Shown: positions 1-64,000 of the stretch, in pieces | Layout: the number at the start of each line of letters is the position of its first letter | How positions within the stretch are numbered: the first letter of the stretch is position 1 | Origin: Vitrella brassicaformis CCMP3155 | Taxonomy: Eukaryota; Protista; Chromerida | DNA: 64,000 nt | Direction of reading: 5' to 3' | NCBI GenBank assembly: GCA_001179505.1 | Contig: CDMY01000193.1 | Span: 62,001-126,000 of the forward strand | Made by a program: the position numbers and the translations under genes | Notes under the pieces: generated by a model | Seen by the model: only the letters and a program-made list of their open reading frames with translations | The model's database searches: none | What the model was told of the DNA's origin: nothing

Positions 1-80
1 CGCCGGCAGGCCACCCTGGAGACAGACGGCTTCATTCTCTCGTTCGCTCACTCACTGCATATATTGTCGTCGTGGTGTCA

Positions 81-655
81 GGTCGTGCAATCGCGAGCTG
101 CTGGATGCTGTCCACGGCAGCTTCGTTCGTCGCTATGAGGAGCTGGACCCATTCGCCGCGTCGCTGCTATTCGACAACTTCACTCTACTAGGTACCAACA
201 CGCACACACACATTCATCCCGTCTGCATATATTGCACTCGTCGCCTTCTCTGTGGGGGTGTCTGATCAATCCACTCCCTTGGTGCAGGTTACAATCCCGA
301 GGAGGACTTCATGCTGCTGCTGAGCGACAAGATGGCAGAGGGCAAGGACAGGGAGCCCGGCACACGACCTGCCGCACTCGACCCGACATACGGACAGGAT
401 GAAGAAGAAGACAACGGCCGGACAAACGACGACAGAGAAGACGACGAGCCGGGACAAGACGACACAAGTGGCAACAATGACGCCGCATCGACAGCAGCAG
501 CGGCACCCCCTTCCCCCTCCCCGCAGCCCCCCCAGCCGGCTCAGCTGAATGGACAGATGTTGCGGACTGCCGGTGAGCGGGGGCTGAGGGAGCCTGAGGA
601 CGGGACAGTGGGTAGTGCGAGAGTGGGCCGGGTGACAGTGCACTCAAATGGATGA
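81..655 (+). CDS. 3' part of a hypothetical protein (helical-repeat-like segment plus acidic/Pro-rich tail); 5' end not resolved
   Basis: Exons 81-191 and 288-655 join in phase (GT 192, AG 287) to give CNRELLDAVHGSFVRRYEELDPFAASLLFDNFTLLGYNPEEDFMLLLSDKM..., stop at 655. Weak resemblance to an HPR/OPR-type helical repeat. Confidence 0.6.
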
Positions 656-953
656 CGAGGAGACCAAGTCACTATGTCCGTGTATCCATGCGTGTGTGTA
701 TATCAACAAGGCCAAACTGCTCTTCACAGCCACACACGCACAAACCACGACTGACACGTAAATGGCATATATGGCTGACCATACATCGGACAGACAAACA
801 CACTATGACACGACTCGCTTGGCCGCCGTCGGCCAACAGAAACACGCGCAGCACCGCACCCAAACGCACAACCGACCAAGCCAGCCAGCCAGCCAGCCAG
901 ACAGACAGACAGACAGACAGCAGACAGACAGACGGGCACGGACTCGAAGTACG

Positions 954-1372
954 TCAGCAGCGCAGCAGCCGTGTGCAGTAGTAGGTCCTGTCATCGCAGT
1001 TCCCCCAGCAATGAGAGCAATGCTCCTTACTCGCCAGGCACTCCTCCTGCGTCTCGCACTGTATGCCCATGGTTTGGCTATCAGCCCAATGATTCCAGCA
1101 CGATAGACGGCGACGGCTGCCGGCACCATTTCTCTGCTCGGGACATCCGAGAAGTCGATCGTGTCGGATAGAGAAGCCGCATCGCCCTCTATCTGCATGT
1201 GGTGCCGAGCCTCTACCTCCTCCTCAGATGGGATCGGGAGGATGGTGGGCCTCCCATTCATGTGAGCGCCGTTTCCCCATCCGGGCGGCGCGCTCATGAC
1301 CTGGCACCTCACGTCGACGGGCAGACACAGGGCCAGGACGGGCACCAGCAACGCGGACCGGCGGGCCACCAT
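954..1372 (-). CDS. Putative secreted cysteine-rich peptide precursor (signal, pro-region, RRRL, 8-Cys domain); needs an 83-nt intron or a 1-nt frameshift
   Basis: ATG 1372 gives MVARRSALLVPVLALCLPVDVRC (signal-like). A second frame encodes RRRLSCWNHWADSQTMGIQCETQEECLASKEHCSHCWGNCDDRTYYCTRLLRC* (stop 954-956). The two frames are joined by GT1216..AG1134 or by one extra A at 1129-1131. Confidence 0.55.
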
Positions 1373-2263
1373 GATGCTGTTGCTGCGATGAAGGAGCGCG
1401 GGAGGCGAGCGGCAGGCGACTGCGGGGGCAGATCGCGACTGGCTCCCCCTTGGTCGCTGCTGCTTGGAGCCGCTCCGACTACAGGAAAGTTTCGACGAGT
1501 GCCGACGAGGAGTGCAGCCAGGCCGATGCACGCATGTGCTCGAAGACACGAGAGTGCGCATAAACATTCGAGCGCACACTTGCTCTCCGTGACCTCTCGC
1601 CGGACCCTCGATCAAATCATGTAAATGTAAAAGCAAAAGGAGCTCTTGATGCTTCATTTATACATTCTTCATGATGGCCGTGTACACGAAGAATCATGTA
1701 CACGAATGTATGCAAAAAGACTCTTTCCCACCTGCTGGCCGGTACGGTCACCGACGTCAACTCATCACACACACGGCCACCACGGCCAAATCAGCATGAA
1801 AGCACCATCGACTTGCAATCCCGGAGTTTGTTGACTCTGTGTTCGCACGCGGGAGCCGCCATGTGTGCATCCGGGTGGGGGGCAATGCGACGCTGATTCG
1901 GCAACAGCATGAAACTCCTCTCATGCCATGCATGTCAGTCATCGCACACACACATATCACTCACTCTGTCAGTCAGTCCACATGTCTGCATGTCAGACCT
2001 CACCGTCCGTCCCATGGCATGGCGACCACACACACGGAAAAAGCCATCACGTTACCAGCCAGCATCAATCAACGCAATCGACCCATCGATCGACACAGAA
2101 GAGTCAAGAGGGAAAAGGCGATCGACAGGGAAAACGCCGCACCACCATGTGATTTCTCTTTGAGAGGCGGCAAACACTCCCACACTCACCCACAAGCATA
2201 CACAGACAGCCACACAGCCAGACAGAAAGACAGACGCAGCAGGGAGGGAGTGAGTCCCTTGCT

Positions 2264-3191
2264 TCACTCGAGTAGGTAGCCGGAAAGGAAGAGCAGGAAG
2301 AAGAGGCCGAGGCTGCCAAAGATGAGAACGTTCTTCTGGCCGGCCGTCAACGTGTTCGTGCCAATGCCGTACCCCTGGTTGTCAGCAAAACCTGAAAGAA
2401 TGAACCACACGCACCAAAAGCATGACACCGCGTTGACGAAGGCATTGCTGCCGCAGGCGCTCGTGTGGCATTTGCGTTGGGTCGCATATATACCTGCGAT
2501 CGTCCTGGTGATGGGGTTGAAGTAGTTCTTGGGCGCCTTGCAGTTGGGGCACTTCCACCACGTGGGGACGTCCTGCATCCACACACATCACATACAGCCA
2601 CACTTGACCATGCCACCTCCCTCCCTCCCGTCTGGCGCAGCTAGTTGTATAGACCCACCACCCCACCCACCTCACCTCCCACTTAGTGTTGGCCTTGAGG
2701 TAGATGCCATCTCCCTGTTTCCACCGGTAGACGTATCCGCAGTTGCGGCACTGGTAGTCCCCCGTGCTCTCCGTGATGAACTTCTCCTTCTCCTTGAGCT
2801 CCAAGACCTCTATCTGCTTCGGCGTCAAACCCTTGTAGCGCGGGTCAATCTCAGGCTCTTTCGCCGCAGCGCCCTCAGCCTCACCCGAGCCCTCGGTTGC
2901 TGCTGGAGCTGGAGCTGCTGCCGCCGCATCCGTGGCCTCCTTGGTGGCCGTTTGTTGCTCTGTTGATGCCTTTGGTTTCTCAGCCACAGTGCCGGACGCC
3001 CCAGCGGGCTCTGAGAACAGCAGATGGTGCGGCCGTCTTGTGCGGATCTGCTGGCTGCCTGGCCTCACGAGCGAGAGGCATGGCGGGGAGGAGCAGAAGG
3101 CTTCAGCAGCCGTGGCCAGCCCTGGCCATGCGTCTTGTGCGAGGCAGGAGAAGATAAAGGCGACGAACAGAGAGATGAGCTTCATTGCCAA
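2264..3191 (-). CDS. rubA: Plastid thylakoid rubredoxin (RubA/RBD1 type), 3 exons
   Basis: Signal peptide ending AEA-F plus transit-like region. Two CxxC motifs, YQCRNCGYVY and WKCPNCKAPK, then GFADNQGYG and a C-terminal TM helix (NVLIFGSLGLFFLLFLSGYLLE*). Confidence 0.92.
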
Positions 3192-3446
3192 ACCACCACC
3201 ACCTGCTGTGCTTCTCGCCCTTTCTCCGTGCGGTGCGAGCTTGTATGCCGATCAGAAGCGGCGCCTCCCCGAGAAGCTTCCGCGCCCTACAGCGGACTCT
3301 GTTCGTAGCGGATTGCAGTGCTGCACTGCCATTCAAGGCACTTGCTGCACCTTACAGGTGAGTTGACTCGCCATCGCCTTATGCAAGATGATGGTGTCTG
3401 TGCGTGTGCTGCTGTGCTCAGATCAGCCTGCCTTCTCCCGCTGACC

Positions 3447-4827
3447 ATGGCTCACTCGTCAAACGTGGCCTTCTGCGACGGCGTTGACCCGGCGGCGCTC
3501 AAAGGGTCTGAGCTGCCCACGTATCAGCTGCCCAAGAGCCCCGCCGAGGGCCTGAGCGTCCCCTCTGGTGGCTGCGTCGTCTGCTCGGAGCCCCTCGGCG
3601 CCAAGACCGACCTCGCAAGATTAAGGTGCGGGTGTTTCTTCTGCTTCCAGGTCTGCAAGCGGCCGACGGCATCTTGATTGATTCACTTATCGAGGCTTAT
3701 GTATGCAGTGTGTAAAGGGGAGAGTGAATGCGCACATAATCGCCTACCGCGACAGGCAGTACACCATGCCCTCACCAGAAAACTTCAACTTCCCATGCCC
3801 TGCCTGCAGCACGGTGAGGGAAGACACAAACACACGACCGATGACACGCACATCACTCGCGAATCTGCTGACTGGCTGTCTGCCTATTGGTTTCTCTCTG
3901 TCAGGGGTGTGATTTGATCGAGCGTCTTCAGAAGCCCTCGGCCTCCGGTATGCCCCTGCCTGTTGCCGACGAGTACGGCGGTCCCTTCCGCAACGTGACG
4001 GCGATGCAGCCCCCTGACGGCGTCGAGGCGCCGTGGCTGGCCAACTACTACGAGTTCACCGCCCTCAGCCATGCCGTGCAGATATCGTGCGAGTCCGTGG
4101 AGGAGGCGCAGCGGATGATTACCTTCAGCCAGATTGCGGGGCGGTACATCCGCGAGAGACTGATGGGGCCGTGGAAGCGTCTGACCTCAGCGCTCGGCAT
4201 GGAAGCCGGCATGGAGGCGTTCAAATGGTGGGCGGGGAAATGAGGGGGCCGGTGACCCAATTAAGTATCTACACGTCTGTGTGTGTGTGTGTGTGCAGGG
4301 ATGCCGAGGCGGAGGCGGTGAGGGCGTCGATACGGATGCGCGACATTGAGATCACCGCAATGCGAAGGCAATCCGCACAGCTGACGGGCCAAGACAGGTG
4401 GCTGCAAGAGGGAGGGCGAGAGCGCCTCGCGGCCGGCAGGGGAACGAGTGTACGTTTGCTTTGGACTTCCTGCCGTTGTGTGTTCAGGCCTGTGCCTTTG
4501 ACTGTGGGCACCGTTGTGTGGGTGGCTGGGCTCGTGAAGCGGCCAGAGTATAGTGGCTTTGAGGGCAAGATCACGGCCGTCCTGCCACCAAACACACCAG
4601 GCAACACGACAGGCGAGACGCGGTGAGAAGACCAGAGGAGATAGACTCGCCGCCTGCGTTAGATGAATGCATGTGTGTGTGTGCGCAGGTATCGTGTGAG
4701 TGTGTATGTCGTGGGCATCGAGCTGTCGCTGCGGGCTGAGAACCTCCGCCCGTCGCTTGATGCCAACGACAAGATGTACGACTGGGGGATGCAGTTTGCC
4801 ATGATGGCCGAGGCATTCAATCAATAA
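3447..4827 (+). CDS. RING-finger-like protein with a C-terminal SH3/KOW-like beta domain, about 6 exons
   Basis: Spliced CVVC...CGCFFCFQC...CPAC pattern. Exons join in phase, e.g. FKW/DAEAEAV across 4229-4298. C-terminus LTVGTVVWVAGLVKRPEYSGFEGKITAVLP...YRVSVYVVGIELSLRAENL, TAA at 4825-4827. Confidence 0.75.
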
Positions 4828-5750
4828 GTCCCGCTCTCAGCACTGACTGACGGACAGACACACCTCAGGCGGGCCAATTGACACACGTGGGGCCGGCGAA
4901 TGAGGGGGCAGTGACTACTGTGGTGTGTGTGCGGTCTTGTTGTTCACATTTGCGTTGATGTGCGCACATCAAATACACAGACACATACGTACATATACAT
5001 GCATTCGTGTACATACATTCTTCATGTGTGGGGAACGGAAATGTCGTGAGCGGGGTCTTTGTAAGTCCGCCATCCATTTCTTTGCTGGATGTCTGTGAGG
5101 GAGCTTGAGCCTCTCTGGCTGGCTGCACACAATGGGCTTTTATCGATCAGCCCGTACATGCGTGTCTGTCACGGTGTGGACTTACTTGTGCTGTGTCGAC
5201 ATGAATTATGAGTCCCAATGGCTTCAAGGCACAAACACACACATGATGGTTGTCAACGGCTTCAATGCACACACACATGCATGTGGCGGGGCCCACCGAA
5301 CAGCTATGCCACCGCCCAATGCAATGCACACCTGGCAATCCCCTCGACACTCTTCGAGTTGTATATGTCTCCCAGCACCCTATCAGTCGCTCCACGGCTC
5401 ACCAAACACACTTGCAAGTCACGCAGCAGCCACAGACCCACCAGTTCACTCATTCACTCCGCCAAAATGGTTCTCACGGCGAGGGTCGACCGGTGATCGC
5501 ATCAATGCTGAATGGCAACACTGCCTTGCGTGTGTGCCGAGAGAGGGGTGGGCGACATGCAGTGCATGAGAGTGCCGTTTGCAATGCTTCCCAGAAGGCA
5601 TAGACTTATTTAATTGTCCGACCGCTCTATGTGTCCATAACCGTCCACACAAACACAACGGGCAGGGCACTCAGACGGCCAGACGGCCAATCATGTGGTT
5701 TGGCTCATGAACACACACTTCTTCTCGAGCGGCCGTGCACAGGGGCGAGC

Positions 5751-7450
5751 CTACACCTCGTGTGGGCGCCCACCACACGGGGCGGATGGCACAGTGAGGT
5801 TCTTGAAGTGGAGGCTGCTCTCGAGCTCCTGCAGCATCTGGCGGGCCCGCTCCCGCTCGCAAGTGGCGTCTCCTTCAGCCACTCTGAGTGCCTCCTGCAC
5901 TGCTCCAGTTGGGGTCGGGGGGACGGTGTCAGAGGTGCTCCTCTGCTGCTGGTTGTCTGCCGTCTCGTCGTCGCTGTTGAGACACTGCTGCTGGTACTGC
6001 AGCTGCTGCATCTGGTGTTGCAGCTGTTGCAGCTGCTGGCCGATCTGCTTCTGTTTCTCTTCGAGCTCTTGCTCTTTGCGGCGCATTTCGTCCTTCTTGG
6101 CCTCCAGTTGACGCCACTCACGCTCCATTGTCTGCTGCTATTGTCGGTGGAAGCGCTCCATTCTCTTCTCCCGCTCCGCCGCCCGCTCCTCGTGTTGTCG
6201 GCGGAGCCGTTCCTGGATCTCCGAGCGCTCCTGCAGCTCCATCTCCCAGAAGCCCTTCCAATTGTCCAGCTCCCTCGCGTAGGCCTCAATAGCCTGCTGC
6301 CTGTCGATTACGGGTTCTTGCTGGTAATAGCGTGACTCGTACGACCCACCCTGACGAACGAACAGACAGACACAAAATGCGTGACGACCGAAGTATGTGC
6401 CTGGCTGTGACGGTGAGACCCACCTGGGCGCCATAGGCGTAGCGGCCGTCATGAATGTGTCCGCGATTGGTGCGGCGATTCAGTGGGAGCTCTCGTGTCT
6501 CCTCTCGCACCGCTGACACAGACAGACAGACAGACAGGCGTGTCGACGATGTGCAAGAGAGTGACAGAGAAGGGCCATGTGTGTCTCACATCTCACCACA
6601 CCCCTCCTCACCTCCAGAGGCCCGGCCCCCACTCAGCAACGATCCCAAGCCCAAGAACATGCCGCCGAACAAACCATCTGATCCGTTGCTCTGGCGATTG
6701 TACGTGTCGTGGCTGTCCGGTGGCGGCGGATGGCGGCCCACCAAACTGGCCATCGCCTCCACCTGCTGGTGGTGGTGGTGGTGTCGCGACACACCACGTG
6801 TCCTTTGGGGCCCGAGTGGCGTCTGTGTGGTCATGATGCTGCACTGGATGCCTCGGGACACCACCGGTCTCTTCCTGACAAAGCTGCTGATGTTGGGAGC
6901 GGGATAGGCCAGACGAGAGGGGTAGTGGCTCTCCGGCTGGCCGCCCACTTCGTCCCTGCTGAGACCTTCGTGGTTGGTCTGGTGCTGCGAGTACTGGGGA
7001 AGCCGCCCATCGTATCGGTGTGGCCGAGTGCTGGACACCACCGTAGGCGTCGTCCTGTCCAGTGCACACGTATCGGCTGCCGTACTGCTGCGGCTCCCTC
7101 GTCATCTGCTGCTGGGTCAATACGGCCAGACGGTCGGTGTCCTGAAGCTTCGTGTCGCGGTTGACAGAGACGGGGAGCCTCAGTGCAATTGGTCCGTTGA
7201 GGAGTTCGACCTGAGCGGTGTCCACCGTCTCATCGGGCACGTACCTGGGCCCACAGTCTGCCGTCTCCCGGGTTGCCATGGGAAGAGGCAGCTCGGCCCG
7301 CCCCTGCCGGCCACCCCGTTGCAGCTGCAGCTGGTGGGCCACCTGTCGCCTCTGCTCCTCCAGCCTGGCCCGTGACTCTCCCTGCCGCAGGACGCTCTCC
7401 TGCCCCTGTCGCCGCTCAGACGCCCTCCGACACTCACGCTGGGCCATCAT
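5751..7450 (-). pseudogene. Coiled-coil protein gene with two lesions (about 1-nt frameshift near 7020; in-frame TAG at 6138-6140); pseudogene, nonsense allele or assembly error
   Basis: Canonical in-phase introns near 6617-6514 and 6425-6354. ORFs 6138-6452 and 5751-6128 share one frame, separated by CAA-TAG-CAG-CAG inside a continuous E/R/Q coiled coil. GC3-rich coding frame switches near 7020. 3' end uncertain. Confidence 0.55.
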
Positions 7451-7486
7451 CGCTGAAACTCAGCTCAAATCTGCAGTAGGAAAGGC

Positions 7487-7572
7487 TTCAACTTCAAGTT
7501 GAACTTGAGATGTCGCAAGCTTGCGCTGGGGGCAGCCCCCACCAGGGTTTGTACCCTGAAACCTCAACCCTG
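7487..7572. promoter_or_regulatory. Candidate bidirectional promoter elements: overlapping dyads and CAGGGTTT/ACCCTG
   Basis: TTCAACTT-C-AAGTTGAA (7487-7503) overlaps TCAAGTT-G-AACTTGA (7494-7508). CAGGGT-ttgt-ACCCTG at 7543-7558. Lies between divergent starts at 7450 (-) and 7642 (+). Confidence 0.3.
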
Positions 7573-7641
7573 CATCCTTCCCTGCAACGTTCACCACCAC
7601 CACTCCACCAACTGAGCCCTGTGTGTCACGCAGATTCGAAG

Positions 7642-8301
7642 ATGCGAAGCAGAGACCTTCCCCTCGTGCCCGCTTTACTAATTGCCTCATTTCATCTGTC
7701 CGTATGTGCCGCGTCCCTCTCTTTCCACTGCACCAAGCACCACGAGGAAGTGCGGCTGTCCAACGACTGCCTCACCGCCTCCCTGCTCAGCAATGGCACT
7801 GGAGGCGTCGTCATCTCCTCCTCTCCCGTCCCCCTCAGCCCCCATGTCGGCCTCTACTTTCAGCTCACTGTGGATGAGGTCGGCGACCACCTCGGCAGCG
7901 GCCTCGCCATCGGCCTGACCACCACCGACCCCGCCACTCTCTCGTCTGTGCCGCACTTCGCCATCGACGTGGCTGACAGCTGGTTCGCGGGCTACACGGG
8001 CACGGCGCGGCTTGACAGCACCTGGGACGACTCATTTAAGTTCTACAGCAACCGTCTGGAGGCGGGCGACACGGTGGCCCTGCTGTTGTCGGTGCAGCGG
8101 TACTTCATGGTCTTCCACAACGGGCGGCTGAAAGACTGGCGGTTTGTGCGCAACGTGGTGCGGACGCTCGAGCTGCCCATGTTCGCACTGGTGGACGTAC
8201 GGGGCGACACGCGAGTGGTCACCCTGGCCAGGGACGCACACCCCCCAGACGAGGTCATCAGGGCTGCCAGGAAAGTCGCCAGGGAACATGACGAGCTCTG
8301 A
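7642..8301 (+). CDS. Single-exon NHR (neuralized)/SPRY-like domain protein with signal peptide and C-terminal HDEL
   Basis: MRSRDLPLVPALLIASFHLSVCA leader. NHR-like motifs GGVVISSSPVP, FQLTVDEV...GLAIGLTTTDP, LEAGDTVALLL, FHNG, MFALVDVRG. Ends REHDEL*. Confidence 0.8.
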   Translation: MRSRDLPLVPALLIASFHLSVCAASLSFHCTKHHEEVRLSNDCLTASLLSNGTGGVVISSSPVPLSPHVGLYFQLTVDEVGDHLGSGLAIGLTTTDPATLSSVPHFAIDVADSWFAGYTGTARLDSTWDDSFKFYSNRLEAGDTVALLLSVQRYFMVFHNGRLKDWRFVRNVVRTLELPMFALVDVRGDTRVVTLARDAHPPDEVIRAARKVAREHDEL

Positions 8302-8429
8302 TTGGGTTCCGTGGACGGACGGGGAGGCTGTTTCTGGGTTGTCGGAGCGTATTTGTTGTTGGCTGTTTGTCGATGGGAAGGTGGGTGTCATTTTAGCTCT
8401 AGTAAGACGTCGAGACAACTAGGATAAGA

Positions 8430-9350
8430 TGGATGAATGAAGGCACGCGTGAGGGAGGGAAGCGAGTCTGTCTGTCTGTACGAGAGGGGGCCAGTCCGGT
8501 CATGGCCGTCCACACACGCATGCAACACACGCACACACACATCCACCCATCCATCCATTCATCCAGTAAGGCATGACACATACACACACACACATCTTCA
8601 TGCTCAGGAGTCTGTTGACAGCACCAGAGAGGGACACACAACATACACACACAGACACACACACACACAACACACACACACACACACCGGCTTGAAAATA
8701 GCCACGACACGACACACAGAGGGGATGTATGGATGCGTGGATGAATGGATGAGGGCAGCACAAGCAAGGGTCAGCAGGATGGGAAGATAGATAGCATCTC
8801 AGCCGCCGACAGCTGGGGCGCTGTCGTCCCTGACTGTACGGCCTCAGCGACGGCAGACCAGCCAGGGAGGGCACACGCACCGCAGACAGACAGACAGACA
8901 CAGGCAGAAACATCCGGGAGGGAGGGAGGGAGGGTGAGGTCGGTCGCTCAGTCAGTCGTTGAGCCAGTCAGTCACAGACGCCTTAAAATCCCCGTTTGCC
9001 TCCATATGCATATGCATGTGTGTGAAGTCAGTAAGGAAGTATCTGTGCACAGAACACACATACACACACGTACGTACGCAATGAATGCAATGGACTGGAC
9101 GGACAGATGCCGACGCCTATCGATGGATGAATAGAACCCCACCAACAATCCACTCACCCACCCACCCACCGCCCGTTATCCACACGACGACCAACCACCT
9201 CACCTCACCGACTAACAGCCACCGATCGATCGATCGACCAAAAATGGTCCGTCCTCCTTCCTTCCCTTCCATCCTTCATCATCTCGCCTCTTGTGCCGGC
9301 AAAAAAGCCCACCCCTCCTCGCCCGCTCGGCCATCCATCCATCCATCCAT
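8430..9350. repeat. Microsatellite-rich convergent intergenic/UTR region
   Basis: (CA)n, (CCAT)n, (GACA)n and (GGGA)n tracts between the 3' ends of the NHR gene (+) and the CBS gene (-). Confidence 0.8.
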
Positions 9351-9353
9351 GTG

Positions 9354-12300
9354 TCACCCCCACGACTCGTTGGGCCGCTCATCGCCACCACCGCCATGAG
9401 ACGGGTCGTTTGGGTGTGGGTCGTGGCCGTCGCTCTGCGCGTCCCATCTCGACACGTCCGGGGAGGCGCTCGAGGGGTCGTTGCCGTCAGCGGCAGTCCT
9501 GCCGCCGACACCGCTCCATCCAATGAGGAACTTGCAGATGTCGGAGGCCGTGATGACGCCACGCAGCGTGTTGCTGACACACGACACACATGGCAGTGGC
9601 AAGGGATGGATGTCTGTGTGTCTTTGTCTCTTGAGGGCGCGGCGCGTGTATTGTATGGTTGGCTGCCCACTCGTTTGGGTCGCATAGGAATACTCTTCTG
9701 TGTTCACAGAAGAGAACGTGGGCGCTGGCGTCGCGCAGCAGGATGTCGCTCTCGTACACCTGCAGCCATCCATCCATCCATCCATGAGGAAAGTTCCAGG
9801 AAAGACCATCTAGATTGATGCCCACCTCGCACTGTTGGCTGAGCCCTCCTGGCACCGCCCCCGAAAAGGCCATCGACCCAGCGGGCGACGGGGTCGCCGC
9901 CACACTCCCTTTACACACAACGACACAACACACACGTCCACACACATCCAACGCACCATCTCTCGCCCTTCTGTTGCTCAGCTCAGCTCACCGCCGGATG
10001 CGCCGGGCCCAGCGGGTGCATTTGATTCCGACAGCTGCCTGTGCATGTGCATGGGTGGCGCGGCGAGGGTGCCGCCGGCCGCCTGTATGCTGGCGGGTGC
10101 GGGGGACACCTGTGGGACGGCCGTGGGGGACGGGGCGGCGGGGGGGCTTGGGGCGGTCGTGAGGGACTCCAAGGCAGCATCGACGGACGACTGCATGTCG
10201 ATCTGGAACTGCATTCAACACCAGACACATGCATGAGTGGGTGGATGGAGTGGAAGATGATGATTGATGCGTGTCTGTGTGTGTGCTGTGGTGCGTACTG
10301 TTGGGTCAGAGAATCCCCTCCAGACAAGCTGCACGAAGTGCTGCCGGGAGAAACACCCCTTGTACGCGCCTGCAGAGACAGACAGACAGACAGACGTACA
10401 CACACAGATGGATGGAGGTGTGGACAGCAGCGGCAGGATTAGCGGCCCGCTCGACGTAGTACGCACCGGCATCATCTGTGAGCGGCATGACTGATATCCT
10501 CCTCTCCAGCATCTTGCCCAACACCTGCCCGTCCAGAAAAGCCGACAAGGAAGTGTCCAATGGTGCCTTGATGGGGTCACCGATCTCCCTCGGTGCCGTA
10601 CCTCGATGAGGGGAGTGGACCGTCTCAGCGTCACGATGTCCGTGTAGGTGCCAACCTGACACAGAGGAATCACACACAGGAATGAGGCGCCAGCTTGGTC
10701 GTTTTGTAGGGCATAGCTAGTCACCTTGAGGGCCGCCCTCACAGGCATGTTAAAAATATCAAAGGTACCCCGCAGCTGAACACACACACACACACACACG
10801 CGCGCAGACAGCCATCAGACAGCCATCACTCAGGGTTACAGAAACAGGGGAGCTCTCTCTGCAGGGCAGGTGTGTATTACGTACGTTCTGGACTAGGTGT
10901 GTGAGTATGTGTATGAGGGATATAAAGCTCAGGGGCGACCCCCGATCGTCATTCCACACGGCCACATGCGGAGATCTGCACACAACACAACACACACACG
11001 CAGCCGTGGATCGCCCTTCATCGAGTAGGTGTTTGTTTGTTTCCTCCACTCACTGTGTGTCCAGCAGCAGCCTCAGGGCATCGAGCAGCGTCCTCTGAGT
11101 CGTCACCGCCGGAAAACAACGCGGCATGCGAGCCAACTCTACACGCACACACACACACATCACATCACATGAGATCACATCAACACACACAGCACAGCAC
11201 AGCACAGTGAGGGCAGGAAGGGCAATTAGTCAGTCACCTCACCCAGCCCAACCCATGTTGGCCCCACCCATCCACCCATCCAGTGAGTCAGTCAGTCGGC
11301 TCACTTACCCCTCCATTTTTCGATGCTGACATCCCACGCCGCCACCTCTCCACTCGGAGCACTGGCAGCCGCACCACCCGTACCAGAGCCGCCAGCACTC
11401 GCCCTGCCCCACGGCCCGTCAGATGCCGATCCTGGCCCGCCACCCGGACTGGCCGCGTGTGATGGGGGGTGCGATGACGGGTCCGACGGTGTGGGGGTGG
11501 ATGGCGGCATCGAGCCGCCCTTAATCGATGGAGAGCTGCCGTCACGGACGGTGGTCAGGGGGTCGCTCGTGTGGCCGTTGTCTGCGGGGGGGAGCGGGGC
11601 GTCGGTGGGGGGGTTGGGAGGGGTCAGGGGGAAGGACGCATCGGGGGGGTCCGATGACGAGGGAGGGGGCGACCCGCCGTCCAGGAAGCCCTCAAAGTCA
11701 TCCGGTGGATGCCGGAGGGTCACCGCCTCGTCTCGGTGGACCTCATATGTGTCCGCTTCAGACGCGAAGTATGCCCGCAGCTGCGATGACGCCAGACCCG
11801 CCAAAACCGAATGCTCGGGGGAGTCCTGCAGTCGCTGCCGAATGGCGGCCAGGGACGGCCTGACCCGATCGCGATAGAGCCCGTCCACCACGGATGCCAG
11901 CATGGCGCCCCAATCGCTGGCCTTTTTCGCCAGCGCGTCGGAGCCGACGGGCGATGCCCCACCGCCGCCATCCTCGCCCGTCGAGTCGGCCTGCTGCACC
12001 ACATGGAGCCACTGCTCCCGCGATGAGGTGGCCGCTGCCGCCGTGGGTGATGGGTGGTCGGATGGGGCGGGCGAGGGCGATGACGGGGGCAGGGGTGAGG
12101 GGAGGGAGGCCTGGCAGGCCTGCAGGGCGGCGTAGTAGCCTCTGAAGAAGTCGATGAGCTCCCATGAGGTGAGCAGGCCCACGAAAGAGCGGTCCTCCAC
12201 GTGCCAGAGAGAGGCAAAGGACTTCTCTGCGCCAAGTGTAATGAATGGACAGAAGAGTCGACCGATGAGTCCACATCGACCGATGGATGCACTCATGCTC

Positions 12301-12931
12301 ATTGCGCACTTACTGTAGTCTAGGAGTGCCCTGATCGCCACGTGCATGGGGATCCTCGTGTCCAGTACCAACATCTGAACACACATCCATCCATCCATCC
12401 AAATATCGATTATCGACCATCCGTCTGCCTGCCTGTCTGCCTGTCTGGCCCTCTCCCCGTCCGTCATGAAGTGGATGGATGCCCTGTGTGTGATGTGATG
12501 TAGCTGACCCTTGTGTTTTCGGGCACAAATTCATAGAGCATAGTTTGGTCGAAGAAATGCCTTAAACTCCTTTGTGCCGTCGCCACATCGCCTCCGCCCG
12601 ACCCCTCATCCCCCGCCCCTCCCCGCTGGCCCGCCTCGCCAGACCGCGAGCCGCCATGGTCGCCGCCGCCAGTGTGATGATGGCCGCTGTTCTGGCTGGC
12701 GCTGTCCGAGTGTTGGCTGGAGGCGCTCAGCCCGCCGATGCCCACCACAGGTGCCCTATGGTGGTTAGCGGCCGCCAGTGTCCTTGGCGGTGCGCCTGCA
12801 GGAGGGCTGCCGCCGGTGTGGGAGAAGGGGTGTGGAATGCTGCTCGATGTCGTGTTGGTGTTGGTCTGGCTGTGCGTCTCGGCGGCGGTGCTATCTGTCT
12901 CGGCCTTGTTGTCGTTCACATCGTCCATCAC
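9354..12931 (-). CDS. SNF4: AMP-activated protein kinase gamma subunit-like (CBS-domain) protein with a large insert
   Basis: Spliced MLVLDTRIPMHVAIRALL...SFASLWHVEDRSFVGLLTSWELIDFFRGYY, SIEKWR, RRISVMPLTD, HRRVFLCD, LRGVITASDICKFL. These parallel the AMPK-gamma CBS1-4 segments in order. Confidence 0.82.
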
Positions 12932-13424
12932 ACAAGACCGTCACGGGCCGATCTCCAGACAACCGATGCCACCACGGATGCACACAAGCTGCACAGCCCG
13001 ATGACAGCCGCGATAGCGCCAGCCAGGCACTCACCACCTCACAGCGAGATGCGGACTCGGCGGACAGAGATGTCAGCTAACTATACATAAAGCGCTCTGC
13101 CTCGTCACAGCACGCCCTGCAGCTGTTCGACGCGGAACGCAAAGTTCGGGAAAATCACAGTTTGTGCGAGCTCTTGAAATAGCTCGCAGTCAGGAGGGTC
13201 TGAATGCAATGCACTGCAATGGCCATGATGTGAATGTTTGAGACCTGCTTGTGTGTTCGGGGGTTGGTGGCCGATAGACAGCCTACCGAACGATCAATGA
13301 ATTCAGGCATGTTAAATGTCCTAGTCAGCACACAGAGAAATCACGTCACACGGATCAAGGGCACAGCTCACATCACATCCACTGCCTGACTGGGTTGACT
13401 GACTGCCGCATGGCATGCACTCAA

Positions 13425-14237
13425 TTAAATGATCTTCTGCGTCTGGAAGAATCTGGTGAGGTGGTAGATTTGCAGGACGGTGCAGGTGACGGTGAGGATG
13501 ACCTGCGCGGCCGAGAACCACATGACGCGCGAGCCGATCACCTCCGACGCGTAGGCGAACTCCTCCTCTTGCAGCTTCTCGTAGTCGTTCTCGGCCGAGA
13601 CGGCCTCCGCACGGTCCACCAGCTTCTTGACCGACATCTGGATCGTGTTCAGATGATCCTTCTTGGCTACCTCCTAAACCGCAACCACACAATCAAATCA
13701 ACTGTGTGGTGCAGTGATGGCCATGTCATGCGCACCTCTGGGTTGATGTCTGAGTCGCCGAGCTCTATGGAGAATGTCCACTTGAGCAGTGATGTCGAGA
13801 ACCACTTGGAGGACTGGCACTTGATGCACACCTTGTACTCGCCGTTCTGCGTCGTCAGGTGCGCCACCTTGCCCTTGGGCTCAGCAGCCAGCACCTCCTT
13901 CGAGAACACTTGGCGGCCCCTCGGATCTTTGAACACGATGCTGCACGACACACCTGCACACATACACGCAGAGGATCACACAGCAGGCGAGGTGAGTGAG
14001 AGTGAGTTTGTCTTTGCTGGCTGCTGCAGGTCATTGACCTGGGTTGTCCGGGTTTGAGTAGGTGGTGGTGATGACCTGATTGGCCGGCACGTTCTCGAGA
14101 AAGCACTTCTCGGCACCCTCAGAGACGTAGAAGTAAGCCGCACGTGAGAGGCACAGGCAGTAGAAGAGGACGCATGACCACAGATAGACAACACATGAAG
14201 GTCTTGGTGAGCCCCTGCATAGCCTCCGGCGTTCCAT
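13425..14237 (-). CDS. emp24/gp25L/p24 family GOLD-domain cargo receptor, 3 exons
   Basis: Signal peptide, YFYVSEGAEKCFLENVP, GEYKVCIKC, coiled coil, SRVMWFSAAQVIL TM helix, tail LTRFFQTQKII*. Confidence 0.93.
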
Positions 14238-14460
14238 GATCTGTGAGAACGGCAAGGCAGGCGCTGGACGATAGATGGCGGGCTTCTTCGCTTCTTTCGT
14301 TGCGGCGTTTCTTTCGCACAAGAGATGAGAACACCAGCGCTGCACGACGCGTACTCTTGGGGAGATTGCCTGTTTCTTCCCACCTCTTAAGCTCGCATGC
14401 GCTGCTGATCGCTCACTCCGAGGTGGGCAAACGATGCTGCCGCCCTCGCAGATGTGACTG

Positions 14461-17400
14461 ATGAAAGAGATGAATTCATCTACCTCGTCGATGATCCTGC
14501 TGATCTGTGGCCTCTGTTACACGTCCATCCAGGCCTTCATCGTCAGCCCGCCGCCGCTCAGCAGCGATGAAGGAGGAAGGCAGACAAGGCTCACGAGGCT
14601 CAGCAGAGGCAGAGGCAACAGTGGGTTGAGTCATATGCGCTCCCTGAGCCCAGCAGCAGCCCGTCTGATCAGGCAGAAGAAGAGGGGGCAGAGCAACAAG
14701 GAAGATCCGTCAGCGGCCACGGCCGATGAGAGCGCCGGCAGTGGAGGGCCGTCCCCATCTCTCAGTGAAGACAACGAGAGCAATGCTGTGGATGAGCTCA
14801 CCTTCAATGAGGGCGACGTCTGGACAGCGGACTTGCCGAGCAAACCCTCGCCTTTCAGGCGGGTGGCGGAGAGGCGGATGGCGCAGCTGCAGAGGGAAAA
14901 GAGGCAGGGGAAGGCTGACGCGGCGAGCGCCGCTTCGGGAGAGGAGGACAGAGTCGACGCCCTGGAGTACTGCAGGCGGCAGATGGTGGAGAATGATATC
15001 GACCTGTACTTCATGACGAGCAGCGACGAGCAGATGAACCGCCGGCCAACGCGATTCAATCAGCGATTGAAAAGGCTAACCGGATACACGTAAGCGGGCA
15101 GAGAGAACACGCAGTCAGGCCTGTGTGTGCATCCCGACGTGCCGCGCATGTCTGTGTGCACGTGTGTGTGTGTCAGCGGCATGGCGCTGGCGATCGTGGG
15201 CCGCGAGGAGGGGAGGGCGCATCTGTGGAATATGGACAGGAGGAGGGCAGAGATGTACATCCACACCGACAAGTGGGGCGTCACAAATCTGCAGATAGAC
15301 CTGCCGAACACCGGCTCGTTCGACAAGGATGTGTTTGACAAGCCGCCGTCGGTGGAGGAGTGGCTCGGCAAGTACGGCAAGGACGGCATGCGAGTTGGGA
15401 TCAACCCTCTGACCACAACCATCGGCGAGATGCAGAGGTACGCATCTGTCTTGTGTACGTCACGAACATCCACACAGCAGCAGTGAGTGCAATGGGTCTT
15501 TTCTTTCTTCTCGTAGCTTGGCTGAGACTCTTAATGGCTTCGAAAACTGTCAAATCTTGTTTGTCGAGGACGATCTTTTGCCACCCTCCCTCGCTGAGGA
15601 GACCCCTGTCGACCCGATCCACTGCATCCCTCCCGGGTACATCCGCGCCACGCCGGCCGACCACATTGCGCGGATCCACCAGATAATGAACGGGTCGGCC
15701 TCCCTGATGCTGCTGACCGACCCTGAGGAGATTTCCTTCTATTTGAATGTGAGGGCAACCGACTTCGAGCAGCTGCCGGGCGTCCGCCACGGGTTCTATG
15801 GCTACATGGTCATCAGCCACCCCACCACCGGCACCAGCGACCACCCACCAGCGAGGCTCTACGTGGCGCCCGAGCGGCTGGATGAAGAGGCAAAGGCCTA
15901 CCTGTCAGCTTACGGCGTCGAGGCCCGCCCTTACGATCCTCTTGTCGGCGACCTTCGTCCTCTACTGCAGCAGCAGGTTGAGACGAGGCTATGGATCCCA
16001 CCAGACAGCAACATGGCCATTTATCGCTCACTTCTAGGCCTCGCGGACACGCCTGAGGCCTCCGTGAGCGACGTGGCCGAGACCATCAACAATCCTCCAT
16101 CGCCCAGGATCACCATCCGCCCCTCTCCCGGCCTGCATCTTCCCGACGTGGCATCCAAGGCCTACGGACGGGCAGATCTCTCATCGCCCTTCTACCAAAC
16201 GTACACACCGAAGAGAGTGGATGGGCAGGGGCCGCTGGCTGGCGAGTTGTCACCCCTGTCGCCGTCCGTCATCGCGGGTGTGACAACGCTTAGCAAGGAG
16301 GAGAGGGAGAAGAAGCTGCAGGAGCTGATCGAGACCAAGAGGGAGGTGCGCGGCGAGACCAAAACCACAACCACAACCACCACCGCACAGAAAAGTGAGC
16401 GGGGGAGGCAGACAGGGAGAGGGAGGGAGAATGCATACACACACACCCATTGATTCAACAAGCCCTTCTCAATCGTCTCCCCGCGTATCATTCAGGGGCG
16501 CTTGCCCAAGCATCTAGCCAGTCGCGTCTGCATCCCGACGAGTCTGCCACCTCCCTCCCCAGCTGGTCGCGCCTGCTGGGCGGGGCGCTGCCCAGCCGGG
16601 ACGACCAGGAGGACGAGCTCGAGAATGAGATCTCGAAGTACATCCTCGACTACAGGCGGCCGACTGAGGAGCTGAGCGAGATCGGGGATGACGACCGTGA
16701 GGATGGCGGGCCTGACGGGGCGCTGCCGAGGGTCAAGTGGCGGGACGTTGTGGGGCTTGATGATGTGAAACGAAGGTGCGTGTCCTGGTTGGGGAGGGGC
16801 GTCGCAGCTGTGCATTCATTCGCAGCCGTGCGGTGCGGTGCATGCTGGCTGCAGCTTGCTGGAGCTGATTGTACTGCCTGCCCTGAACCCGTCCTTGTTC
16901 ACCGGCCTGCGGACACCAAGCCGTGGTCTCCTTCTTTTCGGACCGCCAGGTAAGTGGTGGATCGGGGAGGGAGGGAGGGAGGGAGGGAACCAAGGGAGAC
17001 AGACGGCACACACAGAAAGATGCCCCACACACTGTGTTTGTCGACCCCTGCCCGTGGCTGCCCAGGAAACGGCAAGACGTTCGCCGCAAAGGCAGTGGCA
17101 GCACAGGTAGAGCGGAGATGAAGCGACACCTGCAGAAGAAGGACGCATCATCGTGATGTGTGTGGCATGACAGTGTAACTCCACGTTCTTTCTTGTCGAC
17201 GCCGCCTCACTGACGTCGAAATGGTACGCCACTGAGACCTAACTGACCGCTCAGTCCTCTCCCTCCCTCCCTCCCTCTCTCCCTCCCTCCCTCCCTCCTT
17301 CCCTTCCCTTATGTGTCACGTCTGTTGTGTGCATGTGTGCAGGTATGGCGAGTCCGAGAAGCTGGTTCGCGCGTTGTTTCGTGTGGCGCGTGCGCGTTCC

Positions 17401-18098
17401 CCCTCGATCATCTTCCTGGATGAGCTCGACAGCCTCCTGTCGGCACGCGACACGGGAGACCGGGGCGTCAGCAGAAGAATGAAGTCAGAGTTCCTTGTGC
17501 AGCTCGATGGCGTCACCGCCGGCAACGACCCAAGCGACGCGAGGGTGCAGTTTATCGGTGCCACAAACAGGCCTATGGATCTTGATGAGGCGTTGCTGCG
17601 TCGGCTGCCCAAGCGGCTGATGGTTCCCTTGCCTGACGACAGGGGGCGGGAGGCGCTGGTCAGGAAGCTCTTGCGCGAGCACCCCGAAGGCCATGCACTC
17701 GCAGATAGCGACTTCAACTTCGTAAGTTAGCAAACACCAGCCACACGTGATCACGGCGGCAGGCCGACACACCCATGAATGTGTGTGTGTGTGTGTGTGA
17801 TGCATGGCTTCAGCTGGCACTTGAGACCGATGGCTATTCGTATTCTGACATCACCCAGCTGTGCCGGGAGGCCTCATTGGCGCCCGTCCGTGACGCCCTC
17901 ATGACGTCGGTTGATCTCGATGCTGGCTTGGACGGGGCTCATCAGGAGGCGATATCGTCACTGAGTGGGGCCGATCTAAGGCCGCTGCGGATGGGGGACC
18001 TGCTGGCGGCAAAGGAGAGGATCAGAGCCACCACATCCGAGGACACTGTGCGGGAGCTGCGGGAGTGGGACGCCAAATTTGGAGCCAGCCGGATGTAG
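14461..18098 (+). CDS. Fusion: bipartite leader + aminopeptidase P N-terminal (creatinase-N-like) domains + spastin/fidgetin-type AAA+ ATPase; 9 exons, about 965 aa
   Basis: Exons 14461-15089, 15177-15437, 15517-16394, 16496-16775, 16855-16949, 17066-17106, 17174-17223, 17343-17721 and 17814-18098 are all GT-AG and phase-compatible (2898 nt). APP-N motifs: [46 protein letters not shown] motifs: [53 protein letters not shown]. Confidence 0.85.
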
Positions 18099-18740
18099 TG
18101 TGGAGAATGGGCACTTGGATGTGTGTTGATCGATCGCTGTGTTGAGACAGTAGCGTGTGTGTGAGTATGCTGCACATAGCTATGCTTTGTGTGTGGTTCG
18201 AAGACAGACAGACAGACAGACGGACAGAGGATGGGATGTCCAATATTGTGCGAGCAAGTCAGCGATGGATGAAGGAAGGGGTGGCTTACTCAGCGTAATG
18301 TATGTGAGTGGATGGGTGAACTGCGTGCGTGGCGACTCAACGAATATTTGTCACCCAGACAAGGGTGAGGACATGACCACACTTGTACAGAACCACCCAG
18401 AGACATGTACACACGTTCAGTCAAATGATCAGTCAACCCACTGCTGGCCCTGATTGTTCACCACCTGACGCGCACAGAAGACAACGACATCCATCCATCC
18501 ATCCATCCAACCATCAATTCTCACAGTAACGTGACCACATAACGTCGGGCAGATGAGAAAGAAGGAGAGAGAACCAGGAAGAGAGAGGATCACACACAGA
18601 AACACGGCACCGTGCGGCTCGCAGAAAGCAGCGCAGACAGACACAAAATCAGTGCAGAGAAAAGAGCTGCACCGTAGAAAGCTGTGAGTGTCCACACAGC
18701 ATGGGGCGCCCCGCCTATTTTATGTATCACAGCGCCCTCA

Positions 18741-19620
18741 TCAGTAGGGTGCAGCCTTTGCAGCCCCCCTCCTCTTGCCCTCGCCCGACAGCCGAACCAC
18801 CTCCTCGATGCGCCGCTCTCGTGTAGCCGCCCTCTTGGCCGACAGCACCCACTCAAGCGTACCCTATACACATACGCATCGCATGCACCGCACCACAGGC
18901 ACACACGCCAGACAGAGGGTCATGCAGACAAAGTGAAACGGATGCAGTGCACCTCAGTACCATCCATACCCGTTTGTATGACTTTGGGAACTTGTCCCAT
19001 GCTTCCTGTGCTTTGGGGTTCTCCTGCATTGCCGCCGCGAGGTCGTCGGGTAGCGTCAGGGAGTCGGCGCCATTCAGTGCATCCCACTGACCATTATCCT
19101 TGGCGCAATCGATGGCTCCCTGGCCAGCCGGGGTCATCTTGCCCTGTGCAATGAGCTTCTGGACCCGCCGCTTGTTGATGGCCGACCAGTTGGACCTGGG
19201 CCGCCTAGGAGAGATCACACAGAGGTAGCTCTCGCTGTCCCACTTGGCCACTCGCGAGTCAATCCAGCCGTAGCACAAAAGCTCATCCACCGCCTCATCG
19301 TATGTCACGGATGGGGTGCTGCTGGCCTTCTTGAACAGCCGCAGCCACACGCTGCTCTTCTGCTGGTGGTGTTCCTTAAGCCACCCTCGAAGGGCCTCTG
19401 CGCTGCTTGCAGTGACGATTTGCAGCCCCTCGTGCTGTGTGGCCATCAGCAGCAGGTCCGCGCGTCGCCTTGCAGGGGGAGGAATCCGACGAGTGGGGAC
19501 AGCAGTCAAGGCCGTGCTCCAGGCAAGGAAGCCGACGATGAATAGAGGTGGCGGTAGAGATGAGGCGCCTCCTCTTGCTGCAGGAGTGGACGTCAAGGCA
19601 GGCGGATCTTCCTGGGGCAT
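18741..19620 (-). CDS. YdeI/OmpD-associated (bacteriocin-protection) family protein with N-terminal extension, 2 exons
   Basis: LRGWLKEHH...VWLRLFKK...VTYDEAVDELLCYGWIDS, SPRRPRSNWSAINKRRVQKLIAQGKMTPAG, LPDDLAAAM...W. Intron 18969-18864, then TLEWVLSAKRAATRERRIEEVV; stop 18741-18743. Confidence 0.88.
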
Positions 19621-20295
19621 TCACGTCGAACGATGTAACGACCTTCTGCAGCATACCTGCACCATCGCTCCCATCCTTTCCGCTTGGGGCTTTGCGAGCT
19701 TTTACAGACAAGTAAGGCGCCCAGGCAAGCTGAGCGCGGTGCACGACCCCCCCAGTGGATGGGCCGATTTGCGCGTTCGACGGAGAATGCGGATGTGTCC
19801 AAAAAACACGTCGATCACACTATCCATGCAATGAATTAAAGAACACATACAATTGCATGCATGTCCTTCTCCCTTTTGTAGAGCTGTGTGTGTGTCTGTC
19901 CGCGGATGTGTCATGATAGGTAGGAACACTAACAGGTACACAGGTAAGGACAAGACGCACAGCACAAATCATGAAGTGGGGGGAAAGGGCGGACCAGGAG
20001 GGGGGCAGACAAACAGCGCAGATCAACAAACAAGTGATTTACCGCTAAATCGTCGAAAAATGACCGGTGAGAAGAGTGAGAACTGTGCCTTCTTGATGTC
20101 GAGCCTATTGGCACGATAGCCCATTGGCCCACGCTCTTCAGGAGCTTGCCCAGAGTCGTGACGACACCAGCCCATCATTGGACGGTTTCCTGGTCGTGTC
20201 TTTGTCGTTTGTGTCGATGGCGGCTCCGAACTTTGCAGACACAGAAGAGAGAGGCGTTGTTGTGTGGGAGATGTGTGTGTGTGTGTGTGTGTGTG

Positions 20296-20595
20296 NNNNN
20301 NNNNNNNNNNNNNNNNNNNNNNNNNNNNNNNNNNNNNNNNNNNNNNNNNNNNNNNNNNNNNNNNNNNNNNNNNNNNNNNNNNNNNNNNNNNNNNNNNNNN
20401 NNNNNNNNNNNNNNNNNNNNNNNNNNNNNNNNNNNNNNNNNNNNNNNNNNNNNNNNNNNNNNNNNNNNNNNNNNNNNNNNNNNNNNNNNNNNNNNNNNNN
20501 NNNNNNNNNNNNNNNNNNNNNNNNNNNNNNNNNNNNNNNNNNNNNNNNNNNNNNNNNNNNNNNNNNNNNNNNNNNNNNNNNNNNNNNNNNNNNNN
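20296..20595. other. Assembly gap (300 N) abutting a (GT)n tract
   Basis: Run of N from 20296 to 20595, directly after (GT)n. Confidence 0.99.
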
Positions 20596-20957
20596 ACCAT
20601 GTGGATTTGCCATCGGGCAGGCGAGTGGGACCTTGTACGAGGAAGAGAGAGGTCGACCACACAAGCCGTCTGGCTCATCTGGCTCGTCGCCTGTGTCAAA
20701 ACCACGCCGCAACACTCATCCTACTTGCGAGCTTAAAGGCGAGCTTTCGATGCATGCACGAGCTTTTCTCCTTCCGAAAAGACATCTCGGTGAGCCGTCA
20801 TGTAGCTCAGTATCAGCACACGAAGTTTCCGCTTTCCAGGAGGGCATTTTCATGAAGTCCGTTACGCCATCCGCCATACGCGATTCGCGCACGGAGAAAA
20901 AGTAGCCTAGAGCACTCCCCCAGCTGGTGCTTTTGGGGGGTCGTGAAGTTTTGGCCG

Positions 20958-23400
20958 ATGCTGCCTGTGCGCATTGCAGGCAGATGCCCTTGCAGCAGCC
21001 CTCAACTCATCGCAGCCCAAGCAGCGCGACGCTTTGCCACAGCAGCACAGGATGTAGACCTGGCTGCAGCACGAGGGCTGAGGGAGCTGACGGACGACGT
21101 GTTCGAGGCCGAGATCATCAGCAGCGGACAGCCATGCGTCATCGCAGCATACGCTGAGTGAGAAAACAGAAAGATCATTCAATGATGTTCTTGTGGATGT
21201 CATTCATCTCGAGAGCTTTCGTGTCATTCATTCTCTCGTGCGTTCAGGTGGTCCCGGCCCTCTGTGGAGTTCTGCAATGGTCTGCAGCGGTTGTGCGAGA
21301 AGTTCCCCTTCTTCACATTTGGTCAGTTTGACGTGACGGTCAACCCGCTGGTGTGCTCGAGGCAGGAGATCCGCACCGTCCCCACCATCCAGTTCATCTA
21401 CAAAGGCAAACTCACAGCGGGTAGGCACCTCATACACGTGGGTGGGTGGCATCACACACAGGACGGGAACCATCAATGGACATCGCCTCGCCCTTTCCTC
21501 ACTCACACCAGAGCTGTCGGGTCGTTTCTCTGAGTCGGAGGCGGCCCGGTTCTTGGAGCATTCGTCTACCTACGTGACGGAGCCTCGGGGCCACAACGAT
21601 TCACTGAAGGGGTAAGTCTGGTCATCCTCGGCTTCGGCTGGACAGCTGCAGAGGTGATGTAATCCTTCAATGGATCGATGCACAGGGCGTGGCGGCGCTG
21701 TGAGGACGCTTCCGGCGCTGGGGACATCGCCGCGGCTCAGAATCTGCTAATCAAGGCAAATAAGACAGGCGCACTACGCAGAGAGGCGAGCTGACTTTCC
21801 TCCTGTGTGTCATCCATCCATCAGTTGGAGAGCCACACTCAGGCCAACGATGAATGGGAGCAGTGGACCAAGGCTAGAGTGGCTCTCGAACGACGTAAGC
21901 ATGGCATAGCAGCCCTATAACATCACACACACGGGTCCATGACCACTTGCATGTCACCTCTTACTTCGCTCAGTGGCTCTGACGGTCGGACCGGCCTACT
22001 GCCGCAACCCGATAGACTTGGTGCAGCTCAGGCAAGAGCTCGATGACCTAATCGACACCTTCCCAGAAGAGCTCAGAGCTCCGAGGGTGGGTACGGGGGA
22101 CAACACAACACGCCATCCATATAAATGGGAAACATCCCTTCCCTCCTGTCGATGTGGTTTGTGTTGTGTCTGCTGCAGCATGCGCGAATGGTTGGATCAG
22201 CAGCCGTGCTGCTCTCAGACGATCCCTCGATGACGCTGACGGTGAGCATCAGACGCGCCCATGTGCCCCATTGTGTGTGAGGCCTCTGTCTGTATCGTAT
22301 CCATCATGGGTACAGGGTGTCCTTGAGGAGATTGGCAGCCTCGAGTCGGCTGGCGGCGATGTCGAGTATCCCCTGCTGCCAGCACGGAAACAGACACAGC
22401 AGCCGGAGAACGCCGAAAAGGACGGCACAAGGCAACCCCAGACAGGTAGGGATAGGATACCACATCACAAACAAGAGCCGCTTGTGTGTGGCAATCCGAA
22501 GGTTTTTCGTTGTTCGTGTGTTTATGCAGAGTTGGCCTTCTCGGTGACTCAGTCCCTTCGTCGCAGCATCACCCAGACGTCGCCCGACGCGACTTTCGCC
22601 CCGCCAGCTGAGCCCCTCACTAGCGACGAAGAGCGGCTCGTGAGGCTGCATCGCATCGCCGCCTCCAAGTGCTTCAGGTGCGCTCGCATGAGTGTGTCCA
22701 TGCTGGCAGGCAGCCGAGAGGTGGACGGGACGCGTGGAAAGGCTTTGTGTTGTTGGTCTGACTGATGTTTGCAATGCAGAGAGGGGCGCTACGATGACGC
22801 ATTCGACCATGCCATCCAGGTAGGTAGCCTATCGGTGCCTGTGGGTGAGAGTTCTGTGACGTGACGGTTCCACCCCATTCATTTGTGACGTCCGTCCGTC
22901 AGGGGTACCGTCTGGACACATCCAAGGGCCGTCTGGTGTCCCATCTCAACCACGAGAGGACCGCCCTCACCTCACGAGCTATGCTTCAGAACCTCGCTAC
23001 CGCTCTGGGTAGATGTGTGTGCCCCAGCGGCCAATGAGGCAGGCTCGTTGACTCGTTGTTCTCTCACTTGTTGGCCTGTGCAGGTGGGTCCCACCCGGCC
23101 ATGCAGGAGGCTCGTGCGAAGCTGGACGCCCTGTGCCACCCCGACGGCCCGCAGGTAATGCGTCGCATCCCGCCCTGCACCAATGCCTTCGGAGGGATCG
23201 GCAGAAGGGTACGCACCGCACACATCACACACACACGGGGTTTGGTTTGAGCTGTCTGTGTTTGGTGTATGGTGTGGCATTGATTGGTGGCTCAGGAGCG
23301 TGGCAACTGGCGCCGCAAGTGGACGTGGCACGGCCCCGACTGGAAGCCCCCCTGGGCACCCAAGGTGGCGTGGAAGCCCGAGGACTGGGCATGGCCATAG
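20958..23400 (+). CDS. Thioredoxin-like + TPR protein of CnoX/YbbN type with mitochondrial-like presequence and Trp-rich tail
   Basis: MLPVRIAGR...AARRFATAA presequence. Trx fold LTDDVFEAEII...AYAEWSRPS...DVTVNP...IRTVPTIQFIYKGK. Helical repeats, EGRYDDAFDHAIQ, ALGGSHPAMQEARAKL. Last exon ERGNWRRKWTWHGPDWKPPWAPKVAWKPEDWAWP*. Confidence 0.72.
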
Positions 23401-23702
23401 ACAGACATACAGGGAGGGAGAGGGAGAGCCAGACGGGAGAAGGGAGGGACACAGGGTTCGACAAACTACGTGCCGCACGGACCGGACCGCATGTGCGCTG
23501 TATCGTGTCATTGTGGCGTAAGGGGAGGGATCAACAATGATGCATTGCATGGCAACAACTTTTTTGTGTCAGTCGTTGTCCGTCCGGTCATTGTCCTGTG
23601 CACTCACTGTACACTCATGTAGTCACTCACATTGAGCCATCATCCATCACTCACAAGCAAGGCAAGCCGACAGGCCGGTCAGTCAGTCACTTCATCGGTC
23701 AG

Positions 23703-26621
23703 TCAGTGTCTCCAGATCTTGAGGATGCGGTCCTTCGAACCTGAGCAATGAAGACAACCGACCACACACACACACACACACACACCACCCATGAGACAGA
23801 CACACACATGGCTGCCAGTGCTGTTTCTTTTTGTGGCTCGGCTCACCCGACGCCACTCGTGCCCCATCTGGGCTCCAATCCACAGCGTACACCTACACAC
23901 ATGACACAGAGAGAAAGACATCGAAGTAAGATTGTCCTGGTCCCTCTGCCCTCCCTCCCTCCATCCCTCCCTGTGTGCGTCTGCGCGCATGTCTGACCTC
24001 GTCGGCATGGCCTGGCAGATCCTCACGGAGCTTGCGCTTCAAGATGTCCCATACCTACAAACGCATTCATGCCATGCACACCATTGGCATTTTCCTCTCG
24101 CGCCGGTCGTGGTGGGTGAGTGGCTGCCTTGCCCACCTTGACGGTGCTGTCTTTGCTGCCGCTAACGAGCATGCGGCTGTCCGCCGACCAGCACACCTGG
24201 TACACGTCTCCCACGTGGCCTCGCAGAGTCGCGATGAACTTGCCAGTCTTCCCGTCCCACAAACTGAATGTACCACACACACACACACACACACACACAA
24301 CAGGAATCCCTTCTGACCAGCAGCGCATTGCAGGGACTGACCGGATGGACTTGTCGAATGAGGCCGAGGCGATGAAGCGGCCGTCGGGGGAAAAACTGAC
24401 CTGAGCAGATGGGTGACGGATCGACATACAGATGCATGGAGGTGACCTGGCATGTGTGTGTTCGGTGGGTCAAGGGTCCCTGCTGACGTGGTTGACGACT
24501 TTTTGGTGTCCGGTCATTCTGCAGATGGGTTTGCGCGACTCGCCGGGCTGCCACAGGAACATTGTGAAGTCGTCGGAACCGCTCAGCAGCCGCTCTCCAC
24601 CACACTGACACGAGAAACCACACACACACACACAACACACAATACAATTCACAACACACAACACACACACGTACAGGAAGAGAATGGATGCAATGACGTC
24701 TTTCTCACCGCCTTGACGCCCTCATCGTATCTGCTTTGCGCAGCCGAGCGCATGGCATCAAACGGTGAAAAGCTCTGCAGGGGATCGTTGACGCAGAGAA
24801 CAGACGCGTAATGCATTGCAATGCATCCCACTTGAGCTTTTACAGCGGAACACAGCACAGCGCATGCCTGTGGGTTTTGGGGGTCGAATGGGCCGCTCCG
24901 CAGGACGTGCTCGGTGTTGAGGGCCAGCGTGTTGACCCAATGGGCGTGACCTGACCAACAGCCAAGCGATAAGGATCACGGGAGGGAAAGATGCAGATGT
25001 TCTATATTGATTTTGTCTTACCCTTTAGTTCTTTGGTCATTTTGCCGTTGTCAGGGTTCCACACCTTGACTGATCGGTCACGAGAGGCGCTGTACACCAA
25101 GCCCTCAGACTCACCCGACCACCGAATCTGGGAGAGAGACAGACAGACGGACACACACGGGGACACGCGAGAAGGGCAAGTCACGTTTTGTGTGCAGATA
25201 GCTCGTTGTGGGTGTGCACACAGCACCTGTGTGACTGCAGCAGAGTGTCCCGAGAGGCAGATGAGTGTGGTGCCCAACACAATGTCCCACACCCTTATCG
25301 TGCAGTCCTTCGACGCACTTAACGACAACACATCCATACATAACACGAAACACACACACATACAAAGGTGTCAGTCAGATCGAATTCGATCGTCCCCTCT
25401 CCTCTCCCCCCTCTTGCTCGGTCCACCTACCCACCTGGCCAGTCTGGGCACTGTGCGTGAGGCGTCGGTGTCACTGCTCCTGCCTACCAAGTGGAGGGGC
25501 TCCCACACCACACACGTCACAGGCTGCACACACATGGGAATGACAGAAGCAGCGTCCACATATCGGCCGATCCTCTCCCTCCCCGTGTCTCCGTGCGGTT
25601 CTCACCCCCGAGTGTCCCCTGAGCGGCACCCCCACAGGTGTCCCCTTCGGCCGCTCCCACACACGCACGCTGTGATCCTGACGTAGATGCACACACACAT
25701 AATACAGGACAGTGGCAGGCTGCGGCTGTCTGTCTCCTCTCGCCCTGCTTCCCACGTACCATCCCTGCTGATGCGACTTTGGTAGCGTCCGGGCTCCAGG
25801 CGACACACAGCACCCAGTTGGTGTGGCCCTTGCACGTCGCGCCCGGCAGCTCGGTCGCCAAATCCCACAGACGCACCTGACACACACAGGCAGCCAGCCA
25901 GATGAGATGAGTGTCTTTCAATCATCATGCGAGCATCGATCCATCCATCCACGTCTGGCCGTCCTCACCGTGGTGTCCCCCGACCCCGACGCGAGCGACC
26001 TGCCGTCCGGACTGAAGGACACGCACAGCACCGCCTCGGTGTGACCTGAACACACACACACATACGCACACACGATGAAATGAATGGCTGGCTGCTTGTG
26101 ACGATGTTTGGTGCTGACTGACCTTCCAGCGATGCGGTGCATCGTGTGACGGGCCGCACGCGGAAGGCGGCGAGGGGGTGGTAAGTGATGCGCAAAACAC
26201 GCTCCGACGAACCCGCATGACCCTTGAGCTGAGCGAAACTCTCGCGCAATGTTGTCGAGATCTGCGGGACAGAATCACACACACATGGATCTTTGTGTGA
26301 GCATGTAGGTGGAGATTCTGTCACACCTCTACGGTGTTGTCGTCGAGCGTGAATGAGTAGGGCTGTTTCTCCTCGTTGCTGAGGAGCTCGTTCAACAGCT
26401 GCTCAAGCTGATCTTTCGTCGTCCTGCAGCCAACACAGTCAGCACACCACAAGCACACGCAGTTTCCATGAATGAATTGCTCCCTCCGCATCTCCCGTCG
26501 TGTCCTTCGCTGCAGCGTCCACTCACTCCATGGACAGGTCGACCTGCGGTCCGTTTGCTGCGCCATCGGGGTCGACAAACTGCACTATCAGCTGATCACT
26601 CGAACCTTCACCTGCCATCAT
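23703..26621 (-). CDS. NLE1: Notchless / Rsa4 WD40 ribosome-assembly protein
   Basis: NLE domain LIVQFVDPDG...QLEQLLNELL...PYSF, FRVRPVTRCTASLEGHTEAVL, GHAHWVNTLALNTEHVLR, ERLLSGSDDFTMFLW, EDLPGHADEVYAVDWSPDG, SKDRILKIWRH*. Confidence 0.96.
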
Positions 26622-26646
26622 TCCCTTCACCACTCTGAATCGGGTG

Positions 26647-26693
26647 CAGGGTTTTCTAGCGCAGGGTTTGCAGGGTCAAGGGTTTCGCAGGGG
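26647..26693. promoter_or_regulatory. Cluster of telobox-like (AAACCCT) motifs upstream of NLE1
   Basis: CAGGGTTTT, CAGGGTTT, CAGGGTC, AAGGGTTT and CAGGGG within 47 bp, about 25-70 bp upstream of the NLE1 ATG. Confidence 0.35.
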
Positions 26694-26816
26694 CCGTGCG
26701 GGTTGTCGGAGAGGCGGCACAACCTCGAACAGCCTGTTGAGGAGGCCGTTCTTTGGATGGCTACCGATGGAATCAGGTGAAAAACACCCAGGCGAGCAGC
26801 GCCTCCCCCACCAGTA

Positions 26817-28717
26817 ATGGCTTCGCGCGTGTCTGTGCGCTGTGCAGATGAGCGTGTTGCTGGTTCGTCTGCCTTGGATCTGCCTGCCATCAGCAACACT
26901 GGGGCGAGCCAGCCGGTCAGCGGAGGCAAATTGCGAGGAAGACCACAAAGACCGCAGAGAAAACGTGCTTCTCTTCCCGTGATTTGTTGGTTGCAGGCGT
27001 CCGCTGCTGATGGCCTACGTAGCCTCCGAGATGAGCTTCATCGCATAGCTATGCTGACTGAGGCGATTCAGTCAAAGGTAACACACACGAGGCTGACAGT
27101 CAGGCGGCTACTTGACGGTCGGGCGCATTGGTTATTGGTTGGTGCAGTTCTCGGCTGATGGTGAGTCGCGGGCGAAGCGGCTGCTGCACTGCCGACCGGA
27201 TGTCCAGGTGAGGAACGCTCGTGGATGGATGTGGAAGCCCCTGACATCCACGCGGTTTGTATGGCTGAGTGTTTGTGTGCAGTGTGAGTTGTCGGCCATG
27301 GCGAGCGGCCTGGCGCATATCGACGCCCTCTTAGATAGACCCAAACAGGTGGGCACTCATGTCCACAGCAAACACACATCTGCCCAGGGCGGACTTACGA
27401 GGTGTGGCGTGCCGTCAGGTGGGGGTTGGCGAATCGATGGACATAGCCTCGGTGCTCTGGCTGATTTGAGTGCGGCCCTCAACACCATCTGGAGTAGACA
27501 AGACAGGCAGGGTGAGATACACAGACACGCCAACATTCACCAACACGTACCCTCGATGATGTGCTTCTCCTCATTTGACCAGGCGTCAAGAAGACCATCG
27601 AGATCACCTACGAGAGCCCCACCATCAGCCACAGCTTCGGCGACGAGACCCGGCCCATTCACGCCTTCCTCGACTGGGCACGGCGGCTGGGTGTGACCGT
27701 CGAGTGGCAGCTGGACGGCTTCGGGATGGTGACACTGGACTGCAGCAAGCGTGTGCCGAGTGCCCCGCCGGCTGTGTGTGGGCCGGTCGCTGACGTGATC
27801 AACAAGATGGCGAGCCAGGCACAGCGGGTAATAAGCTGAAATACACTCATAGCAAAACCTCGACCCACGGGATGGTCTGTGGGTGCTGTGTATGCCTTCA
27901 GGTGGAGATCAAGTGCGGCGGCAGTCCTCTGCACCACACATGGCGACACCTGCTGAGTTTCCCCAAGGCCGATGAGCTGCGCATCGAGGAGGGCGACGGC
28001 AATCCGCCGATCCAGCGGACCGTCAAGAGCATTCCCACCTGGCTGCTCGAGGTCGGCCAGGACGGCAATAACGTGCGGCTCCCCGCCATCGACACCTTCT
28101 GGGGCGAGCTAGGCCTGAGTGTTGACGGGCGGGCACATTTGCCCGCCCGACCCCGAACCCTCACTCGACTGCTGGGCAGCCTGCGTCATCTCACCTTTGT
28201 CGAGCTCTCCTCTGCTAGCCTTCCTATCGTGTATGAGTGCGTGTCGTGCACGAGTGTCGATAAACTAGATAGGGTTGTGCTCCATGTGGGCCCACGCATG
28301 AGTGCACTGCCTGAGCACATCAGCCAGAAGCTGCCGGCCGTGAAATACCTCAGTGTGGAGGTGTCAGATGCCGTTATGCACGATGATGTCTGGCGGGTAG
28401 TCGAGGGCGCAGATGCGTTGTCGATCGTGGGTTTTGTGCGCCAGCTGCGTCCGCACGAGGCCGAGCTTAGACTCGGCATACACGATGACGCATTGGCCAG
28501 CCACGACTATGGGGGGATAGGGGGAGATGAGCTAGACGAGGCCATAGTCGAGTACGGGACCACTTGGACCGAGGCGCTCGGCTTCCAGTGCTTCCAGCAA
28601 GTCATGGAGACACAGCATCTCACACATGCATCCGCCAGCTGTCACACGATTGAAGGCGAATTCGGTGAGCCTGAGTTCAGCCACGCCGATCTGCATCTGG
28701 TATTCGTGGCCAAGTAG
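26817..28717 (+). CDS. Lineage-specific hypothetical protein (resembles the expanded Vitrella unknown-function family); start uncertain
   Basis: Several short exons, then HAFLDWARRLGVTVEW...LDCSKRVPSAPPAVCGPVADVINKMASQA and a long terminal exon (ORF 27872-28717) with LTRLLGSLRHL; stop TAG. Confidence 0.65.
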
Positions 28718-29456
28718 AGGGGGCGACAGAACGGACAAGGGCCATGAGTGAGCCTTTCGTGTGCATGCCATGGACTGCATTGCATGACTTGAAAGACGGA
28801 TGGTATTGAGATAAACCGATGGCTCTTTCGTGTTCAACTTGGGTCATACAAACAAAACCAAACCCATCCTATCCTGCTCCGCTCTGCTCTGCTCTGCTCA
28901 GCTCGCCATGGGACAGAGCGCGCTGCACACGAGTACGCCTGATAAAGACCCCATGACGTGTCTCGCTTCTGATGCTCACAAAACGCTCAGGCCAGCCCGC
29001 ACGAGTGCGTACGAACTTGAGCAGGCAGAGAAGTGCACTCACACACACCACAAACCTGTCAGTCCCCTTCTCTACCCTCGCTGTCACGAACGACAAGACC
29101 CTCATGCAAGGGGGGGCAAAACACGACAACACCAACACGTCACACACATGAACTTACCGTTAACCTTAGCACACTGGCTGTCATGTCCATCACGTCACGC
29201 ATTTCATAAATGAGGTCTCTGCGGCACAAGCGCACGCCACACGCACATGTATGTGTGGACGAAGCCGACCCACTCTCACCCAGCAACTCATTCTTTGAGC
29301 CACGTTCCGCGTGCTTGCTCCGTCCATCTTATCTGTGCACAGAGCAGAAGCAGGCCGAGACACGGCTGGCGAGCTGGGTGGTGTGGCTGGGCTCTCCTTT
29401 TTCAGATAGTAGGAAGTACAAAACCATCCCCCAACCATCACTACGTTACGCACGGA

Positions 29457-31871
29457 TCACGCCCCACCATACAAGGGGGCCGAGGCAACAGACGGCGTAC
29501 GCACCTTGGCTGCCGGTCTGCTGCCCCCGCCACATTCACTAATGTAACACTCGAAGTTGTGCCCGTCATCCGGACATACCTCAGAGATGGTCGCCAGCAC
29601 GACGGGGCTGCCGGGGAATGACATGGTCGGCTGCGACCGCCTCTTCCGCTGCTGCGGCAATGGTAGCGACCTCACACTGCTGCTGCCGCTCCCGGCCGTC
29701 CCCGAGCTGTGGTCCGAGCCTGTCGCCGCTGACCGCCTCTCGGGCAGAAGGGCCAATCGGTGGCTGCTCAATGTCACTGCTCGTTTCTTGCCCTTGTTGT
29801 CATGATGGTGGTGGATGGGCGACGCCCCATCGCTGACGTGCGGCACCACCGGGGGCCGAGAGGGAGGGGGAGGCGGGCCCGGGGAAGAGTCCGATAAGGC
29901 CCTGGCGCCCTTCGACTCGCTCGAGAAGGATGGCGGCCGCGATGTCCTGCCCCTGGCGGAGTGGGTAGGTTGGAAAGGGGAAGGAGATGGCAAGGGGGCG
30001 GGTGGAGGGTCGTCGGGCTTCTTGTCGGTCGGCTGGCTGGATGTGGACGTCGTCTCGCGGATGGCTACTATTGCCAGGCCAGGATCGGTGGCATCGGTGA
30101 GGGCCGTCAGGTGCACCGTAACCCACCCTCTAGACGGCACCTTAACCTTCAAACAAGAGAAAAATCGAAGCCATCACTTGACTGGACCAGCCTGCGATGG
30201 GAAGTGTTCCCATCGCACACACGCTTACACGTACGCACCTGCTGCAGATGGTCCTTCAGGGAGCCGGCAGCAGAGAGCCGCCTGCATGCTGCACGTGGTA
30301 AGATGACGGCGGATGGCACGCCCATAAGGGTACCGCCCATGAACAGGTTCAGGGTGCTTGAGCTATGGACGATCGACGACGTGTCTTGCAGCTCAAGCAC
30401 CCCCTGAGCACATCGCAAGACGATAATAACTCAGTTATGCAGGCCATGTTGCCACATGTTTTCTCACCCATCCGTCGAAGTGAAGGTCGACCAGTGCCCT
30501 CATCCAGTTGGCCTCTTGATCCTTCCTCCTCTCTCGTACTCGATCGCTGACACACAAACCCATGCAGTCTGTTTGTGTGTGTGTGTGGGTGGGTGTGTGT
30601 CGTTGCTGATCGTGCTCACTGTGTAGTGTCTTGTATCATCCCCCATAGGAAGCCCGGTATGTTCTGCGCCTCCTGACCTCCCACCTTGAACCATCTACAG
30701 GAACACAGACACACACGATATGTGTACGCACCTGGTCTGTGGGAAGGTTCAATTACCTGATCGAGCCGTCCTGCCTCTCATATTCGAGCTCAAGCATGAA
30801 GGGCGTCCGCCGACAACCGAACAACGCCTGCACGGCAGACCATGGAAGCCAACACACGCGCAGAAACCATCAGTCGATCGCGAAGCAGCCGACTCACTCA
30901 CCGCGAAGGCGTTTCTGAGTTGTGTCCTTCCTGGCTCGAGGAAGTATTCAGTCCACCAGATGAAGTCAGCGTCCGGTTCCTCACCGTCGGCCGGCGACGA
31001 GCTGGCACCCCCGCCGTCCCCAAAGTGATGGTGGTGCTCCCTTGGCGACCTCTTGCCGTTGCCCGTCCTGCCCGTGAGCGTCTGCCACACTCTGTCTAGA
31101 AAGATCTCACCCGTCCGCTTCTTGGCTGCTGGCTTGTGGGGGTCGGTGGCGTCCTGGTAGAGGTCGCAGCCCCAAGCCATGGCACCCATCTGCAGGCATC
31201 GATCACATACGTACGCACGTACGTGTATGGGGGAGAGGGGCGGCGTGTGTGGGGTGGTAGTTACCTGTTGGCCAACGGCTTCAACGAGGGAGGAGAGCTT
31301 GACTTGCTCTCGAAATCGCTCAGACACGTCCTTGAGGCACACAAGAAAGAGCAGGGGCTCCCTGCTGTAGACCTTCACATACACCTGAAGCCGTACAACA
31401 CACAAACACAAACACAGACCACAAGAATCACTCAGGCAACACCCCACTGCAAGCGCCCACCCATCGTATACATCACTCACCTCGCAGTGGCAGAATTCCT
31501 CGCCTTCCTTGCCTTTGGACTCACCGCACCCCGTCGACTCCTTCTGTCCGAATCGCTTCACCTTGAGAATGGGCGCAGTGGACTTGGACTTGCCATTCTG
31601 TGGCTCGTCCCTCAGCGCCGCGTCGAAGAGATCGCTCAGTGTGGCCGTGGTGATGCCGATGAGCTCCGACAGGTGGCGGCCATAGAGTGAGGATTCGCCC
31701 AGCAGCCTGTCCGCATGCGGGGAGGCGTCGATGCACGTGGCGTCGAGGCCGGCCAGCAGCACAATGTCGTGGCCGCAGTTGACCAGAAACGTCAGCTGGC
31801 TCTTGGTCCGGCTGTGGGTCTTGAAGTTGCGACGCTGCATCCGCTCCTGCGCGACACACCATGTACCGATC

Positions 31872-31909
<38 letters not shown>

Positions 31910-33056
31910 GTGTGTTCGTGTGTACGCGTGTGACGTATACGGCTGGCTGGGCTGACCGTGTTGAACGAGGTAATGAGTGAAAGGGCGATAGGCAGCAGAA
32001 TGCCGAGAAGGAGTCTCATCTGGTCCTCCCTGTCCCCTTGTCCGCCGTGGCCCAGCATGACGCAAGCAAAGCTCAGGCTCCACGAGAACAGTATCATGGT
32101 GGCCCTCTCTATCGACCGACTGAGGGAAGGAAGACACACAGCCCTTTCTTCTCTTGTCGGCATTGTCTTGCAAGGTCTGTCTGTCTGTCTGTCTATCTGT
32201 CTTTGTGCGTATACTACATGCTTACAGCCAGGGGCAAGCGTTGAGCCAGACCAGATTGACCATCACCGGCCAGCCGGGACCTACGGGCGCTTTGCTCGGA
32301 TGGATGTTGACGTACTTCTCCCGAACGTAGTCATTGATGCCTGTCGAAACGAATTACGACATCCAAGCAAAGCCGTGCGGTGGGGTGCGGTGTGTTGCGT
32401 TGCGTTGCGTTGCGTTGCGTTGCGTTGCGTCCAGCCCAGCCCGGCCCGGCTTCTCTGTCGCTGCTCACCGATTGAGATGAGAAAGAACACAATGTAGGTG
32501 AAGAAGGTCACGTGTGCGGCGTACAAGCGGCGGCTCTCCGACGGGCGAAACAGCCGATAGTACAAGAGGCTGACAGTGCTTGCGATGACGGGGATGGTTC
32601 GCGCGAAGGAGAGCGTGACGATAATCAGCTGTTTGTCGAGCGAGTAGGACGGAAAGGCCGACCAGTCGACACTCCATCCTTTGAGGATCGCCTGTGCAGG
32701 CAACGAACGCATGATGAATCAGTGATTCGACGATTGCGGCGATTGATTCAAGACGCATACAAACACATGAGATGGTTCTGGGCTTCGTACCCCTAAGGCG
32801 TAGAAGGCGCAGAAACACGACACAGGGTAAAACACCGTCTCCGTCCCATCGTACTGCTGTGCGCGGTACTCGGCCTCTGATGCGCAGACACAAGCAAACG
32901 GACATGCGCCGCCTCCCAGCACAATTGATTGATTCACCTTGAGTCGTCTGTTGTCTTACCCAGTTGTTCGTTTCGAAAGAGCAGCTCACGAGCAATGAGC
33001 CTCTCCCTCAGCGACGTCCGTACGCCTCTAAAACACCGGAGCGCGAGGCTCCACAT
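29457..33056 (-). CDS. Six-TM membrane protein with three PAS/PAC-like domains and a disordered tail; no catalytic output domain seen
   Basis: Spliced MWSLALR...LLFRNEQLEAEYRAQQ, six hydrophobic segments, ERMQRRNF. PAS-like units: ASPHADRLLGESSLYGRHLSELI...LFLVCLKDVSE; LELEYERQDGSIRWFKVGG...LWGMIQDTT; HSSSTLNLFMGG...LAIVAIRE. Confidence 0.7.
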
Positions 33057-33197
33057 CGGTTCCTCAAAAGATCTTCAATCCTTCAGACATGAGAGATACA
33101 AGCAGATGAGTCGAGGTCCCTGACAAAGATCCGCGCACCCCCGCTTTCAAAGTGGGAAAAGCTCGCAAGCCTCAGGCCTTTAGGAACAGGTCGCTCG

Positions 33198-33269
33198 TCA
33201 AACCCATAACCGACCGGCCGAGCGTGCATGGGTGATTCAAACCCATAACCGACCGGCCGAGCGTGCATG
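33198..33269. repeat. Perfect 33-bp direct repeat, period 39
   Basis: TCAAACCCATAACCGACCGGCCGAGCGTGCATG at 33198-33230 and 33237-33269, in the divergent intergenic region. Confidence 0.95.
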
Positions 33270-33342
33270 ATTCCAGTTGCGTGTCGTTCGTTTGATTGTG
33301 CGTGAAAGTCATGGGACTTGGCCGTCACTCCCGGCAAAGCAA

Positions 33343-34459
33343 ATGAAGCCTGCTTGCTTCTCTGCGGCGACGTCAATGCCTTTGATTGTCGAGTGGCTTC
33401 CGCCGCTTCTCTCATCTGTCCACCTGAAACATGGATCAGACTTGATCTCTCGTCCGCGCTCTGTCGGCTACGATGAGGCGGCTGTGATCCAGCGGAGCCT
33501 CTGTGACAACCACGTTGCTGTAGCGGTGCCGACGCTTGCTCGTGGACCGAGAAGGTGGGGCTGCACTCGTTGCACTCATCCATTTCTGTCGTGCTGCACG
33601 AGTGGACTGTCTGTGGATGATGTGGCGTCGCGTGTGTGCAGGGTTCCGAGTCTTCCCTTTGCTGTCGCGCTGGCGGAGACCCTGCCTCCCAGTTGTGGGT
33701 CAGTCTTGCTGCACCACCGTGCGCGAGACTTCGATGTGAGTGGCCTCCGGCAGCACCTACAGGACCACCAGGACGCCTATCGGCAGCTGCATGGCGTCCT
33801 TGTGGTTTATGGTGACCCGCCTCGCCCAGGCTGTCCTGCTGTCGAGTCGCCGTGTCTGGCGAAAGACGCCATCGAGTGCTTCACGGTGCGCAAACGTCAG
33901 GGCACATGCACACACACATGCTGCTGCCAGGATAGGATGTGGTTTCTGTTCTCCCTGTATGCAGCGTGCCGGGGTCAGGTGTGGAGGTGCTGTCAACATG
34001 TGTTCGCTTGACCCACTGATGGCGGCGTCAGAGGCGCGAAGGATGACGGACAAGCTTGAGGCCGGCGCGTCTTTCATCGTCTCACAGCCTGTCCTTGATG
34101 CATCTCTCGCCCACAGCTTCCTCCAAGCGTGGCGCGACGACAACCCTTCTCTGCTGTCAAACATCAAGTCGCCTTTCCTCTATGTCGGCCTGCTGGCGCC
34201 CACGTCTGTTGATAGCCTCAAGTTCTTTGTACGTCGTGTGGGTGTTCCCGCGGCCCGTCATGTGCTGGCGCGTCTGGTGCGGTCGGAGAGGAGGGGCCAG
34301 GGCGATGCTCTGGACGATCTGAATGTGTCGACTTTCGTACATCTGTCAGGGCATTTTCGTGACATTGTGGCTGGCGTGTATCTGACATCTGGTGCCAGCA
34401 GGGATGTGTCGCGTGTGGCGAGACTGCTTCCGCGGCTGCGTGAAAGCTTGTCGTTATAA
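33343..34459 (+). CDS. Divergent methylenetetrahydrofolate reductase (MetF)-fold protein, 3 exons
   Basis: IVEWLPP (cf. FEFFPP), HHRARD (cf. HLTCRD), VLVVYGDPP, KLEAGASFIVSQPVLD (cf. KxxAGAxFxITQxxFD), YVGLLAPTS. Confidence 0.7.
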
Positions 34460-34708
34460 ACACAACAAATAGGGTGGAAGTGAGCCCGGGCAGGTGGTTT
34501 TGAGTTAGGGCGGACACACGCCGTGAAGGCAAACAAACTTGAGCTTCGTGGCATCGCCGACACACCTTTCGTCCAACACAGGCGAGCAACCCCTACATAC
34601 CCATCCATTATCAGATCTTCTTCCGTTTCCGCCTGCCTGTCTGTCGACCGATGTTGCCTCGTCATAGCCGGCACGCCCTCTCATGAGATCCCTGCGTTGT
34701 TCCTGTCA

Positions 34709-37700
34709 ATGGACGCCCTTGACCAGCCTCCCCCGCCCTCCCTTCCCCCGGTCGGTCCATGCCGTCTTGTTGCGTCGACTCTGCTGATCTTTCTGCTCAC
34801 CCTTGTGGCGTTTTTCCGCAGCACCGGATCAGCACTCATATGCCTCATCAACGGTCCCAGGGGCGGCGGGCGACTCAGGCTCAAGGACCTGCAGCCGAGG
34901 GGGAGCGCACGGAGGCCTCCTGCCGCGCAGCCGTGCAAGCCGCCATCGTCTGTGGCTCTCAGCTCGTCGTCGTTGCTTGCGCCACCGAGACCTGTAAGAC
35001 GGCTGCCTCCAGATCTGGATGGAGATGGCGGTGATGATGGCCATGTTGCGGCTCTCCTGCCCCGTGACGTCCTCAAGGCCCAGGACGTCGTGACAGTTAT
35101 TGACGAGTTCTTCGCGACCAGCGTGGCTGAGGACAAGACGGGCAGCGACGGCTTGTCGATGGTGCAGGGCCCGATCATCGAGCTTATGAATGGCGTGCCC
35201 AGCATCCGGCGGCCAGTGGATCTGTCAGGGAGCTCCCCACCATTAGCCCCCGAGACCCTTCAGGACACCATTAAGAGGCGGCGGCGGCAGCTCAGTGCCA
35301 AGAGGGCGAGGAAGGCGGCAGCGGGCATCCCCGTTCGCATCTATCGCTTCCGCTCGTCGTCGAGGAAGCCATTCCGGCCCATGACAGAGAAACTGCCCCT
35401 TGCCCTCATGAGCTTTTCAACCGCCCCCCTGCCCGCCCTCCTCTTTCCCCCTGCAGCCCCCAGCCCTCTTGCCAACGATGAGGACCATCCCTTAGACAGC
35501 CATGGGCCACAGAGCCACAGCGTCCCTGATGTTTCATTGGTGCTGAATGCCACCGAGCCGCAGCCAGCGACGCCGAGTGGTTCCGAGCTCTCTCTCGCGT
35601 TGCAGAGCTTCGCCACGTCCCGTGACGGGTCGGTCGATGCGGCCGCTGTGAGCGCTCTGCAGCCCCTGACGAACCAGACGGCTGATGAGGGCCCGCCGGT
35701 GGTGCAACGCAAGACAGGCAGACCGCGGAAGACCCGGCCTCGAGCTGGTGCGGCCAAACGCCGGCCCTCCAGACGAAGGAAAGAGGCGCATGACGAGGGG
35801 CTGATGGGCGAGGAAGACGACGTGGGGACAGACGTTGATGAGGTCGACGAGGGGGAGTGGGTGCTCGACACGGGCAGCCTGCCGCTGCCCGAGGAGTCTC
35901 CGCGTCGGTTCTTCAGGCGCAGCAACGAGTACTACCAGCAGTCCAACAGGGATTACGTGGATGAGCTGCAGCCCATGCTGCGATTCGAACGGCGGCTGGT
36001 GGCCATGGAAAGCGAGCTGCTGCGGCCGCCCACGTTGGACGAGGTGCTGGCGGCGGAGGGCATCGAGAGGGAGGAATTCGAACGCATGAAGGGCAGATTC
36101 AACGAGGCAGAGGTGAGAGGGTCGAGGGTGGAGGGTTGAGGAACACGGGAGGGAGGCGGGACACATGTTTGTCTGTGTCTGTTGGCGTCAGGTTGGTCTT
36201 CCTTTGAACAACATGGGTCTGCTTCTCAACGAGGCCTCGAGGGTCCTTGTGACTTCTCGCGACGGTCAGTCAGTGCAGTGAGCACATCCATCAACTCAAC
36301 AGATAGACAAGCGACACACGCCACGCTCGCCATGCCATGCACCCATCCCATCGACCCTCATGTGTTTGGCTGGTGTTTGTGTGCCGTGTCGTGGGCGCAT
36401 TGCTTGATTTGATGCAGACACGGTTTTGTGGGACCTGGCCCATTTTGGGTTGGATACTTTGCGTGAGGCAGCGCGTCGGTTTGACCCTGACCGCAACACC
36501 ACCTACATGACCTACGCCTTCTACGACATGAAGAAGGCCATGCTCAGGGGCGGACAGGAGCTATTCTGCAAAGTCACACTCAGCGCCCAGGGCTGGAATA
36601 GCCTCCTCAAGGTGACCGCAGTCACCGCCACCCCGCACTCCCGCCCGCACAATTCATTGCCGACATCAACACAGACACTTGGTGATTTCGGTCGTTGCCT
36701 CTCTCTTACGTGTGTGTGTGCAGCTGAATCGTGCCCGCAAGCGCCTGTCTGCGAGCCTGGGCCGCGAGCCGACTCCCCATGAGCTGAGTGAGGCGACCGA
36801 CCTGTCCCTCACGGTCATCTCACGCCTCGCCAAGCTGAATGATGCGGCGCTGGCGTCGTCCACCCTGGTGCAGCAGTACCACGACCGTGACGACTCGTAC
36901 CTCACCCGCCTGGACCAGAAGATAGCCTCGCTGCAGGCCGGGAACACCCCAGTGAGATCCCGCAGCGACCCACTTTCTGAGGACACTATGGTTGATAGTA
37001 GCGACTGGTGGCGGGAGGGGGGCGGGGGATGGGGCGACCGGTCGTCGCGCCTCCTTGGTGAGGCCATCGAGCGTCGGAGGGAGGCGGATGAGGAAAGAGT
37101 GGCCACGGAGACCCGGGCCAACATCACACACTGTTGCAAGCTCCTACTCGGTGACGAACTGGCCAAAGTCATGGTCCTCCGGTAAGTCAGGACAAGGCAC
37201 GCATACACACACAGACAGCACCTTCCACATCCATGCCTTTCTCGTGTCGTGTGTGTCGGCTTGTAGGTGGGGTTTCGACCAGGGGCTGCCCCGTCTGTTG
37301 CGCGAGGTTGGCGTGCTGTGCCACCGGAGCAAGGAGTGGTGCCGCCAAACTGTCGAGGAAGCCTTCGCCATCATTGATGGCCGCCGCCTGCCGCACGGCG
37401 TCGACTCGCGGCACGACCTGACCCCCGAGATGTGGAAGGCGCGGGAGTACCTCAACTCCCTCGGATGGTTCAACCAAGCCAGTCTGCGGGAGATCGTCGA
37501 GAGGACACGGGGGAAGACCGGCACGCCTGGCGGGTGCTGGAACAGGGAACGAGGGAGCATCAAGAGGGAGGATGCTGCTGACGGCGGTGGTGGTGCCCAA
37601 GGCCCTCCTGTGATAGATGTGTGGAGGGGCATTGGCCTGGAGGCTGTGGGATCGGACAAGGATGGAGATGGGGGCGGGGAGAAGAGGAAAGGGTCGCAGA

Positions 37701-37759
37701 GGCAGAAGAAAGATGCGCCGGGCGAGGCGGTGCTGTCACTAGACAAGCTGCTCGCTTGA
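34709..37759 (+). CDS. Nucleus-encoded plastid RNA polymerase sigma-70-type factor, 5 exons
   Basis: Hydrophobic leader plus basic transit-like stretch. Region 2 DLAHFGLDTLREAARRFDPDRNTTYMTYA, region 3 LSASLGREPTPHELSEATDLS, region 4 VMVLRWGFDQGLPRLLREVGVLCHRSKEWCRQ. Confidence 0.88.
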
Positions 37760-38254
37760 TGTACAGGCAGGCATATGGTCTGCCTGTCTGTCTGTCTGTC
37801 TGAGTGAGCGAGTGCGGATTTTCGGCACGATTGCATGGGTAGAGGCGAGGAGGGGGACCCAGTCCTTCCCCCTCCTCTAGGAGTGATGATAGGGGCGGTG
37901 TGAGGGTCAATGTGGTCTGAGAATGCAGCGCTGAGACAGACGTGTATTTAAGACCTACACCTGCAGTCAGATGGATGGATGAGACAGACTTGACTTGACA
38001 TCCTCCAGATGAATGAATTGGAAAGACAGACAGACACACAGAAACCGGTCGGCACGCACCGAACCGATCACACTCATCGCGGACCACACACAGTGGGATG
38101 GGCAGGCGACACACCCATCCATGCATCCATCCATGCATCCATCCTCGGAAACGCCACAGCTCGCTCGCATCGACAAATTCAAGCATTTTGCAAGCAAGGA
38201 CCGAACAAACACTCAGCTCACTCACTGCCAGCAAGCCACCCTTTCCTTGCAAAG

Positions 38255-41200
38255 TCACCTCCCGGGCCGCGTCAGGGCATCCAAGTCAATGGCTGCATCC
38301 CGCCCCTCCTGGTGTCCGTTGACAAGTATGTCAACCAGGATATCCACATCCTCATGATCACCCCCCCCACCACCACCACCACCAGCAGCTGGTGGGGCGG
38401 CGGTGGGAGGCGGCCGATTACTCACTCCGACATCGTCTCGTCGTCTTTGGGGCGACGACGAGGGAGACGGGGCGGCCTTACAGGGGGTTGATGGCGAGAC
38501 ACCTCTCGCTGAGGCTGAATAGCCTGCCGCCCGTGCAAAGGGAGACGTGAACGGAGAGTGGCCGCAGTTGCGGGATGGGAGAGGGGGCTGAGCGGACGAA
38601 TCGCGAGCCAGCTGCATAAAGTGAGAGACGTGCATGGAGCAATCAGTACGTGTGTCGTGTCGTTACAGTACTTGGTGTTGCCTGTGTGCCTGGCCTACTC
38701 TATATCCCCTAGCCATCCTGCGGATGTATTCAGGCAGCCGGCGGACCTTCGGATGGAAGCTGCACTCACGGACCTGCACAGCACAGCACGACGGGCAAAC
38801 ACGGCAGATCGACATAAAAGAGAGACAGACATGCACACACACACACACGCGACGCGACGCGAATGCAGGCAGGTAGGCAGGGTGTCTTTGTTTTTTGTCA
38901 CCTCCTGTTCGTCCCTCTGTCTCCTGAATGTCTCCGCGGCCTTGTTGCGGATGCACTGCTCCTTCTGCAGACGCTCCATGTAGCGCGAGGCCGTCTTAAC
39001 ACGGCGCAAATCGCTGCATCCATGGCGCACATCACGGGAGTGAGTGGGGGTGTCCTTGACTGGTTTTTCCTTCCCTCACGTGAGCGATGAGTGTGCCTTG
39101 TGGCGGGAGGCGTTGAGCTCGGGCTGAGCAGAGAGACAGTCAAGCCATTAGTAGAAAGAGCTCTACTCAGTAAAGGTCAATCGTCCATCCGTGTGCATCA
39201 CCACGAATGAGAGCTGCTGATCCACAAGACGCTCCTGTGCAGCCCTCCTCTCCATCTGGATTGAGCAGCAATTGTGGAGGACATAGTATATTGATTGCCT
39301 TATCACACGTCGACGCGTAAGCACACGGCACATGGCTTACGAGTTTCTGTTCCCGTCTCAGCCTGTCGCCGTAGCTCATGGACACCACACCACGCTCACC
39401 CCTCGCTTGACTCATCCTGCATCGCATCGCATCGCATCGCACACACAAAAGACACACAAATACACACACGCACATATACACATACACATACACGGGCAGA
39501 GCATACCAATGTCTTAAGGGGAGCTCTGTCCTACCTACCTGTTGATGGTTGGCGCAAACCAGTCAGCATCCGCCTCACGCAGCCGTGCCTCCTCCCGTCG
39601 CTTCTTCCACTGCACCCTCACAGCCTCCAGCTGCAGACGATCCATGTGACCCAGGCGCGGCGGCGGAGGGCTCACATCGCGCCCCTTGTCGCTGCCCCAG
39701 AAGGGGGCCAAGGCAATGGTGTCTGGTGGTGGTGGTTTCAGCTCTGGCTGCTTCTTGGTCAGTCCTGTCTGTGCCGCCCATTGCCGCCACTGGTGGCTGC
39801 GGCGGCTGGCCACACGCTGGGACACCTGGCTGATGGTGGGCTTGTGGGAAGCTGAAAGAATAAGGAAAAGGCACACATCCGCGGATCGAGGTGTGGGTGT
39901 GGGTGTGCGCTAACTTACGCTGTCCTTGCTTAGCGAGGTGCTGCAGCCGCTTCATGCGGAGGTGCTCGTGTACGTTCTGCCGATAGAGAAACCCGAAGAA
40001 TATCTTCTGCGCCTCGTCCTCGCTATAAGTGGCCGTCGACCGGGAGGCCTCCCCAGGCATCATGTCGCCATCCCCGCCGTCACCCTGCCCCTCAGGCGGC
40101 CCTCCCCCCTTCCCTCGGGGAGGGGCAGAATCTGTGCACATCGACATGGGATGCGAGAAGCATGTCGATTGGAGAATCCTTAGGTCGCGTGTTGGGTGAC
40201 CCTTGTGCGCACCTGGTCGTTTGGATCTGCTGGGTGTGAACTCAGTGAGTCGGGTGACGGGGTGAAGCCTCAGATACGACCGCGCCATCACCATCTCGGC
40301 GGGAGGCTCCTTCACCTGACACACAAACGCATGGATCGCATCATGCACACACACATGCACTCACTCACATGCACTCACTCGCCACACGTACGTCATCCCC
40401 ATCCACTGACCTTCGGTGTGAAGGTGCATTCTTTGACGGCGTCGCTCATTGCCTGATGTCTCCTCCTCTCCCGGTAGCTCTCACTCAGGGCAGCGGACCG
40501 CGCAGCAGCGTCCTTCCGCCACCCAAACAGCACCCTGGCGCCCTTCTTGCCACCATCCACCACCTCAACGTTGGCACGGGGCGGTGAGGGCGAGGTTGGC
40601 GGCGAGGGTTCGGGGGATGGGGGGAGGGAGAGGGTGATGGGGCGCTGCAGGAGAGGCTGCGCTGTGTCTTCTTGTTCATCTCGTTTTTGCAGGTTGGAGT
40701 GCAGGGCGGGGACTTTCCTTTGGGATGGCAGGATGTTTGGGTGGAAGGTGCAGTAGCGGTCCACCTCCGTCTGTAGGCATAACATAACATACACTCACGG
40801 CAAGGACGGCCAATGGATGTGTTCGTGTCGGTGAGGAATGAGAGTGTGCTCACGTTTTCCCTTCGTTTGGTGAGGTGTGATTGTGCGATCTGGCAGCGAT
40901 CCACAACCTGAATGTACTGTCGCTTCGGCTGCGAAGACACGCCACATCAGTGGATGTGATTGATACACACATGTGTCTCCCTCCCCTGACCTCGGCGAGC
41001 CGCTGGAGCAGTTGGCTGACGTTCACCTTGAAGGTGGCAGGCCGGGCGGGGGGCCGCTGCGTGCCGCCCTGGTTACTGAACTGCAATGGCACTCTAAATG
41101 GCTGAAACGAACACGCCTCAAGCTCTTTCTCGTCCCTGCAGACAGACAGCCAGCATAACACACACCATGAACTCCGGTCCGGTTTCCCTCCATCCCTCCG

Positions 41201-42457
41201 TCCTTTGAATGCACCGCACTTTCTCTTGACGCGATCCAGCTGCTTTTGTTGCTTGCGAACCTGAAGGAAAGGAGAAATAGACAGTCATCGTCACCCCCAT
41301 GTAGTATCGATGCTCACGCTCCACATTTCTTGTCTCTCAAAGAACGATGTCTCCTCCACAAATCGAGACACGGGCCGCCTCACCGGCCGCTCCGCCTCTC
41401 TCTTCTTCCCAGCAGCACCCCCCATCCGTGCGGCGTAGGCCAGCACCTTCTGCACGCCCCCAGTGTGTGTCCCCCCTGCCAGCGACACTGATGCCGAGTA
41501 GGAATGTGTGGCGCTCACGGCCACCGACGGCAACAGTGACGGCGCGTCCTCTGTGCGAGTGGAAGGAAGAGTTTTCGACGGAGGGGTGTGGACCACAACG
41601 GGTGGTGGAGATCTCGGTATGCCTTGAGTGGTGGGTGCTGGTGCCACCGTCTCTGCAGCCCGTCTTTCCTCCTGCACCGAAGGCCCCCCTTCTGATGTCG
41701 GCTCTTCCATTGGTAAACTATGATCCTCTGCTGGCTCCTGGCTTGGCTGCTGCTGCTGCTGCTGCTGATGCTGCTGCTGTTGTGCGCTGTGCGTTGTCGG
41801 CTGCAGATAGCCGAACGGCGCCGCTTGGCTCGCAGAAGGCTCCCCAGCAGATGTTTGTGATAATCGGCTGTCGGCCTGTGTGTAGGGCGGAGGGAGGGCT
41901 GAAACAGGTGCCGAGGGGGAAGCGGATGGGGGGCTGCAATGACCTGCAGAGAAGCAGGCAGAGGAACGTGTGTCCGTTGGTCCAAACGAATCCGCTAAAT
42001 TAAATGCGCACTCACCTGGTTGCTGTTTTTCCGTTTCTGCGATGATTTCCTCCGCATCGGCACAGCTCAGGAGAGGCGGCAGACCCATCCCATCATCGGC
42101 CTCATCGCCAGGGACAGCCACCAAGGCCATGCCGTCTCCCTCGGAGTCCCCCATCTGCATGTCTGCATGATCCACATCCCAGTCGTGCATGTGGTCGTCC
42201 AGCGCATACGCAAGTGCCACGTCCACGTCAACCTCCTCCTCAATGCCGCCAGCACCCTCAGCCGCATCATGCGCAAAATCACCGCGGTCCGCAAAAGCGA
42301 CAGGGAGTTGAGACGGGTCAGCAGGGCCTGGCGAGGAAGGAAGGCCGGTCCCCAGGGGGTACTCACGAGCAAACTGTTGCATCAAATCAAAAGACGGAAT
42401 CCTTTGCTGGGGGCTTGGGGGCCTGCGAGCTCGAATGTCGTTTCCAAACGCCGACAC
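38255..42457 (-). CDS. Large low-complexity protein with dispersed (E/Y)C(T/S)FxP-type repeats; start uncertain (ATG 42382 or an upstream exon)
   Basis: Multi-exon. Motifs EACSFQP, RYCTFHP, KECTFTP, TEFTP, SHKPTI and WFAPTI, each near basic helical segments. Acidic disordered N-terminus. Confidence 0.6.
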
Positions 42458-42504
42458 TCTGCTGCCTTATCGAGCAGGCCAAATAAGCATCTGACGATTT
42501 GACG

Positions 42505-45500
42505 ATGGCGAGCCCCTCTGCTCAGACAGAAAGCTTGATGACCGAGCCGCCCTCACGGAGCGTCCATGAGGGCACGGTGGAAAGCAGCGCTCAGCCATCA
42601 CCTGCCGCCACCCATGTAGGCCGCGCAGAGGGAAGCCGTTCATTGTCTGTCACCTATTCATCTGCTTCCTCACACTTTCGAGTATGTATTTGTGTGTGCT
42701 GTTTGTAGGCCGTGAAGTCAGCAAATGGCGGTGCTCGCACGAGCGAGGTGTTGGTGCTGTCTGAGGGCCTGGAGGACACGTACAAACTCACCATCAATCA
42801 AGACAGCACCGGAAAGGTAGGCAAATCACATATGAACAATGACCTCCGCTTCTGCATGTACATTCAGGTGACTGAGAAGCGCGAGCCCGCCCCGAGGCCA
42901 ACGGCGAGCCCCTCATCGCTCTCGCCCCTCGGACACAGCACTGACTATGACCACAACGCATGCACATTCGGTCAGAGCACAACAAACAGATTACAAATGT
43001 GACCTCTCACCGGCATGTCGCCCCATTTCCCTTACATGTGTGCAGGTGAGCCACGGGGGCACGTGCCGCACACCAGCCCTGACAATGACGCGCGCATCCC
43101 CATTGGCTACTCGTCCAGTCCGCCCTCTCGTTTGGCCAGCCCCTACCCCACGGCACTCTTCGTCGCCCAGCCCTTTCCTCTCGCATTCAGCTCACTCCCA
43201 CAGAGCACCAAGGGGGCATCGCTGCGGCCACCAAAGGGCAAAAAAGGAAAGGGAAAGAAGCCTCCTCCGATGCCGCTGAGCCCCTACCGTGTCCCGCCGG
43301 TGTGTGAGGACGCCCTCGACAGCCAGGGCAAACGGTTGCAGCCCGACCTCCGGTGGACCGTCCCTGTGCTGCCGCATCCCTATGGCGGCGACCAGTCGGC
43401 CGTCTACCCCTACCCCGCCCTGGTTCCTGTGGCTGAAGGGGGGCCGGGCGGCCAGCTCAAGTGGCACAGCGCCGCCCCTACATTGGGGCACTTGGGCAAC
43501 CAGGGCCTGCCGCTGCCGTCGGTCTTTCAGGCGACTGCAGCATCATCGATGGTGAATGGTGGGCTGGGCCCGAGGGTTGAGGGCGTGTCGAGCAAGACCA
43601 CATCGCAAGCAGCGAGGCGGGCTGCGGGGAGGGGGAGAGGTGGTGGACGCTCAGTGTCGTCGAAGAGCAAGGCGAAGGGGAGGGATCGGGGGAGGGGTCT
43701 GGACGGGGCCGACAAGAGGAAGGCTGCAACTGCTCTGCCGCCAATCAACGGGTAGGTAAGTCGAGCTCGCTGAGCTCTCTTCCATTTGTCTCCTGTCCGC
43801 ATTTATGTCTCCTTCTTTATATGCCAGAGACATCATTCCAGCTGGGGTGCGAGTGTATGAAGATTGGCGCACGGGCGCCATACACGTGCATCACCACTAC
43901 TATGTCAAGAAACCCAAGCCCGGCACCACGTCATCTACCGTCACCAAGGCACAGCAGCCACCCGAACAGCCGCCCGCCACGATCGACCAGCCGACATCCA
44001 CAAACGAGCCGACAACCGTGTCTCAGCCGGAGCAGCGAGCTGGATGCACTGCCCCCATGAAGGAGACAGATAAGAGGCGGTCTCAGCCCATGCATGCGAG
44101 GCCGAAGGAGCTCTCACGAGTCCATCCACCACCTCGGTCGCACAGCACTCAAGCTCCATCGGCCAAGAAAAGCCTTCCTGCGACGTCAGTGGATCCAACG
44201 CCGCCCGAAGCTTCGGCTCGCTTTGACGACAGCGGGACGCAGACCGACCTGCTGGGCATGACTCTGGATCAGATCTTCTCCTTTGGTGCCGAGATTGCTC
44301 GCGGGTCACCACCGAGGTCGATGTCGCCCGATGCACTGCCGTCTCTCTTTCCTCCCCTGAGCCCCTCCCCCTCAGCCCCGAGCGTCGGCGGTCGGCCGTG
44401 CACGTCGTCAGAGGCGCAGGCATTCCTGCCCAAGATTGGTCGTGGGCAGGAGACAGAGGCCGCTGCTACTGCTGCGGCACCTCCTGGTGAAGGCGACAAG
44501 GGTGCGGCGAAAACCGACGGCCATGCGGCCGTGCCGCCTGCTGAGGCTGCTGCAGCGGATGAGGCAAAATCGGTGCAGTTTCAGAAGAAGGTAGGTGGTG
44601 ATGTGGAAGGCGAGGAGGCCACCCTCACCGAGTCTATCTCCAGCAAGTCCAAGAAGCTGCAGCGCAAGGGCACAGGGATGCCGTCGATGGCCCTCCGGTC
44701 GGCGCTGCATGAGATCGAGGACGAAGATGAAGACGAGGATGACGAGGCCATGGAGGGAGGGCCACAAGAGCACGAGTCGGATGACGCGGAGGAAGAGGAA
44801 GAAGAGACGCCTCCAAGGAAGAAGGGCCTGCAGCGGAAAGGCACGGGAATGCCCGCTAAGACGCTCAGGGACGCGCTGATGGATGTTGAAGACGACGAGT
44901 GTGGTGCTGCACAGGAGGAGAGGCCGGTCAATGTCGTCACTAAGGCCACCATACTGCCCAAGCCCACCAAGACTGTGCCAGCTGGGGAGAAGAAGATGCA
45001 GCTTGTGGGCAAGGGCAGAAGACGCTCAATGGTGAAGGTCGACGACGGGCACGGTGAGGAGACATCCCCGTCAGCTTCTGTGCGCAAGCCCGCCCCCAAA
45101 GAGCGACCTGGTGCGGTGTCGGCTGGCGACCGTCCGGACGACCGTCGTGTCAATTGGGATCGAGAGGCAGAGGAGAATCAGGGCGACTTGCAATCATCAC
45201 GGGGCAAACGCATCATGGCCAGAAGGCCTACTGGTACGCAACCATTTGCCGACGAGCGAGCACAGCCGTCCACAATCAGCAGGTGTTGTGTGTGTGCAGG
45301 CTTGCCGTCGACGCAGTTACGTCAGGCACTGCAGGACCTCGAGGACGAAGATGAAGGGGAATATGAGGGGGGGCCGGCGCCAGATGAGCAACCTGAGGAC
45401 TCGTCGCCACAGCATGAGGCCAGAGATGAGGAGGGAGGTGGGAGTCCAGGTGACCCAAATGTAAGCACAAAACAGACTCCTAGCCTTGTCGGTACGTGGC

Positions 45501-48500
45501 AATCGGCGGCACCTCTGTCTGTCTGTCTGTGTTGCTCAGCGCAAGGTGAAGTTTAAGGGGCCGACTGGTGACGCGCAGGAGAGCAGCGGAAGAGGACCGA
45601 CGCTGCAGCGCAAACCCACCGGGATGCCCGCCACTGCCCTCCGCCAGGCGCTCCTCGACATGGACGATGACGAAGACGACCAAGAGCAACACGCGTCATC
45701 GCCGGACCCCGCGACGGACCCCGCCGACCCCGACCTCAAACGCTCAACCGAGTCGGCAGCGCTCGCGCCTCGCGTGGAGACAGGATGGGACGAACAGGTG
45801 GCCGAGGAAGAGGGTGGCACACCGTCTAAAGGCCCACAGGCAGCTGAGCAGGAGGAAGCGGGGTGGAGCAGGTGGACGAGGGAGGAGCCAGAGGGGACAG
45901 AGGGGGAGCTGCCACCGTCCCTGCCGGCACATGAGACGTCGCAGGAGGCAGCAGAGCCATCGCCACCACCCAGGGATGAAGATGCTGCGGGCAAGAGGAA
46001 GAAGTCGTCCATTCTGTTTGCCGACCGGCCCGAACCCAAGGCTGAGCTACTCTCCAGCAAGCAGGACGGCGACTTACATGCACTCAAGGTATGCACTGAC
46101 AGACGATATGCACATCGTTGGTCTATCCATGCACGCACTTGGTGTATGCACGCCAGGCTCTGAACCAGTCTTTGCGAGAGAGCATGAAGCTCAACCCAAG
46201 TAGGTCACCCTTTCTGTCTGCCTGACGCAGGCCAACCAGCCTGGATGTGTGACCGATGCTCAATTGCTTCCTGTCTGTGTGGCAGCACTGGCAGCATCTG
46301 ACAAGTTCCAGGACCTCAAGCGCATCTCACGTGATATGGCCAAGGAGCTGCCCGTCAGCGATGCAGGCTTCTCCAGCGACGAGCAAGTAAGATGCGATAC
46401 CTGCATACAAGAATGACGTTGATACATGAGCTCGCCCGTCTGTTGTGTTGCTCTTGTGGTGCGTGCGATGTGCAGCCCGAAGGTGAAGAGAGCACCCCCT
46501 ATCAGCCGACGCCCTCCCGCCCACCCCCAGCCCCCCGCAACATCCTACACCTCTATGGTGAAGACACACCAAAGGAAGACGAGACAGGGCCGACAAGTCA
46601 GGATACCACCGCGCCCAAGCCACAAGGGGAAACAGTTCAACAGCCGCAGGTTGCTGACGACAGCGTGTCCGAAAGGCAAGAGGGGACAACGGCTGCAGCA
46701 GAAGAGGCGGCACAGGATAGCTCAGCGGCAGATGACCAGCGGCACAATGGCGTGCCAAAGGGAGACGAGCGGGCAGCTGCTGCAGAGCAACAAGGCGGCG
46801 ATACGTCGGGGGCTGCAGAGGATGCAAGGGCGCCTGAGAGGGAGGAAGACAAGGAGGAGGAGGAGAATGGGCTGATGAGCCTGTAAGACGACCGCACAAA
46901 GACAGACAGACAGACAGACAGAAGACAGACAGCAATGTCTCCGTGGTCCATCACATACACGTCTCTCATGTCCATCCAGAGAGGCGCCTGTTCCTGATGA
47001 ATCGCAAGCGAACGGAACCAAGGAGGGAGACAAGGAGAGGGGGGACCTGGACGACATTGAAGAGTTCGACTGGTGGGCTGGCGAGACATGCATGTAGTGG
47101 GCCGACAGTCATCGACATCGACGTTTTCTGTTTCAGGAAGGCAGAGGTGGAAAAGGGCCTCCCAACCACCCAATGGCTGGTCCGCATGCAAGCCAGCGAT
47201 CACTGATCGTATCGTCTGATTGGTATCCCTTGCCTATCTCCTTCTTTGTTTCTTGCCGACAGACGGCGAGGGCATATGCGGAGTTTCTTGGCTTGGTATG
47301 GCCGTCAATCAGCCGTGCCCGCACACCTTTCGGATCCCTCATGCTGATGGTTGCTGTGCAGGACACTCGTGGTGCCGACCTTCAGCTGTATCGTCTGTTT
47401 CGGCCCATATTCGCCTCTGACCTGCCGGCGCCGTGGAACGCCAGGCGAGACAGCCAGCAACTGGTGAGTGGCTGATGCAAGCAAGAGAGAGCTTGACACG
47501 CGGCGTTGATGCCCTCGTGTGCGTGTGGGTGGGTCAGGTGTTCTTCTATCATCCCGGGCTGGTCACGACACAGTGGCGCCACCCGCTCGAAGGTCAGCTA
47601 CTTGTCCCCGAAAACTTCTGTCTGGGCGACGGTGGACGTACAATGCCTCTGTGTGCATCTGCTCGAAGAGTTCTACATGGAGCTCGTCAGCCTCTACAAG
47701 GCCCACAGGAGGACCTCTGCATCGGAGGGCGCAGAGCCCGCCGCCCCTCAGACAGCAGAGGGCGGCGGCACTGACACCGACAATAAACCGAGAGAGGCGC
47801 TCAAATTCGATGAACTGCGGCTGCGGGCTGCGATAGAGAACATCATAACGGACCTGACGGATGCCGGCCAGCTGGTCAAGCAATACGGCCAGTGGAAGGG
47901 GCCCTACGTAGAGAAGAAGGCGCCTCTTACCGACAAGAGGGGGACCTTCGTGCCGTCAGAGGGAGAGGGAGAGGGTGAGGCGCCGTCAAGCCCCACAGAC
48001 AGACCTGCACAGCCAAGGAAGAGGAGAAAGTACTTTGCTGCGTACAAACAGGTGGCTGAGGGGAGAAAGCTGATGAGCACAGCACGGATGGTGGAGATGT
48101 GTGTGTGTCTGATCGGTGATGTTATGCAGTCTGAGGGCTCGAAAACTTTCCCGAAAGCTCGATGGGACGACCCCGTGGAAACAACGGCGAAAGAGCTCAC
48201 ACTCAAATTGACGTACCGTACACACGGCACCCGAACAAAACGACACACACTCTGATGCAACATGTGTCTCCCTGTTGGACTCTTTCCAACTGCAGAATGT
48301 TGCTGCATCTGTGGAGAGCCGCCTTGCCGGGCTACGCCTTCCCCATCGACCCCCCTCATATATACCGCACCGCACACCAGGCGGCACAGAGCGCCCTCAT
48401 TCACCAAAGCAGCAAGCGGCCCACATCCGTGGCCGCCGCTCCACACGACACTGAGAGCGTGAGGAGGGCCTCGCACGAGAGGCGAGAACGGTGTCATTGA
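42505..48500 (+). CDS. Large disordered protein with four LQRK(G/P)TG(M/L)P-LRxAL-acidic repeats, RVxF motifs and C-terminal CEP164-like WW module(s)
   Basis: ATG 42505; long exons (e.g. ORF 43805-45556). Repeats near 44657, 44828, 45220 and 45603. Spliced AYAEFLGLDTRGADLQLYRLFRPIFASDLPAPWNARRDSQQLVFFYHPGLVTTQWRHP, then a second split WW-like unit (WKGPY...KYF...RWDDP). Some small exon joins near 46090-47260 are tentative. Confidence 0.68.
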
Positions 48501-49141
48501 TACATGCCTTGTCTTCTGCTATCGTTGACACTGTTGAGGTTTGTTGTCGATACTCAGTCCGGCCTGCTGGCCCACTATGGCGCCCACGGTTTGTGTGTTT
48601 CCGCGTGTGTGTCTCTCTGTGTCTCCATTTGTGTGCGTGGAGGGCCGATGCTGTCATTGCTACCGTCTTTCCATGCCATGCCTGGATGCGCAAGATGCTT
48701 GTGTTTTGTGTGTCCGTTTTATTTCCTTCATTCCTGACGCCGAGTGCGCGTGTGACACTGTGCGGCAAGACGGGAGAGAAGATCTTGGCGTGTGACACGC
48801 ACGGCGTCGGTGGAACGAGGAACGATTGACGAACGATCTCTCTCCAATTAACGGTCGCGATCGCGCGCGAAGATGCTGAGCTAGCAGCGACTTCGGGAGT
48901 AAAAGCATAAAGCTTGACGTCAGCCCGTGGTTCGTCGGTTGTGTTGCTTCCCAGAGTCGGTGATTTGAATCGCGCCCCGGCCAGCGAGGGAGGGCGTCGG
49001 TGTTTCAGTGCGTGAGAGGGAGGCACACATAGCATCCATCGAGGGTCCTGCCATCCCAGCGGAGGGGGACTCGGACAACGGCATCGGTGGTGAGGTGGCC
49101 TGTTGACGACGGGCCACCTCTTGTCTGTTGTGCGGGAGTCG

Positions 49142-50496
49142 ATGGCGCAGTCGCCATCCACGCGGAAGCAATGTGACTTCACCAAGCTGTAAGTGAAGCC
49201 GGCACACATGGGAAACACTGTCGGGAGGCAGCCGGGATGCCACACAGCACAGAGTCAGTTTCGCCTTCACGTGGCTGAGCAGAGAGGCAGCGAGAGCCAG
49301 ACAGCATGGTGGCTCACAGTCGGATGGCTGTGTGCTTGGAGCCTCGCAGAGGCGCAGTGGTGTCTCGTTTGACGCCGCTGGACCGCAGGGATAAATTGTT
49401 CCTGTCCTGTCTTTCGCCTGTGTGTGTGTGTGTGGTGGTTGTGTGTCAGGATGATAGCTGGTTACGAGATCGACCTGAACAACAGCAATACGCAGGACTT
49501 CTTCGTCACCTTCAGAGGGCCCAAGGAGAGTAAGCAGACCCTCACACCACAGAAAGAGGGAGGCAGATGTGGGCTCACGTCATGTGTCTTTTGTGTGTGA
49601 ATGGAATGTGTCTTCAGCTGCGTATGAGGGTGGGATATGGAAGGTTCACGTTGAGCTGCCGGACCAGTACCCTTTTGCGTCGCCATCCATCGGATTCGTC
49701 AACAAAATCCTCCACCCGAACGTTGACGAGGCGTACGCACGCACACCAACATCTACACAAAGTTGCATTGCACACTGGTGTGCCCTGTGCTGGCCTGTGG
49801 TTGACTTGCAGGTCAGGGTCTGTGTGTCTGGACGTCATCAACCAGACCTGGACACCACTATACAGTCAGCTACACACACAACACCAACTACACCGTTCGG
49901 CTCTCATCTGTGATGGCGTGTGTGTGTGCTTTTGTCTGCACATCACACACATCTCTCTGTTTGTAGGTTTGGTGAACATCTTTGACGTGTTTCTGCCGCA
50001 GCTGTTGACGTACCCCAACCCCACCGACCCCCTCAACAGCGAGGCCGCGTCCCTCTACATGAGGGACAGAAAAAAATACGAAGACAAAGTCAGAGGTACG
50101 GTGCGGTACGCACCTCCACTATCAATCAATCAATCGCACACACCCACCCACCCACTTCTCTCTCTGTCCCTTTCTTTGGTTGGCCCCTCAGAGTACGTTC
50201 GCGAGTACGCCAGCGAGCGCACGTGGCAGAGTTCTTCATCCCGGCAGGGCTCATCCAAGGCGTCGTCCATGTCGACGTCCGCCAACGGCAACCCCTCGCG
50301 TGCACACAACGGCCCCAGTGGGACCCCATCTGGTGCGGCCACGGACAGCAATGGCGACACGGCCATGGGTGGGGAGGGAGGGGGAATGGGCGGCGGGGGC
50401 GGGGGCGGCGATGATAACGATGAGGACGACCCCATGAGTGAGGTCAGTGACCTGTCGCAGGACAACGACGAGGATGAACTCGACCTCGAGGACTGA
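49142..50496 (+). CDS. UBC8: Ubiquitin-conjugating enzyme E2, Ubc8/UBE2H type, with acidic tail
   Basis: [25 protein letters not shown]...[73 protein letters not shown]. Confidence 0.96.
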
Positions 50497-50499
50497 CAC

Positions 50500-53400
50500 T
50501 GACACTGACACAAACGACGGGGGAGCACTCTGCCGGTAGGTCAACACCCACGCAACGCACGCCCCCACAGCACATGCATGGGTGGGTTTCTGTGCGTGCG
50601 TTGCTCCTGCATCAGGTTTCCCTTCCCCGCCGTGTGTATGGTGTCGGTCGGTCGGTCGGTCGGCCGTTGTTTTTGCTCTCTCTTCCTTCCTTGGTGTCTG
50701 TCGTTGTCATCGTTTTTCCGCTAGCCAGCTGCTCCATTGATGGGATGCATGGATGGGTGGGTAGATGGGTGGGTAGATGGGTGGGTGGGTGGGTGGGTGG
50801 AGTGAGGGACATATGAATGGAGGGAGCCAGAAGGAACGACGTGACGTGCCCACACGACGGAACGACGACGGATTTTTTTCGTTTGTTTCGCTTCGCATCG
50901 CCCCTACTCCTCCCTCTCTCCCTTTCTCCCGTAACCCACATTCCATTCCCTGCCTGATGTGTTACTCATTCACTCACTCAGCTACTCGCTTATCGATCCA
51001 TCCATCCAGCCACATCCGTGTGTCTGTGTGTCTACACGCGCATGCGTCCATGGACGAGCAGACCCGGAGGGAAACGCCCCTCCTCCCCCCTGTGGATGCA
51101 CTCTTCCCATGCCCGTCTGCTTGCTGACTCTCTCTCTCTCTCTCTGTCTCTCCCTCCCTCTCTCTAGTCTAGGCTTTCAATTCGGCGGCCCTCTATGTCT
51201 GTCTGTCTGTCTATCTGTCACTCCATACGCCTGCTGTCAGTCTGTATTGTGTGTATGTGTGTGTGTGTGTGTGTATGTCATATTGCTGCCTCACCTACTT
51301 GCTCCTGAAGCGATACCAAAAATGGGAACGGACGGACGCCTGGCCGGCCGCTTTTGTTGTTTCCTCTTGTCAAGCCTGGATGGGTGGGCGGATGGATGGA
51401 TGGTGTGTCTGTCTGGTTTGTGTTCTCTCTCTCTCTCTCTCTGGCTAGAGACTGCGTCGGCAGGAGCGGGGAAGGTGTCCGCCTGTCCGTTTGTCAGTCT
51501 GTCTGTCTGTGTTGGTTCTCTTGTACCATACACCGTGTTAAGATGATTCACGCGTACCCACCCATCCATGCACAACATGCAACACACGCAGGCAGACGTA
51601 CACACACACACAGACACATACCTTTCCAGCATATGCACAGACGTATTTTGTCAAGGTGTTTGGATAATTGGTCGATGTGCCACGTACCCCCGTGGGTGTG
51701 TGTGGAAGAAAGTGTGTGTGGGGTGAGTGAGTGGACGAATGAAAAAGCGCCCTGCTGATGTACCATAGTATTGCTGGCTGGCTCGCTACACGTGCCGAAT
51801 ACACGGTCGCCGACGCATGTCTGTCTGCCTGTCTGTCTGTCTGTGTCTGCGCATGGCATCTGGTGGATAACGAACACACACACACACTCACTCCCTCCTG
51901 TGTGGATCGATCCACCTTGCAGTGACTGCTGGTGTCGTCGTCTTTTTCCCATGATGAGTGTGATGATGCACACACCACCACACCACACCACACCACACAG
52001 TCTGGCCGGCCACCCCCTCCCCCCTCCTCATGTCTGTCTGTCTGTCTGCCTGTTCATCTCTTCTAGCTAGTGCCTGCGTCCGTGCGTGTCGGCTGGCCGG
52101 TAGACGGACGGACTTCCTTCGTGTGTGCGCGGACACGTACCTATCTACTCGGCTGGAAGAGAGACAGCAGCGGTCAGGACAGACACGACGGACAAGGGTT
52201 GTCTGCCAAATGAGCGCATACGAAGGAAGAAGTAAAGGACAGGAAGGAAAGCTGACTGACGTGGATGGCTGGATGGCTGGATGGATGATGGCTGGTGGCG
52301 TAGCGTGCACAATCGGACCTCATCGATCACATACAGACCGGCCGAGCGACTCAAGTAAGTGTGCGGACGCGGTGTGATGCTGCTGGTTGCTGGCTGATAC
52401 ACACAGACACACATACACACGTCCACTGGCAGAAAGAGAGACGGGCAGACCAGAGGCAAGGCAGGGGCCAAGCGGCGGAATGGGACGACCTGTGCCCACC
52501 AGTTTTCGATGATACCATGCCATACCATCATATGCATGCTTTCTAGGTGTTGGTCAGTCAGCCATCTATCTCTCGACACAAGACCGGACGTTTCTCTTTC
52601 TTAAGATATGCAGAGTGCTGTTTCTTTCTTTCAATACCTACCCGCACCGAGCCAGCCAACAGACCGACACACAGCCAGCCAGCCAGCCAGCTAGCTCTGT
52701 TTCTCTGTTTCTCTGTTTGTCAGTGCACTCACTCCATGTAAGTATAGCCAACCGAGTGTCTCAGCGGCTCAGGCGTCCACCCATGCCGTCGTGTCAGTCA
52801 GTGAGTCAGCGAGGGGTATTTTTGTGTGATCGATCGTATCGCCATACGCCATGCGGTGCGGTGCGATGCGATGCGCCTCTCACCCATCTGCTTCCTTCCC
52901 CTCTCCGTGGATGTCGCCACGACCTCACACCTTTCCTCTCACACCTCACCTCTCTCTCCTCTTTCTTCCCGTATGCGTCACTCTTTTTGCTTGCCGTGCC
53001 GTGCCATGACATACCACACATTCACACGCACACGTGAGTGATCGGTTGACGTTTTTTGTGCACACCATGCAGCAAGTACCGTGGAGTGAGTACACACAGT
53101 ACAGTCAGGGGACAAACGTGGCGATCGCACTGCTAGGAACTCTGGTGTGACTAACCGTCGTATGGTGGAGGGATGGATGGATGGATGGATGAGGCAGTCA
53201 GTCAGCCAGCGAGGCATGGAAGGGAGAGTCGTTGTGGTGTGTGCCCTGTCTGTGAGGTCCTTTCCAACGAAACCGACCACTCACTACGGGCGCGGCGGCA
53301 GCCAGCCAGCCGTAGGGGGTGGGTGGGCGAAGAGAGAGAGAGAGTGCTTAACAACCGACCGATGGGTGTGGTGTCCGTGCTTGGTTTGTTGGTTTGTCGT

Positions 53401-53850
53401 TGCATTCGTGTGTGCCTGCCTGCCTGCCTGCCTGCCTGCCTGCCATGGGTGCCTGTGGTGTGTCGATGTGATGTGTGGCTGCGATTTTGCTGTCGTTGTG
53501 ATGTAGGCAGTGTAGGCAGGAGGCAGGCGATTGTTTGCTGCGAGGGATGCATTTGAGATGGATGGATGGATGGCACAGGCGCCAGCCGAAGCCAACCAGT
53601 GAGTCAGCCAGTCAGTCAGCCAGCCAGACGTGCACTGCATGTACTGCTTGCCCCGCCCCCACGCCCGCCGCCCATCGGGTGCAGTGCAATCAGCTGCGGT
53701 GAGAATCCCAGAAAGGGCCGAAAAGTCAGTCATGAACACACGCATGCATTCATGCATCGCCTGTAAGACCTGTGCCCTGAACGCTCGCGCCGTCCCACAT
53801 CGCATGCATCCTTCGATCGCGCTGTAGATCGCGGCGAAGGATCGGGTGTT
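50500..53850. repeat. About 3.3-kb microsatellite-rich non-coding interval
   Basis: Dense (GGGT)n, (CT)n, (GTCT)n, (GGAT)n, (CAGC)n, (GCCT)n and (CA)n tracts. No ORF with coding-like composition. Confidence 0.75.
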
Positions 53851-53914
53851 TCGTCGCACCCCTCACCTCCACACACCCTCTCCGATCTTCCATATATCGC
53901 ACCCTCCACCCGCG

Positions 53915-56699
53915 ATGGCGATGATCTGGCTGTCCCTCGCAGCGGTCCTGGTGGCTCTCCTCCCCTCCACACCCATCGCTCTCGAGTGCAATGCGCCCAA
54001 CGCGGGAGCACTGTCATCCATCCCCCACTGCGTGCCGCTCTCTGACGAAGCCATCTTTTACTGGCGCTTCGACGACAGCCGAGGAAAGATCCAGCTCGGA
54101 GGACACTTTAAGGCGGCCGGATGGGTCGGATTGGGCCTGTCAGCAAACGGCGGTAAGTGCGCAATGCAGATCTCACGGTTGCCGCATCGTCACGCACTGG
54201 CGTACTTGTTGATCTGCCCGGCGTGCAGGCATGAAGGGTGCTGACATCATTGTGGTCCGCGAAGGCAGCAACGGCACATATGTGGTGGAGGACATGTTCT
54301 CCACCGACTACGCGATGCCCACGCTCGACGCACAGCAGAATGTGGAGCTGATCTTCGCCAACCGCACTGGACAGGAGACCGTGTTTCTGGTTGAGCGGGA
54401 TATAGAGCCGTGCGACATATGGGAAGACTTTGACATCAGCAAGGGAGAAATGAAGGTAGGTATGTCGTGGCCTTAATGGATGGATGGACGGCTGGATGGG
54501 TGCAGTGTAGCCACAGCAGCTGCGTGTGTTGCCCGTGTGTGTGTGTATGTGCGTGTGTGTGCAGGTGATCGCCGCGTGGCAAGCTGAAGAGATCCACGAG
54601 CTGATGTATCACGGGCCGGCCAAGAGGGTCACCAAGGCACTCATTCTCAGAGACCACGACCAGATCAGCCCCATCGAGCAGACACCGGGCATCCAGACCG
54701 TCGACATTCAGATGCCTAACGTAAATAACACACTCATCCACTCATCCATCCACTCGCCGAGCCGATCCACAGACATGCACCCATCGCATCGTTTTTTCTT
54801 GTTTGTATGTTTTGGTGTGGTGTGGTGTGGTGTGCAGGTGACCATCCCGTCCAAGCACACGACGTACATGTGTCTGCCCGTGGTTTTGCCCGACGACCGC
54901 AAATACCATATGGTAGCCAACGACCCATTGATCTCTCCTCAAAGGGGCGGCGACCTCGTCCATCACATGATCATCTACCACTGCGACGCACCGGAAGAGC
55001 GTATGCGCCATACAGACAGACACCCACCCACCCCACACACACAGACAGAGGGAGGGAGGGAGGGAGGCATGATTGTTCATGTGTGTGCAGCATCGTCCTG
55101 GTTGAGTGGTCCCAAGCCGTGTGGCGAGATGAAATGCGGCTTCTGGGCTGGCTGGGCGGTCGGTGGCGGCAGGTGGGTCGCACCAGAGCAGGCGGGCATG
55201 CCCATGGGCAAGGGCCAAGGGTCGGCACGATACGTCATGCTCGAGGTGAGACACACACACACACACACACACGGAGGCCCGGAAGGCGCCCTAGACGCCC
55301 TGCATATCATTTTGTGTGACACGCAGGTGCATTATGACAACCGTGAGTTCCTGGAGAACATCACCGACAGCAGCGGCTTCAGGCTCTTCTATACGGATGA
55401 CCTACGGACACACGACGCCGCCGTGCTCACACTGGGCCGGCCACTGGAGTCGCTCAAGATCCCACCTGGCGAGAGCTCATTCCTCCTCTCCAATGAGTGC
55501 CCGGGGTGAGCTGCTGCACGACACGAGCCACAAATGCAGGTGTCATGTCGGTGGCTTGGATATCTGTGTGCTTATCAAAACATACAGTGAGTGCACTTAC
55601 AAGAAGCTGCCGGCTGGCGGGCTGACGGTGTTCGGTGTGGCCCTCCATGCACACGAGTACGGCACCTCCATCATCACGCGACACATCAGAGGTGCGGGGC
55701 GTGGCGTGAGCGAGAGGGCGGGGCGACAGACAGACACCAACACGGATACCTACCGAGCACAGATGAGATGTGTGTGTGTGTGGTGTGCAGATGGGAAGGA
55801 GCTGGCTCCCCTGGGCCACCAGCCCTACTACGATTTCAACCATCAGCAAATGGACTACGTCGACTCACGAAAGATCCTGCCGGGCGACAGATTCATCACC
55901 GAGTGAGCTACCCACCACCACCAGGCGCCCCCACTGGTCATTTCCTCTTCCGTGTGCCGTCTGTCTGTCTGCCTGTCTGTCTGTCTGTTCAGGTGCGTCT
56001 TCAACTCAGAGAGGGCGGATAAGCCCATCCTCGGAGGTGAGTCCACCACTGAAGAGATGTGCTTCGCCTTCACCTTGTAAGTATGCGAACACACACACAC
56101 GCCCACACGCGCACACACGAGCACGATACACTGACGCAGAAGTGTCCCCCTGTGCTGTGTGCAGCTATTACCCGATGATTAAGGGGTGGAGTTGCCTTGA
56201 CTTCGTCGAGCAGCCAGGCTTCGACGACATCAAGAATGTCTCAGCGGACACCTCCTTCGCCCTGTGCAGCGGCGAGTCGCTCGCAGTCGACAGACGACAA
56301 AGGCGGAGGAGGAGGATGCAAGTCGAGAACAACACTGACACCGACAGCAACAACAGCACAGAAAAGGCCAATGATGACGCTGAGGAAGACGACGACAAGG
56401 ACATCTCTCCCGAGGAGTTCAAGCGCCGCTTTGTGGGCTACAACAGGACAGAGCTCGACACCTATATCCGCTTGGAGGAGCCGAAGGCTGACCGGCTCAG
56501 CCTGGAGAGATGTGGGGGCAAGAAGGAGGAGGGAAAGATGCCAGTGGTCAAAAGCCAGGCCACCGGCAATGATGACAGTGGCGTCGGTGTGGTGGAGGTG
56601 ATGGGCGCTTCCGATGCCACTGGGGCTGCCGCAAAACTGGCGTGTCCGGGGATGCCGATGCTCGTGGGGGTCGCCATGAGTGTGCTGCTGATGATGTAG
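53915..56699 (+). CDS. DOMON + copper type II ascorbate-dependent monooxygenase (DBH/MOXD1-like)
   Basis: Signal peptide, DOMON (GWVGLGLSANGGMKGADII), VTIPSKHTTYMC, VHHMIIYHC, GWAVGG, LEVHYDN, DSSGFRLFYT, ALHAHEYG, YDFNHQ, GGESTTEEMCFAF, hydrophobic C-terminus. Confidence 0.93.
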
Positions 56700-56849
56700 A
56701 GATGGCGCAGAATGAAGGTTTTTTCGTTTCAGACACGTGTGTGTCGACGTGAGGTCTGCAACAAGGCGGGTAGCTGAATCGGCATCTGCCTGCAATTAGG
56801 TGTGCCTTTCTGTCTGCTGGCATCCTAATTACTGACAGCACTGCTGGAT

Positions 56850-58100
56850 GGATTCATTCACACGGAGATACATGTACGTGTGTCTGTCTGTCTGTCTGTC
56901 TGGGTGTGTGTGGTGTGGTGTGGTGTGGGTGTGTGTCGCCTTTATGTTCATCCGTGCCTGCCTGCCCGAGGCGTGTCTGTCTGTCTGTCTGTCTGCGTGT
57001 GTCATGACATGTGCTGTCTGTGTCTATCTATCTGAGTGTGCTGCTTGGTGTGTACGCACCCACTGCTTTTTAGCTCAAGTGAGTGCATATCTGCCATACG
57101 TGGCATACGTGGCGAGTGGCATTTGTGGCCGCGACATACATACAGATGGACAGACGTCCATCCATACGGTCGATCATAGATGAACCTGTGTGGTGTGCCG
57201 TGTCGTGTGGTGTCGGGTGCACTGTTCACTGACTGACTGTTGCATGATGGATGACGGGATCGCAGGACAGACGGCTGCCTGCGCATCCTCTCGCAAGAAA
57301 GATGTCTGTGTGTGTGTGTGTGTGTGCCTACTCCCTCACACACACACATACACACATCCGCATCGAGAGGCTGTGCACGCACCCGCCTTGCCTTGCCTTG
57401 TCTTGTTTGGTGAACCTAGTTCCGCTGTGGAGCGTCGTACGGTTAAATCTTACATCCATCCTGATGTGATTGATGTACACGGACGGGATCATTCCTAACG
57501 ATTTGGTCGGATGGATGGATGGATGGCTGGATGCATGGGCTGGGTGCAGCCCAGCCCCCCTACACCTCTCTCTCCCCTTTGCTGCTCTCTTTTTCGTGGG
57601 GGCCTCCCGGCGTGCGTGCGTGCGGACCTGCATAACAGGCATGTGCTGTTGGTTCTTTATTGTTCGTGCTGGGCTGTGCTTGTGTGTCTTCTGACGTGTC
57701 TGTCATGGAGGGACCCACAGGGCATCCAGACCAACACACACACCGACCTTTGGCGCTGGTTCAAGATTGAAAGTATGATCGTACTCCGTCTGTCTGTCCG
57801 TCTGTCTGTCCATTGCTTTTCATCAAGCAGGCGGGCAGAGACACAGCAGCAAATTCCTTTCTCCCTTCCCTTGGTGTAAGCAAAAGCCATTAATTAGGTC
57901 GCTTTGGACCTACAACTTGGTGAAGCAGAAAGCAGGTGTGCTCACTCACTCAAGCCACAGCAAAACAATCGATCCACAGCAAAACAATCGATCCCCCGCC
58001 CCATCACACACACACACACACACTCACGCACTCACACGCCCCAACAGACAGTCAACCCCCACGGTGAATTCGCCCTCCCCCCTCCCTGCTCCCTTGATGC
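56850..58100. repeat. Microsatellite-rich convergent intergenic region
   Basis: (GTCT)n, (GT)n, (GGAT)n and (CA)n tracts between two convergent 3' ends. Confidence 0.75.
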
Positions 58101-58154
58101 TGAAGGCCTATATGTCTATCTGTCTATCTCTCTATGTTGTATGCTATCGGTCAG

Positions 58155-61100
58155 TCAACTTTTCTTGACGGCTGGTGCCTGCAGCACGTCCACAATCTGG
58201 GAGATGGCCGCGGACGTCATGCTCCTGACGACGCCCGTCGCCTCCCCCACCCCCATGGACCCCTCCCCCACCTTTCTGGCAATCGAGTGCACCGCCCCCT
58301 GCTTGTCGCGCCGCAGCAGCTGGATGGCCACCAGCCCTATGGAAGGCACCGACAGGCCCAGGCATTTGCTCTCCTGCCCCTCCGCCTCTCCCCCTCCCTC
58401 CCCGTCTTCGGTCTTGACGCGTGCCATGACTGCGTTGCTGAGGGTCTTTTGCACGTCGAGGTGCTTCATGATGGGCACCAGGTACCGCCACGCCATCGAG
58501 GCCCTCTCTCCCATGTCCACCACTTTCTGGGGCAGGTCGGTCAGGCCCACAGGCTCGGGCTCGGCTGTTGGGGACGAAGCCGACTCGCCACCATTATCGC
58601 CACCACCATTAGTCGTCGTCGCCAGGTCGGTGAGGACTTTCTGGAAGCCTTGAGACATGAGCGTGATGGATGAGGAGTCCGTATCGTCACTGACGTTGTT
58701 ATCGTCCTGTTTGCCTGTCTCTTCTGTCTCATCCTTGTCCTTTTCCTTGCCCTTTTCCTCCTGGTGCCGTCTCGATGGCCGACCACTTTCCTCTCCAGCT
58801 GTTGAAGGGTGGTAGAAGAGCTCCACACGAGGAGGGCCGTAGGGGTGATACCGTGGCCTACAGGCAGTGAGCCTTTGCAGCATCGAGCTCGGCGTCAGCT
58901 GCCCCCCGCCCCCCTCCCCCTCTGCCTCTCCGTCTCCGTCTCCCTCAGTGCATCGGCCCATGACGAGCATGTCGTCCAGCTCGTCTTTGAAGCGAGACGA
59001 GGAGGACCGCGGGTCGGGGTCCATGTCCATGAAGGCCCGCTCGGCATCGCTCGTGGGCCCCGGTGGCAGCATGTCCATGTCCGTCGTCAGTGTGGCGTCG
59101 TCGGCCTCCGTCTTCAGGTGGCTCTTTCCCCTCTTGCTGCGGCGGGCGGGGCCGTACTTGGTGGGCATGTCTTTGTGTTTGTGTGTGTAGGGGGAGATGC
59201 CGAGGGAGGGGGTGGGGCTGAGGGACGATGTGCCGCCCATTGCAGCAGCAGCAGCAGCAGCAGCACTGTAGTGGTGGCCGCCGAGCGACCGGTCGATGTC
59301 GTACATGGCTATGGCGCCATCCTGCACAGCACACATGACAGACACGAAGGAGAGAAAGAAAAAGAGACACAGCTGGCACCAACCATCACCAAGGCAAGGC
59401 AGGCACCACCTCCCGATTCGGCCCAGCCCACATACCTCCATGTGTGCATCAGCAGCAGCAGCAGCAGCAGCGTGTGCGTGTGCGTGTGCGGCGGCTGAGG
59501 ATTGCGCCACGGCCTCACTGAGCATCTGAGCCATGTGATACTGGTGTGCTGCCTCGCTGGCCAGGAGCATCTGGGCGCCCAGCTCGTTGGCCATCGGGGT
59601 CCATGTGGTCGCCTTGGCCATGACGGGCGGCTGGCGAGAGAGCTTGGCGCGCACCCGCTGATGGACGACACTGAGAGGGAGGCGCCGCATGTGCTCCAGG
59701 TGGAGACGCTGGACCAGACCCCACAAGTCACTGACACGACAATGGGTGGATAGGCATAGCATAGGCAGATAGGGAATTCATGGGAGACAATTTAGGCGAA
59801 CCATCGATATGCCAATCTCAGGAGATCTTCGTTCTTGAGCAGACAGATGCGCTGCCCTTGCTCAGTGCCTGCGACAGTACAGGACATCACTCACATCAAT
59901 CAATGCCTTCAAGGTACACTGACTGCACTTAGGTAGGTAGGTATCATCAGACCAGACCGCATACACACCTGAGAGTCCCTTGAGACGGATGCATCGGCGG
60001 AGCATTTCTCGCCCGGCCTCACCCAGTGTCAGCGTCATGCCATCCTCATACTCAAACCGCTGCAGCACACACGCACACGAACATACCATGGATGCGACAC
60101 CTATCGATGTAGCCCGCCTTCTCATTTCCCCACCCTGACCAGTTTCGGCGGGATGGTTGAGACCTCACAGAGCCCCAGCAGGTCGTCCTTGCTGATCTTG
60201 AGCCCATGTATGGTGACCTCTTCGACACCCGTCTCCCTCCTCCGCAAGTATCCCTCCACCTTGACACGTCGCGACTTTGGCGGCGGCCGGTAGCGCTCCT
60301 CCTCCTCTATTATCACCTGACCCGTGCCGCCCACCTCCAGCAACTTGGGCACTCGCAGGCCACCCGACACACGACGCGGCACGTACTCGTCCTCATCCTC
60401 ATCGCTGCTCTCCCCCTTGGTGCCGTCCTGGCTCTCGCCCTCCATCTCCGGACGCCACTCGTCCGACCCGTCATCGGCAGGGGGGTCCTCAGCCATTGAC
60501 ATACCAGGGGGAGGGGGCGTCACCGCCTTGCTTGTGGCGCGACCGCCTCTGCGCCCCTTGGCGCCACGGCCCCTCCCTCTCCCCTTGCGCGGCGACACGT
60601 TCCAGCCGCCCCGGGTAGACCCACGCGGGCGGCCTTTGGGTCGGCCGCGGGTGCCCTTCTTGCCCCTCGTGCAAGGCCCCTCTTCGTTGGAGCCCGGGGA
60701 GGGGGACCGAGTGAAGAAGGGCATCATCATACTGTGGGGACGACCGCAGGGGAGACACACATACATGTGTGTGTCTCTGTTTGAGTTGTTCGCCTGTATA
60801 TCGTACCGTGGTGGGAAGGGGAAGGGCATGAAGGGGCTGAAGTGCGGGTAGTGCATCTGGTACTGCATCAGCCGGTGCATCACGTCGAACGGCATGCGGC
60901 CCTCATAACCCAAGTAGCCCGCACCCTCCCCCGCACCACCCCCTTCTCCGTCGTGTGCCCCGTAACCATCAGCACCAGCAACGTCATCACAATCACCACC
61001 GCGGCCGACCAGGGCCTGGAAGGAATTAATTGACCCAAACTATGTGTCTCTCGGGTTTCCGTGCAGTGCAGTGCCGTGCTCTGCTGTGTGACCTACCTGC

Positions 61101-61939
61101 TGTCTTAGGTCTCCGCTGATTTGTCTGAGACCGTGTGGTCCTTCGCTGCTGTCCGGGCCAGCCATCGATCGCAGCATCAGGTCGTCGCTGGTTCCGTTAG
61201 TGTCGGTGGCGCGGCCGGCCCGTGAAGGAAGGGGCAGGTGCAGGTGAGACGGGAGCCTGCACGAGCAGGACAATGAGGGAGGGGATCTGTGTGTCAGGAG
61301 TGTGGGGCTCACGTGACTTGTGATTGTCCGGGAGGCGATGAAGGTCCAGCCTGGGAGGGACAAGAGACACAACACCATGTCTGTCTACCACCGATGTCTC
61401 CCTCCCTCCCTCCCTCAGTCACTCACCTGTTCCTTGCCCCCATTCTCTCTTTGTTGTAGCTCCTCGGCATCGTCTCCCCCCAGCAGTTTGAGCATTGTGT
61501 CCACCTCTTCATCCATCGCCCTGCTCCCTCTCTCACACCCGTCCGTCGCCCCAAATCTCACCTCGTCGGCACCTTCACCCAGCACCTCCCCATCCGTCCC
61601 AGGGGGCAGCACCACACCCAGTGCTTCACGGCTCGGCAAACAGAAGGAGGTCGTAGCTGGAGGCCGATCGGCTGCCGCGGGGATGATGTGGCGGCCGCGT
61701 TTCGGGCCGCCGAGGGCTGGTTTGTCTCTGCGATTGGCGTGCCCCTGTCGCTTGTCTCTGTGTATGTCGTGTGGGACGAGGTCGTCGAGGTCACTGTGGT
61801 TGGGAATCGACCGCTGCTGTGCCGTGTTCCTCTCGGACTCGACCTTCTCGAGGGCCTCCTCCAGGTCCTTCTCAGTCGACATCAGGGGGTAGGGGCCGGG
61901 CTGGTGGGCTCCGTCACTTGTCGGGAGCAGCCCTGACAT
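58155..61939 (-). CDS. Hypothetical nuclear-type protein with AT-hook-like motifs and Ala/His tracts
   Basis: ORFs 61415-61939, 60122-60913 and 58155-59762 are linked by canonical introns. Contains TRGRPKGRPRGS, acidic and basic patches, AAAHAHAHAAAAAAA. Exon structure partly tentative. Confidence 0.6.
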
Positions 61940-62488
61940 AGCGGGAGGGTTGGCCTGATGTGACGAAGGGGGTGTACAGCGATGGTTGTCCGGTCGTGTC
62001 TTGGGTCGTGTCTTCGGTTTTCAAAGCATGAGAGAGCGGTTGGCAGGGGGCGGTGTGGACCTGTAGGCCCGGTGGGGACAAGACTCACAGACCCCCCTGC
62101 GGCGCACAGGACGCCCTGCAGCAGACCGAGCGACGGCTTGTCGTTCGAGAGAAGGCTCAAGAGAGAGAAGGCGAGTGGGACAGAGTCACGTGTCCCGCTC
62201 TCAGTCCCAGCCGTCCGTCACAAACGCGTGAACGGAATACTGTGGTGTGGAAAGGGACGGAAGAGGCAATGCGCGCAGGAACGCCGGGGCTGCATAGCAT
62301 GCAGACGCCCACACAAGCCCCCAGGCAGATCCCTCCCTTCCCTCCCCTCCCCTCCATTCTCCCCCTCCCGACCGCTGGCAGCTAAAGGCTGACCTCAGCT
62401 GAGGTCTCTGCTCCATCAAGGCGTTTGCGGCGAGAGGCGCGAGCTCACCACAGGGAGGCGAACCCTGCAGAGGAACGCTTTGGACGCC

Positions 62489-64000
62489 ATGTCGGGAGTT
62501 GTTGATGGTGTTGATAGTGATGTGTTTGGATGTCCTCATATCTCGACTATCCGGGCGGTCATCGGCAGTAACGACGCCAGCATCGTAGAGAGGATGAAGA
62601 TGCTCTACTACGCCAGACACAAGGGAGGGCCAGAGGCAGTGGAGGCACTGCAGCTGGGACTGAACACCAGATCCAACCTCCTCAGGTGCGGTAGCCACAA
62701 CAAATGAACAAGAGATCCCGCAGTTAGAGAGATGATGCTGTCGGTGTGTGTGTTTGCTGCGCTGCTGCGTTGTGTGTCTATGAGCAGGCACGAGATAGCG
62801 TATGTGTTGGGTCAGCTGGGGGAGCCGTCTGCCATCCCCATTCTTACGCAGCTCCTCAGCGACCCAGCAGAGGACGATATGGTTCGCCATGAGGTAGGTG
62901 ACCGCATTGATACACACACACACACACACACACACAGACACAGACTGTTGTGATTCATGCCGGCCGCGTGTCCTTGCTCCAGGCTGCTGAGGCCCTGGCG
63001 GCCGTCAAATCGACCGAGAGCCTGGATCTGGTGAGCCTTTTTGGGGTGTAGACACGACACGATGTGGAGAATAAGTGCGTCCGTTATGCCATATACATTC
63101 AGATCCGCGAGTACGCTTCTGATGCCTCCCTCCCCGCCGTTGTTCGCGAGACCTGCGAACTGGCAGTGAGGTCGCTGGAGGACAAGAAGGAGGAGCAGGA
63201 ACCATCAGATGCCGACCCATCACCACCAGCAGCAGCGGCTGATGAGAGCGATAAGGACCAGCGGCATCAAGAGGAGGCGACTCAGAGGGGCAAGGGGTGG
63301 ACGCTCCACAAGTTAGTCGATGGCGAGGCCTGCAGAGAGAATGAATGACAACACAGCTTAAGACACCTGGATGTGATGTGTGTGAATGTGCGGTGGGTGA
63401 TTGGTGCAGTCCTGTTGGTGCGCCATCGGCCGCGGGTGCGGACTCGTCCGTGAGCCCCTACAACACCGTCGATCCCCTCGCCACCAAGAAGGGCTACCGC
63501 AAGCAAGACATCCCGGCACTGCGCCAGACACTCCTCGACCACACATCCCCCCTCTGGCTCAAGTAGGTAGACGAATCAAGGCCAGCGAGTCAGTCGATCC
63601 ACACAGACGCTGTTTGTCTGTTTGTCTGTCTGTCTGGTCGTGTGTGTGTATGTGTGTGTGACCAGGTACGAGAGTCTGTTTGCCTTGCGGAATCTGGGTG
63701 GCAGTGGTGCTGTGGAGGCAGTGTCGAGAGCCCTCACGGACGACCGGACGTCAGCTCTCTTCAGACACGAGGTGAGGCGAAGCAGGCGGGCGGCTGGACA
63801 CGCAGTCAACCTGAGAGAGCGGAAGGAGCGATGGCATCCATCGAATGGTCCACTTATTTTATTGTGCTTGTGTGTGTGGATTGCGTCAGTTGGCGTTTGT
63901 GTTGGGTCAGATGCAGAGTGAGGACAGCGTGTCGGCGCTGGTTCAGTGCCTGGGTGACGCTAGCGAGCACCCGATGGCACGGCACGAGGCGGCACTCGCT
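62489..64000 (+). CDS. DOHH: Deoxyhypusine hydroxylase (HEAT-repeat di-iron enzyme); runs off the window end
   Basis: SNLLRHEIAYVLGQ, MVRHEAAEALAA, VRETCELA, YNTVDP, YESLFALRN, SALFRHE, LGQMQ, HPMARHEAA. Four HE motifs. Confidence 0.97.

What the first reader, a model, noticed from the sequence alone, without database searches (positions are those of the whole stretch)
14461..18098. Aminopeptidase-P N-domains fused to a spastin-type AAA+ ATPase behind a plastid-type leader
Seen: nine phase-compatible exons give one ORF of about 965 aa. The key junction is donor GTGAGC at 16395 to pyrimidine-rich CAG at 16495 (101 nt, phase 1/1), and the AAA half has no ATG or promoter space of its own. The N-half matches both non-catalytic creatinase-N-like domains of aminopeptidase P, but the M24 metal-binding domain is absent. 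The C-half has intact Walker A (GPPGNGKT), pore loop (KWYG), Walker B (IIFLDE) and Arg fingers, with spastin-like [20 protein letters not shown] but no MIT domain. The leader ends IQA-F, like the rubredoxin leader (AEA-F) in this window. Established: spastin, katanin, Vps4 and Msp1 are hexameric cytosol-facing threading machines whose N-domain selects the substrate; A-F cleavage marks complex-plastid import in red-lineage algae. Inference: an organellar unfoldase or extractase using a peptidase-derived adaptor, perhaps to grip N-termini or dock a true aminopeptidase. I know no described protein with this architecture.
Basis: partly seen in the sequence, partly recalled or inferred. Interest (0 to 1): 0.88.

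Follow-up and report, generated by a model that had tools for sequence, protein, structure and literature searches.

The report
Spastin-like ATPase fused to dead aminopeptidase
A chromerid alga (Vitrella brassicaformis) really makes one spliced mRNA joining a secretory or plastid-type leader, the two non-catalytic front domains of aminopeptidase P and a complete spastin/fidgetin-type protein-pulling ATPase, a combination found in no other organism searched, but what it does is still inferred.

Summary
Nine GT..AG exons (14461-18098, + strand) give a 965-aa ORF.

**Transcript evidence**
- A 3223-nt public transcript scaffold covers window 14424-18375 with all eight introns removed.
- Contigs of two RNA runs carry the key 16394/16496 joint, with no depth inside that intron.

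**Identity**
- The genome is Vitrella brassicaformis CCMP3155.
- The fused ORF is already deposited as an uncharacterised model (CEL93829.1, 955 aa). I found no paper naming it.

**Domains**
- Creatinase_N_2 is significant. Creatinase_N is borderline by sequence but supported by fold (TM 0.74 over both domains).
- No M24 catalytic domain occurs in any frame of the window.
- The AAA module is intact and closest to spastin and FIGL1. In a tree it sits with alveolate MIT-AAA proteins, on a long branch.

**Uniqueness**
- No other protein in 1.8 billion representatives or 5.8 billion clusters shares this N-half or the architecture.

**Reading**
- Most likely a hexameric threading ATPase whose MIT domain was replaced by a peptidase-derived module, sent into the endomembrane/plastid route.
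- Localisation is unproven. The hydrophobic leader could equally be an Msp1-like membrane anchor.
- This is a new variant of a known kind, of moderate interest.

The parts
14424..18375 (+). Extent of the mRNA as seen in transcript scaffold L001: 37-nt 5' UTR, 2898-nt spliced CDS, 277-nt 3' UTR
14434..14457 (+). Upstream ORF of 7 codons in the 5' UTR. Its in-frame stop lies 3 nt before the main ATG
   Evidence: read; present in L001
14461..14535 (+). Signal-peptide-like leader, residues 1-25: polar n-region, h-region [10 protein letters not shown], c-region TSIQA. In-frame ATGs at residues 1, 4 and 11. The deposited model starts at residue 11
14536..14715 (+). Phe at +1 followed by a basic, Ser/Thr-rich transit-peptide-like stretch: 12 K/R against 4 D/E in 60 aa
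   Evidence: motif context from PMC6668581 and PMC8233740
14941..16042 (+). Aminopeptidase-P-type domains I and II (Creatinase_N about 14968-15538, Creatinase_N_2 about 15602-16033), interrupted by introns 1 and 2. No catalytic M24 domain follows
16034..16731 (+). Linker of about 200 aa, mostly low confidence or disordered, with a Thr7 run, one long helix and the pre-AAA helix. It contains the key intron 16395-16495
16395..16495 (+). 101-nt GT..AG intron joining the peptidase-derived half to the AAA half. Spliced out in two RNA runs and in L001; it carries zero depth in the RNA contigs
16928..17631 (+). AAA ATPase core. Walker A 16940-17079 (split by intron 5), pore loop 1 KWYG 17219-17349 (split by intron 7), Walker B 17407-17424, sensor-1 17560-17574, Arg pair 17593-17616
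17704..18098 (+). AAA lid domain and C-terminal helix (conserved W..FG, weak Vps4_C match), with a 14-aa insertion relative to spastins; ends at the stop codon

Best explanation
This is a genuine, expressed and so far Vitrella-only gene. It arose when an alveolate spastin/FIGL1-like AAA ATPase lost its MIT domain. In its place it gained an ER-type leader and the two non-catalytic N-domains of a three-domain aminopeptidase P.

Shown here:
- one spliced mRNA;
- the domain content;
- intact ATPase and pore-loop motifs;
- absence of M24 and MIT domains;
- absence of the architecture elsewhere.

Inferred:
- The protein forms a hexamer that uses ATP to pull polypeptide through its central pore, as its nearest relatives do.
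- The peptidase-derived domains, tethered by a flexible linker of about 200 aa, act as the partner- or substrate-selecting module that MIT provides in relatives.
- The leader sends the protein co-translationally into the ER. From there, because of Phe at +1 and the basic Ser/Thr-rich stretch, it goes on towards the four-membrane plastid. No microtubules exist there, so the client must be something else.
For: - Gene model and splicing.
- Public annotation of the same ORF.
- Domains. The PDB sequence search gives XPNPEP1 (3CTZ) at E 9.4e-5 across the end of domain I and all of domain II. The fold match is TM 0.74 over both N-domains.
- AAA identity: spastin is the best single-AAA PDB sequence hit at 262 bits. 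Foldseek ranks FIGL-1, spastin and FIGNL1 above Vps4 and katanin, with TM by target 0.84-0.94. pLDDT is 81-97 over most of the AAA module.
- Every catalytic and pore motif is conserved.
- Tree: the AAA groups (95/86) with MIT-bearing alveolate proteins and lies near Vitrella's own 473-aa paralogue.
- Leader features, and an in-window plastid control (rubredoxin, AEA|F).
- Phe at +1 is documented for chromerid plastid proteins (PMC6668581, PMC8233740, PMC4010437).
- Non-catalytic aminopeptidase-P-like domains serve as protein-binding modules in Spt16 and Shulin (bioRxiv 10.1101/2020.09.04.282897).
Against: - There is no localisation or activity data.
- SignalP and ASAFind could not be run.
- The hydrophobic stretch of 19 residues (KD 1.98) fits a membrane anchor as well as a cleaved signal peptide.
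- Phe at +1 is less conserved in Vitrella than in Chromera.
- The uORF and the weak context of the first ATG leave the start codon uncertain.
- The N-half has no detectable orthologue, and Pfam hits are weak, so it may be under relaxed constraint.
- The AAA sits on a long branch of 0.97 against a median of 0.38.
- The N-half of the AF2 model is low confidence because no alignment was available.
Confidence: 0.5

Rival explanations
1. Membrane-tethered, cytosol-facing enzyme. On this reading the N-terminal hydrophobic segment is not cleaved. It acts as an N-out/C-in signal anchor, as in Msp1/ATAD1 or the hairpin of spastin M1. The peptidase-derived domains and the AAA ring would then sit on the cytosolic face of the ER or of the outermost plastid membrane, acting as an extractase or a membrane-associated severing enzyme.
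For: - KD(19) = 1.98 for residues 10-28, above the usual 1.6 threshold for a membrane span. The rubredoxin control leader scores only 1.59.
- The basic cluster lies on the C-terminal side of the segment, which favours a cytosolic C-terminus.
- All known meiotic-clade AAA proteins work on the cytosolic or nuclear side (established knowledge).
- Related hits P0111 and P0004 also begin with hydrophobic segments.
Against: - The segment has the classic n/h/c layout, with Ile at -3 and Ala at -1, followed by Phe, as in plastid leaders of this genome.
- Its uninterrupted hydrophobic core is only about 10 residues, with T, S and Q inside the 19-residue window.
Confidence: 0.22
2. Evolutionary accident with a passenger N-half. 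A deletion or exon shuffle joined a decaying aminopeptidase P gene to a spastin-like paralogue. The AAA part still does a conventional job, and the peptidase remnant is a nearly neutral spacer.
For: - The N-half has no orthologue anywhere, and only one distant hit at E 2.9e-5 in an exhaustive search.
- Creatinase_N falls just under the Pfam cutoff.
- A long disordered low-complexity linker follows.
- The architecture is seen in a single species.
Against: - Both N-domains still give a recognisable fold (TM 0.74).
- The 660-codon N-terminal part stays open across three exons and is spliced precisely.
- A conventional cytosolic job is hard to square with the leader.
Confidence: 0.15
3. Leaderless or dual-localised protein. 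After the uORF, ribosomes start at Met59 or Met140, giving a cytosolic form without the signal sequence. This form may occur alone or alongside the long form, as with spastin M1 and M87.
For: - The uORF at 14434-14457 ends 3 nt before the first ATG, which has a pyrimidine at -3.
- The JGI gene call starts at Met140, but only because of the N gap in the scaffold.
Against: - The deposited model and the ORF structure favour the first ATG cluster.
- Met4 has a purine at -3.
- The 139 upstream codons are open and in frame, and they have an organised leader-like composition.
Confidence: 0.08
4. Artefact: two neighbouring genes wrongly merged by prediction or by assembly.
For: None found. The lay of the DNA contigs leaves holes over exon 3, so the contiguity of the genome there rests on the 31-mer share of 1.00 for run X3.
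Against: - An in-frame GT..AG splice is seen in two RNA runs and in an independent transcript scaffold.
- No intron-retaining contig was found.
- There is no start codon for the AAA half.
Confidence: 0.02

Closest known systems
Spastin (SPAST) and fidgetin-like 1 (FIGL1/FIGNL1), meiotic-clade AAA ATPases
   Same: - A single AAA cassette, 47-49% identical.
- GPPGNGKT P-loop as in spastins.
- Pore loops, Walker B, sensor-1, Arg pair and C-terminal helix all conserved.
- These are the best sequence and fold matches in the PDB.
   Different: - No MIT domain, no microtubule-binding region and no FIGNL1 N-terminal region.
- A leader and aminopeptidase-derived domains take their place.
- Pore loop 1 reads KWYG rather than spastin's KYVG.
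- There is a 14-aa insertion in the lid.
- The protein does not branch with metazoan spastins.
Alveolate MIT-AAA proteins (Vitrella CEL94577.1, 473 aa; Perkinsus olseni 'KATNAL2'; JGI P0007)
   Same: These are the nearest relatives of the AAA module in the tree (95/86 support for the group with P0007 and the Perkinsus protein), at 49-51% identity.
   Different: Their N-termini carry an MIT-like helical region and no leader. They show no similarity to the N-half of the fusion.
Three-domain aminopeptidase P (human XPNPEP1, PDB 3CTZ; Plasmodium falciparum APP, PDB 5JQK)
   Same: Domains I and II (Creatinase_N and Creatinase_N_2) are homologous, in the same order.
   Different: The whole catalytic M24 'pita-bread' domain and its C-terminal region are missing. 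The protein therefore cannot be a peptidase.
Msp1/ATAD1 and the spastin M1 isoform
   Same: Each is a meiotic-clade AAA with an N-terminal hydrophobic segment that fixes its location. This is a functional analogy for an extractase.
   Different: Their segments are uncleaved anchors and the ring faces the cytosol. Here the segment looks more like a cleavable signal peptide followed by Phe. Not resolved.
Spt16 N-terminal domain and Shulin N1/N2
   Same: Peptidase-derived, catalytically dead aminopeptidase-P-like modules reused for protein binding.
   Different: Those retain the pita-bread lobe. This protein keeps only the creatinase-N-like lobes.
Symbiont-specific Cdc48 of the SELMA import machinery in complex red plastids
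   Same: A precedent for a cytosolic-type AAA unfoldase relocated behind a bipartite leader into a compartment of a four-membrane plastid (established knowledge; context).
   Different: - It belongs to a different AAA clade, with a double ring.
- It is conserved across red-lineage algae and has known cofactors.
- Periplastid proteins usually lack the aromatic +1 residue.

Membership tests
Meiotic-clade AAA ATPases (spastin/katanin/fidgetin/VPS4/MSP1) | Single AAA cassette with Walker A, Walker B, sensor-1 and Arg fingers | tested here: met
   Pfam AAA at E 1.8e-36. The motifs align with spastin, FIGL1 and katanin.
Meiotic-clade AAA ATPases (spastin/katanin/fidgetin/VPS4/MSP1) | Aromatic pore loop 1 and a conserved pore loop 2 region | tested here: met
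   KWYG and SRRMKSEF align with K[WY]xG and SRRLKTEF of the relatives.
Meiotic-clade AAA ATPases (spastin/katanin/fidgetin/VPS4/MSP1) | C-terminal helix after the lid (Vps4_C-like) | tested here: inconclusive
   Vps4_C falls below the Pfam cutoff. The W..FG end is conserved in the alignment, and a helix at P0001 808-821 is modelled at high confidence.
Meiotic-clade AAA ATPases (spastin/katanin/fidgetin/VPS4/MSP1) | Closest solved structures belong to the clade | tested here: met
   FIGL-1, spastin, FIGNL1, Vps4 and katanin fill the top 49 Foldseek ranks.
Spastin proper (orthologue) | MIT domain and microtubule-binding region N-terminal to the AAA | tested here: not met
   No MIT hit at E <= 1. 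The N-half is peptidase-derived.
Spastin proper (orthologue) | Branches with spastins in an AAA tree | tested here: not met
   It groups with alveolate MIT-AAA proteins. The metazoan spastins form a separate, supported clade, and the backbone is unresolved.
Aminopeptidase P (peptidase family M24B, three-domain type) | Creatinase_N plus Creatinase_N_2 N-terminal domains | tested here: met
   Creatinase_N_2 at E 2e-14. Creatinase_N at 21.7 bits against a cutoff of 22. Fold match TM 0.74 over both domains. 3CTZ at E 9.4e-5.
Aminopeptidase P (peptidase family M24B, three-domain type) | Catalytic M24 pita-bread domain with its metal ligands | tested here: not met
   No Peptidase_M24 hit at E <= 1. 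tblastn with an M24-bearing relative found only domain II anywhere in the window. The linker is modelled as disordered.
Complex-plastid bipartite targeting sequence (chromerid type) | ER signal peptide with a cleavage site | tested here: inconclusive
   The n/h/c layout and Ile/Ala at -3/-1 are visible. Only hydropathy could be computed, and it also fits a signal anchor. SignalP was not available.
Complex-plastid bipartite targeting sequence (chromerid type) | Aromatic residue (Phe) at +1 and a basic, hydroxylated transit peptide | tested here: met
   Phe26, then 12 K/R against 4 D/E and 12 S/T in 60 aa. This holds only if cleavage falls after IQA. The motif is less strict in Vitrella.
Complex-plastid bipartite targeting sequence (chromerid type) | Demonstrated plastid localisation | not testable with these tools
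   Needs tagging, immuno-EM or organelle proteomics.

The most novel reading that the evidence does not exclude
A meiotic-clade (spastin/FIGL1-type) threading ATPase works inside a four-membrane plastid, in the stroma or an inter-membrane space. No member of this clade is known there. It would use catalytically dead aminopeptidase-P domains to pick its clients or to dock a partner, for example as an import-linked or quality-control unfoldase acting on newly imported preproteins.
Probability: 0.12. Interest if true: 0.8.

Novelty: new variant of a known kind. Interest (0 to 1): 0.5.

Why it matters
Meiotic-clade AAA ATPases pick their clients through interchangeable N-terminal modules: MIT, a membrane anchor or LisH. 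A peptidase-derived module behind a secretory or plastid leader would be a new solution to that problem. If the leader works as it looks, it would also be the first member of the clade on the lumenal or organellar side of a membrane.

It is a clean natural example of domain replacement, with its likely parent (an MIT-AAA paralogue) still present in the same genome. It is also a testable candidate for an unknown protein-handling step in the chromerid plastid, the free-living model for the apicoplast.

The weight of the finding is limited. The gene is known from one species only, and nothing is known about its function.

Tried and rejected
The repeat worked.
- Exhaustive phmmer with the 292-aa exon 3 piece found only the protein itself and one 507-aa aminopeptidase P at E 2.9e-5.
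- The word-indexed search with the N-half found only the protein itself.
- A search seeded with the N-part of that 507-aa relative, meant to collect sequences for an alignment, returned only the query, so that search was wasted.
- The scan of JGI metagenome contigs with the N-half found no relative.
- With no alignment for the N-half, AlphaFold gave it only pLDDT 40-78. I relied on the ESM Atlas model comparison instead.
- I looked for an M24 remnant in the linker, in the introns and in other frames. There is none.
- I looked for MIT-like similarity between the fusion's N-half and its AAA relatives. There is none.
- Paper searches for the accessions and for the architecture gave no paper on this protein.
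- The first regular expression for the rubredoxin control failed. A looser one found it.
- One Pfam call failed on a reading-frame slip.
- I rejected the two-genes-merged reading and the intron-retention reading on the RNA evidence.
- SignalP, ASAFind and TargetP are not available here, so the leader was judged only by hydropathy, composition and comparison with one in-window control.
Full report
**1. The observation**

Reading window 13800-18900 and joining nine exons at GT..AG sites gives one open frame of 2898 nt, or 965 aa. The exons are 14461-15089, 15177-15437, 15517-16394, 16496-16775, 16855-16949, 17066-17106, 17174-17223, 17343-17721 and 17814-18098. The introns are 67-119 nt long. 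An in-frame TGA lies 3 nt upstream of the first ATG, so the frame cannot extend further 5' within this exon. No Met occurs between residues 463 and 791, while Walker A is at 712-719 and Walker B at 767-772.

**2. Transcript evidence**

- RNA contigs. Two runs that behave as RNA (X1 and X2, which hold 0.53 and 0.43 of the sampled words) carry contigs with the joint 16394->16496 (skips 101, GT..AG). The shorter side of the joint has 90 and 55 letters. They also carry the joints of introns 2, 4, 5, 6, 7 and 8.
- No intron retention. The depth of bin 16405-16571 in both runs equals what the exon part alone would give (6.7 x 76/167 = 3.05 and 5.5 x 55/167 = 1.81). No assembled contig retains the intron.
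- DNA runs. The DNA-like run X4 keeps introns 4-6 unspliced (piece 16602-17249), and X3 and X4 both keep intron 8 (piece 17312-18193).
- Independent scaffold. An exhaustive protein search returned an 826-aa protein identical to the model from Met140 onward. It is encoded on a 3223-nt JGI contig, L001.
  - L001 maps to window 14424-18375 with all eight introns removed, intron 1 included.
  - It differs from the genome only by a 10-N scaffold gap plus one base in exon 1.
  - That gap, not biology, made the gene caller start at Met140.
- Conclusion. Those were no spanning reads, or a transcript ending after the 16453 stop.

**3. Identity and prior annotation**

The 90% cluster of that protein contains CEL93829.1 / UniProt A0A0G4ECW6, an 'unnamed protein product / AAA+ ATPase domain-containing protein' of 955 aa from Vitrella brassicaformis CCMP3155. 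It equals my model from Met11. The fused ORF is therefore already a public prediction. Full-text searches for both accessions found no paper.

**4. The N-half**

- Pfam. It finds Creatinase_N_2 (E 2e-14, above the cutoff) and Creatinase_N (21.7 bits against a cutoff of 22), and nothing of Peptidase_M24 at E <= 1.
- PDB sequences. The best match is human XPNPEP1 (3CTZ), at E 9.4e-5 from the end of domain I through domain II. There is a weak match of the first domain to Plasmodium aminopeptidase P, 5JQK.
- Fold. The ESM Atlas holds a model of this very protein. Residues 151-462 superpose on clusters carrying Creatinase_N + Creatinase_N_2 (+M24), with TM 0.74 by the query over about 280 residues. 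All 100 feature neighbours are Creatinase_N / Creatinase_N_2 clusters.
- No M24 remnant. tblastn with an M24-bearing relative (P0002) against the whole window matches only domain II (15665-16039) and no catalytic remnant in any frame.
- Linker. AlphaFold models the roughly 200 residues between domain II and the AAA core as mostly disordered. The exceptions are a helix at P0001 418-435 and the pre-AAA helix at 485-500.
- Conclusion. Both non-catalytic domains are present, the first only marginally by sequence. The peptidase itself is gone.

**5. The AAA half**

- Pfam gives AAA at E 1.8e-36 and AAA_lid_3 at E 2e-9. Vps4_C is below the cutoff.
- Among single-cassette PDB chains, spastin scores best (262 bits, aligned end to end).
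- Foldseek on the model, whose AAA part has pLDDT 81-97 over most of its length, ranks C. elegans FIGL-1, spastin and FIGNL1 first, then Vps4 and katanin.
- The alignment with spastins, FIGL1, katanin and two alveolate relatives shows GPPGNGKT (the Asn version shared with spastins), [25 protein letters not shown], the LLRR Arg pair and the C-terminal W..FG. All are in place, with a 14-aa insertion in the lid.
- In a maximum-likelihood tree of 28 AAA modules, the fusion groups (95/86) with a JGI protein (P0007) and a Perkinsus protein. It lies next to Vitrella's own 473-aa 'microtubule-severing ATPase' (CEL94577.1). Its branch is 0.97 long against a median of 0.38.
- Metazoan spastins form their own clade, and the backbone of the tree is unresolved.
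- Those alveolate relatives carry MIT-like N-termini with no similarity to the fusion's N-half.
- The most economical history is duplication of an alveolate MIT-AAA gene followed by replacement of its N-terminal region.

**6. How unusual the architecture is**

- The exhaustive phmmer of exon 3 against 1.84 billion representatives gave only the protein itself and one aminopeptidase P at E 2.9e-5.
- The word-indexed search of 5.8 billion clusters with the N-half gave only the protein itself.
- None of the 120 best AAA relatives of 454-1445 aa carries a Creatinase domain.
- No ESM Atlas cluster of 50 or more members combines the two parts.
- The JGI metagenome contigs hold no relative of the N-half.
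- Within the reach of these collections, which do contain chromerid and MMETSP proteins, the combination is unique to Vitrella. No Chromera orthologue surfaced.

**7. The leader**

- Layout. Residues 1-25 have a polar n-region, the hydrophobic core [10 protein letters not shown] and a TSIQA c-region with Ile at -3 and Ala at -1. Phe26 follows, then 60 residues with 12 K/R, 4 D/E and 12 S/T, then an acidic stretch.
- In-window control. The rubredoxin gene of the same window, a plastid protein by family, has ...AAEA|F followed by a similar basic stretch.
- Literature. Chromerid plastid proteins use a signal peptide plus a transit peptide with Phe at +1. The Phe is less strictly kept in Vitrella than in Chromera (PMC6668581; PMC8233740; PMC4010437).
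- Against a simple reading:
  - The 19-residue window 10-28 has a mean hydropathy of 1.98, enough for a membrane span, while the rubredoxin leader reaches only 1.59.
  - The 5' UTR holds a 7-codon uORF that ends 3 nt before the first ATG, and that ATG has a weak context.
- Conclusion. Entry into the ER route is likely. Onward plastid import is plausible. A cytosol-facing anchored topology like Msp1 or spastin M1, or partial use of downstream starts, cannot be excluded.

**8. Mechanism**

- What is shown. There is an intact, expressed AAA module of the clade whose members form hexamers and thread polypeptide through pore loops. It is tethered by a long flexible linker to two folded, catalytically meaningless peptidase domains, behind a targeting-type leader.
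- What is inferred. The ring is an ATP-driven unfoldase or extractase. The peptidase-derived domains take over the partner-selecting role that MIT has in relatives. This has a precedent in the reuse of aminopeptidase-P-like modules for protein binding in Spt16 and Shulin. The compartment lacks microtubules, so the client is new.
Docking to a true aminopeptidase P is possible but untested.
- Odds I give:
  - the fusion is real: 0.97;
  - the ATPase is an active threading enzyme: about 0.8;
  - it follows a lumenal or plastid route: about 0.5-0.6;
  - the N-domains act as a functional adaptor: about 0.5.

**9. Verdict**

This is a new variant of a known kind: a meiotic-clade AAA ATPase with an unprecedented N-terminal module and a probable organellar address. 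It occurs in one species, is already deposited as an unnamed model, and has no functional data. Interest is moderate (0.5). It would rise sharply if plastid localisation were shown.

Earlier notes of this scan on the same genome report signal-peptide-plus-Phe leaders on other proteins. One is a candidate SELMA-type Npl4. They are context only and were not tested here.

Noticed in passing
window 14434-14457 (+): A 7-codon upstream ORF (with a second ATG as its last sense codon) lies in the 5' UTR of the fusion mRNA. It ends 3 nt before the main ATG and is present in transcript scaffold L001. It could shift initiation to Met4, Met11 or further downstream.
   Followed up: partly
window 13425-14230 (-): The head-to-head neighbour is an intron-containing p24/emp24 GOLD-family cargo receptor gene (Pfam EMP24_GP25L at E 1.7e-13 and 5e-7 on two exons). 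Only about 200 nt separate it from the 5' end of the fusion mRNA, so the two probably share a bidirectional promoter.
   Followed up: partly
window 18853-19620 (-): The convergent downstream ORF carries a bacterial-type OmdA/YdeI domain (E 1.8e-9) behind an N-terminal region rich in Pro, Ala and Arg.
   Followed up: no
window about 2537-3110 (-): A rubredoxin gene whose leader ends ...AAEA|F and is followed by a basic stretch. I used it as the in-window control for a plastid-type leader.
   Followed up: partly
window 18390, 18430, 18672, 18864: Contigs of both the RNA and the DNA runs break away from the window sequence at the same places in and after the 3' UTR (loose ends). This may reflect assembly-graph branching at repeats or a second haplotype.
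   Followed up: no
window 16956-16998, 17250-17311, 17767-17809: Introns 5, 7 and 8 hold low-complexity runs: (GGGA)n in intron 5, its complement (CCCT)n in intron 7 and (GT)n in intron 8. The read tool skipped them as repeats. Introns 5 and 7 split the Walker A motif and pore loop 1.
   Followed up: no
P0004 (JGI protein, 1073 aa): Another odd relative joins a kinesin motor domain (PF00225) to a spastin-like AAA module, with two N-terminal hydrophobic segments. In the tree it falls near the Vitrella AAA proteins.
   Followed up: no
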